Below are positions 1-64,000 of a DNA stretch of 64,000 nt, piece by piece. The position numbers and the translations under genes were made by a program. Source of the stretch: Thermomicrobiales bacterium (GTDB lineage: Bacteria; Chloroflexota; Chloroflexia; Thermomicrobiales; UBA6265); assembly GCA_035708745.1 (NCBI GenBank), contig DASTFJ010000158.1, positions 53,641 through 117,640 of the forward strand, read 5' to 3'. Below the pieces are notes generated by a model. That model was not told the origin of the DNA. It was given only the letters and a program-made list of their open reading frames with translations, and made no database searches. How positions within the stretch are numbered: position 1 is the first letter of the stretch; each line of letters starts with the position of its first letter.

Positions 1-1
1 C

Positions 2-223
2 CAACGCCTGGCTGATGGCGGCAATACGATCGTTGTCATCGAGCACAATCTCGATGTCATCAAATCCGCTGATTGGATCATCGATCTTGGGCCGGAAGGC
101 GGTTCCGGCGGAGGCCAGATCATCGCGACCGGAACCCCCGAAGATATCGCCGCCAACCCGGCGTCATACACCGGGCACTACTTGAAGGAGACCCTGGCTC
201 CAGTGTCGTTGGCTGCTGACTGA
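2..223 (+). CDS. uvrA: Excinuclease ABC subunit UvrA, C-terminal fragment (5' end outside window)
   Basis: Frame 2 reads [65 protein letters not shown].. up to TGA 221-223. This is the conserved end of UvrA ABC module 2. It is absent from the ORF track because it is open at the window edge. Confidence 0.9.
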
Positions 224-233
224 GCGCCAAAAA

Positions 234-1595
234 TCAGTGGTGCCCCTGCAATGTGTCGAACAGCAGGGTGAACGTTGAACCCGAACCGAATTCGCTCGTG
301 ACGAGTATGCTCCCGCGTTGAGCTGCCATGAGTTCCGTTGCAATCGACAGACCGAGGCCGGCGCCGCCGCTCGATCGCGATCGGGCGGGATCGGCGCGAT
401 AGAACCGATCAAAGATGCGTCGCTGATCTTCGGCCGAGATGCCGATTCCTGTGTCCGAAACCTCGATGACGGCTTTGCCGGCTCGCATGGATGTCCGGAC
501 GAGCACGCGACCTCCATTTGGGGTGTATGCAATCGCATTGTCCAGCAGAATTGCGAGCACCTGCTCGGTTGCATCCGCATCGCAGCTCACAGTTACAGGG
601 ATGTTGGCATCCAGCTCGAGGGAGATATTCCGGTCTGCTGCCAGTGATTGAAAACGCTCAGCACCTCGACAACAGATTCCCGACAAATCGACTTGCTTTC
701 CGAGAAACTGCGTCGCGTGTTCGTCCATTCGAGCGAGTGTGAGCAGACTACTGACCAAGTTGGCCATGGAGTCGACCTCACGAACGATCGCGGTTTCGCT
801 TTCGTGCCGGTCAGACAGGGCGAGCTCCGGCGTCTGCTGCATGTACTCAGCTTCGGCTCGGATCAATGTGAGCGGAGTACGGAGTTCATGAGCCGCATCG
901 GCTACGAACGACCGTTGTCGCGCGAATGCTTCCCGGATTGGCCGCATCGATCGGTTCGCCAACCACCAACCGGCAGGAACCGCCAGCAACACGCCCAACA
1001 GCAGACCACCGATGGTTGACCAACGAACAAACTCGAGCAGGCGTTCGTTGGGTCCGAGTCCCATGCCTACCTGGATCGCGCCAATGATTCGCCCGTCCGC
1101 ATACACCGGTTCAGTTCGCAACCGAACCCGCTCGTGTTCGACGATCGCTGTTTCCAACACAACTTCGCCCTGTAGTGCGCGTTCGATCGAATCCTCCCTG
1201 GGGAGATGTTCGATCTCGATTGGACGCAACGTCGAAATTATGTTGCCATCGAGATCGACCCCATAGGCAATGGTGTCTCCGCTGCGAAGGAGCTCACGTG
1301 CCTGGTGCTCGTTTTCTTCCTCCCGGTCGTCATCCTCGTCGTCGTCATCGTTCGTTCCTCGTTTTCCATCAGCGAGCGCTGATGGCGTGCCACTGGCGTT
1401 GTTCGCATCGGCCTGGGCAAAAACGTTCGTCCAGAGTTCGACCGCGGATGCCGATCGACTCCGAAGTTCCATATTGGTTTGCGTCTCGATCCTTTGCGCG
1501 AGATAGAAGTAGCTCGCAACACCGACGATCGCGATCACCGCGATGACAACAAGCGCATTGAGTATTGCCAGGCGACGACTGATGGCGCGAAACAA
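234..1595 (-). CDS. Sensor histidine kinase (two TM, HAMP-like linker, HisKA, HATPase_c)
   Basis: Lies in ORF 234..1742. It has the H-box FVADAAHELRTPLT and the ATPase boxes LLDNAIAYTP, DTGIGI and GGAGLGLSI. I prefer TTG 1595 as the start (MFRAISRRLAILN..), with GGGTAGG upstream and an 8-nt gap after the regulator stop. ATG 1742 would overlap the regulator gene by 139 nt. Confidence 0.88.
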   Translation of the reverse strand: MFRAISRRLAILNALVVIAVIAIVGVASYFYLAQRIETQTNMELRSRSASAVELWTNVFAQADANNASGTPSALADGKRGTNDDDDEDDDREEENEHQARELLRSGDTIAYGVDLDGNIISTLRPIEIEHLPREDSIERALQGEVVLETAIVEHERVRLRTEPVYADGRIIGAIQVGMGLGPNERLLEFVRWSTIGGLLLGVLLAVPAGWWLANRSMRPIREAFARQRSFVADAAHELRTPLTLIRAEAEYMQQTPELALSDRHESETAIVREVDSMANLVSSLLTLARMDEHATQFLGKQVDLSGICCRGAERFQSLAADRNISLELDANIPVTVSCDADATEQVLAILLDNAIAYTPNGGRVLVRTSMRAGKAVIEVSDTGIGISAEDQRRIFDRFYRADPARSRSSGGAGLGLSIATELMAAQRGSILVTSEFGSGSTFTLLFDTLQGHH

Positions 1596-1603
1596 GTTTT
1601 CGC

Positions 1604-2278
1604 CTACCCTAACGAATAGCCATAGCCGCGAACAGTCCGAATGAGCGAGGGCGCTCCGGACGGCTCTGGCTCGAGCTTCTTGCGCAGATAATGAATGTAC
1701 AAGTCGACCACATTTCCAGTTGGGTCTGAATCTGGTCCCCACACCCTGCGAAGAAGCTGGTCGCGAGAAAGGACCTGACCTTTATGTCGTACCAGAGTTT
1801 CGAGTAATGCAAACTCACGGGGAGAGAGCTCGACTGGGTGATCGTCTCGCGTAACGACATGCCGCGCCAGATCGATTTCGATTTGTCCAAAACGCTGGAG
1901 ATCACCAACGACCATGCCGCCAGAACGGCGGCTCAGAGCGCGTACTCGTGCAACCAGCTCCTCGAAGGCAAACGGCTTCCCGAGATAGTCGTCAGCGCCC
2001 GCTCGGAGTCCATAGATTCTGTCGGGCACATCACCAAGCGCAGTCAATATGAGCACAGGGGTGTCGACCCGGTTTCTGCGCAACTCCCGCAATAGCGACA
2101 TGCCGTCCATCCCGGGTAACAACCGGTCCAGCACGATCACATCGTACGCTCCACTAGCCGCTTCATCGTACCCGCAATCGCCATCATTGCAGACGGTGGT
2201 GTGAAAAAACTCGCGGCGAAGGGTCTTGGAAATCAACTCCGCCAGCCTCGGTTCGTCTTCGACAATCAAGATGTTCAT
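1604..2278 (-). CDS. OmpR/PhoB-family response regulator
   Basis: Receiver domain (MNILIVEDEP.., VIVLDRLLPGMDG, LGKPF) followed by a winged-helix output domain (LSPREFALLETL.., RTVRGYGY). The start overlaps the upstream stop (ATGA at 2275-2278). Confidence 0.93.
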   Translation of the reverse strand: MNILIVEDEPRLAELISKTLRREFFHTTVCNDGDCGYDEAASGAYDVIVLDRLLPGMDGMSLLRELRRNRVDTPVLILTALGDVPDRIYGLRAGADDYLGKPFAFEELVARVRALSRRSGGMVVGDLQRFGQIEIDLARHVVTRDDHPVELSPREFALLETLVRHKGQVLSRDQLLRRVWGPDSDPTGNVVDLYIHYLRKKLEPEPSGAPSLIRTVRGYGYSLG

Positions 2279-3012
2279 CGGGGACGCTCGCGTGCCATGG
2301 CTTGCTGCCTCGCTTGCGCACCCATTCGATCGAACGGCTCATCCGGAAAAACTACGCGAGGCTGCCGGACTCCTGGCGTCCAGACGAGCACCCGCAACAC
2401 GCAGAGCAATGCGACTCCAGAGGCTGTGAGCAGGTATATCGCCTGCATTAGCGCCGCGCCGCTGCTGGCGCCAGAACCCACCCCGTGGAGCAGCGAAAGC
2501 GCGTACATCGGAAAGGCCAGCACATGCAGAAATCGCCAGACACGATACGGAATGTATTTTCGCAACGAAGCACTGGCAACAACAACGATGAACAAGTACA
2601 TCGCCAGGATTCCGAAACCGGTCCATGGTTCAGCCGTTGGAGCCTTGAACGGCGCAAACAGCTGCTCCAAGGAAAAGGGAAGGTGCTGATCGACAACGAG
2701 ACTCAACACGTGTCCCGCCAGGAATGCGTACGCAAGCTGACTCAAATACGTGTGCAAACTGAGCAACGTCGATTTGCTGGCAATCCGATCGAAGATGCGT
2801 GTCGTCTGGAGGAGTCCAACTACAATGATTCCCCAAAACAGGAAATAGAGCGTGATGCCGGTGGCTCGGGCAAGATACCAGCTCAGTGGGCTCAGCGATT
2901 GATTACTGACCGCCGAATACGCAACCATCGCGGCGAAACCGATGGGCACCGCCAAAAACAGCCCGCTTGTGAGACCACCAGCGGCGTTTGGCAACCGTAC
3001 TGGCTCCGTCAT
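2275..3012 (-). CDS. Ferric-reductase/YedZ(MsrQ)-like di-haem integral membrane protein
   Basis: Multi-TM protein with two His pairs 13-14 residues apart (LHTYLSQLAYAFLAGH and FLHVLAFPMYALSLLH), as in FRD/MsrQ-like haem-b domains. The track start at 3183 would overlap apbE by 158 nt. ATG 3012 (MTEPVRLPN..) or 3060 is more plausible. Confidence 0.7.
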   Translation of the reverse strand: MTEPVRLPNAAGGLTSGLFLAVPIGFAAMVAYSAVSNQSLSPLSWYLARATGITLYFLFWGIIVVGLLQTTRIFDRIASKSTLLSLHTYLSQLAYAFLAGHVLSLVVDQHLPFSLEQLFAPFKAPTAEPWTGFGILAMYLFIVVVASASLRKYIPYRVWRFLHVLAFPMYALSLLHGVGSGASSGAALMQAIYLLTASGVALLCVLRVLVWTPGVRQPRVVFPDEPFDRMGAQARQQAMARERPR

Positions 3013-3025
3013 TGGCTGATAGTTC

Positions 3026-3970
3026 TTACGCGACAGTCGCGTGGGGATTGACCGTTTCATAGCTTCCATTCTCATGTGCGACCAGTACGAAGCAAGCGGT
3101 CGTATCCGGCATGCGCTCGCCTCGCGCCAGCGCGACGAGGATCGACTTGGCTTCGATTTCAGCCGCCGCGACGGTGGCAGCAACTGTGGTCACACTCGGG
3201 GTCGACCAGGCAACTGCTCGACCATCGCGAGGGTCGAGCAAATGGTTCTGGCGACTACCGTCCGCAAACCAGGTACGCGAACGGGTACTCGAGGTTGCGA
3301 TTGCAACCGACTCGCCCGCTGGGAGCAGCAGGTTGGCAATATCCAGGCTCAGCTGACCAGGATGCTGTACGCCAACTCGCCAGGTATCCTCGGCGCCCGG
3401 TGTCCCCCAGGCTCGGAGATCTCCGCCGGCATCGACGATCGCGCCCGGCATCTCTCCCACCAGGTCATCGACCGAATCGACGAATGCCCCTTTGGCAACT
3501 CCACCCAGATCGACCCGCAAACCGGTTGGCAAACGTACGGCGCCGCGGTCCTGATCGATCTCGATCTCCCATAGTTCGCGATCCGAGAAAGGAGGACGTG
3601 CATCCGCTTCGAAGCGCGCGCCGCCGCGACTGTGCAGCTCCTCGAACGACCTGTCATAGCCGAGCCGCTCGAGCGCATCGAGCAGCGTTGGGTCGAATCG
3701 GCCCTCAGTAGTGCTGTGTCCTTCGATCGCCACTCTCAGGACCGAAACAAACGGCGATGATGTGGAGACCCACGCCCCACGGTGGTGATTGACGCGGCAA
3801 AGCTCGCTGTCTGGCCGAAACCGGCTGAAGATGCGCTCCCACCGATCCGCGCGCTCTCGTAGCTCGGTTACGACGACATCTGCCAGCGAAGAATCAACTC
3901 CCCACAAGACGAGCTCGATTGTCGTTCCCATAGCCGGGAACCTCCTCCGCTCAGGCTGCCCGTCCATCAC
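3026..3970 (-). CDS. apbE: ApbE-family FAD:protein FMN transferase
   Basis: N-terminal FPAMGTTIEL and the internal DLGGVAKGAFVD are ApbE/Ftp-like motifs. The GTG/ATG start overlaps the upstream stop (GTGATGA at 3964-3970). No hydrophobic signal sequence is visible. Confidence 0.8.
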   Translation of the reverse strand: MMDGQPERRRFPAMGTTIELVLWGVDSSLADVVVTELRERADRWERIFSRFRPDSELCRVNHHRGAWVSTSSPFVSVLRVAIEGHSTTEGRFDPTLLDALERLGYDRSFEELHSRGGARFEADARPPFSDRELWEIEIDQDRGAVRLPTGLRVDLGGVAKGAFVDSVDDLVGEMPGAIVDAGGDLRAWGTPGAEDTWRVGVQHPGQLSLDIANLLLPAGESVAIATSSTRSRTWFADGSRQNHLLDPRDGRAVAWSTPSVTTVAATVAAAEIEAKSILVALARGERMPDTTACFVLVAHENGSYETVNPHATVA

Positions 3971-4224
3971 GAACCCCGCGTTCTCGTATGCGTCGGTTGC
4001 TCCTGGTTTCGTTGCGAGGAACCGACAGTGACGCGAGGATCTTGCGACTGGCGGCTCGAAGCGGCGATCACTTCGCCACTAGATTCGATTCGCGCAGACG
4101 GGGCGGGAGCGGTCGCAGAGACGACCCCCAGGATACCGGCGAACCCCAGAGCCGTTATTGCGAACATCAGTCTGCGCAAACGAGTCTCCTTCCGAAGTCG
4201 GTGGCCTTGAGTTCGGAACCCCAT
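3967..4224 (-). CDS. Small single-TM hypothetical protein (85 aa)
   Basis: Only the 3' part of ORF 3967..4482 is credible. The 5' T/M-rich part is the out-of-frame reading of the Asp-rich gene. ATG 4224 gives a basic N-terminus, one TM (LMFAITALGFAGILGVVSA) and a short S/Q/R-rich tail. ATG 4167 is an alternative start. No family recognised. Confidence 0.4.
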   Translation of the reverse strand: MGFRTQGHRLRKETRLRRLMFAITALGFAGILGVVSATAPAPSARIESSGEVIAASSRQSQDPRVTVGSSQRNQEQPTHTRTRGS

Positions 4225-4288
4225 CGCTCCGAGAGGGTCGGTCAGACTGCGAGCCCGCACCGCTTTCCGGACGATCGCTTCCCGATCA

Positions 4289-4651
4289 CTAGTCGTCATC
4301 TTCGTCGCCATGGTCGTCATCGTGCTCATCGTAGTAGCCGCCGTGATCGTCGTCATCATCGTCGTCGCCGCTTTCGAAGTCATCGTCGGAATAGGCAGAG
4401 TCATCGTCCCAACTCGTTGTCGGTAACGGTCCACTAGAGTCGATTCCGGCGTTCGGCGTTTCTGCGACTTGGCCTTCGCCATTCGTGTCAGCCGGGTTAG
4501 CGTTCTGCATCAGTTGATTCCCCACCAGCTGAGTCGTGCCGGCGCTACCACTCGAAAACCCGGGCAACGAGTCGCGCATGGTCACCGCGATTGCGACGAA
4601 TGCAATCGACAAAATGATTGCTAATGCTGTTCCGTTTCGTATTGACAACAT
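4289..4651 (-). CDS. Signal-anchored mini-protein with Asp/His-rich C-terminal tail
   Basis: Lies in ORF 4289..4678. ATG 4651 has GGAGAA 6 nt upstream (MLSIRNGTALAIILSIAFVAIAV..). The last 41 residues (SWDDDSAYSDDDFESGDDDDDDDHGGYYDEHDDDHGDEDDD) contain 21 Asp, 3 Glu and 3 His. No family recognised. Confidence 0.6.
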   Translation of the reverse strand: MLSIRNGTALAIILSIAFVAIAVTMRDSLPGFSSGSAGTTQLVGNQLMQNANPADTNGEGQVAETPNAGIDSSGPLPTTSWDDDSAYSDDDFESGDDDDDDDHGGYYDEHDDDHGDEDDD

Positions 4652-4712
4652 GTCGTTTCTCCGAATTCGCTGCTTCATCGAGCAACCGATGCATCAACCA
4701 TAGAAAGTGAGA

Positions 4713-4730
4713 ATTAGAGGTCGATTAGAG
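4713..4730. promoter_or_regulatory. Direct repeat ATTAGAG-N4-ATTAGAG (11-bp phasing), candidate OmpR-type regulator binding site
   Basis: ATTAGAG occurs at 4713-4719 and again at 4724-4730. The site is in the AT-richer divergent region between the acidic-protein operon (start 4651, minus) and the VIT1 gene (start 4913, plus). Confidence 0.35.
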
Positions 4731-4912
4731 CGTTATCCGAAATTGGAGGTTGCATTCCAAAGTCACCGGCAAGCCAACAAGTGAGGTATGGGGTGCCCCC
4801 TGATTCGAGCGGGATCGCCGCTCGGATCGAGGACCTGTCTATCGGTCCTCTTTCAGGTATGCTGCACTCTCGATTTCCGAGAACACGACAGTTCCCGCGG
4901 AGACTTCGCGCG

Positions 4913-5668
4913 ATGACTGAGGAAGTAGACAAGGTTGACCCGACCGGGTCCGTTGCAGCGATGTCTCCACACAAGGACGATGAGCGTGCCGGTTCGCTCG
5001 GCGACCGGCTCAACCAGCTTCGAGCCGGAGTGCTCGGAGCGAACGACGGTATCGTGTCGGTCGCTGGCGTCGTCGTCGGAGTGGCCGGCGCATCGGCCGA
5101 GCGGACCCAGATTCTGACGGCCGGGGTGGCGGCGCTGGTCGCGGGCGCGCTCTCGATGGCAGGCGGCGAATACGTTTCGGTGAGCACCCAGCGCGACACC
5201 GAGATTGCCGCGATCGCCAAGGAATCCGAAGAGCTGCGCACCATGCCAGAGGCGGAGCTCGATGAGCTGGCAGCCTACTACCAGAAACGCGGTATCTCCT
5301 CCGAGACGGCGCACGCGTTCGCGCGGGAGCTCACCGCGGTCGATGCGCTGCGCGCCCACACAGAAATGGAGTTCAACATCACTCCAGGGGAGTTGACCAG
5401 CCCATGGCACGCGGCGTACGCGTCCTTGGTTGCCTTCGCCATCGGTGCGGTGATTCCCCTTCTTGCAATCGCGCTTCCACCGGATTCACTTCGGATCTGG
5501 GTCTGTGTCGCATCGGTGATCGTGGCGTTATTCCTAACCGGATATATCAGCGCACGTCTTGGAGATGCGCCGAAATGGCCGGCAATCGTGCGCAATGTCG
5601 TGGTCGGTATGTTGACGATGGGCATCGCCTGGGCAGTCGGCAGACTCTTTGGGGTCGCCACCGGTTGA
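4913..5668 (+). CDS. VIT1/CCC1-family iron/manganese transporter
   Basis: LRAGVLGANDGIVSVAGVVVGVAGA plus a C-terminal multi-TM half are typical of the VIT family. ATG 4913 (MTEEVDKVD..) is preferred over the track start at 4781. Confidence 0.82.
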   Translation: MTEEVDKVDPTGSVAAMSPHKDDERAGSLGDRLNQLRAGVLGANDGIVSVAGVVVGVAGASAERTQILTAGVAALVAGALSMAGGEYVSVSTQRDTEIAAIAKESEELRTMPEAELDELAAYYQKRGISSETAHAFARELTAVDALRAHTEMEFNITPGELTSPWHAAYASLVAFAIGAVIPLLAIALPPDSLRIWVCVASVIVALFLTGYISARLGDAPKWPAIVRNVVVGMLTMGIAWAVGRLFGVATG

Positions 5669-5819
5669 CGAGGCGACATTCTGTCACGCCTTGTCGCCAG
5701 GTATTCCTCGGTCGTACCATCAGTGCCGTCGGAACGTGAATCCTCCTGGGATGGGTATTCCGAGACTGCCTGGTGCGAGGGCGACCACTATCTTCGCGTC
5801 ATCGAGAGCAGTTGCACGT

Positions 5820-6374
5820 GTGAACAAAACAGTTCTGGTCCTCAATCAAAACTATGAGCCCCTCAATATTTGCAACGCGCGGCGCGCCGTGGTCCTGGTG
5901 TTCGGCGGCAAGGCCGAGATCCTCGAAACGCACGATTCGCTGATCTCGACGTCGCACGAGGCGTTTCCGTATCCATCCGTCATCCGACTGATCTACCTGA
6001 TTCGCGCGCCACGCGCCCGGGTGAAGCTCACCCGGCGTGAGGTCTTTCTGCGCGATTCGTACACGTGCCAGTATTGCGGCCGGAGAACGAACGACCTGAC
6101 ACTCGATCATGTCATTCCTCGTCATCGTGGCGGGCCGCATACCTGGGAAAACCTCGCCTCAGCCTGCCGTGCGTGCAATCATCGCAAAGGTGGCAAGTCG
6201 CTTCAGGAAGCGCGCATGGTCTTGAAACGACAACCGTTCGAACCATCGCCAGGTCGCTACTACGCGATCGAACGCCGGTTGGAACAAAGCATCAGTGAGG
6301 CCTGGTACAAGTTCCTTCCCGGAATCGAAGCGTCGGACCGAGCCGATATTCCGATTCCCTTCAGCGCGGACTGA
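5820..6374 (+). CDS. HNH endonuclease family protein
   Basis: CQYCGRRTNDLTLDHVIPRHRGGPHTWENLASACRACNHRKG is an HNH/zinc motif. The N-terminus VLVLNQNYEPLN is typical of this stand-alone family. GTG 5820 (MNKTVLVLN) is the likely start; ATG 5751 is an alternative. Confidence 0.85.
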   Translation: MNKTVLVLNQNYEPLNICNARRAVVLVFGGKAEILETHDSLISTSHEAFPYPSVIRLIYLIRAPRARVKLTRREVFLRDSYTCQYCGRRTNDLTLDHVIPRHRGGPHTWENLASACRACNHRKGGKSLQEARMVLKRQPFEPSPGRYYAIERRLEQSISEAWYKFLPGIEASDRADIPIPFSAD

Positions 6375-6396
6375 GAACTCCACGGTTTATCATCAT

Positions 6397-6431
6397 CGCC
6401 GCGCTGGAGAAAATCCGGCGCGGCGTTTTCG
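6397..6431 (+). terminator. Rho-independent terminator after the HNH gene
   Basis: CGCCGCGC(TGG)-AGAAAAT-(CCG)GCGCGGCG forms an 8-11 bp GC stem, followed by TTTTCG. Confidence 0.75.
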
Positions 6432-6462
6432 TTCGTCCGCCTGCCCTGGAAAGGCTGCCACC

Positions 6463-7761
6463 TTGCTCGATCTCAAGCTCATTCGAGAACAACCGGACAT
6501 GATCCGGAGCGCGCTGGTCGCGCTCAATGCCACTGCACCGCTCGACGAGATCCTCTCGCTCGACGAATCGCGCCGGCTGGTTGTGACGGATGTCGAGTCG
6601 CTCAAGGCCAAACGTAACGAAGGGTCCAAGGAAGTCGGCCGAACCAGGGACGCCGACCGACGCACCGCGTTGATCGAAGAAATGCGGTTGCTGGGCGACG
6701 ACATCGCTGCCAAGGACGAGCAGGTCCGAATCATGGACGAGGAGCTCTACAATCTCCTCCTCCAGATGCCGAACCTGCCAATGGCCGGGGTGCCGGTCGC
6801 TCCGGATGAGCGCGGCAATGTCGTCACCAAGACCGTCGATGTCGAGCGAACGAAGGACTTCCAGGTGCGCCCGCATTGGGAAATCGGCGAAGAGCTCGGA
6901 ATCATCGACTTCGATCGTGGCGTCAAAATCGCCGGCACGCGCAATTACGTGCTGCGCGGCGATGGCGCCCGTCTCCAGCGCGCGCTGATCGCCTGGATGA
7001 TCGATCTTCACGTCAGGAAGCATGGATACACCGAGGTCTACCCGCCCTACCTGGTTCTGACCGAGATGCTCGTCGGCACTGGGCAGCTGCCGAAATTCGC
7101 CGAAACGCAGTTCCGCGATATCGAGGGCGAGAAGTGGCTGATACCGACTGCCGAAGTCCCGGTCACCAATATGTATCGCGACGAGATCCTCGACGAGTCC
7201 GAGTTGCCGATTTACAACACGGCCTACACCGCCTGCTTCCGTCGCGAGCAGATTTCGGCCGGCCGCGACGTACGTGGCATCAAGCGCGGCTACCAGTTCG
7301 ATAAAGTCGAGATGGTCAAGATCGTTCATCCCGACACATCGATCGAGGAACACGCGAAACTGATTTCCGAGGCGGAGGACGTGCTTATCGGATTGGAGCT
7401 TCCCTATCGATTGCTGCAAATCTGCACGGGAGACCTCTCCTTCACCGCGGCCAACAAGGTGGATCTGGAAGTCTGGTCGCCGGGCGTGGACGAATGGTTG
7501 GAGGTTTCGTCCTGTTCCAATTTCCTCGATTTCCAGGCGCGCCGGGCAAATATCAAGTTCCGTCCGGAAGGCGGCGGCAAGATCCAGTTTGTGCACACGC
7601 TGAACGGCTCCGGCATGGCATTGCCGCGCACCATGATTGCCATTATGGAGAACTACCAGCAGGCCGACGGCACCTTCGAGGTGCCCAAAGTCATCCAGCC
7701 GTACATGGGTGGCCAGACTATCATTGGCAAGCAAGGGCCGATTGGTCCGGCAGTCTCGTAA
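6463..7761 (+). CDS. serS: Seryl-tRNA synthetase
   Basis: Starting at TTG 6463 gives MLDLKLIREQPDMIRSAL.., the canonical SerRS N-terminus, with GGAAAGG upstream. Class II motifs are present (FRRE, GSGMALPRT). Confidence 0.95.
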   Translation: MLDLKLIREQPDMIRSALVALNATAPLDEILSLDESRRLVVTDVESLKAKRNEGSKEVGRTRDADRRTALIEEMRLLGDDIAAKDEQVRIMDEELYNLLLQMPNLPMAGVPVAPDERGNVVTKTVDVERTKDFQVRPHWEIGEELGIIDFDRGVKIAGTRNYVLRGDGARLQRALIAWMIDLHVRKHGYTEVYPPYLVLTEMLVGTGQLPKFAETQFRDIEGEKWLIPTAEVPVTNMYRDEILDESELPIYNTAYTACFRREQISAGRDVRGIKRGYQFDKVEMVKIVHPDTSIEEHAKLISEAEDVLIGLELPYRLLQICTGDLSFTAANKVDLEVWSPGVDEWLEVSSCSNFLDFQARRANIKFRPEGGGKIQFVHTLNGSGMALPRTMIAIMENYQQADGTFEVPKVIQPYMGGQTIIGKQGPIGPAVS

Positions 7762-7820
7762 CAGCTCGAAAATTGGACGCCGCCAGCAGCACCGTGTGCG
7801 GTGTTTGTAGCGCCTACGCG

Positions 7821-8819
<999 letters not shown>

Positions 8820-8842
8820 GACTGCCTCCCGGTTCGACTGGC

Positions 8843-9070
8843 TCAGTGCCGTGAGATGTATACCCCCACGATCAGGACAATGACCATCAGGACGATACCG
8901 CCGAGTGCCACACCGCCGATGGCCATGACCGAATATCGCTCCGTGCGCGTCGGCTCTCGCACGGTCGGTTGTTCGATTACCGCGTCGGACCAGACGACCT
9001 CCGAGCCGGGGCGATCGTCGGTTTCGACCAGAAACGCAGTGAACCAGGGCCGGTTCGTCTCCTCACCCAC
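8843..9070 (-). CDS. Tail-anchored hypothetical mini-protein (75 aa)
   Basis: The ORF sits exactly between the GT4 stop (9071) and moxR. It has a C-terminal TM (VMAIGGVALGGIVLMVIVLIVGVYI). No family recognised. Confidence 0.45.
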   Translation of the reverse strand: MGEETNRPWFTAFLVETDDRPGSEVVWSDAVIEQPTVREPTRTERYSVMAIGGVALGGIVLMVIVLIVGVYISRH

Positions 9071-10195
9071 CTATCCGAACTCCTGCAATCGTTGTGCGAC
9101 GATCGCCGCGCTCTCCGTCCAACCGAATTGCCGCGCTCGATCCATGCGTGACGTTCGAACTTCTTCAGCGTTCGACAATGAGAGCGCACGATCGAGCAAT
9201 CCGGCTAGCTTGGCAGGATCGGCAGGGTCGAAGTAGTTTGCAGCGTCACCGCCCACCTCTCGAAACACCGGCAAATTGGCGGCCACAACTGGAGTGCCCG
9301 TCGCGAGCGCTTCGACAACCGGCAGACCGAATCCCTCGTAACGTGATGGATAGACGACGGCTGCCGCTGAGGCCATCAAACCCGGCAGGGCATCATCTGG
9401 CACAAACCCAAGCCGGACGACTCGGCCGCTCAACCCCAGTTCATCCACCCGTCCCAGAATCGACGGTGCATCACAGCCGGCACGGCCAACCAGGGCGAGT
9501 TGAGTAAACGGAGGAAGCATCGCCAATGCCTCGAACAGGACCGGAAGGTTCTTGCGCGGTTCGATCGTTCCGACTGACAGGAAGAACGGCCGCCGGAGGC
9601 CAAATGTGACGAGTGCATCATCGCCGAAGGGCTCCGCCCGATGAAAGTGAGCCGCGGCAGCATTCGGCGCGACGACGACACGATCGGACGGGACCGCGAA
9701 TTGCTGGACGATTTCTTCGCGAATCGCATTGGACACCGTGAATACCGTCGATGCTGCGCGAATGGAACGTTCGACAACCGGCGTCAGAAATCGCGCCAGT
9801 GACTCGGGCGTTTGGGCTTCGGGGTGCAGCCAGGCGAGGTCGTGCACTGTGACATGTGTGCGGGAGTGTTTCGGCGCTGCCGCCGTAAAGTCAGGTGAAT
9901 ACACATCGGTGGGTGTTCCGAGTCGCAGTAATCGATGCAGTGGGACGTTCTGCCGCACGAACAGCCGGTCGACGTTCAGGCGCGAGATGGGCGATCGGCG
10001 CGCCGGCAGACTACTCCAGGGCGGCCGCTCCGGCAGCTGAGGATCGTGCGGAAGATTGTCCTCCGCGTACCAGAGCCGGGTCGTTCCCGCATCGACCATC
10101 GGAATGAGCTCGCGCGTCAGCTCGCGGGCATACCGCCCGATACCGGCACTTTGATTGACCGCCGCGCTGATATCGATCAGCAGATCTCTGCGCAT
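9071..10195 (-). CDS. Glycosyltransferase family 4 (GT-B, GT1-type)
   Basis: N-terminal IDISAAVNQSAGIGRYARELTREL and C-terminal [34 protein letters not shown] (E-X7-E region). Confidence 0.9.
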   Translation of the reverse strand: MRRDLLIDISAAVNQSAGIGRYARELTRELIPMVDAGTTRLWYAEDNLPHDPQLPERPPWSSLPARRSPISRLNVDRLFVRQNVPLHRLLRLGTPTDVYSPDFTAAAPKHSRTHVTVHDLAWLHPEAQTPESLARFLTPVVERSIRAASTVFTVSNAIREEIVQQFAVPSDRVVVAPNAAAAHFHRAEPFGDDALVTFGLRRPFFLSVGTIEPRKNLPVLFEALAMLPPFTQLALVGRAGCDAPSILGRVDELGLSGRVVRLGFVPDDALPGLMASAAAVVYPSRYEGFGLPVVEALATGTPVVAANLPVFREVGGDAANYFDPADPAKLAGLLDRALSLSNAEEVRTSRMDRARQFGWTESAAIVAQRLQEFG

Positions 10196-10198
10196 CAG

Positions 10199-11305
10199 CT
10201 AGTCATCCGCTGGTTTCGAACGCTGGTGGATGCCCCACTTGAGCATGTAGAGATAGACCGTTGCTCCCACCGCAATCAGCCCCCAGTAGGTAATGAGTCG
10301 ATCGAGCAAGGCCACCGACCCAGCCAGGTCGACTGGCACGTCCGCGAGCTTCAGCACCGACACGACAGCCACCTCGACGACCCCGAGACCAGCAGGCGTA
10401 AACGGGAGCGTGGTCAGCAACGCTGCCATCAGGCCAACGAAGATGGCCATCTCGAATCCCAGATGCACGTTCAGCGATTTTGCCACCAGATAAACACGGG
10501 ATGCCTCCAACCCCCAAATCACCACACTCATGACGGCGGGAACCGCGGGGCGACCGAGATTGACGAAAACGGACTCTTGCAGTGTCTGCCACTGATTTCG
10601 CCAGCGGATGGGCAGTTTGGCCTCGATGTGATTTCGCAAGACGAACAAGACGATCAGGCCAACGAGCGCTAACACCGAGAGCCCAATGCCCACGTAGAGC
10701 GCATTGCGCGCATCGGACGGTAAGTCGCCATGGAACGCAACTGCCGCCGATACTGCCAACATCAACACCAGCACGATCAGATCGATGACTCGTTCCGTGA
10801 GAACGGTTCCAAAGCCAATCGAATAGCGAATGCCGTCATCGACTTTGACGCGATAAATGCGATAGGCGTCCCCGAGCTTGGCCGGAAGGATGCAGTTGAA
10901 AAACCAGGACACGAGCAAAACGGCGGTCAGATAGCCGACTGGCGGTACAGTCGTTCCAGGAATATTTCCCGCGCCGGCCACCGCGAGCATCCAACGCCAT
11001 CGCGCTGCTCGCAACACGATCGTGGCGACGTAGACCGCGATAGCTGCGCCGAGCACCAGCAAATTCGCGGTGCGGATGTTGTCGACGACCGCCCCGAGAT
11101 CGAGATCCATTCGCTGGATGAAATAGACCAGGATCGCCAGGGCGAACGCGAACGACAGTAGGGTGCGCGGGCGCAGCAATCCTTTCGATAGCGCAGACGG
11201 TTTCCCGATCGGCGGGTCATTTTCGTTCGGATCGGGGATGTGAGCACCCTCGGACTCCGGGGGTTGGGGTACGTCCACTTCGACGAGCTCCGTATCGGCG
11301 CTCAT
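10199..11305 (-). CDS. UPF0104 / lysyl-PG-synthase-TM-like (flippase-like) membrane protein
   Basis: Multi-TM protein with LLVLGAAIAVYVATIVLRAARWRWML, characteristic of the PF03706-type family. ATG 11305 directly follows the upstream stop at 11302-11304. Confidence 0.7.
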   Translation of the reverse strand: MSADTELVEVDVPQPPESEGAHIPDPNENDPPIGKPSALSKGLLRPRTLLSFAFALAILVYFIQRMDLDLGAVVDNIRTANLLVLGAAIAVYVATIVLRAARWRWMLAVAGAGNIPGTTVPPVGYLTAVLLVSWFFNCILPAKLGDAYRIYRVKVDDGIRYSIGFGTVLTERVIDLIVLVLMLAVSAAVAFHGDLPSDARNALYVGIGLSVLALVGLIVLFVLRNHIEAKLPIRWRNQWQTLQESVFVNLGRPAVPAVMSVVIWGLEASRVYLVAKSLNVHLGFEMAIFVGLMAALLTTLPFTPAGLGVVEVAVVSVLKLADVPVDLAGSVALLDRLITYWGLIAVGATVYLYMLKWGIHQRSKPADD

Positions 11306-12735
11306 ACGTTTCGCTCGCGATCGTTCCAGGCTTCGGTCCCAATGGCAATAGCCATCGCCCAAACGACCACGAGCTGTAAATTCAGACTCAGCACGTGGAC
11401 GTATTCGAAGACGGCATGCGTTCCAGTTGCTGCGGTGATCCCCGCGGCGCCGATGAGCAGCGCCAATCGTGAGCCCTCGGGTAAAATACGAATCGTTCGC
11501 ACGATGATGAGTGAAACCCCCAAGAGCATGGCAATATACGCCGTCAAACCCACGACACCGGATTGTGCGAGAAAATGCAGGTAGGTATTATGCGCGTGCC
11601 CCCGACCAATGCGAAATCGCCATTCCTGGGTGAAGCCCCGATAGTTCAGATCGAAATTACCGGCGCCCACGCCAACAAACGGATGGGCTTTCGCCATCTC
11701 CACCGCCGCCGTCCAGTGTGACAGGCGTTCCTGCACCGCGAAATTAGCGGGCGTCACCAGCGTTTCCTCATTGGCGAAGGTTTTCACGCCGGCCGCCACG
11801 ATCGCGATCGAAATGGTGAGAACTGCGACTGCCACGATCAGACCAATAGGTGCCAGTCGGACGATCGTGAGCCGAAAACTTGGTCGTACCAGCGCCAGCA
11901 CGATCGCCACACCCGCGACCATGCCGACGAGGCCGCCGCGCGATTGTGAGAGCAGTAGGCCGAGCCACGCGGCGCTGCATCCGAGCAGCCAGAGCGGCCG
12001 TAACCGCGGAGAGAGAAACCAACGGCGGTCGGTACGAAGCCGCCCGGGCGGTCCGATCAGCAGCGCGAGAAAGAGTGGGGCGGTCAATTCGAGGTAGATC
12101 GCAAGCTGGTTCGGGTGCGTGAACGGGCCGTAGGCGCGCAAAATTCCGCGCACCTCGAAGGATTCCGGCCCGACGCTGAAGATAACTTGCCAGAGCGCCA
12201 GGGCCACCGACCCCAGTACGCCCAACAAGGTCCCCAGCAAGAATGGGAGCGGCGATCCTCCGCGGCGATACGAGTTGAATGCAAAACAGGAAACAATCGC
12301 AGTCGCAAGCCAGCGGTAGGTCTCACCCAGCCAGAGGCCTCCATCGCGTGCGTTCCAGACGGAGAGAACCAGCGCCGCGACCAGAACGCAAAGCGAGACT
12401 GTCACGAAGTCGATGAGCACGCGCTGGCGCACGCGCAATAACGAAATACTCCAGCCCGCCAGCAGCGACCAGATTGCAACCTTCGTCAACGTCACAGAGC
12501 TGGTCTGGATGCCGACCTCGAAGAACGTCTGCATCGGCAGCGTGATCGCCAGCAGTCCCAACCCCCAATCCTGATGACGCATACCGAGCCAGAAGGAAAT
12601 GACTACCATCAACACGAGTCCGGTGGTCTGCCAGGCCAGCGACCCTACGAAAGTCCCAACCACCACCACAAGCGCACAGAGCAGGGGCGTGTTCGAGCCA
12701 AGACGCGGCATCGAGAAAGTCATGCGATCAGTCAT
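11302..12735 (-). CDS. O-antigen ligase/polymerase-like (Wzy_C) membrane protein
   Basis: More than 10 TM segments and a GHAHNTYLHFLAQSGVVGL motif. Start uncertain (12735, 12723 or 12777). Confidence 0.75.
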   Translation of the reverse strand: MTDRMTFSMPRLGSNTPLLCALVVVVGTFVGSLAWQTTGLVLMVVISFWLGMRHQDWGLGLLAITLPMQTFFEVGIQTSSVTLTKVAIWSLLAGWSISLLRVRQRVLIDFVTVSLCVLVAALVLSVWNARDGGLWLGETYRWLATAIVSCFAFNSYRRGGSPLPFLLGTLLGVLGSVALALWQVIFSVGPESFEVRGILRAYGPFTHPNQLAIYLELTAPLFLALLIGPPGRLRTDRRWFLSPRLRPLWLLGCSAAWLGLLLSQSRGGLVGMVAGVAIVLALVRPSFRLTIVRLAPIGLIVAVAVLTISIAIVAAGVKTFANEETLVTPANFAVQERLSHWTAAVEMAKAHPFVGVGAGNFDLNYRGFTQEWRFRIGRGHAHNTYLHFLAQSGVVGLTAYIAMLLGVSLIIVRTIRILPEGSRLALLIGAAGITAATGTHAVFEYVHVLSLNLQLVVVWAMAIAIGTEAWNDRERNV

Positions 12736-14095
12736 GTGTCGTGAGCGAATCAGGTCGTTCAGGCGCTGCCAGTGCAATCGCCAACCAGGTCGTTGCCGCC
12801 AGGTCCGCCAGGAAGTATCCGTTGTCGACCAGTCCGTGACCGAGACCGGCGCCCAGGCAGGCCAACGCCCCCAGCTGCCAGGGATCGAGATTCAACCGCC
12901 CTGTGCGCGCCATCGCGATCACCCAGGCTCCCACCAGCACGACGGCACACAAGAACGCAACCCCGGCGATTCCCAGGCTCAGCCAAGTGTCGAAGAGGAG
13001 ATTGTGCGGGTGCGAGACGTAGCGCTCGCTCCAAATGCGCGGATCGATATAGCGCTGCTGGTGCATCCAGAGAAACTGATCGAGTCCGATGCCGGAGATT
13101 GGGAAGTCCCTTACCATGTGCACGGCATCGGTCCAAAGATACCGTCTGGTTGAGACGATACCCGACGAGCCCGCGCCGGTGAAGCGGTCGGTTGCGAGCG
13201 CGCCGAACGCGACGGTCACGAGTCCCAACCCACCTGCGAGCAGCCTCCATCCGCGCCGAAATGGGTGAGCCAGCAGCACGACAACGAATCCAGCGGTCAG
13301 CCCAAGCAGCGCGCCGCGAGAGAACGTCGACCCGATTCCAGCTACGATGATGAGCGATAGCCCGAGCAGGAACCAGCGCGCTCTCCCCCGCAGGACGAGT
13401 CCCGGAATCAGCACCAGAAAGAGAGCGCGCTCCAGAAAGAGCGCCAGATTGTTCGGATGAAGATAGGTAGCGGTCGACCGGCGGACTTCATCGACGGAAA
13501 AGCTAGAACTCGAGTCGATCAATTGCCACAGTGCCGCGAGAGCGACGAACGCCGCGGGCGCCGAGATGGCCAATGCCAGCGGTGCCCGCCCGTGCCGGAC
13601 GATTGCCAACCTGGCGAGTGCGAAGAGCAACACCGGCTCGAAGATCACCCAACGCCAGGAACGCATCGCTTCGACCCGGTGGAAGTCGAATGGCATCCAC
13701 ACAAGCGAGAGTGTTCCCAACGCGAACAGGCCAACAGGCAACACTTGCAACTTGAGGGGCCCGAGGGCCTTCCGGAGCTCTGCATCGCTTCCGTGCGCTA
13801 TCTCGTACCCGATCCGAAGGGCGGTTCCAAACGCGGTAATCAGGACCCCGAGCTCCAGCAGTCCCAGGGTGAGCGTTCCGATGTGGATCGGGTGAAAAAT
13901 GAGCGGAATCGCGGCGCACGTCGCATAGAGCGCTCCCGTAGATGACGCTACGGCAAGGGGCACCGCTGCGACGATCGCCGCACCCGCGACGGGAGTACCA
14001 GAGCTGTGCCAGGCAACAATGCCGAGGAGTAGCATCGCGAACCAAACCGCGCCTGCTATTCGATCGAGGCCCAAATCCCAACGATCGGTCGACAT
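12728..14095 (-). CDS. O-antigen ligase/polymerase-like (Wzy_C) membrane protein, paralogue
   Basis: Multi-TM protein with SHPHNLLFDTWLSLGIAGVAFL. ATG 14095 overlaps the upstream stop (ATGA), so it is preferred over 14119. Confidence 0.75.
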   Translation of the reverse strand: MSTDRWDLGLDRIAGAVWFAMLLLGIVAWHSSGTPVAGAAIVAAVPLAVASSTGALYATCAAIPLIFHPIHIGTLTLGLLELGVLITAFGTALRIGYEIAHGSDAELRKALGPLKLQVLPVGLFALGTLSLVWMPFDFHRVEAMRSWRWVIFEPVLLFALARLAIVRHGRAPLALAISAPAAFVALAALWQLIDSSSSFSVDEVRRSTATYLHPNNLALFLERALFLVLIPGLVLRGRARWFLLGLSLIIVAGIGSTFSRGALLGLTAGFVVVLLAHPFRRGWRLLAGGLGLVTVAFGALATDRFTGAGSSGIVSTRRYLWTDAVHMVRDFPISGIGLDQFLWMHQQRYIDPRIWSERYVSHPHNLLFDTWLSLGIAGVAFLCAVVLVGAWVIAMARTGRLNLDPWQLGALACLGAGLGHGLVDNGYFLADLAATTWLAIALAAPERPDSLTTHD

Positions 14096-15900
14096 CAGGT
14101 GCGTGGCATGGGACGCCAATCCGGCATCGAGGGGAGCTGTGGCCCTTGAACCGAATCATCGCGCCGCCGCATGAGCCCCCCGCGCTCGGCGGCGATCATC
14201 GCGATCTCTCTCAGCGCGACGACGGCCATGGCGAGCGCGGTGAAGAGCGCGACCACCACCGGCCAGCGCAAGGGAGGATCGCGGGAGATGACCGCTCCCC
14301 CGATCGTCAGCTGACCCGGATCGGACATCGTCAACGAAAGCTTGTGCACCCCGTCCTCGAGATTCGACGCAAGTGTGACAGCAATGTCCTGCGCCTGGTA
14401 ATACGTGAGATCGATGGAGGACGCGCCATCTTCGTCCCCCCAATCGGGAAGCGGTTCTCCGTCGAGCGTGGCGCGGATCAGCCCGGCGTCGGGGCTGCGA
14501 CGAAGGTAGACGACGATTCCGGTCCCCTCGAAAGTGATGGTGGCATTCGCGCCCACCTCGCTGGTCGTCTTGAAGATCCGACCATCGAGGTGTTGATCGT
14601 TCCAGGCGCCCCCGTATGCGACGGGCCCGCTATCCATCGGAACGAAGCCGGTGGGAGCCACGCTCCCCACACCGAAATCGGAAAGCGCCGTGACTGCTTC
14701 GAAGGAAACGGTCGATGTGCCATCCTGATTCAAGAGCGCGCGCCCCTCGTTGCCGGCGCCGGCCTGCTGGGGAAGCAATGCCCACTGAAACACCGGTCCC
14801 GCCCATGGCCACTCGGTTCGGATCCGCTTGATCGCGGCAACGAGATATTCCGCTTGCTTTTCCCGATCGATCGACGACGACAAATTCCAGCCAAGGTGCG
14901 TAATCCAGACGGGTTTGGTCTCGTCTCCCTCGTCGATCATCGCCTCACGAAACAGCTCCGCGCGAGATAGACTCGGTTCGCTGGTGGAAACCCGCCGGTC
15001 GTAAGGAGACGTGTCGCCACCGTCGATCGCCACTGCCGCTGCATCGAAATACGGCGCGCCGCCGACGTCATAAACACCACGGAGAAACCGGAGATCGGCG
15101 CCGAGCGCTCCCGAGCCGTCGCGCTCAGCGAATTCGGCCAGGATCACCTGGGTCGACGCACTCGCGGTACGAATCGCATTGAACGCCGGGGCCAGCATTC
15201 CGACATATTGATCCGGCGTCGCTGCGACGCCTCCCCATTGTCCGGGATCGTTCGGCCGGTCCCACACCTGCACATAGTCGATATACGCGCCGTAACGGCC
15301 AACAAAGGCGGAAAGAAAGGCGGCAAAGTCGGTCGAATTTGCTGGAGCCGCGATCGCCCCTTCGATCGAACCTGGCTGGGCGGCCCAAACCGGTGCGCCC
15401 TCCACTACCGCGACAATTTGAATGCCGGCGTCATTCAGATTCCGCACGATCGGATCGTAGTGGTCCCAGACAAATTCTCCTTGGGCCCCTTCGATCTCGG
15501 ACCAGTCGAACTCTTGCCGGACGATACTGAAGCCATTGGAACGAAGTGTGGAGGCGATTGCTTCGATTTGGGCCTCCGTGAACGAGCGGAGATCCACATT
15601 TGTCGCCAATCCTCGACCAGAGACTTGCTGCACATACGGCGGATCAGCGCTCGTTTCGATACCCCGGTGAAGATAGACATCGGCGACCGCTGCACCGAGA
15701 GCGAGGATCAGGCTGAGCGACAGCAGCAGCATGGCCCGAATCAGCCGCCCAAAACTCCCTTCGACTCCTGGGTCGGTCACGATGGCGGCCGCAACGCGGC
15801 GTCGAATCGACCCGCCCCGGCGGGCCGGCGGCGATGCTGCCGGAGCTTCCGGCGTTGGCCGGTAGAATTGTTGGGACGAGTCGCTTCGTCGTTGCCGCAT
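14095..15900 (-). CDS. Membrane-anchored clan-A (TIM-barrel, GH5/GH39-like) glycoside-hydrolase-like protein
   Basis: Arg-rich N-terminus and a TM, then NGFSIVRQEFDWSEIE.., IDYVQVWDRPND and VILAEFAE, which resemble clan GH-A beta-4 and beta-7 motifs. A second TM lies near the C-terminus. Confidence 0.6.
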   Translation of the reverse strand: MRQRRSDSSQQFYRPTPEAPAASPPARRGGSIRRRVAAAIVTDPGVEGSFGRLIRAMLLLSLSLILALGAAVADVYLHRGIETSADPPYVQQVSGRGLATNVDLRSFTEAQIEAIASTLRSNGFSIVRQEFDWSEIEGAQGEFVWDHYDPIVRNLNDAGIQIVAVVEGAPVWAAQPGSIEGAIAAPANSTDFAAFLSAFVGRYGAYIDYVQVWDRPNDPGQWGGVAATPDQYVGMLAPAFNAIRTASASTQVILAEFAERDGSGALGADLRFLRGVYDVGGAPYFDAAAVAIDGGDTSPYDRRVSTSEPSLSRAELFREAMIDEGDETKPVWITHLGWNLSSSIDREKQAEYLVAAIKRIRTEWPWAGPVFQWALLPQQAGAGNEGRALLNQDGTSTVSFEAVTALSDFGVGSVAPTGFVPMDSGPVAYGGAWNDQHLDGRIFKTTSEVGANATITFEGTGIVVYLRRSPDAGLIRATLDGEPLPDWGDEDGASSIDLTYYQAQDIAVTLASNLEDGVHKLSLTMSDPGQLTIGGAVISRDPPLRWPVVVALFTALAMAVVALREIAMIAAERGGLMRRRDDSVQGPQLPSMPDWRPMPRT

Positions 15901-15970
15901 TCGATGACCGATCGAGGCCGTTCAGACAACTGCCGGCGGTCAAGAGTACAGGATTGGGAATCCGGTCCCT

Positions 15971-17896
15971 ATGATCAGCACAGAACGCCAGGCCAACGAG
16001 CTCTTCGATCGTTTGCGCGACGCCGCCCAGCCGGGAGAGCGACCGGCGACCGAAGTGCGGCTCCAATATCAATCGATAGGCGCGTTAGCCGCCCGGCAAA
16101 GCCTGTCACTTCAGGAAACGATGTCTGCCGCGTTGGTCGTTCTGCTGGAGGGAGCGGACCGGAATCCGGTTCTCACATCCGACTCGATCAGCATGGCGTT
16201 GTCCGCGATCGCGGATGGTTATTCTTCGGCGCAGCTCTCGCGTTTCCCGGTTGGTCCCGTTCGTGACACGATCGACTCTCCGCTCATCCGCCGGCTGAAT
16301 GCGCTTCACGGCATCAGCCGTGCAGCCACGATCACCACATCGTCGACCGAATATCTCCGTAAGAGCATAGACATCATTCGCGATGTCACCCGGGCAGATG
16401 CAATCACGGTCTTCGTCTTCGACCGGCCCACGAGTAGCTTGACGTTGGCCGGACAACATGGGTTCGATCCAGCTCTGGTCGGTACGATGACGATCCGAGG
16501 CGACCGGGGAATCATCGGGAAGGCCACATCCGACGGCAAAGCAGTTTTTGCCGGTCGCGTGCAGGAAAATCCGGATTGGTACCCGTCCCCCACTCTGCGC
16601 GACGGCGGGTACCAGGCGCAGGCGTCGATTCCGATGAAGCTTTCCAATCCGGATCGCATGGTGGGTGTCCTTTCGCTCTGGATGCGCGAACCCCAAACCT
16701 TCGACGAGGACGAGCGCGTCTTCTTGAAGGATGTCGCGGCCGAACTGGCGATCGGTGTGGAGTACACCCAGCTCCATTCCCTCACCGATGAGCGCTTGCG
16801 CCGCAAGATCATCGAGCTGGGAACACTGCAGCGCGTTTCACGAACGGTGGCGTCGGCGCTCGATCTGAACGATGTGCTGCGTTTTGTCAGCGAGTCGGCG
16901 GTGGAGCTCACCAATGCCGAGTCGGCCGCGGTCTTTCGCCTGCCAAGCCAGGGCAAGGAGGAAGAATCCTCGCCATTGGTCGAGTATCGCGTTGGCACCA
17001 CCCGGCAAGTCTCGAATCGGGAATCACGCGATGCGTTGCTAAGCGACGTGATCAACTCGGGCAGCGCGCGGGCCGTCGATATGGATTATGTCGACGGATC
17101 GAGCATTTTGTATTGCATGCCGCTCAGCTCTGCTCGTGAGCGTTGGGGGGCACTGTGCGTTCGACTCAAATCGGGCGTGGAAGTCACCGAAGACGATCTC
17201 GCACTGTTGCAAGCGTTCACCGATACCGCGTCGATCGCCATCGAAAACGCGGAGCTCTATGAGGAAGCCCGGCGGAGCGTGGAAACCGCCTCTACCCTGC
17301 TTCAGGAAATGCACCATCGGGTGCGAAACAACTTGCAAACGGTGGCCGCCCTCTTGTCATTGCAGCTCCGCCAGGTCGAAGGGGGCGAAGCCGAGCGGCA
17401 TTTGCAGGACGCGATCGGTCGCGTCCAGGCGATCGCATCGGTCCACGATTTGCTCAGTGACGAAACCCGCCTCAGTGGCGCGACGATCGACGCCATCGCC
17501 CGGCTGGTCGCGGACGAGCTGAAAGTGACGCTCATTCCACCGTCGACCAGCGTCGCCTTCACGATCGAGCCAACCGATGTCGCAGTTCCGACCCGGCAAG
17601 CGACCGTGCTCGCATTACTCTTCAACGAACTCATTTCCAATTCGATCGAACATGGCTTCGCCGGGCTGAATCACGGCCGGATCGCAATTCGCGCCTGGAG
17701 AACTGGCAACCTCATCACGATCGAGGTCGAAAACGACGGCGCTTCACTGCCGGCAGATTTCGACCCCAATGCCAAGTCTGGAATTGGATTACGTATCATT
17801 CAGCGAATGGTGGAATCGGATCTCAAGGGCGAGTTTTCGATCGACCGGTTTGCCGATCGGACCATTGCCCGCATGACATTCCCAGCGGCCGAATAG
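15971..17896 (+). CDS. GAF-GAF sensor histidine kinase (HisKA_2 + HATPase_c)
   Basis: Two GAF-like segments, the H-box EMHHRVRNNLQTVAALLSLQ (HisKA_2 type), then NELISNSIEHGF and GIGLRIIQRM. No adjacent response regulator. Confidence 0.85.
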   Translation: MISTERQANELFDRLRDAAQPGERPATEVRLQYQSIGALAARQSLSLQETMSAALVVLLEGADRNPVLTSDSISMALSAIADGYSSAQLSRFPVGPVRDTIDSPLIRRLNALHGISRAATITTSSTEYLRKSIDIIRDVTRADAITVFVFDRPTSSLTLAGQHGFDPALVGTMTIRGDRGIIGKATSDGKAVFAGRVQENPDWYPSPTLRDGGYQAQASIPMKLSNPDRMVGVLSLWMREPQTFDEDERVFLKDVAAELAIGVEYTQLHSLTDERLRRKIIELGTLQRVSRTVASALDLNDVLRFVSESAVELTNAESAAVFRLPSQGKEEESSPLVEYRVGTTRQVSNRESRDALLSDVINSGSARAVDMDYVDGSSILYCMPLSSARERWGALCVRLKSGVEVTEDDLALLQAFTDTASIAIENAELYEEARRSVETASTLLQEMHHRVRNNLQTVAALLSLQLRQVEGGEAERHLQDAIGRVQAIASVHDLLSDETRLSGATIDAIARLVADELKVTLIPPSTSVAFTIEPTDVAVPTRQATVLALLFNELISNSIEHGFAGLNHGRIAIRAWRTGNLITIEVENDGASLPADFDPNAKSGIGLRIIQRMVESDLKGEFSIDRFADRTIARMTFPAAE

Positions 17897-17940
17897 CCGC
17901 TGTCCAGGATCGCGGCGACTCTGGCTACAACGAGACGCAG

Positions 17941-19284
17941 CTAGTCCGAAACCGCGATTTTCTCCGGGGCGTTGGCGTACGCCTCGTCGAGGAAATCGGC
18001 GATATGGGTCACCTTGACGTTGGAACCCGCTTCCTGAAGGAGCGAGGCGATCTGGATCGCGCACCCCGGATTCGCGGTCACCACTTCGGTGGCGCCGGTC
18101 TCGAGAATGTGCCCGACCTTGCGCTCACCCAGCTTGCGCGCCATTTCCGGCCGGAGGATGTTGTAGATTCCGGCACTTCCGCAACAGAGTGACGATTCCC
18201 GCATTTCGACCAGATCGAGTCCGGGGATCGATTTCAGCAGCGTTCTCGGTTGCGCAGTGATCCGCTGGGCATGCGCGAGATGGCAGGCGTCCTGGTAAGT
18301 AACCTTCCGGCGTATCGGTCCGGGCGTTTCGCGGTTCTCCGAGGCAACATATTCGGAAAAGTCCTTCACGCGAGAGGCGAAGTCCTGGGCGCGTTTCGCG
18401 TAATTCGGATCGTCCTTGAGCAGATGCCCGTACTCCTTGAGCGTCGATCCGCAGCCGGCGGCGGTGACAACGATCGGGCGATCGGGCTCAGCCTCGAACG
18501 CGTCGATATTGGCGCGGGCCATATCGCGTGCGATGTCGAACATGCCGCTATGAACCTGGAGCGCCCCGCAGCAACCCTGACACGTCGGGACGTCCACATT
18601 CGCACCGTTTTGAGCCATGACCCGGCAAGCGGCGCGGTTGGTGTCGCCAAACGCCGTGCCCATGATGCAGCCATTGAAGAGCGACGCCGCCCGTTCCGGA
18701 TCGCGGGCCCGCCATTGTTCCTTGCCCGGTTTGAGTGGCTTGCCATGGGCGGCCGGCGCCATCTTTTCCATGTCGGAGAGGCCGAGCAACCGCAACGCAC
18801 CGGTCTTGCGGGCGACCTTTTGCAGCCCGGTCGATTGATAGAGAGCGGTCATGCGGGCGACAGCGCCCATCTTCCGCATATCGGAAAAGGTCCAGTCGAG
18901 CATCACCTTCCGCGCAATCCGCTGTTTTACCGGTCGCTGCAGTCGCTGCTCGATTTGATACCGGGAAGCTTCGACCAATGGACCGTATTGCACCCCGGAT
19001 GGGCAGACCGCCTCACATGCGCGGCAATTGAGGCACTGGTACATCTGCTCCTGGAAGAGCTCGTCGTCGACCGACAGTCGACCTTGCGAGACCGCGCTCA
19101 TCAGCCAGAGTCGGCCGCGCGGGGACGACATCTCCTGGCCGGTAATGCGATACGTAGGGCACGACGACAGGCACATGCCGCAGTGGACGCATGCTTTGAG
19201 CAGCTCAGGGTCTGGCGCATCGACGTCCGTGAAGCCCACGATCCCCCCCACGTTCTTCAGTTCGGCTGAGGTGGGAACAGACAT
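17941..19284 (-). CDS. glcF: Glycolate oxidase iron-sulfur subunit
   Basis: Two ferredoxin-type clusters (CVHCGMCLSSCP, CLNCRACEAVCP) plus C-terminal cysteine-rich CCG repeats (CCGSAG). Sits in a glcD-E-F arrangement. Confidence 0.88.
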   Translation of the reverse strand: MSVPTSAELKNVGGIVGFTDVDAPDPELLKACVHCGMCLSSCPTYRITGQEMSSPRGRLWLMSAVSQGRLSVDDELFQEQMYQCLNCRACEAVCPSGVQYGPLVEASRYQIEQRLQRPVKQRIARKVMLDWTFSDMRKMGAVARMTALYQSTGLQKVARKTGALRLLGLSDMEKMAPAAHGKPLKPGKEQWRARDPERAASLFNGCIMGTAFGDTNRAACRVMAQNGANVDVPTCQGCCGALQVHSGMFDIARDMARANIDAFEAEPDRPIVVTAAGCGSTLKEYGHLLKDDPNYAKRAQDFASRVKDFSEYVASENRETPGPIRRKVTYQDACHLAHAQRITAQPRTLLKSIPGLDLVEMRESSLCCGSAGIYNILRPEMARKLGERKVGHILETGATEVVTANPGCAIQIASLLQEAGSNVKVTHIADFLDEAYANAPEKIAVSD

Positions 19285-20475
19285 CTAGAGCTCCGGAATG
19301 ACGCGCCCAGGATTGAGCGCGGACCATGGGTCGAATTGACGTTTGAGCTGACGCATGAGCTCCAGATTTGATTCAGGCGTCCCGAAGGCTTCGACACCCG
19401 CGTGAACCGCCTGCGGCGCGCTCAGGAGCAGTACGCTGCGTCCAGACGCGCGTAGCTCGGCAATGGCATTGATATGGTCCCCGGAGCGCGCGGCTCCAGA
19501 GCGAACGACGAGCCGCACCGTTCCTAACCCCGGTGAAGCGCGAATATCTTCGATGGAGTCGGCGAACGCCGACAGGGCGGCAGTTGTCGTCGCAGAAATC
19601 TCCGTGGGCCGGCCACGCACTTGCAGAGTGAGCAACTCGGGATCGGTCGGAATTGCTTCCGTGCGCACATAGCCATTCCAGAATTGCCTGCTCTCGTCCC
19701 GAGACAGCAGGGTCGCATCGCCGAGCCGGTCTGCGAGCTCGCGGGCCATCTGATCGACCGTCGCCGGGCGACCTTCGATGCGGATCGATTCGGTCCAGTG
19801 ATCGCCAGTTCGGCGGGACTCATAGGCAATGGGGCGAATGCGGCCGACATGAATGGCAAGCCGGTCACCTTCGAGCTGGTCGAAGGTTGCGCGCTCCACG
19901 AGGACCGTTGCCTCGGCGCGAGCCGCGGGCACCAGCTTGAAATTCGCGCTGACCACAACCCCAAGGGTTCCGAGCGCGCCAAGGTGCATTCGCATCAAGT
20001 CGAAGCCGCTCACGTTTTTCACGACCATGCCGCCGGCGTTGCCGAGCGTGCCATCGGGGTAGGCTGCCTGGATCCCGATCAACGCGTCGCGCAGCGAACC
20101 CGAGCCATAGCGCCGCGGACCGCAGAGTCCGGTGGCGATTAGGCCGCCAATTGTTTCGCTCTCCGGCAAGGGCACATCGATCGGGATGGTCAGGCCCCGC
20201 TCCGCCAGCGTTTGCCAAACCGACGCCATCGTTGCGCCTGCCTCGACCGAGAGCGTCATATCGTCAGGCTCGTAGGCAAGCACTCGATTCAGTTTGGCGG
20301 TCGACAGCTTGATCGTATCGCGGCTGAGCGGGTTGCCGAACGCGAGCTTGCTTCCGCCCCCCACCGGGGTTATCGCATTGCCGCTGGCAGCGGCCTCGGC
20401 AAGGATGTTCGCCAGCTCGCGTGGGGTTGCCGGGGCTTCGAGAAGGGTGCTGTGATTAGAGAGGATAGATGCCAT
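19285..20475 (-). CDS. glcE: Glycolate oxidase FAD-binding subunit
   Basis: FAD_binding_4-type N-terminus (ITPVGGGSKLAFGN). Positioned between glcD and glcF. Confidence 0.82.
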   Translation of the reverse strand: MASILSNHSTLLEAPATPRELANILAEAAASGNAITPVGGGSKLAFGNPLSRDTIKLSTAKLNRVLAYEPDDMTLSVEAGATMASVWQTLAERGLTIPIDVPLPESETIGGLIATGLCGPRRYGSGSLRDALIGIQAAYPDGTLGNAGGMVVKNVSGFDLMRMHLGALGTLGVVVSANFKLVPAARAEATVLVERATFDQLEGDRLAIHVGRIRPIAYESRRTGDHWTESIRIEGRPATVDQMARELADRLGDATLLSRDESRQFWNGYVRTEAIPTDPELLTLQVRGRPTEISATTTAALSAFADSIEDIRASPGLGTVRLVVRSGAARSGDHINAIAELRASGRSVLLLSAPQAVHAGVEAFGTPESNLELMRQLKRQFDPWSALNPGRVIPEL

Positions 20476-21913
20476 ATTTCTGTGCCAATGCGGCGTTGTA
20501 GTGCGCTCGCACCTCGCCGCACATGTAGCCTTTCGGAAAGAGCTTTTCGGGATTCATGGCGCCAGCCGGGTCGAACGCCTGTTTGATTCCGGCCATCGCC
20601 GCCAGATCTTCATCGGTATAAACCAGGGTCATGTAATCGCGCTTTTCGGTGCCGATGCCGTGTTCGCCTGAGAGCGCGCCGCCGATACTCACGCAGTATT
20701 TGATCAGCTCCTTGCTGGCGCCGACGACCTTCTCGACATCGCTCTTGTTCATGCGGTCGAAGAGCATCAACGGGTGCAGGTTGCCGTCGCCGGCATGGAA
20801 GACGTTTGCGATCGGCAGGTCGAAATCCTTCGAAATCTCCTGAACCTGGGAGAGGGTCTGAGGTAGCTTCGTGCGCGGCACCACCGTGTCATGCAGGTAG
20901 TAGCTCGGCGCCAACCGCCCCATGGCCGCGATTGCCATCTTGCGGCCCTTCCAGAGCAGATCGCGCTCCATCTCGGTGATCGCCTGCCGCACCAGAAACG
21001 CCCCGGCATCTTTGCAAATGCCTTCGATCTCGCGGGCAATATCCTCGACGTCCTCGGTGACGCCGTCGGTTTCCACGAGCAGCACCGCCCCCGCTTCCAT
21101 CGGGTATCCGGCGTGGTACGCCGGCTCGACCGCCTGGATGGTGAGGTTGTCCATCATTTCCAGCGCCGCCGGGAGAATGCCAGCGCCGATGATGCGCGAC
21201 ACCGCCAGCGATGCGCTTTCGACCGTGGGAAAGGCCGCCAGCTGCACCGAGATCGTTTCCGGTTTCGGCGTAAGGCGGACGAGCGCCTTGGTGACGATCC
21301 CCAGCATGCCCTCGGAACCAACGAACACGCCGGTCAGATCGTATCCCGCATGTTCTTCGCCTCTTCCGCCGATCCAGCGCACCTTGCCGTCCGGGTCCAC
21401 CACCTCGAGACCGAGAATGTGATTCGTGGTGACGCCGTATTTTAGGCAATGCGGGCCTCCAGAATTTTCGGCGACGTTGCCACCGATCGTGCAGGCGCGC
21501 TGGCTGGAGGGATCGGGCGCGAAGAAATAGCCGCCCGGCTTGACCCAATCGCTGAGCTCGAGATTGATCACTCCTGGCTCGACCAGTGCCACGCGATTCT
21601 CGTAATCGACCTCGATGATGCTCGCCATACGGGTCAGCGCGATGACGATGCCCCCGTTTTGGGCAACCGACCCACCAGACAACCCCGTCCCGGCGCCGCG
21701 CGGAACGATTGGTAGCGAATTGGCTCGCGCGATGCGCACCACCTCGGCTACCTGCTCGACCGTTCGCGGGAGCACGACCGCTGCTGGTTTCGCGGTTTCG
21801 ACCGCGGCATCGACCGAACCATCGTACTCGTAGACGAGCAGATCGGACGATCCGCCGAAGACATTTCCGGCGCCGACTGCGCGTTCGAGCGATGAGATCA
21901 ACGGGGTCGTCAT
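20456..21913 (-). CDS. glcD: Glycolate oxidase / FAD-linked oxidase subunit GlcD
   Basis: PRGAGTGLSGGS plus a C-terminal GGALSGEHGIG FAD-oxidase_C motif. ATG 21913 (MTTPLISSLE) is preferred over the track start at 21970. Confidence 0.88.
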   Translation of the reverse strand: MTTPLISSLERAVGAGNVFGGSSDLLVYEYDGSVDAAVETAKPAAVVLPRTVEQVAEVVRIARANSLPIVPRGAGTGLSGGSVAQNGGIVIALTRMASIIEVDYENRVALVEPGVINLELSDWVKPGGYFFAPDPSSQRACTIGGNVAENSGGPHCLKYGVTTNHILGLEVVDPDGKVRWIGGRGEEHAGYDLTGVFVGSEGMLGIVTKALVRLTPKPETISVQLAAFPTVESASLAVSRIIGAGILPAALEMMDNLTIQAVEPAYHAGYPMEAGAVLLVETDGVTEDVEDIAREIEGICKDAGAFLVRQAITEMERDLLWKGRKMAIAAMGRLAPSYYLHDTVVPRTKLPQTLSQVQEISKDFDLPIANVFHAGDGNLHPLMLFDRMNKSDVEKVVGASKELIKYCVSIGGALSGEHGIGTEKRDYMTLVYTDEDLAAMAGIKQAFDPAGAMNPEKLFPKGYMCGEVRAHYNAALAQKYGIYPL

Positions 21914-22027
21914 GATACGTGGGGGAGTAAGCCGGATACGAGCAGCACAATCATGCCCGTATTGTGCCATGGTTCGCTTGCCGCCAACGGCGCGAGAATG
22001 GTCTGGCTCTTGCAGTGAGGAACGAAG

Positions 22028-23236
22028 ATGCGCAACACCCAGATTGCTGTGATCGGCGGCGGAATCGTCGGTGGGTCGATCGCCTGGCAGCTCGCTCTAC
22101 GAAACGCCGGCCAGGTGACTCTATACGAAAAATCCGTCATCGCCGCCGGAGCCAGTGGGCGAACCGGCGCACTGCTTCGCCGGCACTACACCAATGAAGC
22201 CGAGGCTCGGCTCGCTCAGCTTGGTTGGGAGACGTATCGCAATTGGGACGAACGCGTCGGCGGCTCGTGTGGTTATGTGCCCTGGCCGGTCGTTGTGACC
22301 GTCGCCACAAAAGGCGAATACGCGAGTAACGTCGAGCTGATGCGCGAGAACATTGCGATGCAAAACCGGCTCGGCATCGATGCTCGCCTAATCAGCGCGA
22401 TCGAGCTCGCAGAGCTCCAGCCGCGCACATTCGTCGGCGATGTCGATTTCGTGTCATACGAACCCGATAGCGGCTATGTCGACTCGATTCAGGCGACGAC
22501 GTCGATGATCGAAGCCGCCACGCGCGCCGGGGCCACAATTCGGGAAGGTATCGAAGTCACCGGCATACAGACGACCGGCGGGCGGGCAAATGGAGTAACG
22601 ACATCCGCTGGATCGTTTCCTGCCGACATCGTAATTTGTGCGGGTGGACCATGGTCGACCGCGCTCATGGAAACGGCCGGCGTGGCGGTGCCCATTTCGG
22701 CCATTCGCGTGCAAGTCATCATTGCGCAGCGACCGATCGAGCTCCTCGAACCGCATTTCATCTATCTGGATACGGTCGCCGGCATATTCACTCGCCCGTG
22801 GGGACCCGGCAGAAGTCTGGTTGGCATAGCCGGGGGCGACCAGCATGACGAGGTCGATCCGAACGAAGCGAATCTGTTCAACGACCATGGCTATCCGCCC
22901 AAAGCCATCGAGGCGATGGCCCGGAGAATTCCCGCCATGAAAAATGCTCGATATCTGCACGGGCACGCTGGGCTTTACGACATGACTCCGGACGCCCATC
23001 CTTTCATCGGCGCAGCCGGTGTGGATGGCCTCTATGTGGCGGCAGGTTTCAGTGGAGCCGGCTTCAAGAAAGCACCAGGCGTAGGCATCGCTCTGGCCGA
23101 AATGATCTTGGACGGCGAAGCCAGGTCAGCGGATCTGGCTCCCTTTGCACTTTCGCGCTTTGAATCAAACGCGTGGAAGCAGCCTTGGAGTGCCACGGAA
23201 TACCACTTCGACTCTGACTTCGGCCATGGCCTGTAG
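22028..23236 (+). CDS. FAD-dependent oxidoreductase (DAO family; sarcosine/glycine-oxidase-like)
   Basis: N-terminal dinucleotide fold IAVIGGGIVGGSIAWQLA. About 400 aa, DAO-like. Substrate unknown. Confidence 0.8.
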   Translation: MRNTQIAVIGGGIVGGSIAWQLALRNAGQVTLYEKSVIAAGASGRTGALLRRHYTNEAEARLAQLGWETYRNWDERVGGSCGYVPWPVVVTVATKGEYASNVELMRENIAMQNRLGIDARLISAIELAELQPRTFVGDVDFVSYEPDSGYVDSIQATTSMIEAATRAGATIREGIEVTGIQTTGGRANGVTTSAGSFPADIVICAGGPWSTALMETAGVAVPISAIRVQVIIAQRPIELLEPHFIYLDTVAGIFTRPWGPGRSLVGIAGGDQHDEVDPNEANLFNDHGYPPKAIEAMARRIPAMKNARYLHGHAGLYDMTPDAHPFIGAAGVDGLYVAAGFSGAGFKKAPGVGIALAEMILDGEARSADLAPFALSRFESNAWKQPWSATEYHFDSDFGHGL

Positions 23237-23329
23237 TCCGGGAAACGTCAAGCGAAGAATGTCCGCATCTCCGTTCGTATCTTTCAACTGGTCTTGATAT
23301 GAGCAGCCGCGTAGCGAAGTGGACTGAAC

Positions 23330-23815
23330 ATGCGGATGCGAACCTACTCCACGTGGTCGAAGGTCCGGCTCATTTACAGCGGATTTCTCTCTTTGCTTAT
23401 CGGTTCCATCTTTGCGCTCGTCGGTTTTTTTATGGTGGCGGTTGCCGCGGCCGATATTGGGCAACCCGATGCGGGTAAGCGTGCCTTCCTGGGTACTGTC
23501 TGCCTTTTGGCCGGGTTCGTCATCATAATGATCGGCCGAAGATACGTCTGGAAGTGGGCATATGAAGTTCGCCTGGGAGATGACGGTTCGCTAGAATTCG
23601 TGTCTCTCGCGCGCACTCGTCGCATGCGTGCCCAGGATCTGATTGCAATCGATCGTACGTACGTTCGCCTGCCGACTCGCGGAGAGGATCCTCGACAGCT
23701 CGTGATTCGTTCGCGCGACGACAGTGCCCACGTGCCATTCTTTCCGGCCGTCGAGGCGCTCATCGGCGAACTACAGGCAAAGAACCCCTCCCTGACTGTC
23801 CCAGGTAATTGGTGA
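23330..23815 (+). CDS. Hypothetical two-TM protein with soluble C-terminal domain
   Basis: ORF with two hydrophobic helices (FLSLLIGSIFALVGFFMVAVAA, FLGTVCLLAGFVIIMIG) and a ~90-aa C-terminal domain. No family recognised. Confidence 0.5.
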   Translation: MRMRTYSTWSKVRLIYSGFLSLLIGSIFALVGFFMVAVAAADIGQPDAGKRAFLGTVCLLAGFVIIMIGRRYVWKWAYEVRLGDDGSLEFVSLARTRRMRAQDLIAIDRTYVRLPTRGEDPRQLVIRSRDDSAHVPFFPAVEALIGELQAKNPSLTVPGNW

Positions 23816-23856
23816 GGGTACCCCCGACAAGTACTAGCTGCGATTGATTCGTCAGG

Positions 23857-23897
23857 GCTCGGAGTCCAGAGAGACCAAATCTCTCCGGACTCCGAGC
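23857..23897. terminator. Long hairpin between convergent genes (bidirectional terminator candidate)
   Basis: GCTCGGAGTCCAGAGAG-ACCAAAT-CTCTCCGGACTCCGAGC forms a 17-bp stem with one mismatch. There is no clear U-tract on either side. Confidence 0.5.
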
Positions 23898-23909
23898 TCG
23901 GCCGCGCGA

Positions 23910-24986
23910 CTACAGCCGCTCCACAATCGCCTGAGTCATCTCCGTGGTCGTGGCTGCCTTCGACGGATCTCGGTCGATTCGCAGGTCGTAGGTGACGCGG
24001 TCGCCATCGGCGATGACACCAGCAACCGCGTTTTCGACACGCTCGGCCGCATCCTGTTCACCCAGATGCCTCAACATCATCGCGCCGGATAAGATCATGG
24101 CCGTCGGGTCGGCCTCGTTCTTCCCCGCATGACTGGGTGCGGATCCGTGGATCGGCTCGAAGACAGCCGCCTCGGTGCCGATATTGCCGCTGGGCGCGAC
24201 CCCGAGACCGCCGATCATGCCAGCCACAAGATCGCTGACGATATCGCCGTAGAGGTTGGCCATCACCAGGACGTCGTATTCGTCCGGCTTTTGCATGAGC
24301 TGCATGCACATGTTGTCGATGATGCGGTCGTTCGATTCGATGTCGGGATACTCACTGGCGACCTGCTGTGCGACCTTCAAGAAGAGTCCGTCGGAGAACT
24401 TCATGATGTTCGCCTTGTGGACGATCGTCACCTTCTTGCGGCCGTTGGCGCGGGCATAGTCGAAGGCAAAGCGTACGATCCGCTCGGTATTCTCCGGTGT
24501 GATGAGCTTGATGCTAAGGGAGGCATCCGGCTCGATCTGCCGTTTGCTGCGCGCATTGATGTAATCGATGACCTCGGTTGCTTCCCGGGTGCCGGTGTCG
24601 AACTCGATACCGGAGTACATCCCCTCGAGGTTCTCGCGAACCACCACCAGATCGACGTGCTCGAATGGCGCCTGTACGCCCTTGATCGTCTTGCCGGGTC
24701 GTAGATTGGCATAGAGATTGAGCGCATGACGAAGTCCGACATTGACGCTGCGGAATCCGCTGCCAATGGGTGTGGTGATCGGTCCCTTGAGACCAACACC
24801 ATTCGCCTTGACCGAATCGAGCGTAGCCTGAGGCAGCACATCCCCGTGCGTTTCCATGGCTTCGATCCCGGCGGGTTGGACGTCCCAGTCGAATGCAACG
24901 CCAGTTGCATCGAGCACGGAGCGGGTTGCCTCGGCAACTTCCGGCCCGATTCCATCGCCCGGAATCAATGTCACACGATACGTCAT
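23910..24986 (-). CDS. icd: Isocitrate/isopropylmalate dehydrogenase family, most like NAD-dependent isocitrate dehydrogenase
   Basis: TLIPGDGIGPEV, GLKGPITTPIGSGFRSVNVGLR, NLYANLRP, VVVRENLEGMYSG and NLYGDIVSDL are family signatures. Specificity (ICDH versus homoisocitrate/IPMDH) cannot be settled by eye. Confidence 0.8.
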   Translation of the reverse strand: MTYRVTLIPGDGIGPEVAEATRSVLDATGVAFDWDVQPAGIEAMETHGDVLPQATLDSVKANGVGLKGPITTPIGSGFRSVNVGLRHALNLYANLRPGKTIKGVQAPFEHVDLVVVRENLEGMYSGIEFDTGTREATEVIDYINARSKRQIEPDASLSIKLITPENTERIVRFAFDYARANGRKKVTIVHKANIMKFSDGLFLKVAQQVASEYPDIESNDRIIDNMCMQLMQKPDEYDVLVMANLYGDIVSDLVAGMIGGLGVAPSGNIGTEAAVFEPIHGSAPSHAGKNEADPTAMILSGAMMLRHLGEQDAAERVENAVAGVIADGDRVTYDLRIDRDPSKAATTTEMTQAIVERL

Positions 24987-25107
24987 CGTTTCTCCTTTAC
25001 CAGACAGTCAAATTCGCTCGTCGCCCATTCTCGCATGGGCCGTCGCCTTCGTTCATTCGTGGCACACTCGACGCATGAGGGCGACGCTGGAACGAGGAGC
25101 TTACGGA

Positions 25108-26676
25108 ATGGATAAATCGATAGCTGCCGGCCCGGTGGTGCTGGTGATTCTGGATGGATGGGGGCTGGCGCCGGACGGTCCCGGTAATGCGGTCGCGCTC
25201 GCCGATACCCCGGTCATGGATTCGCTTTGGCGTGACTACCCGCGTACCACGCTCACAACCAGCGGTCTCGATGTCGGACTCCCTTCGGGACAGATGGGCA
25301 ACTCCGAGGTCGGCCATCTCAATATCGGGGCCGGCTATATTGTCGACCAGTGGATTACCCGCATCGACAAAGCAATCGCAGACGGCTCCTTCGCGGAGGA
25401 ACCCGTATTGGTCGATGGGATCGACCAATGCAAAGCGCGCGGCGGGGCGCTTCATCTGCTCGGTTTGATCGGCAATGGTGGCGTCCACAGTCATAGCGAT
25501 CATCTCGTGGCACTGGTCGCGGTTGCCGCGCTGCGAGGAATGAAGCGCGTTTATGTCCACGCTTTCACCGATGGCCGCGATACCTCGCCGACGTCCTCGG
25601 GCGATTTCATTCGCTCGATTCAGGATCAATTCCAGCGTATGGGCGTCGGTCGTATCGTGACCGTAACCGGGCGCTACTTCGCCATGGACCGCGACAAGCG
25701 CTGGGAACGTACTCGCGCCGCATACGAGGCGGTCGTCGAGGGGAAGGGCCGCGAGTTTTCCTCGGCCCTGGCGTGCGTCGAAACGTTGCATCGCGAGGGT
25801 ACGACCGACGAATTCATTCCGCCTTCGCTCATCGTTCCACCCGGCTCAAACCCCATATCGATCAAACCCGAAGACACCGCGATCTTCTTCAACTTTCGGT
25901 CCGATCGAGGACGGCAGCTTTCCCAGGCACTTGCCAATCCCAATTTCTCCGGCTTCGAGCGTTCGGCCGATCTTTCCGACTCGATCGAGCTACTGACGAT
26001 GACTCACTACATGGACGACCTGCGGGCAACGGTGATCTTCGAGGAGAAAAACATCGATCGGCCGCTGGCACAGGTCATTAGTGAAGCGGGTCTCGCACAG
26101 CTTCACGTCGCCGAAACCGAGAAATATGCGCATGTCACCTTCTTCCTCAACGGCGGCAGGGAAGAACCGTTTCCGGGTGAGGACCGGGCACTCGTACCCT
26201 CTCCCAAAGTTGCCACCTACGATCTGCAGCCGGAGATGAGCGCTCAGGCGGTGAGCGCGGCCGTGGTCGATGCCGTCGAAGGTGGTCGCTATCGCTTCAT
26301 CGTCGTGAATTTCGCCAACGGGGATATGGTCGGGCACACGGGCGTCGTCCCAGCGGCCGTCAAGGCGATCGAAACAGTCGATCGTTGTTTGGGCCAAGTC
26401 GTCGGCGCGGTGCGTGCGACCTGGGGATCGGCACTGATTATTGCCGATCACGGTAATGCCGAAGAAGAGATCGATCCGGTCACCGGCGGTCCTATGACCG
26501 CGCATACCACCAATCCCGTGCCTTGCATCCTGGTGACGCCAGACAACAGCGAGTGGCGGCATATCGAGCTCCGTAGCGGAGCGAGCCTGTCATCGGTCGC
26601 CCCAACCATCCTCGATCTCCTGGACCTGACCACACCACCGTCGATGACCGCGCCATCCCTGCTCGATCAATACTAA
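25108..26676 (+). CDS. gpmI: 2,3-bisphosphoglycerate-independent phosphoglycerate mutase
   Basis: ATG 25108 with GAGGAG upstream gives MDKSIAAGPVVLVILDGWG... It also has MGNSEVGHLNIGAG and ADHGNAE. Confidence 0.95.
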   Translation: MDKSIAAGPVVLVILDGWGLAPDGPGNAVALADTPVMDSLWRDYPRTTLTTSGLDVGLPSGQMGNSEVGHLNIGAGYIVDQWITRIDKAIADGSFAEEPVLVDGIDQCKARGGALHLLGLIGNGGVHSHSDHLVALVAVAALRGMKRVYVHAFTDGRDTSPTSSGDFIRSIQDQFQRMGVGRIVTVTGRYFAMDRDKRWERTRAAYEAVVEGKGREFSSALACVETLHREGTTDEFIPPSLIVPPGSNPISIKPEDTAIFFNFRSDRGRQLSQALANPNFSGFERSADLSDSIELLTMTHYMDDLRATVIFEEKNIDRPLAQVISEAGLAQLHVAETEKYAHVTFFLNGGREEPFPGEDRALVPSPKVATYDLQPEMSAQAVSAAVVDAVEGGRYRFIVVNFANGDMVGHTGVVPAAVKAIETVDRCLGQVVGAVRATWGSALIIADHGNAEEEIDPVTGGPMTAHTTNPVPCILVTPDNSEWRHIELRSGASLSSVAPTILDLLDLTTPPSMTAPSLLDQY

Positions 26677-26690
26677 GAGACACGTGGCAT

Positions 26691-28330
<1,640 letters not shown>

Positions 28331-28346
28331 CGATTGTGAACACGAC

Positions 28347-29420
28347 GTGTCTTCATTCACCGAACAACTCGAACAACTCCAGGCGGAAACCATCGCCGAC
28401 ATTTCCCGCATCTTGACAGCGGCCGAGCTGACCGAGCTCGAGCGCGAAGTGCTGGGCGGAAAAGGCAAGCTCACGACGCTGATGCGACAGCTCGGCTCGT
28501 TGAGTGCCAAGGAGCGCCCGGAAGCTGGTCGCGAATCGAACCGCGTCAAGCAGGAGATCACGACGCTCTTCACCGAGCGACAGGCGGAATTACAAGGCAT
28601 TGAGCTGACCAGTCGGCTCGAATCCGAGCGAATCGATGTCACCCTTCCCGGGCGTGAGCCACAGATCGGCGTGATCCATCCCGTTTTCCAGATGATCGAA
28701 GAACTCAGCGACATCTTCGCGTTGATGGGTTTCCAGACTGTATTCGGCCGCGAGGTCGAAAGTGGCTACTACAACTTCGACCAGCTCAACATTCCGGCGG
28801 ATCACCCTGCTCGCGACGTCTGGGACACATTCCTGGTCGAATCCGACGGCGCCGAAATCGTGCTCCGAACGCATACCTCGCCGATGCAGGCACGCGTCAT
28901 GGAGCAAACCTCGCCACCGGTCCGCGTGATCGTGCCCGGCCGTGCCTATCGCTATGAAGCGCAAGACGCTTCGCACGAGTGGATGTTCCATCAGCTCGAA
29001 GGACTCGCCGTCGATGAGCACATCACTCTGGCTGATCTCAAAGGCGTATTGCAGGAGCTTGCTCGCCAGCTTTTTGGACCGCGCCGCAAGATTCGATTCC
29101 GTTGTGACTTCTTCCCATTTGTCGAACCGGGCGTCGATTTCGCGGTCGACTGCGCAATCTGTGACGGCGCTGGTTGCCGAGTGTGCAAACACTCCGGCTG
29201 GCTGGAAATGGGTGGCGCTGGAATGGTCCACCGCAGAGTTCTGGAAGCGGTCGGATACGACGCCGACAAGTACTCCGGTTTTGCCTTTGGCCTCGGTATC
29301 GAGCGGATGGTCATGATGCGGCAGGGGGTCGACGATGTCCGCGCATTCGCTGGCAACGACCTTCGATTCCTGCGGCAATTCGCGGCCCGGGCGGCCGGTG
29401 CGAGGAGCGTGGCGGCGTGA
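28347..29420 (+). CDS. pheS: Phenylalanyl-tRNA synthetase alpha subunit
   Basis: Class II motifs are present (FRCDFFPFVEPG, GFAFGLGIERM). GTG 28347 is chosen as the start because track start 28311 lies inside the T-box terminator. Confidence 0.93.
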   Translation: MSSFTEQLEQLQAETIADISRILTAAELTELEREVLGGKGKLTTLMRQLGSLSAKERPEAGRESNRVKQEITTLFTERQAELQGIELTSRLESERIDVTLPGREPQIGVIHPVFQMIEELSDIFALMGFQTVFGREVESGYYNFDQLNIPADHPARDVWDTFLVESDGAEIVLRTHTSPMQARVMEQTSPPVRVIVPGRAYRYEAQDASHEWMFHQLEGLAVDEHITLADLKGVLQELARQLFGPRRKIRFRCDFFPFVEPGVDFAVDCAICDGAGCRVCKHSGWLEMGGAGMVHRRVLEAVGYDADKYSGFAFGLGIERMVMMRQGVDDVRAFAGNDLRFLRQFAARAAGARSVAA

Positions 29421-31849
29421 GAGTTCCGCTGAAATGGCTCGATGAATTCGTGCAACCGGGCGTCGATGCGTCCGAGCTCGCCCGCCGCCTGACGCTAGCT
29501 GGACTCGAGGTCGAAAAAATCGACATCGTAGGCGACGGTTGGGACAAGGTCTTCACTGCTCATGTCAACAATGTCGAGCGGCATCCTGACGCCGATCGAC
29601 TAGTGCTGGCCGATGTCGAAGCCGGCGAGCATCGCCTGACGGTCGTGACCGGCGCGCCGAACATTGCGGCCGGGCAAAAGGTTGTCTTGGCGTTGGCCGG
29701 TGCGCGCCTGATCGACGGACATAGCGACTCGGGCGAATACAAGACGCTGAAGCCTGGCAAGATCCGCGGGATCACGTCCGAGGGGATGGTCTGCTCGGAA
29801 AAAGAGCTGGGAATGTCGGACGAGCACGAGGGGATCCTGGTGCTGCCCCACGACGCTCCGGTAGGACTGCCCTTACAGCAATACCTTGGCGACACCGTGC
29901 TCGAATTCGAGATCACGCCGAATCTCGCGCACGATTTTTCAGTCCTGGGCATAGCGCGGGAAGTTGGCGCCCTCTATCACAAACCGCTGAGCGAACCCGC
30001 TCGAATCGATTTGGCAGGAATCCCAGCTGCGTCGGAAGAGCTCGTCACTATCGAAGCGCCGGAACTCTGCGCTCGGTATGTCGCAGCGGTCATCAACGGT
30101 ATAACGATCGGCCCGTCGCCCGAATGGATGGCGCGCCGCCTCCAACAGGCCGGAGTCCGCTCGATCAACAATGTGGTCGATGTGACCAACTATGTGATGC
30201 TCGAATACGGACAGCCGCTCCACGCGTTCGACTATGACCGGTTGCAAGGAAATCGCATCGTCGTCCGGCGCGCCGAAGACGGTGAAATGCTGGAAACGCT
30301 CGATCATGTGGAGCGAACGCTCGATTCCGGCATGCTGGTTATCGCGGACGCCGTCCGGTCGATCGCTCTCGCCGGAGTCATGGGGGGCACCGACACCGAG
30401 GTTTCAGACCATACGACGACAGTATTGCTGGAAGGGGCCAACTTCGACATGAAGTCGGTTCGGCGAACCTCCCGCCTGTTGAAGCTGCGTAGCGATGCGT
30501 CGGCGAGATTCGAGCGCGGAGTCGATCCGAACCTGGCCGGCACCGGCATAGCGCGCGCGTTAGAGCTGTTCCAGGAAGTCTGCCAGGGCGCCGAGATCGT
30601 CGCAGTCTCCGACGTATATCCAGCTCCAGCGCAGCCACGATCGCTCACGATGCCGTTCGATCGTATCGAATGGCTGATCGGCAAGGCGTTTCCAAAATCG
30701 GAGGTCGAGCGAGTGTTGACCGATCTGGATTTCCAACCGGTCATTTCCGGAAATCAGCTCACTGTCACGATTCCGACGTATCGGCAGGACGTTTCGATCC
30801 CCGAAGACATCGTCGAAGAGGTCGGGCGGGTGCTGGGATACGACCAGGTGCCTGCCACCCTGCCCGTCGGTCAGACTGTTCCGGTCGTACGCGATCCGAA
30901 CTACCAGCTGCAGACCAGGCTACGGCAGGTCTTGACGGCGTCGGGCCTGAGTGAGGCGGTGACCTACATCACCGCGTCCGGCACGATGCTCTCCAGCTTC
31001 GCGACTGAAGACAACCTGGTCGGCGTGCTGACACCACGCCCGCTCGATTCACTCCTGAAGTTGGTCAATCCACTGAACGCGGAGCGGCCGTATCTCCGCA
31101 ACACCCTGCTTCCAGCTCTGTTGGAAAGCGTCGCCGCGAATTTGAGGCATCAGCGGCGCGTAGGACTGTTCGAGCTTGCGCGCGTCTACCTGCCAAATGG
31201 ACGAAATGAATTGCCCATCGAAGTGCAAACGCTGGGCATCGTCCTGGCGGGACAGCGAGACGAGCTCGATCGCTTTGCGTCGAATGAGTCGATCGACTTC
31301 TACGATCTCAAAGGGATCGTCGATGCGGCGCTACACCAGGTGGGTGTGACCGGAGTGACCTACGAACCGACCGAAGCGCCGGGACTCCATCCGGGCCGTG
31401 CCGCCCGAATTCTCGCCGGCGACCGAGTGATCGGTATTATCGGCGAGCTTCATCCGGAGACGGCTGCTACCTTCGGCATCGAAGCTATCCGAGTCGCCGC
31501 AGGCGAGATCGACGCCGAAGCGCTGGTCGAGCTCTCGCAACCCCAAAAGCAAGCAATATCGGCGCCAAGATTCTTGCCGGTTGAACAGGATCTGGCCGTC
31601 GTTGTCGCCGAATCGTCCCCGGCCGCTGACGTCGAGGCGGCCCTGCGAAACGGAGCGGGACCGCTCCTGACTGGCATCGTGCTCTTCGATGAATTTCGAG
31701 GACCTCAGATCGGCGAAGAGAACAAGAGCCTGGCGTACCGCCTGACCTTCACCTCGCCGGGACGAGCGCTCACTGACGATGACCTGATCAAGGTTCGCGG
31801 CAAAATCGAGCGAACGCTGAAGCAAGTCGGGGGGCGGTTGCGAGTATGA
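29417..31849 (+). CDS. pheT: Phenylalanyl-tRNA synthetase beta subunit
   Basis: GTG 29417 overlaps the pheS stop (GTGA) and gives MRVPLKWLDEFV.., the canonical PheT N-terminus. tRNA-binding, B3/4, B5 and FDX-ACB regions are recognisable. Confidence 0.93.
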   Translation: MRVPLKWLDEFVQPGVDASELARRLTLAGLEVEKIDIVGDGWDKVFTAHVNNVERHPDADRLVLADVEAGEHRLTVVTGAPNIAAGQKVVLALAGARLIDGHSDSGEYKTLKPGKIRGITSEGMVCSEKELGMSDEHEGILVLPHDAPVGLPLQQYLGDTVLEFEITPNLAHDFSVLGIAREVGALYHKPLSEPARIDLAGIPAASEELVTIEAPELCARYVAAVINGITIGPSPEWMARRLQQAGVRSINNVVDVTNYVMLEYGQPLHAFDYDRLQGNRIVVRRAEDGEMLETLDHVERTLDSGMLVIADAVRSIALAGVMGGTDTEVSDHTTTVLLEGANFDMKSVRRTSRLLKLRSDASARFERGVDPNLAGTGIARALELFQEVCQGAEIVAVSDVYPAPAQPRSLTMPFDRIEWLIGKAFPKSEVERVLTDLDFQPVISGNQLTVTIPTYRQDVSIPEDIVEEVGRVLGYDQVPATLPVGQTVPVVRDPNYQLQTRLRQVLTASGLSEAVTYITASGTMLSSFATEDNLVGVLTPRPLDSLLKLVNPLNAERPYLRNTLLPALLESVAANLRHQRRVGLFELARVYLPNGRNELPIEVQTLGIVLAGQRDELDRFASNESIDFYDLKGIVDAALHQVGVTGVTYEPTEAPGLHPGRAARILAGDRVIGIIGELHPETAATFGIEAIRVAAGEIDAEALVELSQPQKQAISAPRFLPVEQDLAVVVAESSPAADVEAALRNGAGPLLTGIVLFDEFRGPQIGEENKSLAYRLTFTSPGRALTDDDLIKVRGKIERTLKQVGGRLRV

Positions 31850-33198
31850 GTCAACCTGTCTCCATCCGCGTTGCCCACGGATACGAGCGTGCCAGTGAAG
31901 CGATTCGACGTAAAGGCGGACTCGAATCGCTGGAGCTCTCCGAGGGAGCACGGGCCGGAATCCAGCGGGTGTTCGGTGAGCCGCTGACGGCCGCCCAAGT
32001 GGTCGATCGAATCATTGCGGATGTCCGCGAACGCGGCGACGAGGCAATCCGCCACTACTCGCGCGAGATCGATCGGGTCGAGCTCGACCGCATCGAAGTG
32101 CCAAAAAGCGAATGGAGGGCCGCTTTCGATTCGATCGACCCCGAGCTACAGGAGGCGATGACCGTCGCCGCCCGGCAGATTCGCAGCTTCCACGAAAAGC
32201 AGAAGCGAACCTCGTGGATCGATTTCGGACCTGACGGCGCGCTCGGCCAGATCGTGCGGCCCCTCGAACGGATCGGCGTCTATGCGCCGGGCGGCTCGGC
32301 TGTCTACCCCTCGTCGCTCCTGATGACCGCGGTGCCGGGGCGCGTGGCCGGCGTCGAGGAAATCTTCGTCTCCTCCCCGCCAGGGCCGAAGGGGATCTCA
32401 CCGCTCATTCTGGCCGCGGCACTCGTCGCCGATGTCGACCGGGTATTCCAGATCGGTGGCGCTCAGGCGATCGCCGCCTTGGCCTATGGCACCGAATCGA
32501 TTCCGAGGGTCGACAAGCTGTTCGGCCCGGGCAACATCTTCGTTGTGCTGGCGAAACGCCAGGTTTTCGGGCAAGTGGCCATCGATCAGTTGCCGGGGCC
32601 GACCGAAACCGTGGTGGTCGCGGACGCATCCGCCGATCCGCGATTCACGGCGGCGGACATGCTGGCGCAGGCTGAGCATGACGCCATGGCGAGCGCCTTA
32701 TTGATCACGACCAGCGAGCGACTTGCGACACTCGTTCAATCTGAGCTTGCTGTTCAGGTCACCCAGCTCGAACGTGAATCGATCGCACGGGAATCGCTCG
32801 CCAGCAACGGTTTGATCGCGGTTGTAGAAACCGTCGAGGAAGCGATCGCGCTGGCGAATGACTACGCGCCCGAGCACCTTTGTCTGCTGCTGCGCGAGCC
32901 GTGGGATGCGGTGCCGCTGGTCAAGCACGCCGGCGGCATCTTCGTTGGTGAATCGAGTCCCGAGGCGCTCGGCGATTATGTCATTGGACCGAGCCACGTC
33001 ATGCCGACTGGAGGCACGGCGCGCTTCTTCTCGCCGATTCATGTGGGGGATTTCACCAAAGTGATCAATCTGGCCGGAGCGAATGACCGGACGCTCAATC
33101 GATTGGGTCCCGCGGCTGTGGCACTGGCAACCGCCGAAGGCCTGGGAGCGCACGCCCGCGCCATCGAGCTGCGACTGGAGGCGACTCGGCCCGATTAG
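31846..33198 (+). CDS. hisD: Histidinol dehydrogenase
   Basis: IGGAQAIAALAYGTESIPRVDKLFGPGNIFV, LPGPTE, and QAEHD motifs. The start overlaps the pheT stop (ATGA). Confidence 0.92.
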   Translation: MSQPVSIRVAHGYERASEAIRRKGGLESLELSEGARAGIQRVFGEPLTAAQVVDRIIADVRERGDEAIRHYSREIDRVELDRIEVPKSEWRAAFDSIDPELQEAMTVAARQIRSFHEKQKRTSWIDFGPDGALGQIVRPLERIGVYAPGGSAVYPSSLLMTAVPGRVAGVEEIFVSSPPGPKGISPLILAAALVADVDRVFQIGGAQAIAALAYGTESIPRVDKLFGPGNIFVVLAKRQVFGQVAIDQLPGPTETVVVADASADPRFTAADMLAQAEHDAMASALLITTSERLATLVQSELAVQVTQLERESIARESLASNGLIAVVETVEEAIALANDYAPEHLCLLLREPWDAVPLVKHAGGIFVGESSPEALGDYVIGPSHVMPTGGTARFFSPIHVGDFTKVINLAGANDRTLNRLGPAAVALATAEGLGAHARAIELRLEATRPD

Positions 33199-33770
33199 TC
33201 CTCGTTGATAATGCGAAGTGCGGCGATCACGCGTTCTTCCGTCGTCAATCCGCCGGTCGATTCCGCTCGCAACGCCGCCGTCATTGCTTCCGCGGCCGAG
33301 TATCCGAGCGATCGCAGGGCGGCGACCACATCTTCATCGGCGCTGGCGCCGCTGAATCCCGCGGCCGGTTCGGGCAGCTTGCCTTTGAGATCCACGATCA
33401 ACCGTGCGGCGGTCTTGGCGCCGATGCCCGGCACCGTCGCAAAGAGCTGAGCGTTGCCTTGGTGGATCGCCTCGCGCAGTTGATCCGGCTGGAAGCGGGA
33501 AAGGACGGCGCACGCGGTTTTGGGCCCCACGCCGGATGCCGAGATGAGCGCCTCGAACAGCTCCAGCTCGTCATGCGTCGCAAACCCATAGAGCGCCAGC
33601 TGATCCTCGCGGACCAGGAGATAGGTGAAAAGGCGGACGCTCTCACCTGTCCCACCGATCGCGGTCAATGTCGAGGTCGACGTGCCGACGCGATAGATCA
33701 CCCCGCTCACATCGACCAGTACCGCATCGGGCCGTTTAGTTTCGATCGCTCCGCGTAACCCAGCGATCAT
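33195..33770 (-). CDS. ruvA: Holliday junction DNA helicase RuvA
   Basis: MIAGLRGAIE..VLVDVSGVIYRV (OB domain), HhH pairs (SGVGPKTA, VPGIGAKTA), and C-terminal domain III. Confidence 0.93.
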   Translation of the reverse strand: MIAGLRGAIETKRPDAVLVDVSGVIYRVGTSTSTLTAIGGTGESVRLFTYLLVREDQLALYGFATHDELELFEALISASGVGPKTACAVLSRFQPDQLREAIHQGNAQLFATVPGIGAKTAARLIVDLKGKLPEPAAGFSGASADEDVVAALRSLGYSAAEAMTAALRAESTGGLTTEERVIAALRIINED

Positions 33771-34624
33771 TCGATCATCCTCTCGAGTCCATAGACCTTG
33801 ACGGCATTGTCACCCAGAACCTTCGTCATTGCCTGCTTCGAAGACCAGGGACGCATTTTGACAACGTCGAGCAACGGTCCCTGCCTGAGAACCGGGTAGT
33901 CAGATGCAAACAGAACCTTATCCTCACCAACCAGCTCCACCGTCGATTCGAAGATCTTGTGATCATAGAGGTAGGTCGATGCCGCAGAGTCATAGACGAG
34001 GTTGACCGCGGCGGTGCGCACTTCGGGCATCAGCTCGTACATCGGCAGTCCCCCGCCCCAATGCGCCGCGACCACGCGCAAATCGGGATACGCAGCCAGA
34101 AACCTTAACAGCTTGTCCGGGGTCGATAGACCCTTGCCTGGATAGGCATGGCCGACCGGTTCCGAAATGTGAAACATCGCGGCCTTGTCGCGGGCGATAC
34201 AGACCTCGACCAGTGCTTCGAGCTCAGCAGGACGTGCGATATCGAATCCTTGCGCATCAGCATTCAGCTCCCCGACTCCGCTCGCTCCGGTCTCGAAGGC
34301 TTGGTCGAGCGCCTGGGCGGACTCGCCAAACGGTGGGGAGACGATCGCCAGCCAAGCGATGCGGCTCGGATAGCTGCGGGCCGCTTCGAACATGTAGTCG
34401 TTGTGGTACTGGCATAGGCCCTGGTCACGCCAGGGAAATCCGCAAGCAATCGAGACTTCGACACCGCAAAGATTCATGCTCTCTATGAGATCATGCGCGG
34501 TCGCCAATCGGGCCCGAGGCGCTTCGTAGAGTTGACGAAACCAGTCGTCCCGCTCGAGGAACCGTTCCCGGTGCTCCACGATCTCGTCAGGAAAAATATG
34601 GACATGCGCATCGACGATCGGCAT
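33767..34624 (-). CDS. Amidohydrolase-2 (TIM-barrel metal-dependent hydrolase) family protein
   Basis: The N-terminal IVDAHVHIF motif and ~285-aa size fit PF04909-type hydrolases. Overlaps the ruvA start (ATGA). Confidence 0.7.
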   Translation of the reverse strand: MPIVDAHVHIFPDEIVEHRERFLERDDWFRQLYEAPRARLATAHDLIESMNLCGVEVSIACGFPWRDQGLCQYHNDYMFEAARSYPSRIAWLAIVSPPFGESAQALDQAFETGASGVGELNADAQGFDIARPAELEALVEVCIARDKAAMFHISEPVGHAYPGKGLSTPDKLLRFLAAYPDLRVVAAHWGGGLPMYELMPEVRTAAVNLVYDSAASTYLYDHKIFESTVELVGEDKVLFASDYPVLRQGPLLDVVKMRPWSSKQAMTKVLGDNAVKVYGLERMIE

Positions 34625-34629
34625 GCCCG

Positions 34630-35499
34630 CTACCGAACGAAGAAGAACCAGAGCACCGCCAACAAGCCGACGATCAACACGATGCCGATGATCAGATACG
34701 GCAGGAAGGTCGGCGTCGTGAGCACCGCTTCTGGCGGTTCGGGCAATGCCTCCCGGGCGGGAAGCACTTCCAACACCGTTGCCGCTCCTGCTGGATCATG
34801 CTCCGCCAGGACCCGCCGCTCGATAGCAGTCGCGAACGATTGCCCGGGAACGACCAGGGCACTTGTCATCGAACCTTGTGCGAGCTGTTCCGCCACGGCG
34901 CCACTCAGGAGCGCAACAGCATCCAGGGGGAGCAAGGTGATGTCGAAAATGGCAGGGAGGCGGCTTTCGAGTCGTTCCTGAGCGCCAAGAAATTGGGGTC
35001 CCGCGCTCGTGTCGAGGGTTCGTTGCCCGGAGCGACGGCTATTGGTCCGCTCGACTCGCTGATTGCGGGTGATCTGGTTGATCCGATCGGCTCGATACAG
35101 GATCGCCTGGTTGTCGCCCACCGCGGCAAACGACGCGTATTTCCCACGGGCGACCATGGCGACCATCGAGACTTCGCCGGGATCGAGGCCAAAGACGTCC
35201 TGATTAGCCGCGCGGAAGGCCGACTTCAGGCGCGCCGCCATATCGGTTTGCGTTCCCTCCACCACCGAGGTTTGGAATCGCTCGAGCGCGCGCTCCGCCC
35301 GCTCAGGACCGGCTCCTTCAGCGCGATCGGTCGCGACCGCCATCAACGTCGCAGGTTGGGGTGTCATGCCAGAATCGATCAGCGAGACTTCGCGAAGGAG
35401 CACCGCGGAGCGACCGTCGTTCGTCGATTCGATCGCCTGAAATGCACCCGTGCTGAATCGGAGCGGTTGTTCGAGAACGGTTTGCAGGGAACTGGACAA
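34630..35499 (-). CDS. Membrane-anchored PP2C-like domain protein with degenerate catalytic motifs (putative pseudophosphatase)
   Basis: Collinear by eye with PstP-type PP2C domains. LMAVATDRAEGAG matches ALADGMGGH, and FAAVGDNQAILYRADRINQITRNQ matches VHIGDSRGYLLRDGELTQITKDD. The later SDG and DN Asp positions read LSGAV and AATV. Has a C-terminal TM (FLPYLIIGIVLIVGLLAVLWFFF). Confidence 0.55.
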   Translation of the reverse strand: MSSSLQTVLEQPLRFSTGAFQAIESTNDGRSAVLLREVSLIDSGMTPQPATLMAVATDRAEGAGPERAERALERFQTSVVEGTQTDMAARLKSAFRAANQDVFGLDPGEVSMVAMVARGKYASFAAVGDNQAILYRADRINQITRNQRVERTNSRRSGQRTLDTSAGPQFLGAQERLESRLPAIFDITLLPLDAVALLSGAVAEQLAQGSMTSALVVPGQSFATAIERRVLAEHDPAGAATVLEVLPAREALPEPPEAVLTTPTFLPYLIIGIVLIVGLLAVLWFFFVR

Positions 35500-35512
35500 A
35501 TCGATTGCTTCC

Positions 35513-36211
35513 TTATGTTTGATGCGTGCGATTACCAGATGTTGCCGCGCGATCGAGCGCCGCGCGCAAGGCGGCGACCGATTCCTTCACGGTCGCATCG
35601 TCGTTGAAGACGCCGGAGCCAACCACGAACATATCCGCGCCCGCCGAGCGCACCCGCCCGATGTTGCTCGCCTTGATACCACCATCGACCTCGAGGTTGC
35701 ACGCGGGATTCATCTGTTCGATCATCTCGCGCGCTCGTTCGATCTTGTTCAGCGAACCCGGGATGAAGGACTGACCCCCGAAGCCTGGATTGACGCTCAT
35801 GATCAGAAGCTGATCGGCAATCGGAAGAACTTCCTCCAGCATTATCAGCGGGGTCGCTGGATTCAACGAAACCCCCGCGCGCACGCCGTGCCGTTTCAGG
35901 ATCTGCAGAGCGCTCTGAAGATGATTCGTCGCCTCGACATGCAGGGTGAGTGTCGATGCTCCAGCTTCGACGAACGCCTCGAGGTAGCGATCGGGCGCCT
36001 CGATCATCAAATGAACGTCGACTGGCAAGCTCGTGGCGCGGCGCACTGTCTCGATCATCACCGGGCCGAAGGTGATATTCGGCACGAACATGCCGTCCAT
36101 GACATCCAGGTGAAAGAAATCGACTCCGGCCGCCTCCGACAGCGCGATCTGTTCGCCAAGACTCAACAAATCAGCGGTCAAGATCGAAGCGCCGATTTGA
36201 GCCGGTTTCAT
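35513..36211 (-). CDS. rpe: Ribulose-phosphate 3-epimerase
   Basis: ATG 36211 gives MKPAQIGASILTADLLSLGE.., followed by FHLDVMDGMFVPNITFG and MSVNPGFGGQ. Confidence 0.93.
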   Translation of the reverse strand: MKPAQIGASILTADLLSLGEQIALSEAAGVDFFHLDVMDGMFVPNITFGPVMIETVRRATSLPVDVHLMIEAPDRYLEAFVEAGASTLTLHVEATNHLQSALQILKRHGVRAGVSLNPATPLIMLEEVLPIADQLLIMSVNPGFGGQSFIPGSLNKIERAREMIEQMNPACNLEVDGGIKASNIGRVRSAGADMFVVGSGVFNDDATVKESVAALRAALDRAATSGNRTHQT

Positions 36212-36357
36212 TGCATGATCCACGGTCGCGAATGCCACTCCACGAGGATGCGAATATCGCTCGCACTATACTCGCACGGACCCGGCTCGGGTCCCGAATT
36301 GGTTGCGAACGCTGGAGATCGCACCTGTACGAACGACCGAAATAACGCGACAGCATC

Positions 36358-37104
36358 ATGCGCCGTCCATTCTCGAAAATCGAAGATTCTCTCGAATTCA
36401 TCGTCGAGCGTCCGTTTTCCATGCTCTTTCGCCGTTCAGTCCAACCCGCGGAGGTGGGCAAGCGACTTAAGAAAGAGCTGATGGCGGGCGGAATAGTCAC
36501 CGTTCGGGGAAAAGTCGCGCCGAACGATTTCCTCGTGCTGCTCAATGCCGCGGACGCCGCACCATATCGCGAGCATGCGAAGGTGCTCGGCGACGATCTG
36601 GCCGAGTGGCTGGAGGAGCTCGCGCTGGCGCACAACTTGACGACGATGGGCATGATGCGGGTTCGATTCCAGACCGACGACTCGATCCGACAAGGGCGTT
36701 TCGATGTTCGAACGAGTGTGCAAGAGGCGGATGAGATGCCGGTCCGCTACGAAGATCCTGGACTGACCGAAGCGTTCGAAATCGCCAGCCGCCATGAAAG
36801 CGGTGCGAATGGGTTCGTCGAGATTTGCAGCGGTCCCAGCATCGGCGCGGTCTTTCCAATCCGCAAACAGCTGGTCACCATTGGCCGGGATCTGAGCAAC
36901 GATCTGGTCATCGAGAGCGCCGAGGTTTCACGGTTCCATGCTGAGCTGCAATCGAACGCCGGCGCAATCATCGTTGCCGACCGCAATAGCATGAATGGAA
37001 CGTTCGTGAACGGGGTGCACGTCGCCGGATCGCAGATGGTCGATTCGGGTGACCAGATCATGTTCGGTACCACGATCTGCCGGTTCTGGCGCGAACTGCT
37101 GTGA
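36358..37104 (+). CDS. FhaA-like protein (DUF3662-type N-domain + C-terminal FHA)
   Basis: N-terminal FSKIEDSLEFIVERPFSMLFR..VQPAEVGKRL resembles the FhaA N-domain. The C-terminal FHA reads TIGRDLSNDLVIESAEVSRFHAEL..DRNSMNGTFVNG. Confidence 0.8.
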   Translation: MRRPFSKIEDSLEFIVERPFSMLFRRSVQPAEVGKRLKKELMAGGIVTVRGKVAPNDFLVLLNAADAAPYREHAKVLGDDLAEWLEELALAHNLTTMGMMRVRFQTDDSIRQGRFDVRTSVQEADEMPVRYEDPGLTEAFEIASRHESGANGFVEICSGPSIGAVFPIRKQLVTIGRDLSNDLVIESAEVSRFHAELQSNAGAIIVADRNSMNGTFVNGVHVAGSQMVDSGDQIMFGTTICRFWRELL

Positions 37105-37134
37105 CGCCAGCTTCCCCGACCGGCGGTTGAATCG

Positions 37135-37584
37135 ATGGAACTCTCCAGCGATACGCTCTACCAGATCGTGCGCGTGCTTTTCGCGCTCTCATTGCTGGGA
37201 TTTCTATACCTCGTCATCCGGGTGACCATGGGCGAGCTGCAGCAGCCGGTCATCTCCGCTCTACGTCCCCGTGAACCGCAACTTCGCGCCGAGCTGATGA
37301 CAACAGCTGGCGAGCAAGGGTCGCTGGTGCCCGAAGGAATGACCTTCGACATCCAGGGGGTCACGACACTCGGGCGTGCTCGAAACGCGCGTGTGACCTT
37401 GGACGATACGTCCGTTTCCGCGCAACACGCCCTTCTCCGTCCGGTCGACGGGACCTGGACGATCGAAGACCTGGGCAGCCGAAATGGCACGTTGGTCAAC
37501 GGCCGGGGCATCACCGGAGCGGTCGAGCTCAGCTGTGGGGATGCCCTGCAACTTGGGCGCGTTCGCCTTCGGCTGATGTGCTAG
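37135..37584 (+). CDS. FhaB/FipA-like single-TM FHA-domain protein
   Basis: N-terminal TM (VRVLFALSLLGFLYLVIRV) and a C-terminal FHA (TLGRARNARVTLDDTSVSAQHALL..DLGSRNGTLVNG). Confidence 0.8.
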   Translation: MELSSDTLYQIVRVLFALSLLGFLYLVIRVTMGELQQPVISALRPREPQLRAELMTTAGEQGSLVPEGMTFDIQGVTTLGRARNARVTLDDTSVSAQHALLRPVDGTWTIEDLGSRNGTLVNGRGITGAVELSCGDALQLGRVRLRLMC

Positions 37585-37669
37585 CATTGCGCCGCGAGGC
37601 CACTTCGGTTTCGTAAGTGGGAAGGGCTGTGCGTCCCGATATGCGCCGGCCGCGATCAGGACGACAACG

Positions 37670-39586
37670 TTGGCACAGAAAACCCTGACTCAATCCCCCG
37701 GTATTTCCCTTGGCGCCTTTTGGCCGATCAAAACCACCCCTTCCGACGGCCAATCGACCCGCTCCTTGGGACATATTGCCAGTCGGATCGTCCTCGCTTG
37801 CGCGCTCGTCGCCATCGCGGCCGCCGGCTCGCTCTTTGCCTTCCGGGTCGCCTATGCGGACCAAATCTACCCCGGGGTGCATGTTGGTGGGGTCGATATC
37901 GGTGGCATGAGCCGTGCAGAGGCGACGGCCGCGTTGCAGGTAAAAGCCGACGAAATCACCAGCCAGCGCGCCTATTTCGATGGCTTCGATCAACATTGGG
38001 CGCCGACCCTCGCTGATCTGGGTGTCACCGTGGACATCGACGCCTCGATCGATCAGGCGATGGGGATTGGCCGAGAAGATTCGAGTCGAGACCGGCTGGG
38101 CTCGGCGATCTCGAGTCTGTCCGGCGATCAGGATCTCCCATTGCAGCTTTCGATCGAGCCCGCCGCACTCGATCAGTGGAGTGTTTCGGTCGATCAACAA
38201 ATCAACCTGATTCCCCACGACGCCTCGTTAGCGGTGGCTGACGGGAAAGTCCAGATCACGCAAGAGTCGAACGGCACGATCGTCGACCAATCGGCACTCC
38301 AGACGACTCTGCTCCAAAGTCTGCAGACCATGCAGGCCCCGACCGATTCGCTACCGACCGTGGACAAGCTCCCTTCGGTTCACGCCGCCGATCTGCAACC
38401 CGCACAAGCAGCCATCACTCAGGCGCTGAGCAGCCCGGTTACCGTGACCTATGGCTCGCAAAGCTGGACCATCGATTCGACCGATTTTGGACAATTCGTC
38501 TCGACGGCCATCGACCCGGCAAAGTCCGGCGCCGATGCGGTGTCGATTGCGGTCGATCAAGACGGTTTCGCCAGCTGGTTGCAGGAGCAGTTCGAAGCAA
38601 GCGTCGATAGCGATCCGGTCAACGCCAAAGTCGCCTGGGATGGGAACAAGCTGAAAGCCATCGAAGACAGCGTCGATGGCGCCAAGCTCCGCCCGCAGGC
38701 CATGGCCGAGGCAGTCAGCGCGTCGTTCCTCGGCAACCACGACGCAGTCGAGATTCCGATTGCCGTTCTGAAGCCCGAGGTGGACGGATCGAACTTGGCC
38801 GCGCTCGGCATCACCACCAAGCTTGGAGTCGGTTCATCGAATTTCGACGGATCCGACGATCCCCGCGCGACCAATATCGAGGTGGGCGCACAGTTGCTCA
38901 ACGGCACGCTCATTCCGCCCCACGGCACATTCTCGTTCAATCATTCGATCGGTGTGATCGGTCCGGATCTCGGTTTCGTCGAAGGTCAGGTGATCGACGG
39001 CGAGCAAATCGGCCGCGACTACGGCGGCGGCATTTGCCAGGTGTCGACCACGGTCTTCCGTGCGGCGTTTTTCGCCGGCATGCCGATCGTCGAAGGCTGG
39101 CCGCATCGCTGGCGGCTCGGATTCTATGAGATGGACGATTGGACGCCCGGCCTCGACGCGTCGATCATGCAACCCGAGGGCGATCCGTTTGGAGGTGGCG
39201 ACTTCCAATTTTCGAACCCCAGCGATTCGTGGATGCTAGTCGAATCGTATGTGGACTATCCGCGGGTCTTTGTCATCATCTACGGAGCCGACCTAGGGTA
39301 CACGGTCGACATTTCCGATCCGGTGTACGGCGACACAACCGAGGCGCTGCAGCCGTCGGAAACGGTCGATCCGAAGCTTCCAGCCGGCACAATCCAGCAA
39401 ACCGAATGGGCCGCTCCAGGATTGGATATCGACTACTACCGGACCGTCTATGACCGTGACGGCAACACGGTTTTGTCCGATGATTGGCCGACCACGTTCT
39501 ATGCACGCGGCGACGTCTACAAGGTCAGCCCTGACATGGCAGGTCAGTCGCCGGGCGCTGGAAACAACGAGCCGACGTCGACGTGA
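37670..39586 (+). CDS. VanW-domain protein (N-terminal TM, repeated extracellular domains)
   Basis: The VanW core GGGICQVSTTVFRAAFFAGMPIVE lies in the C-terminal third. The N-terminal anchor is IVLACALVAIAAAGSLFAF. TTG start is uncertain. Confidence 0.8.
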   Translation: MAQKTLTQSPGISLGAFWPIKTTPSDGQSTRSLGHIASRIVLACALVAIAAAGSLFAFRVAYADQIYPGVHVGGVDIGGMSRAEATAALQVKADEITSQRAYFDGFDQHWAPTLADLGVTVDIDASIDQAMGIGREDSSRDRLGSAISSLSGDQDLPLQLSIEPAALDQWSVSVDQQINLIPHDASLAVADGKVQITQESNGTIVDQSALQTTLLQSLQTMQAPTDSLPTVDKLPSVHAADLQPAQAAITQALSSPVTVTYGSQSWTIDSTDFGQFVSTAIDPAKSGADAVSIAVDQDGFASWLQEQFEASVDSDPVNAKVAWDGNKLKAIEDSVDGAKLRPQAMAEAVSASFLGNHDAVEIPIAVLKPEVDGSNLAALGITTKLGVGSSNFDGSDDPRATNIEVGAQLLNGTLIPPHGTFSFNHSIGVIGPDLGFVEGQVIDGEQIGRDYGGGICQVSTTVFRAAFFAGMPIVEGWPHRWRLGFYEMDDWTPGLDASIMQPEGDPFGGGDFQFSNPSDSWMLVESYVDYPRVFVIIYGADLGYTVDISDPVYGDTTEALQPSETVDPKLPAGTIQQTEWAAPGLDIDYYRTVYDRDGNTVLSDDWPTTFYARGDVYKVSPDMAGQSPGAGNNEPTST

Positions 39587-39642
39587 CGACGGCCACCGAC
39601 GCACAAACGAATTTGCGCATATTACCGGAGATAAGGAGCCAA

Positions 39643-40464
39643 ATGGGCTCCTTCTCCTTGGTACTTCCAGCTCACAATGAAGCCCAGAACATCGACCCCG
39701 TTGTCCGCCGGGCGCTCGATGTGCTCCCGCATTATTTCGATACCTTCGAAATCATCATTGTGGACGATGGCTCGAAAGACCAAACCGGAGCCATCATCGA
39801 CCGGCTGGCGGCGGAGGACCCGCGCGTCCGAGCCATCCATCACGCCAAGAACCACGGCTATGGCGGCGCACTGACCTCCGGATTCAAGGCGTCCAGCGGC
39901 CGTCATGTCATGTTCATGGATTCCGACCGGCAATTCGATATCGCCGATATCGAGCTGCTCTACCCGTTCATTCCGACACACGCGATCGTTGCCGGTTTTC
40001 GGATGATGCGGCAGGACGATCTGCACAGGCGGGTGTTCGCCGAAACCTTCAATCTGGTCGTTCGCGTGCTCTTCGGGGTTCATTTGCGCGATATCGACTG
40101 CGCTTTCAAGGTTTTCGACGGAGATTTGATTCGCTCGCTCGAGCTGTCATCTCCCGGCGCATTGATCAATGCCGAAATCCAGGCAAAAGCCCGGCGCCAG
40201 GGCGCCAATCTGCAACAGGTTGGCGTGCGGCACTTCCCCAGGATTGCGGGCGAGGCAACGGGTGGCAACCCCCGGGTCATCGTTCGAGCCATGAAAGAAA
40301 CGGTCGTGCTTTGGTGGAAAATGCGGACCTATCAACCGCCCCCGGGAAGGCCGCGAATCAATGGTCCGTACCGACTCGGTGACGCGCTCGTCGTCACCGG
40401 AGCACTCTCAGTTACCGCGCTCGGTGGCGGCATCGTCCGCCGTCTCATCGGTGGAAATCGCTAG
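39643..40464 (+). CDS. Glycosyltransferase family 2 (polyprenol-phosphate sugar transferase-like)
   Basis: ATG 39643 with AAGGAG 5 nt upstream gives MGSFSLVLPAHNEAQNI... It also has IIVDDGSKD and FMDSDRQ (DXD). Track start 39583 (GTGA overlap) is an alternative. Confidence 0.85.
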   Translation: MGSFSLVLPAHNEAQNIDPVVRRALDVLPHYFDTFEIIIVDDGSKDQTGAIIDRLAAEDPRVRAIHHAKNHGYGGALTSGFKASSGRHVMFMDSDRQFDIADIELLYPFIPTHAIVAGFRMMRQDDLHRRVFAETFNLVVRVLFGVHLRDIDCAFKVFDGDLIRSLELSSPGALINAEIQAKARRQGANLQQVGVRHFPRIAGEATGGNPRVIVRAMKETVVLWWKMRTYQPPPGRPRINGPYRLGDALVVTGALSVTALGGGIVRRLIGGNR

Positions 40465-40522
40465 CTCATCGAGGCAGCGCCGCAATACGGCCCGCGTTGA
40501 TGGTATCGGGTTTGGTCGAATT

Positions 40523-41944
40523 TCAGGCCGCCATGCGGGCACGGCGCCGCAGATCAGCAGCCACATCCGAGAATGTGAGCGCGGGCACCACGTCAGAACC
40601 AATCGCCTGAGAAAGTTCGGAAACGGTCATGTCGTCGAGCAGCGTATGGGTTCGGTCCGAGATAGCCCGACTCGTGATGTAGACCGGACGTCCGTCGGTC
40701 TTCCCCAAAAGCGCCGTGGCAAAATCCTGCCCGGTCAGAAGGCCTGAGACATTGATCTCTGTGCCGAGATACTCGTTCTCGATCACGACAACCTCGAAAT
40801 CAGTGCCCAGCCGAGCGTTCATCTCGCCCACCGCGGCGCGCATGGTCTCGCCAATGAGCGTGCCACAGGCAACGATGCCCCGAGCGCCGCGCAACGTCTC
40901 GGGCTTGGCGCGGCGGATGACTCCAGACAGATTTTCCAGCAGGTGACGAGTGATGCCGATCCCGTCTTCGATCTGCGGGAAGCCGTCGTATTGGGATGAG
41001 GGCGGCACGTCGCGTCCGGTCATCAAATAGAACTCGTCCCCGAGATAAAAGAACGTTTCCCCGCGTTCCGCGCGGAATCGCCGTTGCCATGCCTCGGATT
41101 GCTCGATGACCGCCTGGGCTTCCCAAGGCTCGTATCGCCGCACCTCGATCTTCTTCGTGGGCAGCGTTCGCATGCAACCTCGTGAGTTACGCAGCTGTTT
41201 ACTTTGCCGCTCCAGGCCGTGGCGCGTCAGCCCGACGGGTACACCGGCGATAGAACGCAGCCGCTGGAACCGGTTCAAGTCCGTCAGCGATCGATCGAGC
41301 TCCTCTCCGTCATTGATTCCCGGACAAAGCACGAGCTGGGCATGAAAATCGATGCCGGCTTTGTCCAGACGGGCAAGATCGTCGAGGATCTTGGCGCCCT
41401 TCGGATTGCCCACCAGTGCAACCCGAAGCTCCGGATTGGTGGCATGCACGGACACATGGAGGGGACCGATGCGCTCCGATTCGATCCGCTCCCAGTCGTC
41501 ATCGGAGAGATTGGTCAAGGTCACGAAGCTGCCATAGAGCATCGAATACCTGAAGTCGTCGTCCATGACATAGAGCGACTTCCGCATCCCTTTCGGGATT
41601 TGCTTGATGAAGCAGAACGGACAGGCATTCTCACAAATTCGCACGCCGTCGAAGGTGGCGTCGGCGAAGGTAATGCCCCAGTACTCGTCGCCTTCCAGGT
41701 CGAGATCGAGCAGATCGGTCTGATCACCGCGCGCTACCTCGAGCGAGACCGATTCTGACTGGGCGTGGAACTGGAAGTCTATGAAATCGATAACCGGCCG
41801 GCCATCGATCGATACGACTCTGTCACCTGTTCGCAGACCCAGCTCATCCGCCAGCGACCCCTCGGCAACATTTGCGATCAAACCCGGCTGGTCCGGTTCC
41901 AGATCGACACGACGATTCGTCAGTTGACTGATTTTTGGAGCCAC
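40523..41944 (-). CDS. PDZ + radical-SAM-like (DUF512-type) Fe-S protein
   Basis: N-terminal PDZ-like segment (GSLADELGLRTGDRVVSIDG), a CX3CX2C motif (CENACPFCF), and a long C-terminal domain as in DUF512 proteins. Confidence 0.65.
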   Translation of the reverse strand: MAPKISQLTNRRVDLEPDQPGLIANVAEGSLADELGLRTGDRVVSIDGRPVIDFIDFQFHAQSESVSLEVARGDQTDLLDLDLEGDEYWGITFADATFDGVRICENACPFCFIKQIPKGMRKSLYVMDDDFRYSMLYGSFVTLTNLSDDDWERIESERIGPLHVSVHATNPELRVALVGNPKGAKILDDLARLDKAGIDFHAQLVLCPGINDGEELDRSLTDLNRFQRLRSIAGVPVGLTRHGLERQSKQLRNSRGCMRTLPTKKIEVRRYEPWEAQAVIEQSEAWQRRFRAERGETFFYLGDEFYLMTGRDVPPSSQYDGFPQIEDGIGITRHLLENLSGVIRRAKPETLRGARGIVACGTLIGETMRAAVGEMNARLGTDFEVVVIENEYLGTEINVSGLLTGQDFATALLGKTDGRPVYITSRAISDRTHTLLDDMTVSELSQAIGSDVVPALTFSDVAADLRRRARMAA

Positions 41945-42021
41945 GGCTTCTCGTTTTCGGTTGAGGCGGAATGGTGTGCGGTGCTCACCTGGGAGACCGG
42001 CAAACGGACGATTCTACCACG

Positions 42022-42969
42022 TTATGACGCGTTTACTGGCGCTCGTTGCCAAATATGGCCGATCCAGTCCTCGATCTGCTGCCGTGCGATCATCTCGAAA
42101 CCGAGGGAGGTGTAGGTTTCGAGAACTCCGGATTCTTTCGAGTCGATGATGCCGCTCAACACCATCGTCCCGTCCGGCCCGACCGCCGGAACGATCTGAT
42201 CGGCGATTTCGATCAATACCCGGGCGATGATATTGGCGACCACGATGTCGTACGAGCGGATCGGCGCGGCGTCTGGGGCCATATTTGATTTCCAGATAGT
42301 GACAGTTTCGACGACGTCATTCAGCGCCACATTCGCGACCGCCTGGCGCACCGACACTTCGTCGATGTCGACGCCCTCGATCGTGCTCGCACCCAACTTC
42401 GCCGCGGCGATAGCGATGATCCCGGATCCTGTGCCAACATCGAGTAGCGATCGGCCGTCGAGGTCCAGTGTTTCCAATAACCTCAGCGCGATTTGCGTCG
42501 TGGGATGGGTTCCCGTTCCGAATGCCATACCAGGATCGAGCAGCACCACGACATCGCCTTCGACCGGATCGTATTCTTGCCACGGGGGGCGCACCACCAC
42601 GCGCGTTCCGACCCTGACCGGAACATAGTGCGCCTTCCAGGCGTTGGCCCAGTCTTCCTCGTTGCGTGTCTCCACCGTCAGCTCGCCGGTACCGCGCAGA
42701 TGACCGAGATACCAGATGCCGGTGCGGATTGCTTCGAGCGCGGCCGCATCGAAGTTTTCCTGGGGGATGAAGGTGCGGATGCGAAAGGGCCGCGTGATGT
42801 CGACGCGGACATTGTCGCCGTCGCGATCCTGCGTGAACGGCTCCTCGATCACGACCCCTTCGTTGTACCCGTAGCGCGAGAATAGCTCGACGACGGGCTC
42901 GACCGCTTCATGGTCGACCTCGACCGAGAGCTCGATCCAGCGTCCGGTTGCGGCGTCCTGCTCGCTCAA
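42022..42969 (-). CDS. prmA: Ribosomal protein L11 methyltransferase
   Basis: PrmA-like N-domain, PWQEY.., AFGTGTHPTT and LLDVGTGSGIIAIAAAKLGA SAM motif. Confidence 0.9.
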   Translation of the reverse strand: MSEQDAATGRWIELSVEVDHEAVEPVVELFSRYGYNEGVVIEEPFTQDRDGDNVRVDITRPFRIRTFIPQENFDAAALEAIRTGIWYLGHLRGTGELTVETRNEEDWANAWKAHYVPVRVGTRVVVRPPWQEYDPVEGDVVVLLDPGMAFGTGTHPTTQIALRLLETLDLDGRSLLDVGTGSGIIAIAAAKLGASTIEGVDIDEVSVRQAVANVALNDVVETVTIWKSNMAPDAAPIRSYDIVVANIIARVLIEIADQIVPAVGPDGTMVLSGIIDSKESGVLETYTSLGFEMIARQQIEDWIGHIWQRAPVNAS

Positions 42970-43940
42970 ATTCGCACCGAGCTCGAGTCACCAACATTGA
43001 CGGAAACCGCGTGCCCGGTCACCCGGGCGTTCTTGCCGATGATCGATCCCTCGATCATGGCTTCCGCCACGCAGGCGCCCTGATCGACGATCGTATCGCG
43101 GACTATGGAATTCTGGATAACCGCATTTGGCCCGACACTGACGTATGGTCCGACGATCGACGCTTCGATTTTGGCGGTGGGGTGGATAAACGACGGCTCG
43201 ATAACGCCGGAGCCTTCGAACTTGGGGTCGCCGTCAGAACTGTTGTCGAGCAGGTAGCGGTTCGTCTGGAGCAGGGCGATATCGTTGCCACAATCTTCCC
43301 AGACGGAAACTGGAGCCGTGATTGCCTTGTGCCCGCGATCGATCATGATCTGCACCGCATCGGCAAGAAAGTACTCATTCTTCAGAGAAATCTTGCGTTC
43401 GAACTGTTCGACAATGGCGCTATAGAGATCGGCCATATTGCGAAAGTAGTAGATGCCGACCACGGCCATTTTCGATTCCGGGTCTTTCGGCTTTTCGACC
43501 AGCCGGACGACGCGACCCTGCTCCTCGACGGCGATGCCATAGGCCGATGGATCGGGAACTTCCTTGACGAACGCGATCACGTCGGCATCCGATTCAGCGA
43601 TGACGTCGAAATCGGCCTCGAACAGCATGTCAGGAAACAGGATCAACGCATCCTGATCGGCCGCCGTACGCGCACGAATGATGGCGTCTGTTTGCCCAAG
43701 CATCTGCGGTTGTTCGATGAACACAGCTTCGGTGTCGTATTCGGCTTCGACCCATTCTTCGATTTGGTTGCCGAGATAGCCGGTGATGAAGATCAGCCGA
43801 CGCGGCTCGAGCGGCATGACCCGGTCGAGCACATGCGCCAGCATCGGCCGCCCGGCGACCGATACGAGTGGCTTCGGCTTGCTCCAGGTTTGCGGTCGAA
43901 GGCGAGTACCAAGTCCAGCGACGGGCAGAATAATGTCCAC
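42966..43940 (-). CDS. Sugar-1-phosphate nucleotidylyltransferase with C-terminal left-handed beta-helix
   Basis: MDIILPVAGLGTRLRPQTWSKPKPLV is the NTP_transferase signature. Hexapeptide-like repeats occupy the last ~100 aa. Overlaps the prmA start. Confidence 0.85.
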   Translation of the reverse strand: MDIILPVAGLGTRLRPQTWSKPKPLVSVAGRPMLAHVLDRVMPLEPRRLIFITGYLGNQIEEWVEAEYDTEAVFIEQPQMLGQTDAIIRARTAADQDALILFPDMLFEADFDVIAESDADVIAFVKEVPDPSAYGIAVEEQGRVVRLVEKPKDPESKMAVVGIYYFRNMADLYSAIVEQFERKISLKNEYFLADAVQIMIDRGHKAITAPVSVWEDCGNDIALLQTNRYLLDNSSDGDPKFEGSGVIEPSFIHPTAKIEASIVGPYVSVGPNAVIQNSIVRDTIVDQGACVAEAMIEGSIIGKNARVTGHAVSVNVGDSSSVRI

Positions 43941-44058
43941 GCGGCATCCAGTCGGGCAACGGTGGCCCGTGCGAGCTGGCGTGTGCCAGAAAACCAGTTG
44001 TCTGTGGGAAGTTTACCGGGAGTCACCGCCGTTGCCGCATCTGCGGTTCCCGCCGGCG

Positions 44059-44135
44059 TGGTACCTCCAGCGGGATTCGAACCCGCGATCTTCACCTTGA
44101 AAGGGTGACGTCCTAGGCCGCTAGACTATGGAGGC
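44059..44135 (-). tRNA. tRNA-Glu (anticodon UUC), CCA encoded
   Basis: The reverse complement is GCCTCCATAGTCTAGCGGCCTAGGACGTCACCCTTTCAAGGTGAAGATCGCGGGTTCGAATCCCGCTGGAGGTACCA. It folds as a cloverleaf with anticodon loop CTTTCAA, T-loop GGTTCGAATCC, and a D-arm like bacterial tRNA-Glu. Confidence 0.93.
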
Positions 44136-44266
44136 GCACTTCAACTACGACGCGCGTTCGCGAAGCCGCCTAAGCATAGGGGCAACCATGCCCCTCGTTC
44201 AACTCTTGATCGCCTCAGAATTCTCAATAGGGATCTCTCGCCATCGCGCGGCGACGTCCGAAGCAG

Positions 44267-45679
44267 TTACCACGATTTGACGATCCCGAAACCGTGGCGC
44301 GCGGTTCGCCTGATATCGCCGCTCAGTGCGAAGATCCCGATCCAGCACGCAATCAGAACGATCCCTATTGCGGCTGGCGTCGGCTGGCCAAGCTGCACAG
44401 ATCCCGGTGCATAGCGGTCGATCCATTCGACGAAGATGATGATTCCCCGACAAATCCATTCCGCCGGTAACAAAATAAGCTCGCCCAGCATCGCGTTCGT
44501 TTGGCCGGCCAGCGCCCCAGCGAGCGCGATTGGAAACGCGACGCCGGCCGCTGGTCCCACGACCAGATTGGCGAGGAGCCCGGTGATGCTCAGCGTGCCT
44601 ATGTGCCAAGCCAAAATCGGAATCGTCGCCAGCTGTGCGGCAACTACGCTGAGTCCCAGGGTTGTACCCCACCATCGATCGGTCCCCCGTTCGCTCCCAT
44701 CGAAGACGATGATCAGAGCCACAGTCGCCGCAACCGACAACTGAAATGCGAGCGTGTGGAAATCGTCCGGACGAATGGCAATTTGTAGCGCCGCCAGCAG
44801 CACCGTCAGCGTTAACAAATCTGGACGCCTTCCGAGATAACGTCCAACCAGAACGGCTGTCGCCAGCAAGGCGGCGCGCAGGGCGGACGGCTGCAATCCA
44901 ACCATCACGGCATAGAGCCAGATGACAATCGAAGCACCCAGGACGAACGCAATATGTCGCCGCATCGCTCCAGTAGCCAGGACTCCGAGTAAGAGCGTCA
45001 GCATGGCGAAGTTCGCCCCGGAGATTGCGGTGATATGGGTGGTGCCCGAAGCCAGAAATGCGCCGCTGGCCTCCCCCGAGAGCCCGCCGTCATCGCCGGT
45101 CACCAGGCCGCTCAGGAGTGCGCCGGTGTCACCCGGCGCGGATCGCATCAGAAATTCAGTGAGATCGACGCGAATCCGGGCAATCTCTGCGCGAAATCCG
45201 CCACCCGATTCCACGATCGACATCGACTCGATTCGGAGCTGCGCCGCACAGCCACGTGCTCGAATGGCGGCTCGCCCAACTTCCGACAGATCCTTGAGCT
45301 CGACGACGCGCCCTTTGACAAAGAGAACATCGCCGGCGAGGGCACGGGGCGCGGCGTCTGCGTATGCGCAAACATGCAGCCCGTCGAAGGATTCGGGCCG
45401 CCCAACGAATCGCTGGCCGAGCGAAGTGAGATACGGACCGTCGGAAACTCGCATTCTGCCTTCGAAGGGTCCTGCAAGGACCGCGGAAGCGGAGCGGGCC
45501 TCATGTCGCTCGGCGTGTACTGCTCCTAATGAAGCCAGCGCCAAAACCATGGCGAATGGCGCCAGCGGGAGACTGTGCCGTACAGCCGCGACAAGTCCAA
45601 TGCCGAGCCACACGATGACGGCCGCAGCGCCAAGCCCGAAACCGGTCAGGAACGCCGCACCCAGAGCCAGACCCAGCAT
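44267..45679 (-). CDS. comEC: ComEC/Rec2-family DNA internalisation channel protein (no C-terminal metallo-beta-lactamase domain)
   Basis: N-terminal OB-like region followed by a polytopic competence domain with GTTHITAISGANFAML. The protein ends after the membrane domain (470 aa). Confidence 0.8.
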   Translation of the reverse strand: MLGLALGAAFLTGFGLGAAAVIVWLGIGLVAAVRHSLPLAPFAMVLALASLGAVHAERHEARSASAVLAGPFEGRMRVSDGPYLTSLGQRFVGRPESFDGLHVCAYADAAPRALAGDVLFVKGRVVELKDLSEVGRAAIRARGCAAQLRIESMSIVESGGGFRAEIARIRVDLTEFLMRSAPGDTGALLSGLVTGDDGGLSGEASGAFLASGTTHITAISGANFAMLTLLLGVLATGAMRRHIAFVLGASIVIWLYAVMVGLQPSALRAALLATAVLVGRYLGRRPDLLTLTVLLAALQIAIRPDDFHTLAFQLSVAATVALIIVFDGSERGTDRWWGTTLGLSVVAAQLATIPILAWHIGTLSITGLLANLVVGPAAGVAFPIALAGALAGQTNAMLGELILLPAEWICRGIIIFVEWIDRYAPGSVQLGQPTPAAIGIVLIACWIGIFALSGDIRRTARHGFGIVKSW

Positions 45680-45682
45680 CAG

Positions 45683-46234
45683 TCAAATCGAGATCTGGTC
45701 GCGCATGGCGTCGACCATTCGGGCGGAGATGCCCGGCACCCGCGCCAACTCATCGACCGATCCGAAGGGGCCATGATCGGTGCGATATTCGATGATGGCG
45801 TCGGCCAGCGCCGGACCTATACCTGGCAAGGTGTCGAGCTCGTCAGCTGACGCGGTGTTGATATCGATCGAGCCCGCGGCATCCGTCGCCGTGGGCGTCC
45901 CGGGTCCGGGCGTGGGCAGAATTGCGGGGATTGCGACGTTTTCGCCGTCGGTCAATCGCCTGGCCAGATTGAGCTGCGCGAGGTCGGCCTCGGGGGCGGC
46001 GCCGCCAGCAGCCTGAAGTGCATCGCCCAGCCGCGCATCTGGATCGAGATCGTACACACCTGGCGAGACAACTGCTCCGCTGACCTGCACGGAGATGGTG
46101 CGTGCCTGAGCGGCATCGCGGATGATTATTTCTGGCTTCGAGCTCTCGTCGTAGATGCGCAACGCCAGAACGCCGAGCACGACGCCCAACCCAATCGCGG
46201 CCACCAAAATGACGTTGCGTCGCAACCAGCCCAC
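45683..46234 (-). CDS. comEA: ComEA-like DNA receptor (TM + SLBB-like + HhH)
   Basis: N-terminal TM and a C-terminal INTASADELDTLPGIGPALADAIIEYR..GPFGSVDELARVPGI helix-hairpin-helix pair. Confidence 0.88.
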   Translation of the reverse strand: MGWLRRNVILVAAIGLGVVLGVLALRIYDESSKPEIIIRDAAQARTISVQVSGAVVSPGVYDLDPDARLGDALQAAGGAAPEADLAQLNLARRLTDGENVAIPAILPTPGPGTPTATDAAGSIDINTASADELDTLPGIGPALADAIIEYRTDHGPFGSVDELARVPGISARMVDAMRDQISI

Positions 46235-46356
46235 GAGTGTCCGGCTCCCGGTTTCGCTGACGAAGAATCGTCATTCTACGGGAGATTGAAGCGTGAGAGT
46301 GGTAAAATCTATAGGTTGCCACCGACCCCATCCATGCGGGGTCAGGAGGTCGGTTC

Positions 46357-49300
46357 GTGCCCCGTTCAACCGGAGATATCCCTTTGAATCTCACCCATCT
46401 CCTTGCTGCCCTCCGGTCGAATCCATCACTCGAGAACCTCATCGAGTTCGTTTTGTCTGCATCGAACGTCGCGGTCGAGGATCTGCCGTTCGCCGCGCGT
46501 CCGGCAGTGATCGCGGCGATCTCGGAAGTGGTCGAACGTCCAGTCATCGTCGTCAGCAGCCGCGCCGATCGGTCGATCGTGCTCGCCTCGGCCGTCTCTG
46601 AGTTTCTGGCGGACCCAAGCCGGGTGGTGCATTGGCCCGCTCCGCCGGCCCTGCCGTACGAGCGGCTTTCGCGTGACACCGACCAGAGTGCCGACCTCGT
46701 GGCTGCGCTATCGCAAATAGCCGCATCACCGAAGTCTGCGATCGTTTTTGCTTCCCCGGCCTCGATCACGCACGCGGTCATGTCCGCAGCTGATTTGGCG
46801 CAGCAAACCCGTCGAATCCAGCGAGGAGAACTGGTCCGGCAGGCGGATCTCGCCGCCTGGGCGGCATCGGTCGGATATGAGCCGGTCACGATCGTGCAGC
46901 GCGTAGGCGAGTTTGCGCGCCGCGGCGGCATCATCGACATCTATTCTCCCGGCGCCAGCGGTCCGGCCCGGCTCGATTTCTTCGGCGACGAGATCGACAG
47001 CATTCGCTTGTTCGACCCGAACTCGCAACGGTCGCTCGAGCGGCTCGAGTCACTGACGCTGCTGCCCGCCATGGAGCTTCCGGTGTGGAAGCTGCGTGAG
47101 GCCGCGACGGCGTTTCGCCGGCTCGATCTTTCCCCTTTGCGTTTCGAAGTACGGGAAGAATTGGAACGAACCCTGGATCGCGCCGCGGATGGCATTCCAC
47201 CCGCCGCGATCGATCTCTTCGCGCCGTATCTGCTCGATACACCGACCACGATCATCGATCATCTGCCGGACGATGCGCTGGTGGTGATGGACGATCCCGG
47301 CACGGTCGAGCTGGCAGGAGCGCAACGCGACGAGCATGCTCGCGACCACTACCTCGCTGCCATCAACAGTCGCGAGCTCCCTGGCGGTATGCCCGATCCA
47401 TTCATCTCGTTCCAGCACATTTTGACCGATCTCTCCCGCCGTCAAGCATTGACATTCGGGGCGGTCGATGAACCCGCGCGGACGTCAGTCGTTTTCACGG
47501 GATGGACCGTGCCGACGCAATTCGCCGGGCGCATCGCCGATATCGTCGCGACCGTTTCGGAACGGTCGCAGGCTGGCTGGCGGATAGCGCTCGCAACTGA
47601 CCAGATCGAGCGGCTTACCGACATTCTCGAAGATCAGGATATCTATCCGCGGCGATCGAAGGGAGATGCCCGAGGTCCGCGGTTGGCCCTCGCTTCGGGT
47701 GACATCGAGATCGTTCCTTCTGACCTGGATGGCGGATTCGAAGTCGCCAGCGCGAAGCTGATGCTGCTCACCGATCTCGAGTTGTACGGATTCCACAAGA
47801 CCATCCGCGCGCGCGAGCCAAAACGCCGGGAAGCAGCTCGCGCGTTTGCCGAGTCGTTGGCACCGGGTGACCATGTGGTTCATATCGATCATGGGGTCGC
47901 CGTGTTCCAGGGACTGATTCGTATGCAGCAGGGCGGCGTCGAGCGCGAATACCTGCTGCTCGAGTTCGCCAAGGGTGAGCGGCTCTATGTCCCCGTCGAT
48001 CAATCGCACCGGGTCACGGTTTATTCCTCCGGCGGGCTTTCCCCGGCCCTCAGTACGTTGGGTTCCGGCGAATGGGTCAAAACCAAACGCCGCGTTCGCC
48101 GCGCGGTTCGCGATATGGCCTACGAGCTGATCAATCTCTATGCGGCCCGCGATGCCGCCAAGGGATATCAATACGGTCCCGACACGATCTGGGACCACGA
48201 GCTCGACACCTCGTTTCCCTATATCGAAACGACCGATCAAGCCCGCGCGATCGTGGATGTCAAAGGCGACATGCTCTCCGACAAACCGATGGACCGGCTG
48301 ATTTGCGGCGATGTGGGATTCGGAAAAACCGAGATCGCCATGCGCGCCGCATTCAAAGCTGTCAACGCTGGCAAGCAGGTGGCCATACTGGTCCCGACCA
48401 CGGTTCTGGCCCTGCAACACTTCGCCACATTCACTCAGCGGCTGGCCGCCTTCCCGGTCCGGATCGAGATGCTCTCCCGGCTACGCTCCGATAAGGAGCA
48501 GCGCGAAGTCGTCAAGGGGCTTGCCGACGGGTCGGTCGATATCGTCATCGGCACGCATCGCCTCGTACAGCGCGATGTGCGGTTCAAGGATCTTGGGCTC
48601 GTCGTCATCGACGAGGAACAACGCTTCGGTGTCCGGCAAAAGGAGTTTCTGAAACAGCTGCGGACCGAGGTCGATGTCATCACGATGAGCGCGACCCCCA
48701 TTCCGCGCACACTGCATATCGCTTTGGCGGGTATCCGCGACATCAGCGTGATCGAAACCGCGCCCAATGCGCGGCTGCCGATCCGCACGTTCGTAACCAA
48801 GACGAACGATCAGCTCATCCGTGATGTGATCCTTCGGGAGATCGAACGTGGCGGGCAAGTCTTCTTCGTTCATAACCGGGTTCACTCGATTGGCAAGGTC
48901 GTGCAACACCTCCACGAGCTGGTGCCCGAAGCGCGCATCGGGGTCGGGCACGGGCAAATGGACGAAGAGGTCCTGGAGTCGGTGATGATGACGTTCGTGC
49001 AGGGGGAGTTCGATGTCCTGGTCTGCACCACCATTATCGAATCGGGCGTCGACATTCCCAATGCCAACACGATCATCATCGACAATGCAGACACATTCGG
49101 GCTCACCCAGCTGTATCAACTGCGGGGGCGCGTCGGCCGCGGCTCGCATCGAGCTTACGCCTACCTGCTGATCCGCCCGCACAAACCCCTCTCGCCCGAG
49201 GCCGAGGCACGGTTGGAAGCCATCCAGGAAGCGACCGAGCTGGGGTCCGGCATGCGCGTCGCGCTGCGCGACATGGAAATTCGCGGAGCCGGCAATCTCC

Positions 49301-49878
49301 TGGGCGCCGAGCAAAGCGGGCACATCGCCGAAGTTGGGTACGAGCTGTATCTCCGCCTGCTGGCGCAGGCCGTCGAGGAAGCCCGCCGGGGAGCGCCCAT
49401 GCCGGAGCAGGAAGCCGTGACGATGGATCTGCCCATTACGGCACTCATACCCGCTTCGTACATCCAGGATGTGGAGCTACGCCTCGCGACGTACCGGGCA
49501 ATCTCCGGAATCGAAGACGAACGAGGGCTTGCGGATATCCGCTCCGAGCTGGAAGACCGCTTTGGCGAGCTTCCGGACGAGGTCGAACATCTGCTGGCGT
49601 TGATCCAGCTGCGCATCCGCTCGGAGCGGCTCGGCATTGCGTCCATTGTCGAGCGGGAGCGAGAGATGGTAATCCGGCCGGTCGAGACTGGAAACATGAA
49701 TACGCGCAAGCTGATCGGCCGGTTCGGCCATGCTATCAAGATCACGCCGAGCTCGATCCGCCTGCGCCTCGTGGAGCTCGATGAGCCGTGGGCGGCGGCG
49801 CTCGATGCCATTCTCGACGAGATCGAGCTGGGCGAGGAGCGCCGCCGTGAGAACGAAGCCGCGGTCGCGGTTGCTTAA
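46357..49878 (+). CDS. mfd: Transcription-repair coupling factor
   Basis: 1173 aa with a UvrB-homology N-domain, a CarD/RID-like segment (HIDHGVAVFQGL), a DEAD-box core (GDVGFGKTEIA, VIDEEQRFG) and a TRG motif region. GTG start with AGGAGG upstream. Confidence 0.95.
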   Translation: MPRSTGDIPLNLTHLLAALRSNPSLENLIEFVLSASNVAVEDLPFAARPAVIAAISEVVERPVIVVSSRADRSIVLASAVSEFLADPSRVVHWPAPPALPYERLSRDTDQSADLVAALSQIAASPKSAIVFASPASITHAVMSAADLAQQTRRIQRGELVRQADLAAWAASVGYEPVTIVQRVGEFARRGGIIDIYSPGASGPARLDFFGDEIDSIRLFDPNSQRSLERLESLTLLPAMELPVWKLREAATAFRRLDLSPLRFEVREELERTLDRAADGIPPAAIDLFAPYLLDTPTTIIDHLPDDALVVMDDPGTVELAGAQRDEHARDHYLAAINSRELPGGMPDPFISFQHILTDLSRRQALTFGAVDEPARTSVVFTGWTVPTQFAGRIADIVATVSERSQAGWRIALATDQIERLTDILEDQDIYPRRSKGDARGPRLALASGDIEIVPSDLDGGFEVASAKLMLLTDLELYGFHKTIRAREPKRREAARAFAESLAPGDHVVHIDHGVAVFQGLIRMQQGGVEREYLLLEFAKGERLYVPVDQSHRVTVYSSGGLSPALSTLGSGEWVKTKRRVRRAVRDMAYELINLYAARDAAKGYQYGPDTIWDHELDTSFPYIETTDQARAIVDVKGDMLSDKPMDRLICGDVGFGKTEIAMRAAFKAVNAGKQVAILVPTTVLALQHFATFTQRLAAFPVRIEMLSRLRSDKEQREVVKGLADGSVDIVIGTHRLVQRDVRFKDLGLVVIDEEQRFGVRQKEFLKQLRTEVDVITMSATPIPRTLHIALAGIRDISVIETAPNARLPIRTFVTKTNDQLIRDVILREIERGGQVFFVHNRVHSIGKVVQHLHELVPEARIGVGHGQMDEEVLESVMMTFVQGEFDVLVCTTIIESGVDIPNANTIIIDNADTFGLTQLYQLRGRVGRGSHRAYAYLLIRPHKPLSPEAEARLEAIQEATELGSGMRVALRDMEIRGAGNLLGAEQSGHIAEVGYELYLRLLAQAVEEARRGAPMPEQEAVTMDLPITALIPASYIQDVELRLATYRAISGIEDERGLADIRSELEDRFGELPDEVEHLLALIQLRIRSERLGIASIVEREREMVIRPVETGNMNTRKLIGRFGHAIKITPSSIRLRLVELDEPWAAALDAILDEIELGEERRRENEAAVAVA

Positions 49879-52277
49879 TCTTCGTTGAGGTACGCGATGG
49901 TGACGCCATCGCCTCCACCACCATGCCCCCCCGATTCGCTTCGTGTAACCGCGGGATGCGACGAAAGCTGCCGGCGCACCGCCTGGCGCAGCGCACCAGT
50001 CCCCTTACCGTGGATGATGCGAACACTGGGCAGATTGGCACGATAGGCGGTGTCGAGATAGCGCTCCAGCTCCGCCTCCACCTCGGCGACCCGCTCGCCG
50101 CGCACGTCGATTTCCATCGGTACGAACGCGGTCCCCGTTCCGATCGAAACCCGGCGCGCCGGTTCCTGACGCGGGCCGCCGAGCCGTTTCAAAGCGGAAA
50201 GCGGTTGACGGAGGCGCAGACCGCCCATCACGACTTCAGCGGAATCGCCCTCCAAGGAGGCGACTTCGCCCTCCATTCCGAGCGTCGTCACCTCGACCCG
50301 ATCGCCAACCGCGATGACAGCAACCTGTAGCCGGGGTCGGTTGGCTGAAAGACTCCGCCGTACGTCTTTGACTTGCCGAAGCGCCTTATCGAGCTCGACC
50401 TGCGGTTGACTGATTTCTGGGCGGTCGTTGGGACGAGCGGCAGCCGCCTGTTGTAGTCGCCGCACGGCCGAGCGGGCATCGGCCAGCTCCGCCTCGGCAG
50501 CAATCAGTGCTTCCTCCCGGGCGTTCAACCGCTCGGTTTCTGCATTTTGGCGCTCCTCGGTGGCCTCGGCTCGAATGCGCCGCGCAGCATCTCGCTCGCG
50601 TTCCGCGTCCTGGAGCTCGCGCTCGGCCCGGTCGCGTATTGCGCGAATCTCGCCCAGCAGCTCGTCGGTGCGAATCGTCTCGGAATCGATATAGGTGGAG
50701 GCGCGCTCCAGCACGCGCTCATCCAGACCGAGCCGGCGCGCAATCGAGAGCGCGTTGGATTGACCGGGAACGCCGATGACGACTCGAAAGGTCGGCCTGA
50801 GAGTTTCGATGTCGAACTCAACCGATGCGTTCTCCACGCCCGGAGTCTCGTACGCAAAGCTCTTGACCTCGGAATAGTGGGTCGTGGCGATGACCAGCGG
50901 ACCGCGGTCGAGCAGCTCGGTAATGATCGAGCGCGCCAGCGCCGAACCCTCTACCGGATCGGTACCGGACCCGACCTCGTCGATCAACGCCAGACTCGTC
51001 GGCTCGACCTCTTGCAGCATATGGATCACGGAGGCGATGTGCGCCGAAAACGTCGAGAGACTCTGCGCGATGCTCTGGTCATCGCCGATATCGACAAAAA
51101 ATGACGTAAATACCGGCAAGATCGACTGATCGTCAGCTGGAATGAAGAGCCCGGCCTGCGCCATAGTTGCCAGTAATCCGACGGTCTTCAGGGTCACCGT
51201 TTTGCCGCCGGTGTTCGGTCCGGTGATGAGAAGGACCCGGAAATCCTCACCGAGGTCGATGTCGATTGGCACCACGGTGGCCGGATCGAGCAACGGATGT
51301 CGCGCGCGCCGCAGGCGTATTCGCTGCGTCGGATGGCCGACGCCGCCAGACTCGCGCTGCTGACTCCAGATCAGGGGCTTCGAGGCCCGCAGGGCAAAGG
51401 CGAGCCGCGCTTTTGCCAGGGCAAAGTCGATACGGGCAACGGACTCGACTGACTGCATGAGCTCATTCGAATAACGTCCGGTTTCGTGGCTCAGCTCATC
51501 GAGAATGCGCTCGACCTCACGCGTTTCCTCGATCTGCGCCTCGCGCCACCGATTGTTCAGCTCGACGACCTCCAGCGGCTCGACAAAGATCGTTTGTCCG
51601 CTGGCCGAGACGTCATGCACGACGCCGGGCACCTGATTGCGGCTGTCGGCCCGCACCGGCACCACATAGCGACCATCCCGCGAGGTCACGATCGCGTCCT
51701 GCAGCGCGGGATTCGAGCTGCCACCGCCGACGAAGCGATTCAGCCGGTCCATCAAGCGCCCATGCGCGATACGCACCTCCTTACGAATACGGGAGAGCGC
51801 CGGGCTGGCGGAATCCAGGACCTCGCCAGCCGGCCCGATTGCCCGGCCGATCGTTGCCTCCAGGTCTTGTGCATCGATCAGCCCGGTCGAAAGATCGAGA
51901 AGCTGCGGAAATCGTTGATTCACCTCCGGCAGGCGGTGAACCGATCGACGAAGCAACCGCGCGGCGCGAGCGGTGTCGGCGACCGTCATCAACTCTTGCG
52001 GTAGCAACCGGCTCCCCTTGCCCGCGCGCTCAGCCGCCGCGCGGATATCGCGAGCACCGCCGATCGTGATGTCGGGGAAGTTGGTCAGCACGTCGACGCC
52101 TTCGGCGGTGGCTTCCTGCCAGCGATCCACCAGCCATCGATCGGTCGAAGGAGCCAGCTCCATGGCCATTTCGGTCGTAACCGAGAACTGGCATTGCGCC
52201 GCAAGGCGAATGCGAATCTCATCGAATTCGAGTTTGTCCAACGCAAGGTCGAGCGACGTCGATTGGTTTGCCATCAT
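49875..52277 (-). CDS. mutS2: Endonuclease MutS2 (MutS ATPase + C-terminal Smr)
   Basis: LLITGPNTGGKTVTLKT Walker A, a long coiled-coil, and a C-terminal Smr domain (IDVRGERV.., IIHGKGTGALR). Confidence 0.93.
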   Translation of the reverse strand: MMANQSTSLDLALDKLEFDEIRIRLAAQCQFSVTTEMAMELAPSTDRWLVDRWQEATAEGVDVLTNFPDITIGGARDIRAAAERAGKGSRLLPQELMTVADTARAARLLRRSVHRLPEVNQRFPQLLDLSTGLIDAQDLEATIGRAIGPAGEVLDSASPALSRIRKEVRIAHGRLMDRLNRFVGGGSSNPALQDAIVTSRDGRYVVPVRADSRNQVPGVVHDVSASGQTIFVEPLEVVELNNRWREAQIEETREVERILDELSHETGRYSNELMQSVESVARIDFALAKARLAFALRASKPLIWSQQRESGGVGHPTQRIRLRRARHPLLDPATVVPIDIDLGEDFRVLLITGPNTGGKTVTLKTVGLLATMAQAGLFIPADDQSILPVFTSFFVDIGDDQSIAQSLSTFSAHIASVIHMLQEVEPTSLALIDEVGSGTDPVEGSALARSIITELLDRGPLVIATTHYSEVKSFAYETPGVENASVEFDIETLRPTFRVVIGVPGQSNALSIARRLGLDERVLERASTYIDSETIRTDELLGEIRAIRDRAERELQDAERERDAARRIRAEATEERQNAETERLNAREEALIAAEAELADARSAVRRLQQAAAARPNDRPEISQPQVELDKALRQVKDVRRSLSANRPRLQVAVIAVGDRVEVTTLGMEGEVASLEGDSAEVVMGGLRLRQPLSALKRLGGPRQEPARRVSIGTGTAFVPMEIDVRGERVAEVEAELERYLDTAYRANLPSVRIIHGKGTGALRQAVRRQLSSHPAVTRSESGGHGGGGDGVTIAYLNED

Positions 52278-52358
52278 GTTCCGGTCTCGCTGTGGTTATG
52301 TCGAATCTGGACCAGCAAGTCACCGAACCGGGCGTTTTGTGACCTCGCTGACAAAAAG

Positions 52359-52398
52359 AGAACGAGCGTTTGACACGAACATACGTTCGCCATATAAT
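52359..52398 (+). promoter_or_regulatory. lexA promoter (TTGACA-17-TATAAT) with two Cheo-type SOS boxes
   Basis: TTGACA lies at 52370-75 and TATAAT at 52393-98, with a 17-nt spacer. A perfect palindrome CGAACATACGTTCG (52376-89) fills the spacer. A second box, AGAACGAGCGTTTG (52359-72), overlaps the -35. Confidence 0.8.
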
Positions 52399-52450
52399 CC
52401 ACCGTAAGGAACCCGCACCCGCACTGGGACCTGCAGCACTGGAGAAAAGT

Positions 52451-53089
52451 ATGAAGGACCTCTCTCGACGTCAACAGGCGATTCTTGATTTTATCGAGAA
52501 CTTTCTCGATGAGAACGACTATCCGCCCACCATTCGCGACATTCAAGCCGAGTTGGGGATTTCGTCTACCAGTGTGGTCGACTACAACCTCAAGGTGCTC
52601 GAATCGCATAGTCTCATTCGCCGAAACCGAAATATCTCGCGCGGTATCGAGCTGGTCAATCGTGGTCCCGGCCGTCGCCGGGTGATCACCATTCCGGTTA
52701 TCGGGCAGATTGCCGCCGGTCTCCCGATTCCGGTTCCTGAAGATCTCGAGGGGGCAGAGCCCAGCGAGCTGATCGAGCTGAGCGCCGAGTTGCTACCTGA
52801 GGGCGGGCACGATCTCTTCGCGCTGCGGGTCAAAGGGCACTCGATGGTCGATTCTCTCATCAACGACGGCGATGTCGTTCTGCTTCGTCATCAAGAGACC
52901 TGCGAAAACGGCGACACCGTCGCGGTCTGGCTCAAGGACGAAAAGGAAACGACGCTCAAGAAGTTCTACTACGAGAACGACCGCATTCGCCTTCAACCGG
53001 CCAACGTCACTATGGAACCGATCTACACGCGCGCCGACAACGTCGAGATTCAGGGCAAGCTCGTCTCCGTGGTTCGCTCGGTTCTCTAA
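52451..53089 (+). CDS. lexA: LexA repressor
   Basis: ATG 52451 with GGAGAA upstream gives MKDLSRRQQAILDFI..YPPTIRDI (wHTH). It also has an Ala-Gly cleavage site (IAAGLP) and S24 Ser/Lys motifs (GHSMVD, TLKKF). Confidence 0.95.
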   Translation: MKDLSRRQQAILDFIENFLDENDYPPTIRDIQAELGISSTSVVDYNLKVLESHSLIRRNRNISRGIELVNRGPGRRRVITIPVIGQIAAGLPIPVPEDLEGAEPSELIELSAELLPEGGHDLFALRVKGHSMVDSLINDGDVVLLRHQETCENGDTVAVWLKDEKETTLKKFYYENDRIRLQPANVTMEPIYTRADNVEIQGKLVSVVRSVL

Positions 53090-53134
53090 GGGGAACATCT
53101 AACCCTATTTCTGACAATTCGATCGACATCGTTC

Positions 53135-53170
53135 GGAAGCGGAGTTGCGGGACTCCGCTTCCCTCGTTTC
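53135..53170 (+). terminator. Rho-independent terminator after lexA
   Basis: GGAAGCGGAG-TTGCGGGA-CTCCGCTTCC forms a 10-bp stem, followed by CTCGTTTCT. Confidence 0.7.
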
Positions 53171-53250
53171 TATCGGGGTGTCGAAACGAACTGGTATAGT
53201 GAACGGGCCGTACGCGGTGGGCGGCGGCATGCGCGTGTCAAGGTGATTCC

Positions 53251-53937
53251 GTGACAAATACGTTGACCGGAATGCTGCTTGCGGCGGCGGCAGGTCTCAA
53301 TGCGTTCCTGCCAATTTTGGGCCTGGCGCTGGCGGATCGCTTCACCAGCAAGGTCGACCTGCCGCAGCCGTACAACGTCATTTCGTCGATCGCGGGAATC
53401 GCCATTCTCCTCGTTCTCGTGACGATCGAGCTCATCGCCGACAAAATTCCGCGTATCGACCATCTCAACGATCTGATCAATTCCCCTATCCGCCCCGCCG
53501 CCGGCATGTTCCTGATGATGGCCGCGGTTTCGGGCAAGAACGAAATTCACGAAGTCGTGGCCATGTTCATCGGCTTGCTTCTGGCCGGGGCGGTGCATGT
53601 GTATAAGTCGATCAGCCGCACTCGCATTACCCTGGCAACAAATGGACTCGCCAATCCGATGGTCTCACTTATCGAAGACGGTATCGCCGGCTTGACAACC
53701 TTGTTGGCCATCGCTGTTCCCTGGATCGGCCTGGCGTTTGCCATTCCGGCTGGCATCGGTCTGGGATGGGTCTACCGGAAGACTAGCGGACCAAACGATC
53801 TCTCGACCCAACGTGCTGCCGAGCGACCGGCGGTCATCTCGGAAACCCCAGGGGGACGAAAGCCGAAGCGGGCCGTCATGCGGCGGCCGAAGACCGGCCG
53901 GACCGCGGCGGTGCAGCCGGAAACGCCAGATGCCTAA
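53251..53937 (+). CDS. DUF4126-like integral membrane protein
   Basis: The N-terminal [22 protein letters not shown] and polytopic profile resemble DUF4126. It has a basic, disordered C-terminal tail. GTG start. Confidence 0.6.
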
Positions 53938-55003
53938 GGTCGATTTCAAGGACTATTACGATACGCTCGGGATCAGCCGAACCGCGAATGAGAGCGAGAT
54001 CAAAGCCGCCTTCCGCAAGCTGGCGCGCAAACATCACCCCGATGTCAATCCGGGCGATGCCAGCGCCGAAGAACGCTTCAAAGAGGTCAATGAGGCCTAT
54101 GAAGTGCTCTCCGATGCGGACAAACGCAAACTCTACGATCGCTACGGCGAGGAATGGCAGCGCTACAAGGAAGCCGGCTACACGGGAGATGAGCCACAGA
54201 ATGCCGGAGGCGGCAGACGAACATCGAGCGAGGACTTCGGTACCTGGTTCACGGGAAACAGCGGCGGATTCAGCAGCGCGGATTTCGGTTCGAGCGGCGA
54301 TCATTCCGATTTTTTCGAAACGCTCTTTGGCAGTTTTGGCGGGAATCGCCGCGGGACTGACACCTTTACCCGGGCGACCCCGCGGCCACGACGAGGGCAG
54401 GACATAGACGCCGAAGTCGAGGTGACATTCGACGAAGCATTTCGCGGAACGACTCGCCGCTTCGACGTTCAGGCCGAGGAAGTCTGCCCGACCTGCGGTG
54501 GCACGGGATTGGTGCGGAACGCGATTTGTCCCACCTGCGATGGCGCGGGCTACATACCGCGGATCAAGACGATCGAGGTCAAGATTCCGCCAGGCGTCAC
54601 CAACGGCTCACGCATTCGGGTCGCAGGTCAGGGCGGCGCCGGCGCCGCCGGCGGACCGAATGGCGATGTCTATCTCATCGTCAAGCTGGCCAACGACAAG
54701 CGATTCATCCGAGAAGGCGACAATCTGCGCACGGACATGGAAGTTCCCATGCTAACAGCCCTGCTGGGGGGCAAAGCCCAAGTGACCACGCCCACTGGCC
54801 GGGTCGAGCTCACCATTCCCGCCGAGACGCAGCAGGGCCGCGTCTTCCGGCTTCGTGGCCAAGGTATGCCGAAGCTGAAATCGAAGTCTGGCGAGCGTGG
54901 CGATTTGCTCGCCAGAGCCAACGTCGTGCTCCCGACCAATCTCACCGACCGTGAGAAATCGCTGCTCGAAGAGCTGCGCACCTTGCGTTCCGGAGATCGC
55001 TAA
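53930..55003 (+). CDS. DnaJ/CbpA-like J-domain co-chaperone with a half-size zinc-finger region
   Basis: ATG 53930 gives [40 protein letters not shown] (J domain with HPD). There is a G/F-rich linker and only two CXXCXGXG repeats ([16 protein letters not shown]). The C-terminal substrate-binding domains are present. Overlaps the upstream gene by 8 nt. Confidence 0.88.
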
Positions 55004-55323
55004 TGGCTACCTCGAAACGACAGGAAAGCTTCATTCAGGCGCGGTTCGTCTCGCTGGAGGCGATTTCGACCCGGACTGGCGTCACGACTCGGCGAGTTCG
55101 ATATCTTGAGCGCGCTGGTCTCATCGGACCGGCGGAATCCGATGAGCACATTCGCCTCTACAGCGAAGAAACCATCGAGCGAATCAATACGATCGAGCGG
55201 CTGACCAACGATCTCGGGGTCAATCTTGCCGGGGTCGAGGTCATTCTGAATATGCGAGAGCAAATCATCGCGCTCCGGCAACAGGGCGGCTCGCCGGTCG
55301 AGCAACCCAGAAATCGCGGCTGA
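55003..55323 (+). CDS. MerR-family regulator (HspR/CbpM-like) coupled to the J-protein gene
   Basis: LEAISTRTGVTTRRVRYLERAGLIGP is a MerR HTH. TAATG overlap with the J-protein stop. Confidence 0.8.
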   Translation: MATSKRQESFIQARFVSLEAISTRTGVTTRRVRYLERAGLIGPAESDEHIRLYSEETIERINTIERLTNDLGVNLAGVEVILNMREQIIALRQQGGSPVEQPRNRG

Positions 55324-55366
55324 CGCGGTCGACGAACAGTTCCGAGCTTTACGAGACAGGAAGAGG

Positions 55367-56665
55367 ATGCCAGCAACAATCGTTCTTGGTGGCCAGTGGG
55401 GAGACGAAGGCAAGGGCAAGATCACCGACGCCTTGGCTGGGGAATCGGGCATGGTCGTCCGCGCGAATGGCGGCAGCAATGCCGGACATACCATCTCCAC
55501 CGCGCAAGGCGTGTTCAAAATGCACCTTGTGCCATCCGGCATTCTCTCGCCCGGCACTACCTGTGTTATCGGGGCCGGGGTGGTGATCGATCCGATCCAG
55601 CTCGCCAGCGAGCTGGCCGACTTGCGGCAACGAGGAATCGACACGTCCTCGCTGGTCATTTCGGACCGCGCGCATGTCGTGCTTCCCTTTCATTCCGAGA
55701 TCGATCGCGGCGAAGAGCAGCTGCGTGGCGAAGCTCCGATTGGCACGACCCTGCGGGGCATTGGACCGGCATATGCCGACAAAGTCTCGCGCCGGGGTAT
55801 GCGCATGGCGGATTTGTGCGACGAACGTTCGGTCAAACCGCGCCTCGAGCGCGATTTCGAAGCGCGCAATCGATTGCTGGAGGGGTATTACGGCAGTGAG
55901 CCGGTCGACGCGGACGCCACCACCCAGGAGCTGCTCGAAGCGGCGGAGGTCCTCTATCCGTTTGTCGGCCATGCCGAAGAAATCGTGCAGAACGCGCTCG
56001 ATGCCGGGGAGCGGGTCATCGTCGAGTGTGCCCAGGGCGCCATGCTCGATATCGACTACGGCAGTTACCCCTTCGTCACATCGTCCTCACCGACCGCGGC
56101 CGGAGCGTGCCAGGGCGCTGGCATCGCACCCAACCAAATCGAACGCGTCATCGGGGTGTTCAAGGCGTACAGCTCGCGAGTGGGCGGCGGCCCCTTCCCC
56201 ACCGAGCTCTTCGACGAAACCGGCAACCGGATTCGGGAGCGCGGAAACGAATACGGCACCACCACCGGTCGTGCGCGGCGCGTTGGCTGGTTCGATGCCG
56301 TCGCCGCCCGGCGCGTGACCCGGCTGAATGGCGTGACCGATATCGCGCTCACCTTGCTCGACGTGCTCGACGCCTTCGATCCGATTCAGATCGGCGTCGG
56401 CTATGTGTTGGACGATCGGCCCATTTCGTTCGTCCCCACCATTTCGGCCGACTACGACCGGGTGTCACCGGTGCTTTCCCCTGCCGATGGCTGGCTGGAA
56501 GACATTACGTCGATACGTTCCGGCGATGACCTGCCAGGAAACGCTCGCGCCTATATCGCCCGCATAGGCGAATTGGCGGGGGCTCCTGTTTCCATGGTCG
56601 GGGTTGGACCCGATCGCGAACAGCTCGTTTCGGTCAACGCATTCGCGAGCACTGCCGCTCGCTAG
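55367..56665 (+). CDS. purA: Adenylosuccinate synthetase
   Basis: [15 protein letters not shown]-loop, [11 protein letters not shown] and [12 protein letters not shown]. Confidence 0.96.
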
Positions 56666-56679
56666 AAAGCGAACATTCC

Positions 56680-57147
56680 ATGCTCGACGCCGAACAGCCA
56701 ACGATGCTTGATTCGATTGCAATTCAGAAGATTCTGCCGCATCGATTTCCCTTTCTGCTCGTCGATCGCATTGTCGAGCTGGAGGTCGGCAAACGCGCGG
56801 TCGGCCTGAAAAACGTCACCATCAATGAGCATTTCTTCCAGGGGCATTTTCCGCAGTATCCGGTCATGCCCGGCGTGCTGATCGTCGAAGCGCTAGCGCA
56901 AACGGGCGGCATTGCGCTCGGCACCATGGACGAATACAAAGGCCGGATCGCCTTTTTCGCCGGTATCGACAATGTGCGTTTCAAACGACAAGTCAAGCCG
57001 GGCGATACCCTCCGACTCGAAGTCGAGCTCACGCAACTGCGGCGGTCGATCGGCACCGCCTCGGCGCTGGCCACGGTCGATGGCGAGGTCGCCTGCAAGG
57101 GCGACATCATGTTCGCGCTCGGTCCGCTCATGTCGGAGCTCACCTGA
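56680..57147 (+). CDS. fabZ: 3-hydroxyacyl-ACP dehydratase
   Basis: [38 protein letters not shown] hot-dog signature. Confidence 0.95.
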
Positions 57148-57224
57148 CGAGCGCTTCGCGAGTCATAGGGATCGATGGTAGCCGGGCAACAGTTGCGCGG
57201 CTCACCGGCACCGAGCGCTATTCG

Positions 57225-58298
57225 GTGGAGCTCCTTTCGGCGCTGGCCGCCCTTGACCCACCTGAAACCATCAAGGTCTATCTCAATGCGTCCGAGCGGC
57301 CGCCGGCTCTGCGTATCCCCGGCACCGCGGTTACGATTCCCGGGCCGCGCTTTTGGACCTTGCGGAATCTGGCGGCGGAGATGCGACGCGATCCACCCGA
57401 TCTCTTGTTCGTTCCATCGCATGTCGTCCCGCCGGCCCATCCCACCGCGGTGGTGACGATCCACGATCTCGGCTACCTGGTCGAGCCGGAATCTCACCTG
57501 GCTATCCATCGCAAGCAGCTGGAATGGACGACTCGTTGGAATGCCCGCGCGGCCGCCGGACTCATCGCCGTCTCCGAAGCCACCAAGCGCGACCTCGTGG
57601 AGTCACTCGGTGTCGATCCCAGTCGCATTCGAGTTATCCACCACGGAGTGAGCGAAGCACTGGCGCCCGCGACCGAGCACGCGATTGCCGCCGTTCGCGA
57701 TCAGTACGCTATCAGCCCACGGGCGATTCTGGCGGTCGGATCCATCCAGCCGCGGAAGAACCTCGTCCGCTTGATCCAGGCATTCGAGCGGCTGGCGCCG
57801 CTCGACGAAACGCTGCAGCTCGTCCTGTGCGGCGCTCCCGGATGGAAAGACGAGCAGATCCTGCGACGGGGCGCCGCATCGCCATTCCATGACCGAATCC
57901 GGCACATTGGCTATGTTCCCGATGTCGAGCTCGCTGCACTCTATTCATCATCCGCCGTTTTGGCATTTCCGTCATTGTACGAAGGGTTCGGGATGCCGGC
58001 GCTGGAAGCGATGGCGTGCGGTACGCCGGTCGTCGCCGCCAACCGGTCGTCGCTGCCGGAAGTTTGCGGGGACGCCGCTGTGCTGGTCGATCCGTTCGAT
58101 GCCGAGGCGATTGCGTCCGGCCTCGCTCGAGTGCTGGACGACAATGCGCTTCGCCAGGAGCTGATCGAGCGCGGACGCAGGCGAGCGCGCATGTTTCGCT
58201 GGCGGAGCTGCGCGGAACAAACCCTCGCGTTCTTGCGTTCCATTGGCGACAATGTGCAGCGGGAAAGAAGTCGCGTCTCCGAACGAGGTAGGCAATGA
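57225..58298 (+). CDS. Glycosyltransferase family 4 (true start probably upstream of the first canonical start codon)
   Basis: [34 protein letters not shown]. The same frame stays open and homologous upstream (SRVIGIDGSRATVARLTGTERYS from 57156) but contains no ATG/GTG/TTG there. Confidence 0.85.
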
Positions 58299-58819
58299 GA
58301 TCGTCGGGAAAAATGATTGGGCTGGGAATGATCGCCGCAGGGGCGATCCTGGGGATCGCTGGCGGGGCGTGGCTCATCTCCGGCATGAACGAAGACAAGC
58401 TCGAGCAATCGGGCGCCATCTTCGGGCTCATCCTGCTGCTTGGAGTGGTCGTCATTCCGTTGGTAGGCGGGGGCGTCTTCTTCACGCGCAAAGGGGCGAT
58501 GGAAGAGCAACAGCTCGCGAAAATCAACGAGCAGCGCCGTTTGCTCGATATAGTTTCTACTCGTGGTCAGGTTTCGATTGCCGATCTGGTGCTGGAGTTG
58601 AAGTCGAGCCGGGACGAGGTCGAAAAGAACCTGAACGAGCTGGTTGGCCGCGGGCTGTTCAGCGGGTATGTCGATTGGAACAAGGGCATGCTCTATTCCG
58701 TGGATGCATCGAAGCTGCAAGGAGCGCAATTTTGTCCGAACTGCGGTGGCAAACTGGAACTTGCTGGCAAAGGCGTGGTGACTTGCCCCTATTGCGGAGC
58801 GCAGATTTTCCTTTCGTGA
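58295..58819 (+). CDS. Two-TM protein with winged-helix-like segment and C-terminal zinc ribbon
   Basis: Two TM helices, a helical segment ([40 protein letters not shown]), and [23 protein letters not shown] overlap with the GT4 stop. No family assigned. Confidence 0.6.
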
Positions 58820-58844
58820 TCGAACAAACGAAGGAGTCGAAACA

Positions 58845-59948
58845 ATGAGCTGGTTTCGGGAAACGATGTTGAAGGCCGAAGCGAAGGCCGGCCAACTCGA
58901 AAGCTGGGTGAAAGACAGCGTGTCGGGTGCAGCGGATCGCACCCGCGAAACGGCCGGCAACACCGTCGACCGCACCAACGAATTCGTGGGCGATTATCAG
59001 GACACGACCGATTCGATGTTGCGGCGTATTCCGGGATACTCGGGGTACAAGGACAAAGAGCAAGCGCGCGATTCCGACCGCGCCCTTCGCAACGACATCG
59101 CCCAGCAGCTCGACCAAAACGCGACGCGCGTCGAGGCGATGCAGCGAGCGGCCGCCAATGACCGCAACGTCGCACGGGTCACTGAGCTCGATCCCGTCGT
59201 GCAGGGGTTCCGGAACGCCGCCAACGTCGTGCGCTCACTCAGTTACGGCTATGGCGGTCTTTTCTCAGACAAACCCGTCGATGAGGTGGCGCTCGCGCAG
59301 CTGCGTTTGTTCGATGAAGGATTGCTCGTCAAGGTCACCGCGCTCACGACAGCTGTGGAGGGGCTCGAAGCCGGCTCCTCCGGTGATGCGGGCGTCATTG
59401 CGAAGGAAATTGCGAAGTTCAAAGCGGGACTCGATCTGCGCAACAGCGTCATCACCGAGGGACGCCCGGCCAAGCCAGTGAAGATCCTCGAACCGTCAGC
59501 CGCCACAGAGAGGGCATTCGCTGAAGGAGAGCAAACGACGGCAGAGCCGGTCGCGCTGCCCGATGTCAGCCTGGGCGACGCGATGTCGATTCTCGGCGAC
59601 GATCATCTGGTCGAAGCGTTGATCGACGTAGACACTGGAACGAGCATCGAGCGGTTCATCCGGTTGGACAACAAGCCGCAAATGTGGCTCTGGGTCTCCA
59701 CCGATCCGACCCACACGCCGCACCGGTTGCTCGGGGCAGACGAACCCGCCGGCGTCGACTGGTCGGAAACGGCCGGTAAAGCAAAGATCTCCGTGCCAGA
59801 CGAGCGCACCCGATCCGGTCCGGCCATCATCCGTACCGGTCGGACTGCCGATTCGGGTGTGGTTCAGCTCGACATCGACAGAGTGATCCAGAACTTCACC
59901 GCCTCAGACATCCACGCGGACGATATCGAAACCTATCAGGCCAAGTGA
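58845..59948 (+). CDS. Hypothetical protein (helical N-half, beta-rich C-half), Psp-cluster partner
   Basis: 367-aa ORF with no TM. The C-terminal half (..[20 protein letters not shown]..) is faintly reminiscent of DUF4178-type domains, which I cannot verify by eye. Confidence 0.55.
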
Positions 59949-60037
59949 GATAATCATTTCGGGCAGGAAATGCCGGGCGCTTGCCCAGGTTCGCGAGAAT
60001 CGGACACCACTCGGCGATAAAACTGGAGGAAACATTC

Positions 60038-60745
60038 ATGGGAGTCATCGATCGCGTGTCACGTCTGGTGCGCGCCAACGTCAACGATCTACTCGATCAA
60101 GCCGAAGATCCTGAGAAGATGATCGATCAGATCATCCGGGATATGGAATCGAATATCACCGATGCCCGCAGGCAGGTGGCGGCCATGATCGCGCAGGAGA
60201 AAGAGCTCGAATACGACCGGGACGAAACCCAGAAGCTGGCCGATGCCTGGGGCGACAAAGCCAGGCGCGCGGTCGAAGCCGGAAAAGACGATCTGGCTCG
60301 CGAGGCGCTCCGCCGCCAGAAGGACTACGCCGACAATGCCGCGCTCTACGATCAGCAGTTCACGGCCCAGAAGGACGCAGTCAGCAAACTGAAATCACAG
60401 CTCTCCCAACTGGAAGCCAAATACGATCAGGTCCGCAGCCAGCGCGATACGCTCGTGGCGCGTCAGAAGCGGGCCCGCGCGCAGGCGCGGGTCGCCGGAG
60501 CGCTCAACCCAGCCGACTTCTCCTCCATGGACCCGACGTCGGATCTCGATCGCATGGAACGCAAGATCCGCGGTCAGGAAGCGCAGACGGCTGCCATGCT
60601 GGAGATGCAGGACGACTCGATCGACGCACAGTTCGCCGAGCTCGACTACGACTCCGACATCGAAGACCGCCTGGCGGCCCTCAAGGAATCCGTGAAGCCG
60701 TCGGCCGAGATCCCGGCCAAGGTCGATACCGGCGCCAACGAATAG
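60038..60745 (+). CDS. pspA: PspA/IM30 (Vipp1) family membrane-stress protein
   Basis: ATG 60038 with GGAGGA upstream gives MGVIDRVSRLVRANVNDLLDQAEDPEKMIDQIIRDME.., the canonical PspA N-terminus, followed by a long coiled coil. Confidence 0.92.
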   Translation: MGVIDRVSRLVRANVNDLLDQAEDPEKMIDQIIRDMESNITDARRQVAAMIAQEKELEYDRDETQKLADAWGDKARRAVEAGKDDLAREALRRQKDYADNAALYDQQFTAQKDAVSKLKSQLSQLEAKYDQVRSQRDTLVARQKRARAQARVAGALNPADFSSMDPTSDLDRMERKIRGQEAQTAAMLEMQDDSIDAQFAELDYDSDIEDRLAALKESVKPSAEIPAKVDTGANE

Positions 60746-60787
60746 GCAAGCTTCGGCCTCACGGTTTCGTCAACAGGAGAATCCAGA

Positions 60788-61768
60788 TTGGCAGTTCTTG
60801 ATCTGATCCAATGGACCGACGAGCGTTCGGACGAGATCGTGAGGCGTGTCCCCGAAACCGGCTCCGGAGAATTCCGTCTCGGTTCGCAGCTGGTCGTTCG
60901 GGAGAACCAGGCGGCGGTATTCGTCCGCGATGGCAAGGCACTCGACGCCTTCGGTCCCGGCCGGCATACGCTGTCGACCAACAACATCCCGCTTCTCGGT
61001 GGCCTGATCGGCGCGGCCTTCGGCGGAAAGTCGCCGTTTACGGCCGAAGTGTTCTTCGTTTCCACCCGCGAGTTCACCGGGTTGAAGTGGGGCACGCCTC
61101 AGCCGATGACCTTCAAAGACTCGCAGCTCGGTATGGTCCGGCTGCGGGCATTCGGCACGTTCTCGATCCGGGTGACGAACCCGACTTTGTTCGTGAACTA
61201 CATCGTCGGAACACGTGGCGGCTACTCGATTGCCAATATCGAGGATTTCCTCCGCTCGATCATCATCAATAATTTCAACGACATTCTCGGCGATCTGTCG
61301 ACCACCCTCACCGATATCCCGGGCATGATGCTGGATCTCTCCTCAACGGCGCGGGCATCGTTGACGGACGATTTCGACCGAATCGGGCTGCAGATCGTCA
61401 CCTTCCAGGTCGAGGCCATTACCCCGCCGGACGAGGTGACGAAGCTCATCGACCAGCGCTCGGGTATGGGCGCCATCGGCGACATGAGCGCGTATACGCA
61501 ATTCCAGGCTGCACAGGCAATGCGCGATGCGGCCCAGAATCCAGGAGGCGGCGGAGCCGCCGCCACGGGCGTGGGACTCGGGGCAGGTATGGCGATGGGT
61601 CAGGCAATGGCCGATGCTATCAATCAAGGCAAGAGTGGCGGTAAAGCGCAGGGAGGAGCGCCGGCAGCGGGCTCGTCGGGCCAGGTCAATTTCTGTCCCA
61701 ATTGCGGCTCTCCAGTGGCGCCTGGCGCGAAATTCTGCACCAATTGCGGATTCAAGCTCGCAGACTAA
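60788..61768 (+). CDS. SPFH/Band-7 domain protein with C-terminal zinc ribbon (COG4260 / YdjI-like)
   Basis: TTG start with AGGAGA upstream. LVVRENQAAVFVRDGKALDAFGPGRHTL.. is an SPFH fold. A Gly/Ala-rich linker leads to FCPNCGSPVAPGAKFCTNCG. Confidence 0.8.
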   Translation: MAVLDLIQWTDERSDEIVRRVPETGSGEFRLGSQLVVRENQAAVFVRDGKALDAFGPGRHTLSTNNIPLLGGLIGAAFGGKSPFTAEVFFVSTREFTGLKWGTPQPMTFKDSQLGMVRLRAFGTFSIRVTNPTLFVNYIVGTRGGYSIANIEDFLRSIIINNFNDILGDLSTTLTDIPGMMLDLSSTARASLTDDFDRIGLQIVTFQVEAITPPDEVTKLIDQRSGMGAIGDMSAYTQFQAAQAMRDAAQNPGGGGAAATGVGLGAGMAMGQAMADAINQGKSGGKAQGGAPAAGSSGQVNFCPNCGSPVAPGAKFCTNCGFKLAD

Positions 61769-61810
61769 AACCGCGACCGGATCTCGGTTGTACATCAGGC
61801 ACAGCATGCG

Positions 61811-61843
61811 AAAACGGGAGGCTTCGAGAGGCCTCCCGTTTTT
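61811..61843 (+). terminator. Rho-independent (bidirectional-type) terminator after the Psp cluster
   Basis: AAAACGGGAGGC-TTCGAGAG-GCCTCCCGTTTT forms a perfect 12-bp stem flanked by A- and T-runs. Confidence 0.85.
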
Positions 61844-62042
61844 CGTTCGAGCTGGCTGCTCGAGCGCTCCCGGCCGGCCAAGTGTCCCGCCGGCGGATTC
61901 GAGACAAAACTTCAGTATTTATGCAGAGAATTGCCGTCTCCGAACGCCTCGAAACGCTCGAATTTCGCGTCAGAAAATGGTAGAATTGAGGGTCGATTTG
62001 GACTGCTTTCTACTCTGCAAAGGACCCTTGATTCGTGGATAT

Positions 62043-64000
62043 TGGAAACGTTCGCGTCGCGAATATCGATACCGAAGTGCGACAGTCATATCTCGACTAC
62101 GCAATGAGCGTGATCGTCCAGCGCGCGCTTCCAGATGCCCGCGATGGATTGAAGCCGGTACACCGGCGTGTGCTGTTTGCCATGTGGGAAATGAGCATGC
62201 GCTCGACCTCTCGCTACCGCAAGAGCGCAGGTACTGTCGGCGAGGTGATGAAAAACTTTCACCCCCATGGAGACAGCGCGATCTATGACACGCTCGTCCG
62301 CATGGCCCAGCCATTCAACTTGCGCTATCCCTTGATCGATGGGCAAGGAAACTTTGGATCGGTCGATGGCGATGGCGCAGCTGCCATGCGGTACACCGAG
62401 TCACGTCTTGCTCAAATTGCTGACGAGCTGCTGCTGGATATCGACAAGAACACCGTCGACTTCGTTCCAAACTACGACGCAACCATGACGCAGCCGAGTG
62501 TGCTGCCTGGCCGGCTTCCCAACCTCTTGCTCAATGGCTCCGCCGGCATCGCCGTCGGTATGGCGACCAATATACCCCCGCATAATCTCAATGAGCTGTG
62601 CGACGCTATCACGCATCTGATCGATAATCCGGACGCCACGATCGACGACCTGATGCAGTTCGTACCGGGCCCCGACTTCCCAACCGGCGGAACGATTCTC
62701 GGAACCGAAGGCATCCGCGCCGCCTATGCCACGGGCCGCGGTCGCGTCGTCATTCGAGCCAAAGCGTTCGTCGAGGAATCGGCCCGCGGCAACCGCCTCC
62801 AGATCATCGTGACCGAGCTGCCATATCAGGTGAACAAGGCGCTGTTGCTGGAGCGCATCGCCGAGCTGGTCAAGGATGGCAAGCTCGACGGCATCAGCGA
62901 CCTGCGCGATGAGTCCGATCGCACCGGAATGCGCATGGTGATCGAGCTGAAGCGCGATGCTCAATCGCTGAAAGTGCTCAACAACCTTTTCAAGCACACA
63001 TCGCTGCAGCAGTCGTTCGGCGTCAACATGCTGGCGCTGGTGGAACGCGGCACACAACCACGCATTCTCAGCCTCCGGCGCGCGCTGCAGGAGTACATCG
63101 GCCACCGGCAGGAAGTCACCACCCGCCGGGCCGAATACGAGTTGGAGCGAGCTCGCCGCCGCGCCCATATCCTCGAAGGATTGCTCAAGGCGCTCGATTC
63201 GATCGACGAGATCATTGCCACCATTCGCGCTTCGTCGACGACCGAAGACGCGCGCAACAATCTCATCGGGACCTTCGGCTTCACCGAGATTCAGGCGAAC
63301 GCCATTCTGGACATGCGCCTGGCTCGCCTGGCGGGCCTGGAGCGCCAGCGAATCGAGGACGAATACAAAGAGATCATGGCAACTATTGCCGAGCTGGAGG
63401 CGCTGCTCGCTGATCCAAACAAGGTGCTGGCGTCCATCAAGCAAGATCTCGCCGCGCTGAAGGAGAAATATGGCGACGAGCGCCGGACTGTCATCAAGGA
63501 CATCTCGTCCGACCTCAACATCGAGGATTTGATTCCTGAAGTCGATGTGCTGGTCACCATGACCAATCGCGGCTATGTCAAGCGAATTCCCGCTGATGTC
63601 TATCGCACGCAGCGGCGCGGCGGCAAGGGCGTGACCGGGTTGACGATGCGCGATGAAGACGCGGTACAGCACATTCTGGCCGCCAATACGATGGACTCGC
63701 TCCTGGTCTTCACGAACCGGGGCAAGGTCTATCAGGTCAAGGTTCACGAGCTCCCCGACGCCGGGCGCACCGCGAAGGGACTGCCGATCGTCAATTTCAT
63801 CAGCATGCTGCCCGATGAAACCGTGACGACCTTCCTGAATATTCGCGACTTCTCGCCGGCCAACTATCTCTTTTTCACTACCCGAATGGGCACGGTGAAG
63901 CGCGTGTCGCTCGATCAATTCAAGTCGGTTCGTTCGAATGGTTTGATTGCCATTGGTCTCGACGAGGGCGACGAGCTGGTTTGGGTTCGCGTGAGCTCGG
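62043..64000 (+). CDS. gyrA: DNA gyrase subunit A (3' end outside window)
   Basis: GTG 62043 has TGA in frame 6 nt upstream. Translation reads ..EVRQSYLDYAMSVIVQRALPDARDGLKPVHRRVLFAM..HPHGDSAIYDTLVRMAQPF..AAMRYTE... Open to the window end, so it is missing from the ORF track. A candidate extended -10 (TGGTAGAAT) lies at 61978-61986. Confidence 0.95.

Follow-up and report, generated by a model that had tools for sequence, protein, structure and literature searches.

In E. coli MsrPQ (YedYZ), the membrane subunit MsrQ serves the periplasmic molybdoenzyme MsrP. MsrQ-like flavinylation clusters, in which apbE lies beside the gene for a PF01794 protein with six helices and two haems, were described mainly from Actinobacteria (Meheust 2021, eLife, PMC8238504). 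They typically include an FMN_bind gene or fusion, and 153 of them, proposed to be iron reductases, adjoin VIT1; to be counted in the survey, ApbE or FMN_bind had to carry a signal peptide (PMC8238504). In FMN_red proteins, an unstructured C-terminal extension was found experimentally to be flavinylated (Huang 2024, mSystems, PMC11334425). For the engineered flavin-tag (Tong 2021, summarised in PMC12052999), ApbE needs no more than a linear motif of seven residues at one terminus of the protein. The tag performs best at the protein terminus, and an Asp-to-Ala exchange in the motif makes little difference (PMC12052999). The same source also mentions cytosolic ApbEs, such as the Klebsiella pneumoniae enzyme acting on a soluble fumarate reductase (PMC12052999). 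Because 4 % of genomes hold an orphan apbE according to a published survey, ApbE substrates still to be identified are expected.

The locus described here lies in a window of 64,000 nt (the whole stretch of DNA that was analysed) from a contig of a Thermomicrobiales MAG, where six minus-strand genes run from 4651 to 234. It shares with the MsrQ-like clusters a PF01794 gene together with apbE, here adjacent and overlapping, as their operational definition asks. However, FMN_bind and an ApbE signal peptide or lipobox are both absent, which places it outside the survey filter. The upstream slots are instead taken by a small protein with a Thr/Ser tail (ORF5) and an Asp/His-rich anchored protein (ORF6), and a two-component system is added. 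The membrane protein belongs to the same haem-binding FRD superfamily as the membrane subunit of MsrPQ, but MsrPQ has neither an ApbE nor a tail protein, and an MsrP-like gene is absent here. We put at about even the chance that the operon is a variant of the MsrQ-like flavinylation clusters in which ORF5, as a candidate "flavin-on-a-string" acceptor, would serve FRD and replace a folded FMN_bind domain.

Gene organization of the locus

All six genes are co-directional and translationally coupled, as a sequence-only reading of this DNA had described, in the order ORF6, ORF5, ApbE, FRD, OmpR-type regulator and histidine kinase (Table 1). The ATGA junction (2278-2275) and the 8-nt gap at 1596-1603, followed by a TTG start at 1595, were given correctly by that reading. 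At the ORF5/ApbE junction the overlap which it reported is real, but the heptamer at 3970-3964 is GTGATGG and not GTGATGA, a trivial slip; the ORF5 stop codon TGA (3969-3967) overlaps the GTG/ATG start of ApbE. Overlaps that it had not mentioned are those of the ORF5 start (ATG at 4299) with the ORF6 stop (4291-4289) and of the FRD start (3060 or 3075) with the end of ApbE (35-50 nt).

Table 1 Features of the apbE-FRD locus (positions in the 64,000-nt window)
Feature	Position	Strand	Basis or remark
Sensor histidine kinase, 453 aa, TTG start	234..1595	-	HisKA + HATPase_c (Pfam)
Response regulator, OmpR/PhoB-type	1604..2278	-	Response_reg + Trans_reg_C (Pfam)
FRD, Ferric_reduct/MsrQ-like, 261-266 aa, six predicted helices	2275..3075	-	PF01794, E=1.2e-7
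ApbE-family FAD:protein FMN transferase, 313-314 aa	3026..3970	-	Pfam, E=3.9e-42
ORF5, about 110 aa (at least 110)	3967..4299	-	Proposed flavin acceptor; homologues with conserved ends
ORF5 tail H-T-R-T-R-G-S-COOH, proposed flavinylation motif	3970..3990	-	Thr at -4 and Ser at -1 near-invariant
ORF6, 120 aa, anchored, N-terminal membrane helix	4289..4651	-	Start 4651 behind conserved GGAG ribosome-binding site
Direct repeat CTCTAAT-N4-CTCTAAT, 11-bp period	4713..4730	-	Divergent promoter region, ORF6/VIT1
VIT1-family (Fe/Mn) transporter, divergent	4781..5668	+	Pfam PF01988, E=1.1e-66

Related loci were compared in Chloroflexota, Actinomycetota and, in a few cases, Bacillota. Of these 88 loci, 74 have an FRD gene following apbE, a pairing that persists from phylum to phylum. 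In at least 56 of the 88, apbE is preceded by the gene of a single-helix protein whose C-terminus fits [ST]-x-[small]-[ST]. In a first pass, a closely similar tail pattern was observed in 51 of 66 adjacent upstream ORFs, compared with 2.1 % of a background set of 5,821 ORFs. Chance does not account for the gene arrangement. Three loci (L001, L003 and L004) contain the identical set of six genes with the same flanks, at an ApbE identity of 47-64 %.

The regulator (receiver and winged-helix domains) and the kinase (HisKA and HATPase_c) form a two-component system of the OmpR/PhoB type. The kinase contains two membrane helices (residues 9-32 and 192-212), and the loop between them holds an acidic insert, TNDDDDEDDDREEENEH (1305-1355). 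Heavy-metal regulators (cztR/silR/copR) are the nearest NCBIfam models of the regulator; no specific two-component equivalog could be assigned, every NCBIfam score being below its cut-off, and the NCBIfam search of the operon products gave nothing more specific than Pfam. The CTCTAAT repeat, kept in L001, in L003 and, in part, in L004, is likely a binding site of the operon's own OmpR-type regulator. A VIT1 gene also adjoins the cluster in L001, L003, L005 and one JGI locus.

Search for a conventional acceptor

Profile searches of all frames found no FMN_bind match in either small ORF or in the other-frame ORFs of 3789-4703, even at E<=1, and agree with the sequence-only reading, which had seen no FMN_bind-like region in the two small proteins. 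Its statement that ApbE/MsrQ-like clusters normally encode an FMN-binding acceptor matches the survey (PMC8238504), and none is recognisable here. Among the relatives, no FMN_bind (PF04205) gene or fusion was found either, and 0 of 51 upstream small proteins contained a Pfam domain. The motif D-x-x-[ST]-G-A-[ST] was absent within 5 kb of apbE in all of the 86 related loci scanned. Within the window, [ST]GA[ST] occurs in six other proteins (a GAF histidine kinase, enolase, iPGM, RuvA, an amidohydrolase and an Fe-S/CCG protein), which are cytosolic or housekeeping.

That reading had left three options, namely a novel acceptor, one encoded in trans, or a module that works differently. The first is the one that survives, because FMN_bind is missing from every frame and because orthologous clusters lack a canonical neighbouring acceptor while the small ORFs are conserved; an acceptor in trans, which 64 kb of sequence need not show, is less likely.

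ORF5 and its C-terminal tail

Both small proteins had been set aside earlier, but the C-terminus of ORF5 is the only conserved motif-like Thr/Ser site of the operon. The length of 85 aa previously given for ORF5 is too short: translation from the Met chosen leaves out the conserved block RKAVRARSLTDPLGAMGFR, which is encoded further upstream. Its start is uncertain because more in-frame ATGs are present upstream, inside the ORF6 overlap. In the protein, this basic N-terminal block is followed by an invariant Arg-Arg pair and then by the only membrane helix; the linker beyond is disordered and variable, whereas the C-terminus is invariant. The charge bias around the helix predicts an N-in/C-out orientation for most members of the family. 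ORF5 had no Pfam or NCBIfam match; a set of 5.8 billion clustered proteins yielded 18 homologues, and the ends are conserved in every one of them. It is apparently missing from the NCBI annotation, where the accessions of ApbE (HET9660562.1, FAD:protein FMN transferase) and ORF6 (HET9660563.1) are consecutive. In most related loci, the ORF5 stop overlaps or abuts the apbE start.

The tail H-T-R-T-R-G-S is invariant among the orthologues while its codons are not (Arg AGA/CGT/CGC/AGG, Gly GGT/GGG/GGC/GGA and Ser TCG/TCC/TCA). It is under selection at the amino-acid level. In the tail-family logo (61 loci), T/S was found at -4 in 59 loci and S at -1 in 55, with R/G/H at -3 and G/S/A at -2. The tail can be aligned with the canonical ApbE motif [S/T]-G-A-[S/T], and related tails end in SGAS, TGGS, TRGS, TRSS or THTS. 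Exact [ST]-G-[GA]-[ST]-COOH tails are present in 14 relatives (SGAS in L087, TGGS in L088 and others); the other tails, including that of the window, have R or H in position 2 of the four-residue motif. The strict D-x-x-[S/T]-G-A-[S/T] was not found in a conserved position of any cluster protein, the ORF5 tail being H-T-R-T-R-G-S. We concluded that the Thr/Ser tail is probably a new, minimal candidate site of flavin attachment. Against this reading, T-R-G-S has Arg in place of the canonical Gly and no upstream Asp, and position -1 is nearly always Ser while known ApbEs prefer Thr.

As in the FMN_red proteins, the proposed site on ORF5 is carried by a C-terminal extension that is disordered; for FMN_red, it was suggested that the tethered flavin swings over to a flavin site close by. 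In FMN_red, however, a folded flavoprotein is extended and the motif is canonical-like, whereas ORF5 has no folded domain; the flavin site would therefore have to come from another protein, FRD. Compared with the flavin-tag, the artificial D-x-x-[S/T]-G-A-[S/T] is replaced by the natural P-x-H-T-R-T-R-G-S.

ApbE lacks an export signal

A secretion or lipoprotein signal is typical of the ApbE family, though not universal. The ApbE of the window was earlier read as having no signal peptide, and this was borne out by AlphaFold: the fold begins at residue 7 with pLDDT of about 90 and above, and the first strand is formed by about residues 7-13 (pLDDT 86-97). In the window as in the rest of the clade, ApbE begins 10-13 residues ahead of its first strand. 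An N-terminal secretion or lipoprotein signal is missing from ApbE in all related loci with a readable N-terminus. The protein matches profile PF02424 over residues 14-280 (145.1 bits; cut-off 25.6), has PDB 1vrm, 3pnd and 6nxi as structural relatives by alignment, and its orthologues are about 313 aa long throughout.

Ser227 and His243 align to V. cholerae ApbE Ser241 and His257 (the general base) and are invariant in 58 clade members, while Glu271, nearly invariant in the clade, is at the position of Asp285 of the V. cholerae triad/metal site (PMC12052999). Four residues after this triad acidic residue, Lys275 replaces the Thr of canonical enzymes clade-wide, and the chemistry might therefore differ. 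The K. pneumoniae ApbE likewise has no signal peptide; it acts, however, on a cytosolic enzyme that contains an FMN_bind domain, not on a membrane-anchored tail, and it has no FRD partner.

FRD and ORF6

FRD scored 32.3 bits against PF01794 (cut-off 28), and its start was placed at 3060 or 3075 by conservation with L001 and L003. Four His codons begin at 2754, 2712, 2526 and 2487 (His108, His122, His184 and His197 in the 266-aa numbering). These residues are invariant in 74 homologues, with pair spacings of 14 and 13 residues, and the predicted outer face bears conserved loop residues. An identical protein is annotated by NCBI (P0139). In some relatives, FRD is fused to its own cytoplasmic FAD/NAD/2Fe-2S donor module or is adjoined by a ferredoxin gene.

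For ORF6 the length of 120 aa stands as first read, while the NCBI entry (hypothetical protein, 129 aa) takes the upstream ATG at 4678 as the start. ORF6 had no Pfam match, and its C-terminal tail is acidic and Asp/His-rich (DDDDDDDHGGYYDEHDDDHGDEDDD). Orthologues are present in L001, L003 and L004. In 32 of the 88 related loci, similar Asp/Glu/His-rich ORFs are found close to apbE, mostly directly upstream of the tail gene.

Proposed mechanism

In the mechanism that we infer, from tail flavinylation and the modified residue to the site of modification, the metal and the direction of electron flow, the translationally coupled, signal-less ApbE would attach FMN from cytoplasmic FAD to Ser110 or Thr107 through a phosphoester. 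Because ApbE has no export signal and ORF5 is predicted to be N-in/C-out, enzyme and site are predicted to be separated by the membrane, unless the tail is modified before it is translocated. The most economical fit of a cytoplasmic ApbE with such an acceptor would be that the C-terminus is modified before the unfolded tail is translocated. To our knowledge, modification ahead of translocation is unprecedented for ApbE. The FMN-carrying tail may then dock on the di-haem FRD as a tethered flavin cofactor, and electrons would cross the membrane via the two haems and then FMN, to or from a metal substrate. This metal is probably iron, which the Asp/His-rich tail of ORF6 would bind; the VIT1 neighbour and the metal-sensor-like two-component system suggest the link to iron. 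The two-component system would likely autoregulate through the CTCTAAT direct repeat.

Alternative explanations

ORF5 could also be a true partner of ApbE and FRD that is not flavinylated, with a tail acting as a docking or pseudo-substrate peptide (e.g. an ApbE tether, or in assembly of the FRD complex) and the acceptor encoded elsewhere in the genome. We regard this as unlikely. It would suit the departure of the tail from the strict motif noted above and the visible sequence, 64 kb from a contig that measures 155 kb or more. It also fits the AlphaFold model of an ApbE-ORF5 fusion, made from an unpaired alignment and containing neither FAD nor Mg, in which the tail had a pLDDT of about 40 and no sign of docking was seen. 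However, a canonical acceptor lies within 5 kb in 0 of 86 loci, although the apbE-FRD pairing spans phyla, and the six other [ST]GA[ST] proteins of the window are of cytosolic or housekeeping type. Moreover, hydroxyl residues at specific positions, together with the SGAS and TGGS variants, are what a substrate would show.

It is quite unlikely that the signal-less ApbE clade transfers nothing to protein and is a cytoplasmic FAD-binding or FAD-hydrolysing (Ftp-like) partner, supplying or holding flavin at the inner face of FRD. The signal peptide is indeed absent wherever the N-terminus can be read, Glu for Asp285 and Lys for the neighbouring Thr are clade-wide, and the strict pairing is with FRD and not with a folded acceptor. 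Yet neither the catalytic Ser nor the general-base His varies, and the conserved, translationally coupled tail protein would be left unexplained. An extra cytoplasmic flavin donor also seems redundant in the relatives whose FRD is already fused to a FAD/NAD/2Fe-2S module or lies beside a ferredoxin gene.

That FRD itself is the acceptor, at the S-G-A-S after the fourth haem His to which the sequence-only reading had pointed, is very improbable. The string GVGSGASS does exist (2484-2461, with S-G-A-S at 2475-2464), but 69 of 74 homologues have Asp as its fourth residue, and the close orthologues show AGSS, AGAS or TGTD instead; the loop, which is part of a conserved G-[TS]-D motif, is also predicted to face outwards. 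Hardly tenable, too, is the view that ORF5 is not a gene and that its tail is conserved only because apbE has its ribosome-binding site and start there. In its favour, the apbE start follows the tail codons at a distance of 1-21 nt, GGAGG occurs within some tails (TGGS = ACC GGA GGC TCG), and NCBI apparently annotates no ORF5. However, synonymous codons vary between genomes at every tail residue, many tails have no purine-rich run (e.g. HTRTHVS, FTGSHTS and ITTTHSS), the N-terminal block, Arg-Arg pair and membrane helix are kept as protein, and ORF5 homologues were predicted by other gene callers.

Implications for the ApbE family

If the ORF5 tail is a flavin acceptor, the related loci may represent a widespread, unrecognised class of ApbE substrates, composed only of a membrane anchor and a C-terminal motif of 4-7 residues, joined by a disordered tether. 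Such proteins would be flavinylated in the cytoplasm by a dedicated signal-less ApbE clade and then translocated, and the tethered extracytoplasmic FMN would serve a di-haem FRD. This wider proposal is tentative, and we regard it as less likely than not. If true, it would provide a natural counterpart of the engineered flavin-tag and account for some of the 'orphan apbE' genomes that remain. Mostly single-membrane bacteria would then be seen to assemble extracytoplasmic flavoproteins without FAD export.

Organization of the apbE operon

The six minus-strand genes noticed in the sequence-only reading were found in place from 4651 to 234, overlapping or nearly abutting one another. They encode an acidic, Asp/His-rich anchored protein (ORF6), a small single-helix protein (ORF5), ApbE, a ferric-reductase-like (MsrQ-like) membrane protein (FRD), a response regulator and a histidine kinase. 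The junctions had been read correctly save for one base, the heptamer being GTGATGG and not GTGATGA. NCBIfam searches with the operon products gave nothing specific beyond Pfam.

Features of the apbE operon in the window and of related loci in other genomes
Feature	Position	Strand	Match or description
ORF6	4651-4289	-	no Pfam match
ORF5	about 4299-3967	-	no Pfam match
ApbE	3970-3026	-	Pfam E=3.9e-42
FRD	3075/3060-2275	-	Pfam Ferric_reduct, 32.3 bits vs cut-off 28
OmpR-type regulator	2278-1604	-	Pfam Response_reg/Trans_reg_C
Histidine kinase	1595-234	-	Pfam HisKA/HATPase_c
VIT1 transporter			divergent from operon; E=1.1e-66
Direct repeat CTCTAAT-N4-CTCTAAT	4713-4730	-	11-bp period; divergent ORF6/VIT1 promoter region
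ApbE ERRRFPAMGT	3931-3970		R-R-x-F before A-M-G-T first strand
ApbE A-E-[IV]-x-x-K	3145-3159		residues 271-275
Kinase acidic insert	1305-1355		TNDDDDEDDDREEENEH
L005, 71-aa ORF	4991-5206		upstream of cassette
L006 (Thermoleophilia)	7468-7680		small ferredoxin gene
L021 (Streptomyces)	7885-9432		fused NAD_binding_1 + Fer2
L029 (Nocardioidaceae)	956-2743		fused FAD_binding_6 + NAD_binding_1 + Fer2

The ApbE and FRD proteins of the window are identical to NCBI entries on a contig of 155,534 nt. FRD probably starts at 3060 (NCBI, 261 aa) or at 3075 (266 aa, as in the related locus L001), overlapping the 3' end of apbE by 35-50 nt. A start at the ATG at 3012 was ruled out, since L001 and L003 have Val at the position of that Met.

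ORF5 and its C-terminal tail

Only 18 homologues of ORF5 were found among 5.8 billion clustered proteins. Judged from their alignment, ORF5 is a real gene and longer than previously thought, since the conserved basic N-terminal block RKAVRARSLTDPLGAMGFR precedes the Met chosen in the sequence-only reading. In the Thermomicrobiales group, Arg-Arg is invariant directly before the one hydrophobic helix, which is followed by a 45-50-residue linker that varies and by a near-invariant C-terminus, Q-P-x-H-T-R-T-R-G-S-stop. The true start codon is ambiguous because the upstream frame, which reads MTT/TTM repeats, overlaps the GAT/GAC (Asp) repeats of ORF6. In the NCBI record of this Thermomicrobiales metagenome-assembled genome, ORF5 seems to lack an annotation, as the accessions of ApbE (HET9660562.1) and ORF6 (HET9660563.1) are consecutive. 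No description of a family with this type of tail was found in the literature.

The tail overlaps the apbE ribosome-binding site, but a Shine-Dalgarno artefact was rejected as the reason for its conservation, since the synonymous codons vary and purine-poor tails exist. Among the window, L001, L003 and L004, Arg is encoded by AGA, CGT, CGC or AGG, Gly by GGT, GGG, GGC or GGA, and Ser by TCG, TCC or TCA, so selection acts on the peptide and not on the overlapping site. Fusion of ORF5 to ApbE by a -1 frameshift was also rejected, as the junction has no slippery heptamer, the conserved tail lies at the end of the protein, and the orthologues are separate genes. In one database protein of 351 aa (P0077; ENA, single 2.2-kb contig), an ORF5-like N-terminus and helix are joined directly to a truncated ApbE without its first strand and C-terminal end; it could have arisen by natural fusion or deletion, or through misassembly.

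Conservation of the cassette

ApbE orthologues with 44-64 % identity are all about 313 aa long. The long contigs L001, L003 and L004 carry this six-gene set between matching flanks: VIT1 (absent in L004), HNH, SerRS and MoxR lie at one end and UvrA at the other. The more distant L005 (41 %) and a JGI locus keep the small ORFs, ApbE, the membrane protein, the regulator and the kinase, with VIT1 nearby. When the ApbE-clade alignment was scanned against one genome per GTDB species, 80 loci with 30-40 % identity were obtained, mostly from Chloroflexota and Actinomycetota with a few Bacillota; together with the other loci the total was 88. Neobacillus drentensis (L066), Ectobacillus (L078) and Streptomyces (L021) are carriers that have been cultured. 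VIT1 adjacency was limited to Thermomicrobiales-like loci.

An FRD homologue directly follows ApbE in 74 of the 88 loci. In at least 56 of the 88, apbE is immediately preceded by an ORF, which in many cases runs into the apbE start, for a protein with one helix, a linker of low complexity and a C-terminus that fits [S/T]-x-[small]-[S/T], to which an Arg or Lys is sometimes added. In a first pass, a closely similar tail pattern was present in 51/66 adjacent upstream ORFs, compared with 2.1 % of 5,821 ORFs taken from these loci as background. Counted from the C-terminus in 61 loci, the tails have Pro at -9/-8, Thr at -6 (29), Thr (44) or Ser (15) at -4, Arg (27), Gly (15) or His (7) at -3, Gly (20), Ser (19) or Ala (6) at -2, and Ser at -1 (55). 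Fourteen tails are exactly [S/T]-G-[G/A]-[S/T]-COOH, including S-G-A-S (L087) and T-G-G-S (L088), which ties the series SGAS/TGGS/TRGS/TRAS/TRSS/THTS to the canonical ApbE core [S/T]-G-A-[S/T]. By these comparisons the ORF5 system is conserved across phyla.

Absence of a canonical acceptor near apbE

The sequence-only reading had seen no acceptor beside apbE, and this stood: no FMN_bind match (the usual folded flavin acceptor domain) was obtained even at E<=1 when ORFs of >=50 aa on both strands of 3789-4703 were searched with Pfam. The motif D-x-x-[ST]-G-A-[ST] was absent within 5 kb of apbE in all loci scanned, and none of 51 upstream tail-type proteins had any Pfam domain. No FMN_bind was fused to the longer FRDs of relatives: Pfam recognised Ferric_reduct only or, at two actinobacterial loci, FAD_binding_6/NAD_binding_1/Fer2. 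The same picture came from precomputed Pfam annotations for additional neighbourhoods. Six other [ST]GA[ST] proteins in the window are cytosolic or housekeeping proteins and were rejected. Rather than a canonical acceptor always next to unconserved small ORFs, the related loci showed both small ORFs conserved in position and no canonical acceptor.

The ApbE enzyme

Aligned with solved ApbEs, Ser227, His243 and Glu271 correspond to Ser241, His257 and Asp285 of the V. cholerae enzyme, the only active-site residues described as conserved (PMC12052999). In the clade, the Ser and His at the catalytic positions are invariant, and Glu271 and Lys275 (for the canonical Thr) nearly so. The clade thus reads A-E-[IV]-x-x-K where solved ApbEs have A-D-G-L-x-T, with the triad/metal-site Asp replaced by Glu and Thr by Lys. 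On this alignment the enzyme looks competent yet atypical.

The AlphaFold model has pLDDT above 90 from residue 7, leaving no room for a signal sequence, and the earlier claim that ApbE has no signal peptide was thereby borne out. Wherever the N-terminus was readable, no signal peptide was seen in clade ApbEs either, as they start a few residues before the conserved F-x-A-M-G-T strand. Many of them have R-R-x-F immediately before the first strand; this resembles a twin-arginine motif, yet it sits inside the folded domain.

The FRD membrane protein

Four His, spaced 14 and 13 residues apart on two helices, are invariant in 74 FRD homologues, which supports an FRD with two bis-His haems. An exported domain precedes the first core helix in L057 and L086 and fixes the orientation of the core, N-terminus outside and C-terminus inside; the loop after the fourth His is therefore predicted on the outer face. 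This loop contains the S-G-A-S that had been singled out in the sequence-only reading. The string is part of a conserved G-[T/S]-D motif that ends in Asp in 69/74 homologues, so it cannot be a conserved acceptor site and was rejected.

An additional domain of ~150 aa is present in many Chloroflexota FRDs; its composition appears beta-rich, it has two conserved Cys, and it is predicted to be extracytoplasmic. It is C-terminal in L010, L013, L016-L019 and L022 and N-terminal, after a signal peptide, in L057 and L086, and had no Pfam match. The cytoplasmic electron donors for FRD differ among relatives, FAD_binding_6 being present in L029 only, and none is encoded by the window.

Possible metal-linked partners and regulation

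Asp/Glu/His-rich ORFs like ORF6 (for example HEDEHEDEHEDDHEDDH and DDDDHDDDDHDDDDDHE) occur near apbE in 32/88 loci, mostly just upstream of the tail gene, which suggests a metal-binding component. In the 71-aa ORF of L005, a clear twin-arginine signal (TRRNVLASAALA) comes before a tail rich in His, Asp and Arg, and this ORF may be the ORF6 counterpart in that lineage. The acidic insert of the histidine kinase lies in the extracytoplasmic loop between two membrane helices. It echoes the acidic tail of ORF6, and a similar insert is found in the L003 kinase. The nearest NCBIfam models of the regulator are heavy-metal regulators, all below their cut-offs. The CTCTAAT repeat, which is shared by L001 and L003 and kept in part by L004, looks like a putative OmpR-family regulator site.

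Predicted flavinylation of ORF5

ApbE flavinylation is the known bacterial route to covalent flavin on extracytoplasmic electron carriers. To our knowledge, the accepted ApbE substrates are so far all folded domains (FMN_bind, NqrB/RnfD, DUF2271, DUF3570, Flavodoxin_4 and FMN_red), whereas ORF5 would be a natural acceptor without a fold. A linear motif of 7 residues is enough for ApbE, works best at a terminus and can dispense with its Asp (PMC12052999), and disordered C-terminal extensions can be flavinylated (PMC11334425). Cytosolic ApbEs exist (PMC12052999), and orphan apbE genes are reported with substrates still to be found (PMC8238504). In the MsrQ-like clusters described by Meheust et al., apbE occurs with FMN_bind, and VIT1 is present in 153 of them; ApbEs without signal peptides were filtered out (PMC8238504), so that a signal-less clade would have been hidden; nothing on Thermomicrobia was found in their 2021 supplement.

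Among the options left by the sequence-only reading, a novel acceptor was best supported, located in ORF5 and not in the membrane protein. ORF5 is most economically read as the flavin acceptor, a prediction that may equally well prove wrong. FMN would sit on the C-terminal Ser or on the Thr at -4, and FRD would use this tethered flavin for redox work that involves a metal, probably iron. In AlphaFold, no docking signal was seen for the tail: the single-sequence run gave pLDDT 35, and the block-alignment run, uninformative on this point, folded ApbE well with the tail at ~pLDDT 40.

ApbE is predicted to be cytoplasmic. For most tail proteins, however, the charges flanking the helix point to an N-in/C-out topology, most clearly in Bacillota and ambiguously in a Gaiellales-type subgroup. 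One scheme that fits is FMN attachment at the very C-terminus while the tail is still unfolded and not yet translocated; it would explain why the site is terminal, why the linker is disordered and why translation is coupled, and no FAD would have to be exported. A cytoplasmic tail feeding the inner haem also fits. Tat export was rejected as a general answer, since many family members outside the Thermomicrobiales group do not have the Arg-Arg.

If the tail is not flavinylated, the cluster would simply be an orphan ApbE/FRD module. If it is, a fold-less natural acceptor would join the list of ApbE substrates, and the site of flavinylation relative to export would become a concrete, testable question. 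The natural variants TRGS, TRSS and THTS would be usable for flavin-tag engineering. A gene family often missed or unnamed by annotation pipelines would gain a function, and a four-gene cassette (acidic His-rich protein, tail protein, ApbE and FRD) would be defined in dozens of Chloroflexota and Actinomycetota genomes.

What the first reader, a model, noticed from the sequence alone, without database searches (positions are those of the whole stretch)
58295..61768. Four-gene PspA / SPFH-Zn-ribbon membrane-stress module with two uncharacterised partners
The co-directional genes are a two-TM wH-like plus Zn-ribbon protein, a 367-aa soluble protein, PspA/IM30, and an SPFH protein with a C-terminal Zn ribbon. 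A strong terminator at 61811-61843 closes the cluster. PspA together with a COG4260-type SPFH protein and a Zn-ribbon membrane protein recalls the Bacillus subtilis pspA-ydjGHI operon, where YdjI is reported to recruit PspA to the membrane. Order and partner content differ here. The 367-aa protein has no family I can assign.
Basis: partly seen in the sequence, partly recalled or inferred. Interest (0 to 1): 0.55.

Follow-up and report, generated by a model that had tools for sequence, protein, structure and literature searches.

The report
PspA–SPFH membrane-stress module, Chloroflexota variant
This is a conserved four-gene membrane-maintenance cluster of Thermomicrobiales bacteria, in which the membrane-repair protein PspA appears to have been inserted into an older, widespread and undescribed gene pair: a soluble SPFH scaffold plus a small helical partner protein.

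Summary
Four co-directional genes lie at 58295-61768, closed by a strong hairpin terminator.

- **g1:** two transmembrane (TM) helices, a PCI/MarR-like winged helix (wH) and a Zn ribbon (ZnR).
- **g2 (367 aa):** now assignable. It has an N-terminal four-helix domain with no Pfam model, distantly related to NCBIfam LIMLP_15305, and a divergent C-terminal DUF4178 domain.
- **g3:** a bona fide PspA/IM30.
- **g4:** a TM-less Band_7_1 SPFH protein with a Gly/Ala-rich linker and a Zn ribbon, the architecture described for YdjI/SamI.

The order g1-g2-pspA-SPFH recurs in about 50 Thermomicrobiales/Chloroflexia genomes, with or without the upstream GT4 gene. GT4 is therefore not part of the module.

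In Anaerolineae, Ardenticatenia, Caldilineae, Aminicenantales and Actinomycetota, the short form of g2 sits directly upstream of Band_7_1 without PspA. It does so in at least six different genomic contexts, often with g1 and DUF2207. The ancient core is thus the g2N–SPFH pair, and PspA is a lineage-specific insertion.

The likely mechanism is inferred by analogy to B. subtilis PspA-YdjGHI:
- g1 anchors the soluble SPFH oligomer at the membrane.
- g2 binds SPFH through its N-domain.
- g2 may recruit PspA through its DUF4178 domain.

This is a new variant of a known kind and moderately interesting.

The parts
58295..58819 (+). g1: 174-aa membrane protein. It has two TM helices (about residues 5-32 and 38-62), a juxtamembrane helix running into a PCI/MarR-like winged helix (about 75-135), and a C-terminal CPxCG...CPYCG Zn ribbon (146-170).
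   Evidence: ORF. Zn ribbon Pfam hits and weak PCI/MarR/FeoC wH hits. KD19 TM segments. AF2 model with pLDDT 82.6. Foldseek top hits are PCI wH domains of COP9/proteasome lid and MarR (prob ~1, local rmsd 1.5-2.8 A). There are 1131 homologues, all unnamed or mis-named S27AE/RpoP. It is 58% identical in a locus where g2 is only 36% identical.
58845..59948 (+). g2: 367-aa soluble two-domain protein (see the next two rows). It has a lineage-specific N-terminal helical extension (residues 1-50) and a disordered linker (about 208-237).
   Evidence: ORF. No TM. AF2 model with pLDDT 78.5 and linker below 50. 84 word-indexed homologues. 1465 50%-identity cluster representatives at E<=1e-3.
59007..59459 (+). 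g2 N-domain (residues ~55-205): a four-helix domain with invariant motifs PGYxGYxxKExRRDxDRxxR, SYGYxGLF and FD. This is the part that travels with Band_7_1 SPFH genes across phyla.
   Evidence: Alignments A1/A3. NCBIfam NF047596 LIMLP_15305_fam at E 2.7e-5 for the window protein and 1e-10 to 5e-14 over the full model for short forms, below the cutoff. No Pfam hit. No PDB relative. Neighbourhoods.
59556..59945 (+). g2 C-domain (residues ~238-367): a beta-rich divergent DUF4178 domain (GDAxSILGDDhhVDAxIDV...R.hR...WLWV).
   Evidence: pLDDT above 90 with eleven strands. PF13785 is matched by 5 of 27 full-length relatives and by 10 of 31 C-domains, best 1.6e-15. Six two-domain relatives pass the Pfam gathering score at 28-55 bits over the whole model. 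Those six are matched by the HMM of the window's C-domain family at 1e-10 to 6e-21.
59926..59954 (+). Promoter-like site (TCGAAA-17-GATAAT with TG) straddling the g2 stop codon, upstream of pspA.
   Evidence: It is the only sigma-70-like match in 56500-62600, against 1.5 expected by chance. TGAGATAAT is invariant in three relatives whose surrounding spacer has diverged. Function is not shown.
60038..60745 (+). g3: PspA/IM30 (ESCRT-III superfamily), 235 aa from the ATG, with an amphipathic N-terminal helix.
   Evidence: PF04012 at E 3e-52 over positions 1-216 of 220. TIGR02977 at 9.5e-41, below the equivalog cutoff. Best solved relative is Synechocystis PspA sll0617 (8qfv) at E 3e-41, full length. 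Hydrophobic moment (muH) 0.54 for residues 2-22.
60788..61768 (+). g4: soluble Band_7_1 SPFH protein, 326 aa. It has a Gly/Ala/Met-rich low-complexity linker (~250-300) and a C-terminal Zn ribbon (302-324), which is the YdjI/SamI-type architecture.
   Evidence: PF13421 at E 2e-61, PF01145 at 8e-15, Zn_Ribbon_1 at 6e-9. No TM. No close solved structure.
61808..61850 (+). Intrinsic terminator closing the cluster.
   Evidence: 17-bp hairpin followed by a U-tract. Fold z = -4.8, and 0 of 200 shuffles fold as well. Sequence.

Best explanation
The region encodes a sub-membrane envelope-maintenance module built in two layers.

**Layer 1, ancient and widespread.** A soluble Band_7_1 SPFH scaffold (g4) is paired with a small helical partner (the N-domain of g2). 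It is frequently accompanied by a 2TM-wH-ZnR membrane protein (g1).

**Layer 2, specific to Thermomicrobiales/Chloroflexia.** A pspA gene is inserted between g2 and the SPFH gene. In most of these genomes g2 also carries a C-terminal DUF4178 domain.

**Proposed mechanism.**
1. g1 is the only integral membrane protein. Its cytoplasmic PCI-like winged helix and Zn ribbon tether the TM-less SPFH oligomer to the inner face of the membrane. YdjG/YdjH (SamG/SamH) play this role for YdjI (SamI) in B. subtilis.
2. The g2 N-domain binds or regulates the SPFH assembly.
3. The SPFH platform, possibly through the DUF4178 domain of g2, nucleates or positions PspA. PspA then polymerises as an ESCRT-III-like coat on stressed membrane.
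4. pspA probably also has its own promoter inside the cluster, so the effector could be induced independently of the platform.

**What is shown and what is inferred.**
- Shown: domain identities, topology, gene order, and conservation with and without PspA or GT4.
- Inferred: all physical contacts, the direction of recruitment, and the inducing signal.
For: **Domain identities:**

**Only g1 has TM helices:**

**Gene order.** g1-g2-pspA-SPFH is identical in 45 of 45 Thermomicrobiales/Chloroflexia loci with enough flank. g2 identity falls as low as 28%.

**Independence from GT4:**

**The g2N-SPFH dyad without PspA.**
- It appears in 15 further loci from Anaerolineae, Ardenticatenia, Caldilineae, Aminicenantales and Actinomycetota, plus four metagenome contigs.
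- These represent at least six unrelated flanking contexts, with 4-34 nt gaps.
- g1 is adjacent in 9 of these, often with DUF2207.

**Experimental precedent.**
- YdjI is soluble, needs the membrane proteins YdjG/H for localisation, and is required for PspA foci (PMC8581546).
- SamG/H/I act as a stress-sensing complex for which PspA is dispensable (bioRxiv 10.64898/2026.02.06.704340). This matches a PspA-less core.

**Independent contextual links.**
- DUF4178 occurs in CesT/Tir-PspA (yjfIJ-type) operons (PMC11237479).
- wH proteins are encoded upstream of ESCRT-III/PspA genes, and SPFH-ZnR proteins occur in archaeal ESCRT loci (PMC10936438).

**pspA promoter.** A conserved -10-like TGAGATAAT lies ahead of pspA.
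Against: - No interaction was tested, and co-folding is not available here.
- The DUF4178-PspA correlation is 45 loci with both and 18 with neither (15 of these keep SPFH), against 4 exceptions. It is largely one clade and so may reflect a single evolutionary event.
- The exceptions run both ways. L061 and L070 have PspA with a g2 that carries a disordered tail instead of DUF4178. L034 and L060 have DUF4178 without an adjacent PspA.
- Much of the Thermomicrobiales conservation sits in a generally syntenic region (dnaJ-hspR-purA-fabZ...gyrA). Adjacency within that clade alone is therefore weak evidence.
- g1 is missing from about half of the PspA-less dyads, so it cannot be an obligatory anchor.
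- Thermoflexus has the g2 short form with no SPFH nearby.
- g1 and g2 do not match the published descriptions of YdjG/H, so the analogy is functional only.
- The g1 wH could instead bind DNA.
Confidence: 0.6

Rival explanations
1. g1 is a membrane-tethered transcription factor (wH plus Zn ribbon). It senses membrane state and regulates the cluster or other genes. g2 and SPFH modulate it, and PspA is its regulated output. Under this reading the module is primarily a signalling device rather than a recruitment scaffold.
For: - The wH fold has MarR-family structural matches and weak MarR_2/DeoR/Lrs14 profile hits.
- YdjG's Zn ribbon has been suggested to act in regulation (PMC9239133).
- Loss of SamI causes global transcriptional changes through SamG/H (bioRxiv 10.64898/2026.02.06.704340).
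- SPFH partners in other lineages carry a C-terminal HTH_17 instead of a Zn ribbon.
Against: - The best structural matches are PCI-type wH domains, which mediate protein-protein assembly (PMC10936438).
- The wH begins directly after TM2, so it is held at the membrane with no obvious release mechanism.
- No conserved operator-like repeat was looked for or seen.
- g1 is absent from many dyads.
Confidence: 0.2
2. The four genes are neighbours only because this chromosomal region is syntenic in Chloroflexota. g1 and g2 would then be functionally unrelated to PspA/SPFH, or would belong with the upstream GT4/fabZ envelope-biosynthesis genes.
For: - The whole dnaJ-hspR-purA-fabZ-...-gyrA order is conserved in relatives.
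- In this window the g1 start overlaps the GT4 stop (ATGA), which suggests co-transcription with GT4.
Against: - GT4 is absent or distant in 27 of 45 loci, while g1-g2-pspA-SPFH stays intact.
- g2N-SPFH adjacency, often with g1, persists in at least six unrelated genomic contexts and in other phyla.
- The genes share a strand, are separated by short gaps, and have a single terminator after the last gene.
Confidence: 0.08
3. The cluster is an anti-phage or other conflict system that uses an SPFH/PspA membrane effector.
For: - PspA was first defined by phage-induced stress.
- GT4-conflict (PF20706) gives a secondary hit on the upstream glycosyltransferase.
- A weak PADLOC hit to a CARF_TM model falls on the g1 wH (E 4.6e-4).
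Against: - There are no meaningful PADLOC hits for g2, PspA or SPFH.
- The cluster sits in a housekeeping context with vertical, syntenic inheritance and normal G+C content.
- No nuclease, NTPase or other effector/sensor typical of defence islands is present.
Confidence: 0.03

Closest known systems
Bacillus subtilis pspA-ydjGHI (pspA-samGHI) operon
   Same: - PspA is encoded together with a TM-less Band_7_1 SPFH protein that has a low-complexity linker and a C-terminal Zn ribbon.
- A Zn-ribbon-bearing integral membrane protein and one further partner complete the four genes.
- The genes are co-directional.
- In B. subtilis the membrane proteins recruit the SPFH protein, which recruits PspA (PMC8581546; bioRxiv 10.64898/2026.02.06.704340).
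   Different: - The gene order differs. pspA is third here, not first.
- The membrane partner is 2TM-wH-ZnR rather than ZnR-ZnR-NTF2-like-TM (YdjG).
- The fourth protein is a soluble helical-plus-DUF4178 protein rather than a TPM-domain membrane protein (YdjH) (PMC11237479).
- The phylum is Chloroflexota, not Firmicutes.
- No direct sequence comparison with YdjG/H/I was possible here.
CesT/Tir-PspA (E. coli yjfIJ-type) operons containing a DUF4178 protein
   Same: A PspA-family gene is linked to a predicted intracellular beta-rich DUF4178 protein (PMC11237479).
   Different: - There is no CesT/Tir (DUF2170) protein, spermine-synthase/7TM protein, DUF350 protein or lipoprotein here.
- DUF4178 is fused to a helical domain that is an SPFH partner.
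g2N (LIMLP_15305-like)-Band_7_1 dyad of Anaerolineae, Ardenticatenia and other lineages
   Same: It has the same N-domain family and the same SPFH family, in the same order and close spacing, often with the same g1 family upstream.
   Different: - These loci lack PspA and the DUF4178 domain.
- The SPFH C-terminus is HTH_17, multiple Zn ribbons or SHOCT-like instead of a single Zn ribbon.
- DUF2207 is often adjacent.
Archaeal ESCRT loci with a wH protein upstream of ESCRT-III and an SPFH-coiled-coil-ZnR protein (Makarova et al. 2024, PMC10936438)
   Same: The loci combine a wH protein, an ESCRT-III-superfamily protein and an SPFH-Zn-ribbon protein. PCI-like wH variants are noted there as well.
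   Different: - There is no Vps4 ATPase and no adaptin-appendage proteins.
- This is a bacterial PspA rather than an archaeal ESCRT-III.
- The wH here is membrane-anchored.
- Homology of the wH proteins was not tested.

Membership tests
PspA/IM30 (PF04012; ESCRT-III superfamily) | Full-length match to the PspA_IM30 profile above the curated threshold | tested here: met
   177.7 bits against a cutoff of 33.9, covering profile positions 1-216 of 220.
PspA/IM30 (PF04012; ESCRT-III superfamily) | Sequence relationship to PspA/Vipp1 proteins with solved ESCRT-III-like structures | tested here: met
   Synechocystis PspA sll0617 (8qfv, 7o3w) at E 3e-41 to 8e-40 over residues 1-222; Vipp1 at 5e-39.
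PspA/IM30 (PF04012; ESCRT-III superfamily) | Amphipathic N-terminal helix for membrane binding | tested here: met
   Residues 2-22 have hydrophobic moment 0.54 and mean hydrophobicity -0.11. Actual membrane binding is not testable here.
Proteobacterial PspA sensu stricto (TIGR02977 / pspFABC system) | Equivalog score, plus PspB/PspC/PspF partners | tested here: not met
   139.9 bits against a cutoff of 242.95. None of the three neighbouring products is PspB, PspC or PspF.
Band_7_1 SPFH, YdjI/SamI type | Band_7_1 SPFH domain | tested here: met
   PF13421 at 207.7 bits against a cutoff of 24, covering positions 9-210 of 211.
Band_7_1 SPFH, YdjI/SamI type | No transmembrane anchor; low-complexity region and a C-terminal Zn ribbon | tested here: met
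   Maximum KD19 is 1.14, so no TM. A Gly/Ala-rich stretch spans about 250-300, and Zn_Ribbon_1 covers 302-324 at E 6e-9. This matches the description of YdjI in PMC8581546.
Band_7_1 SPFH, YdjI/SamI type | Required for membrane recruitment of PspA | not testable with these tools
   Needs localisation experiments.
pspA-ydjGHI/samGHI operon type | YdjG-type partner (two N-terminal Zn ribbons, an NTF2-like domain, a C-terminal TM) | tested here: not met
   g1 has two N-terminal TM helices, a wH and a single C-terminal Zn ribbon. The YdjG architecture is taken from PMC11237479. No direct sequence comparison was made.
pspA-ydjGHI/samGHI operon type | YdjH-type partner (membrane TPM-domain protein) | tested here: not met
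   No TPM_phosphatase hit on g1 or g2 at E<=0.1. g2 has no TM.
DUF4178 (PF13785) | Match to the PF13785 profile | tested here: inconclusive
   The window protein itself gives no hit at E<=1. However, 10 of 31 aligned C-domains hit, best 1.6e-15. Six relatives with the same architecture pass the gathering score over the whole model. Those six are matched by the window-family C-domain HMM at 1e-10 to 6e-21. Homology by transitivity is strong, but direct membership is not shown.
LIMLP_15305 family (NCBIfam NF047596, Leptospira equivalog) | Score above the equivalog cutoff (210 bits) | tested here: not met
   24.1 bits for g2 and 41-53 bits for short forms over nearly the whole 175-position model. 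This is a homologous domain, not a member of the equivalog.
CesT/Tir-PspA-DUF4178 (yjfIJ-type) operons | CesT/Tir (DUF2170) protein adjacent to PspA | tested here: not met
   No such hit among the four products or the two upstream genes.
PCI / MarR-like winged helix (g1 cytoplasmic domain) | H-b-H-H-b-b winged-helix fold | tested here: met
   The AF2 secondary-structure order fits. Foldseek gives prob 0.97-1.0 to PCI subunits and MarR regulators, with local rmsd 1.5-2.8 A over 58-67 residues but E of only 2e-3 to 5e-2. Pfam PCI scores E 1.2e-3, below its cutoff.

The most novel reading that the evidence does not exclude
g2 is a dedicated two-headed adaptor that physically couples an SPFH membrane cage to the bacterial ESCRT-III homologue PspA.

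- Its N-domain defines a large, unmodelled family of obligate Band_7_1 partners. The family has at least 1465 clusters at 50% identity and reaches from Chloroflexota to Actinomycetota, Acidobacteriota and, distantly, Leptospira.
- DUF4178 is a PspA-binding domain, which would also explain its presence in yjfIJ-type PspA operons.
- Together with the membrane-anchored PCI-like wH protein g1, the module would be a bacterial counterpart of the wH / ESCRT-III / SPFH combinations seen in archaeal ESCRT loci.
Probability: 0.25. Interest if true: 0.7.

Novelty: new variant of a known kind. Interest (0 to 1): 0.5.

Why it matters
PspA/Vipp1 proteins are the bacterial ESCRT-III homologues. How they are targeted to damaged membrane outside proteobacteria is still largely unknown. 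The only dissected SPFH-dependent route is B. subtilis YdjGHI/SamGHI.

This locus shows that the SPFH-PspA coupling exists in a distant phylum with different, non-homologous accessory proteins.

It also shows that the SPFH protein has an older partner set, the g2 N-domain and often g1 and DUF2207, that works without PspA. That agrees with recent B. subtilis data in which the SPFH complex has a signalling role for which PspA is dispensable.

The analysis gives three uncharacterised families a concrete, testable context:
- the LIMLP_15305-like helical domain;
- DUF4178;
- the 2TM-wH-ZnR protein that is currently mis-named S27AE/RpoP in databases.

It also suggests a specific role for DUF4178 that could be tested in E. 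coli-type yjf operons.

Tried and rejected
1. **A real g2-PspA fusion.** The 596-aa protein P0073 is a frameshift artefact. The junction is an Arg/Pro-rich out-of-frame stretch. It is not Rosetta-stone evidence.
2. **g2 N-domain as a diverged PspA/ESCRT-III.** hhalign of A3 against a PspA alignment gives probability 0.3%. The Foldseek CdvB hits are insignificant.
3. **Structural annotation of g2 by Foldseek against the PDB.** Nothing falls below E 1e-3. The top hit, APPL BAR-PH, has TM-score 0.13. Sequence-profile searches of the PDB with either domain found only designed coiled coils and noise.
4. **Longer g2 relatives (350-450 aa) as carriers of another domain.** Their tails are low-complexity and disordered, with no Pfam hit.
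5. **Defence-system membership.** PADLOC gives only two marginal hits.
6. **GT4 as part of the operon.** Rejected on its variable presence.
7. **Second copies, or DUF2207 or YdjG-like genes, elsewhere in the window.** None were found.
8. **Literature on LIMLP_15305.** It is mentioned only as a flanking gene of an sRNA, so it is uninformative.
9. **Leptospira and other distant contexts.** These could not be examined. The single genome-collection scan returned only the best 80 of 538 loci, and proteins from the representatives search cannot be looked up.

Full report
**1. What is there**

The window comes from a Thermomicrobiales (Chloroflexota) metagenome-assembled genome. g1 and g2 are 100% identical to hypothetical proteins VFP05_09795 and VFP05_09800.

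- g1: 58295-58819.
- g2: 58845-59948.
- pspA: 60038-60745. The ORF opens at 59981, but the ATG at 60038 has a GGAGG 8 nt upstream.
- SPFH gene: 60788-61768.

Gaps between them are 25, 89 and 42 nt, and each start has a Shine-Dalgarno-like motif.

A 17-bp G+C-rich hairpin with a U-tract at 61808-61850 follows the last gene. The fold has z = -4.8, and no shuffle folds as well. The consensus scan had missed it.

gyrA begins at 62035. Upstream lie dnaJ, a MerR/HspR-like gene, purA, fabZ and a GT4 glycosyltransferase. The GT4 stop codon overlaps the g1 start (ATGA).

**2. The four products**

*g3* is an unambiguous PspA/IM30.
- PF04012 scores E 3e-52 over the whole profile.
- Its closest solved relative is Synechocystis PspA sll0617, E 3e-41.
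- Its N-terminal helix is amphipathic.
- It scores below the proteobacterial PspA and LiaH equivalog cutoffs.

*g4* is a Band_7_1 SPFH protein (PF13421, E 2e-61).
- It has no TM segment, a Gly/Ala/Met-rich linker and a C-terminal Zn ribbon.
- This is the architecture reported for B. subtilis YdjI/SamI (PMC8581546; PMC11237479).

*g1* has two TM helices.
- The second continues into a cytoplasmic helix, then a winged helix, then a CPxCG...CPYCG Zn ribbon (AF2 pLDDT 82.6; KD scan).
- Foldseek places the wH with the PCI domains of COP9 signalosome and proteasome-lid subunits and with MarR regulators. Probability is about 1 and local rmsd is 1.5-2.8 A, although E-values are only 2e-3 to 5e-2.
- This agrees with sub-threshold PCI/MarR/FeoC/DeoR profile hits.
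- The family has more than 1100 members. All are unnamed, or mis-named "ribosomal protein S27AE" or "RpoP" because of the Zn ribbon.

- Residues ~55-205 form a four-helix domain with invariant PGYxGYxxKExRRDxDRxxR, SYGYxGLF and FD motifs.
- This N-domain has no Pfam model and no solved relative.
- It matches the Leptospira NCBIfam model LIMLP_15305 across the whole model, far below the equivalog cutoff. E is 2.7e-5 for g2 and 1e-10 to 5e-14 for short forms.
- Residues ~238-367 form a confidently predicted beta domain (pLDDT above 90).
- The window sequence itself does not hit any Pfam model. However, 10 of 31 aligned C-domains match DUF4178 (best 1.6e-15).
- Six full-length relatives with the same two-domain layout pass the DUF4178 gathering score over the whole model.
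- Those six are found by the HMM of the window's own C-domain family at 1e-10 to 6e-21.
- I therefore treat the C-domain as a divergent DUF4178.

An exhaustive profile search finds 1465 cluster representatives (50% identity) at E<=1e-3. They fall into three architectures:
- the N-domain alone (~170 aa);
- the N-domain plus a disordered low-complexity tail (350-450 aa);
- the N-domain plus DUF4178 (~320-370 aa).

**3. Conservation and what it says**

A scan of species-representative genomes found 538 loci encoding a g2 relative, of which 80 were returned. I tabulated their neighbours with phmmer and domain HMMs.

*Within Thermomicrobiales/Chloroflexia*
- Every locus with enough flank (45 of 45) has the order g1-g2(N+DUF4178)-pspA-SPFH. 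g2 identity falls as low as 28%.
- The upstream gene varies. GT4 is adjacent in 18 loci. fabZ is directly adjacent with no GT4 in 20. GT4 is more than 1 kb away in 7.
- The whole dnaJ...gyrA region is syntenic in this clade. Conservation inside the clade alone is therefore weak evidence of function.

*Outside that clade, which is the more informative result*
- Fifteen genome loci come from Anaerolineae, Ardenticatenia, Caldilineae/Litorilinea, an Aminicenantales MAG and an Actinomycetota MAG.
- In these, a ~172-aa N-domain-only g2 sits 4-34 nt upstream of a Band_7_1 gene with no PspA.
- Four long metagenome contigs show the same pair between unrelated genes, fructose-bisphosphate aldolase and plsX.
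- I count at least six different flanking contexts.
- g1 is immediately upstream in nine of these loci, often preceded by a DUF2207 membrane protein. In the actinobacterial locus, g1 and DUF2207 lie just downstream.
- The SPFH C-terminus varies between one Zn ribbon, two or three Zn ribbons, an HTH_17 domain and a SHOCT-like tail.

The evolutionary core is therefore g2N + Band_7_1, frequently with g1. pspA was inserted between the two in one Chloroflexota lineage.

*DUF4178 and PspA*
- Their presence coincides in 45 loci. Both are absent in 18 loci, 15 of which keep SPFH.
- Exceptions run in both directions. L061 and L070 have PspA with a disordered-tail g2. L034 and L060 have DUF4178 without an adjacent PspA.
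- Most positives belong to one clade, so the correlation may be a single event.
- Thermoflexus has an orphan short g2 beside Tad-pilus-like genes.

**4. Mechanism**

The experimental anchor is B. subtilis.
- YdjI is soluble and needs the membrane proteins YdjG and YdjH to reach the membrane. It is itself needed for PspA foci (PMC8581546).
- A 2026 preprint renames the genes samGHI. It reports that SamG/H/I form a stress-sensing complex whose developmental phenotype does not need PspA (bioRxiv 10.64898/2026.02.06.704340).
- That fits a PspA-independent SPFH core with PspA as an added effector, which is what the phyletic pattern here shows.

By analogy I propose the following.
- g1 is the only membrane protein. 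It tethers the SPFH oligomer through its PCI-like wH and Zn ribbon.
- The g2 N-domain binds or regulates the SPFH assembly. This is the strongest inference, because it rests on multi-context gene pairing.
- PspA is recruited to this platform, possibly through the DUF4178 domain.
- Independent support for the DUF4178-PspA link is that DUF4178 proteins occur in CesT/Tir-PspA (yjfIJ-type) operons (PMC11237479).
- A promoter-like site spans the g2 stop codon. Its TGAGATAAT is invariant in three relatives while the rest of the spacer has diverged. This suggests pspA can also be transcribed on its own.
- All contacts, the direction of recruitment and the inducing signal are inferences.

**5. Rivals**
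- A membrane-tethered wH-ZnR regulator role for g1 is not excluded. It is supported by the MarR-like matches, the HTH_17 tails on SPFH elsewhere and the SamGH signalling data. The PCI-type matches and the direct fusion of the wH to TM2 favour a protein-protein role.
- Pure synteny, or membership of a GT4 operon, is contradicted.
- A defence-system reading has no support.

**6. Relation to what is known, and novelty**
- The PspA + Band-7-ZnR coupling is described for Firmicutes (PMC11237479). The wH / ESCRT-III / SPFH-ZnR combinations are described for archaeal ESCRT loci (PMC10936438).
- The locus shares the two defining proteins of the ydj/sam operon. It fails the YdjG-type and YdjH-type partner tests and has a different order.
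- It is best filed as a new variant of the known PspA-SPFH kind, not as a ydjGHI operon.
- I did not find the following described in the papers read:
  - the g2N-Band_7_1 dyad and its breadth;
  - the fusion of that domain to DUF4178;
  - the 2TM-wH-ZnR partner.
- Interest is moderate. The general biology is expected. The locus nevertheless yields concrete, cheap tests for three uncharacterised families and for how SPFH scaffolds connect to bacterial ESCRT-III.

Noticed in passing
L081:4100-10158 (Actinomycetota MAG CAWDOM010000013.1): The g2-short/SPFH pair is flanked by several related genes. These are a 408-aa protein with two N-terminal Zn ribbons and a C-terminal TM (which by architecture recalls B. 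subtilis YdjG), a 205-aa Zn-ribbon protein, a DUF2207 membrane protein and a g1 homologue. This could link the Firmicutes ydj operon and the Chloroflexota module. The YdjG likeness was not tested by sequence.
   Followed up: partly
L074:3407-5350; also L075, L079, L080, L069, L072, L061: A DUF2207 (N- and C-domain) membrane protein with a Gly-rich tail recurs immediately upstream of g1 in PspA-less loci. It is duplicated in L061. It is absent from the window. It may be a further component of the SPFH core.
   Followed up: partly
L074:6480-7544, L084-L087, L058:6574-7641, L061:7686-8756: The C-terminal module of the Band_7_1 protein is swapped between lineages. Variants seen are a single Zn ribbon, two or three Zn ribbons, an HTH_17 (excisionase-type) domain and a SHOCT-like tail.
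   Followed up: no
L003:4133-5923 (protein P0073): A database protein of 596 aa, annotated 'phage shock protein A', looks like a g2-PspA fusion. It is actually a frameshifted read-through with an Arg/Pro-rich out-of-frame junction.
   Followed up: yes
window 58295-58298: The g1 start codon overlaps the GT4 stop codon (ATGA). In relatives that have GT4, the approximate gap between the end of the GT4 match and the start of the g1 match is 46-209 nt. The coupling therefore seems specific to this lineage.
   Followed up: partly
window 53738-55323: A dnaJ gene is followed directly by a MerR-family (HspR-like) gene, then purA and fabZ. The whole dnaJ-hspR-purA-fabZ...gyrA order is conserved in distant Chloroflexota relatives (L001, L003, L007).
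   Followed up: no
window 62401-63918 (- strand): A 505-aa ORF lies antisense to gyrA (which starts at 62035 on the + strand and runs off the window). It is almost certainly a shadow ORF of a high-G+C gene. Similar antisense ORFs shadow the SPFH gene in several loci.
   Followed up: no
window 9074-10198 (- strand): A second GT4-type glycosyltransferase paralogue (phmmer E 1.8e-36 to the GT4 at 57225-58298).
   Followed up: no
L051-L053, L064 (Thermoflexus MAGs): The short g2 form stands alone, with no SPFH, g1 or PspA within 6 kb. It is followed after about 500 nt by TadE/TadG-like pilus assembly ORFs.
   Followed up: partly
window 58845-58997 (g2 residues 1-50): An N-terminal helical extension ([15 protein letters not shown]... 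with DxTRE/VDRTNE-like repeats) is present only in the closest relatives. Two members gave weak YtxH-like hits (E 0.012). Its role is unknown.
   Followed up: no
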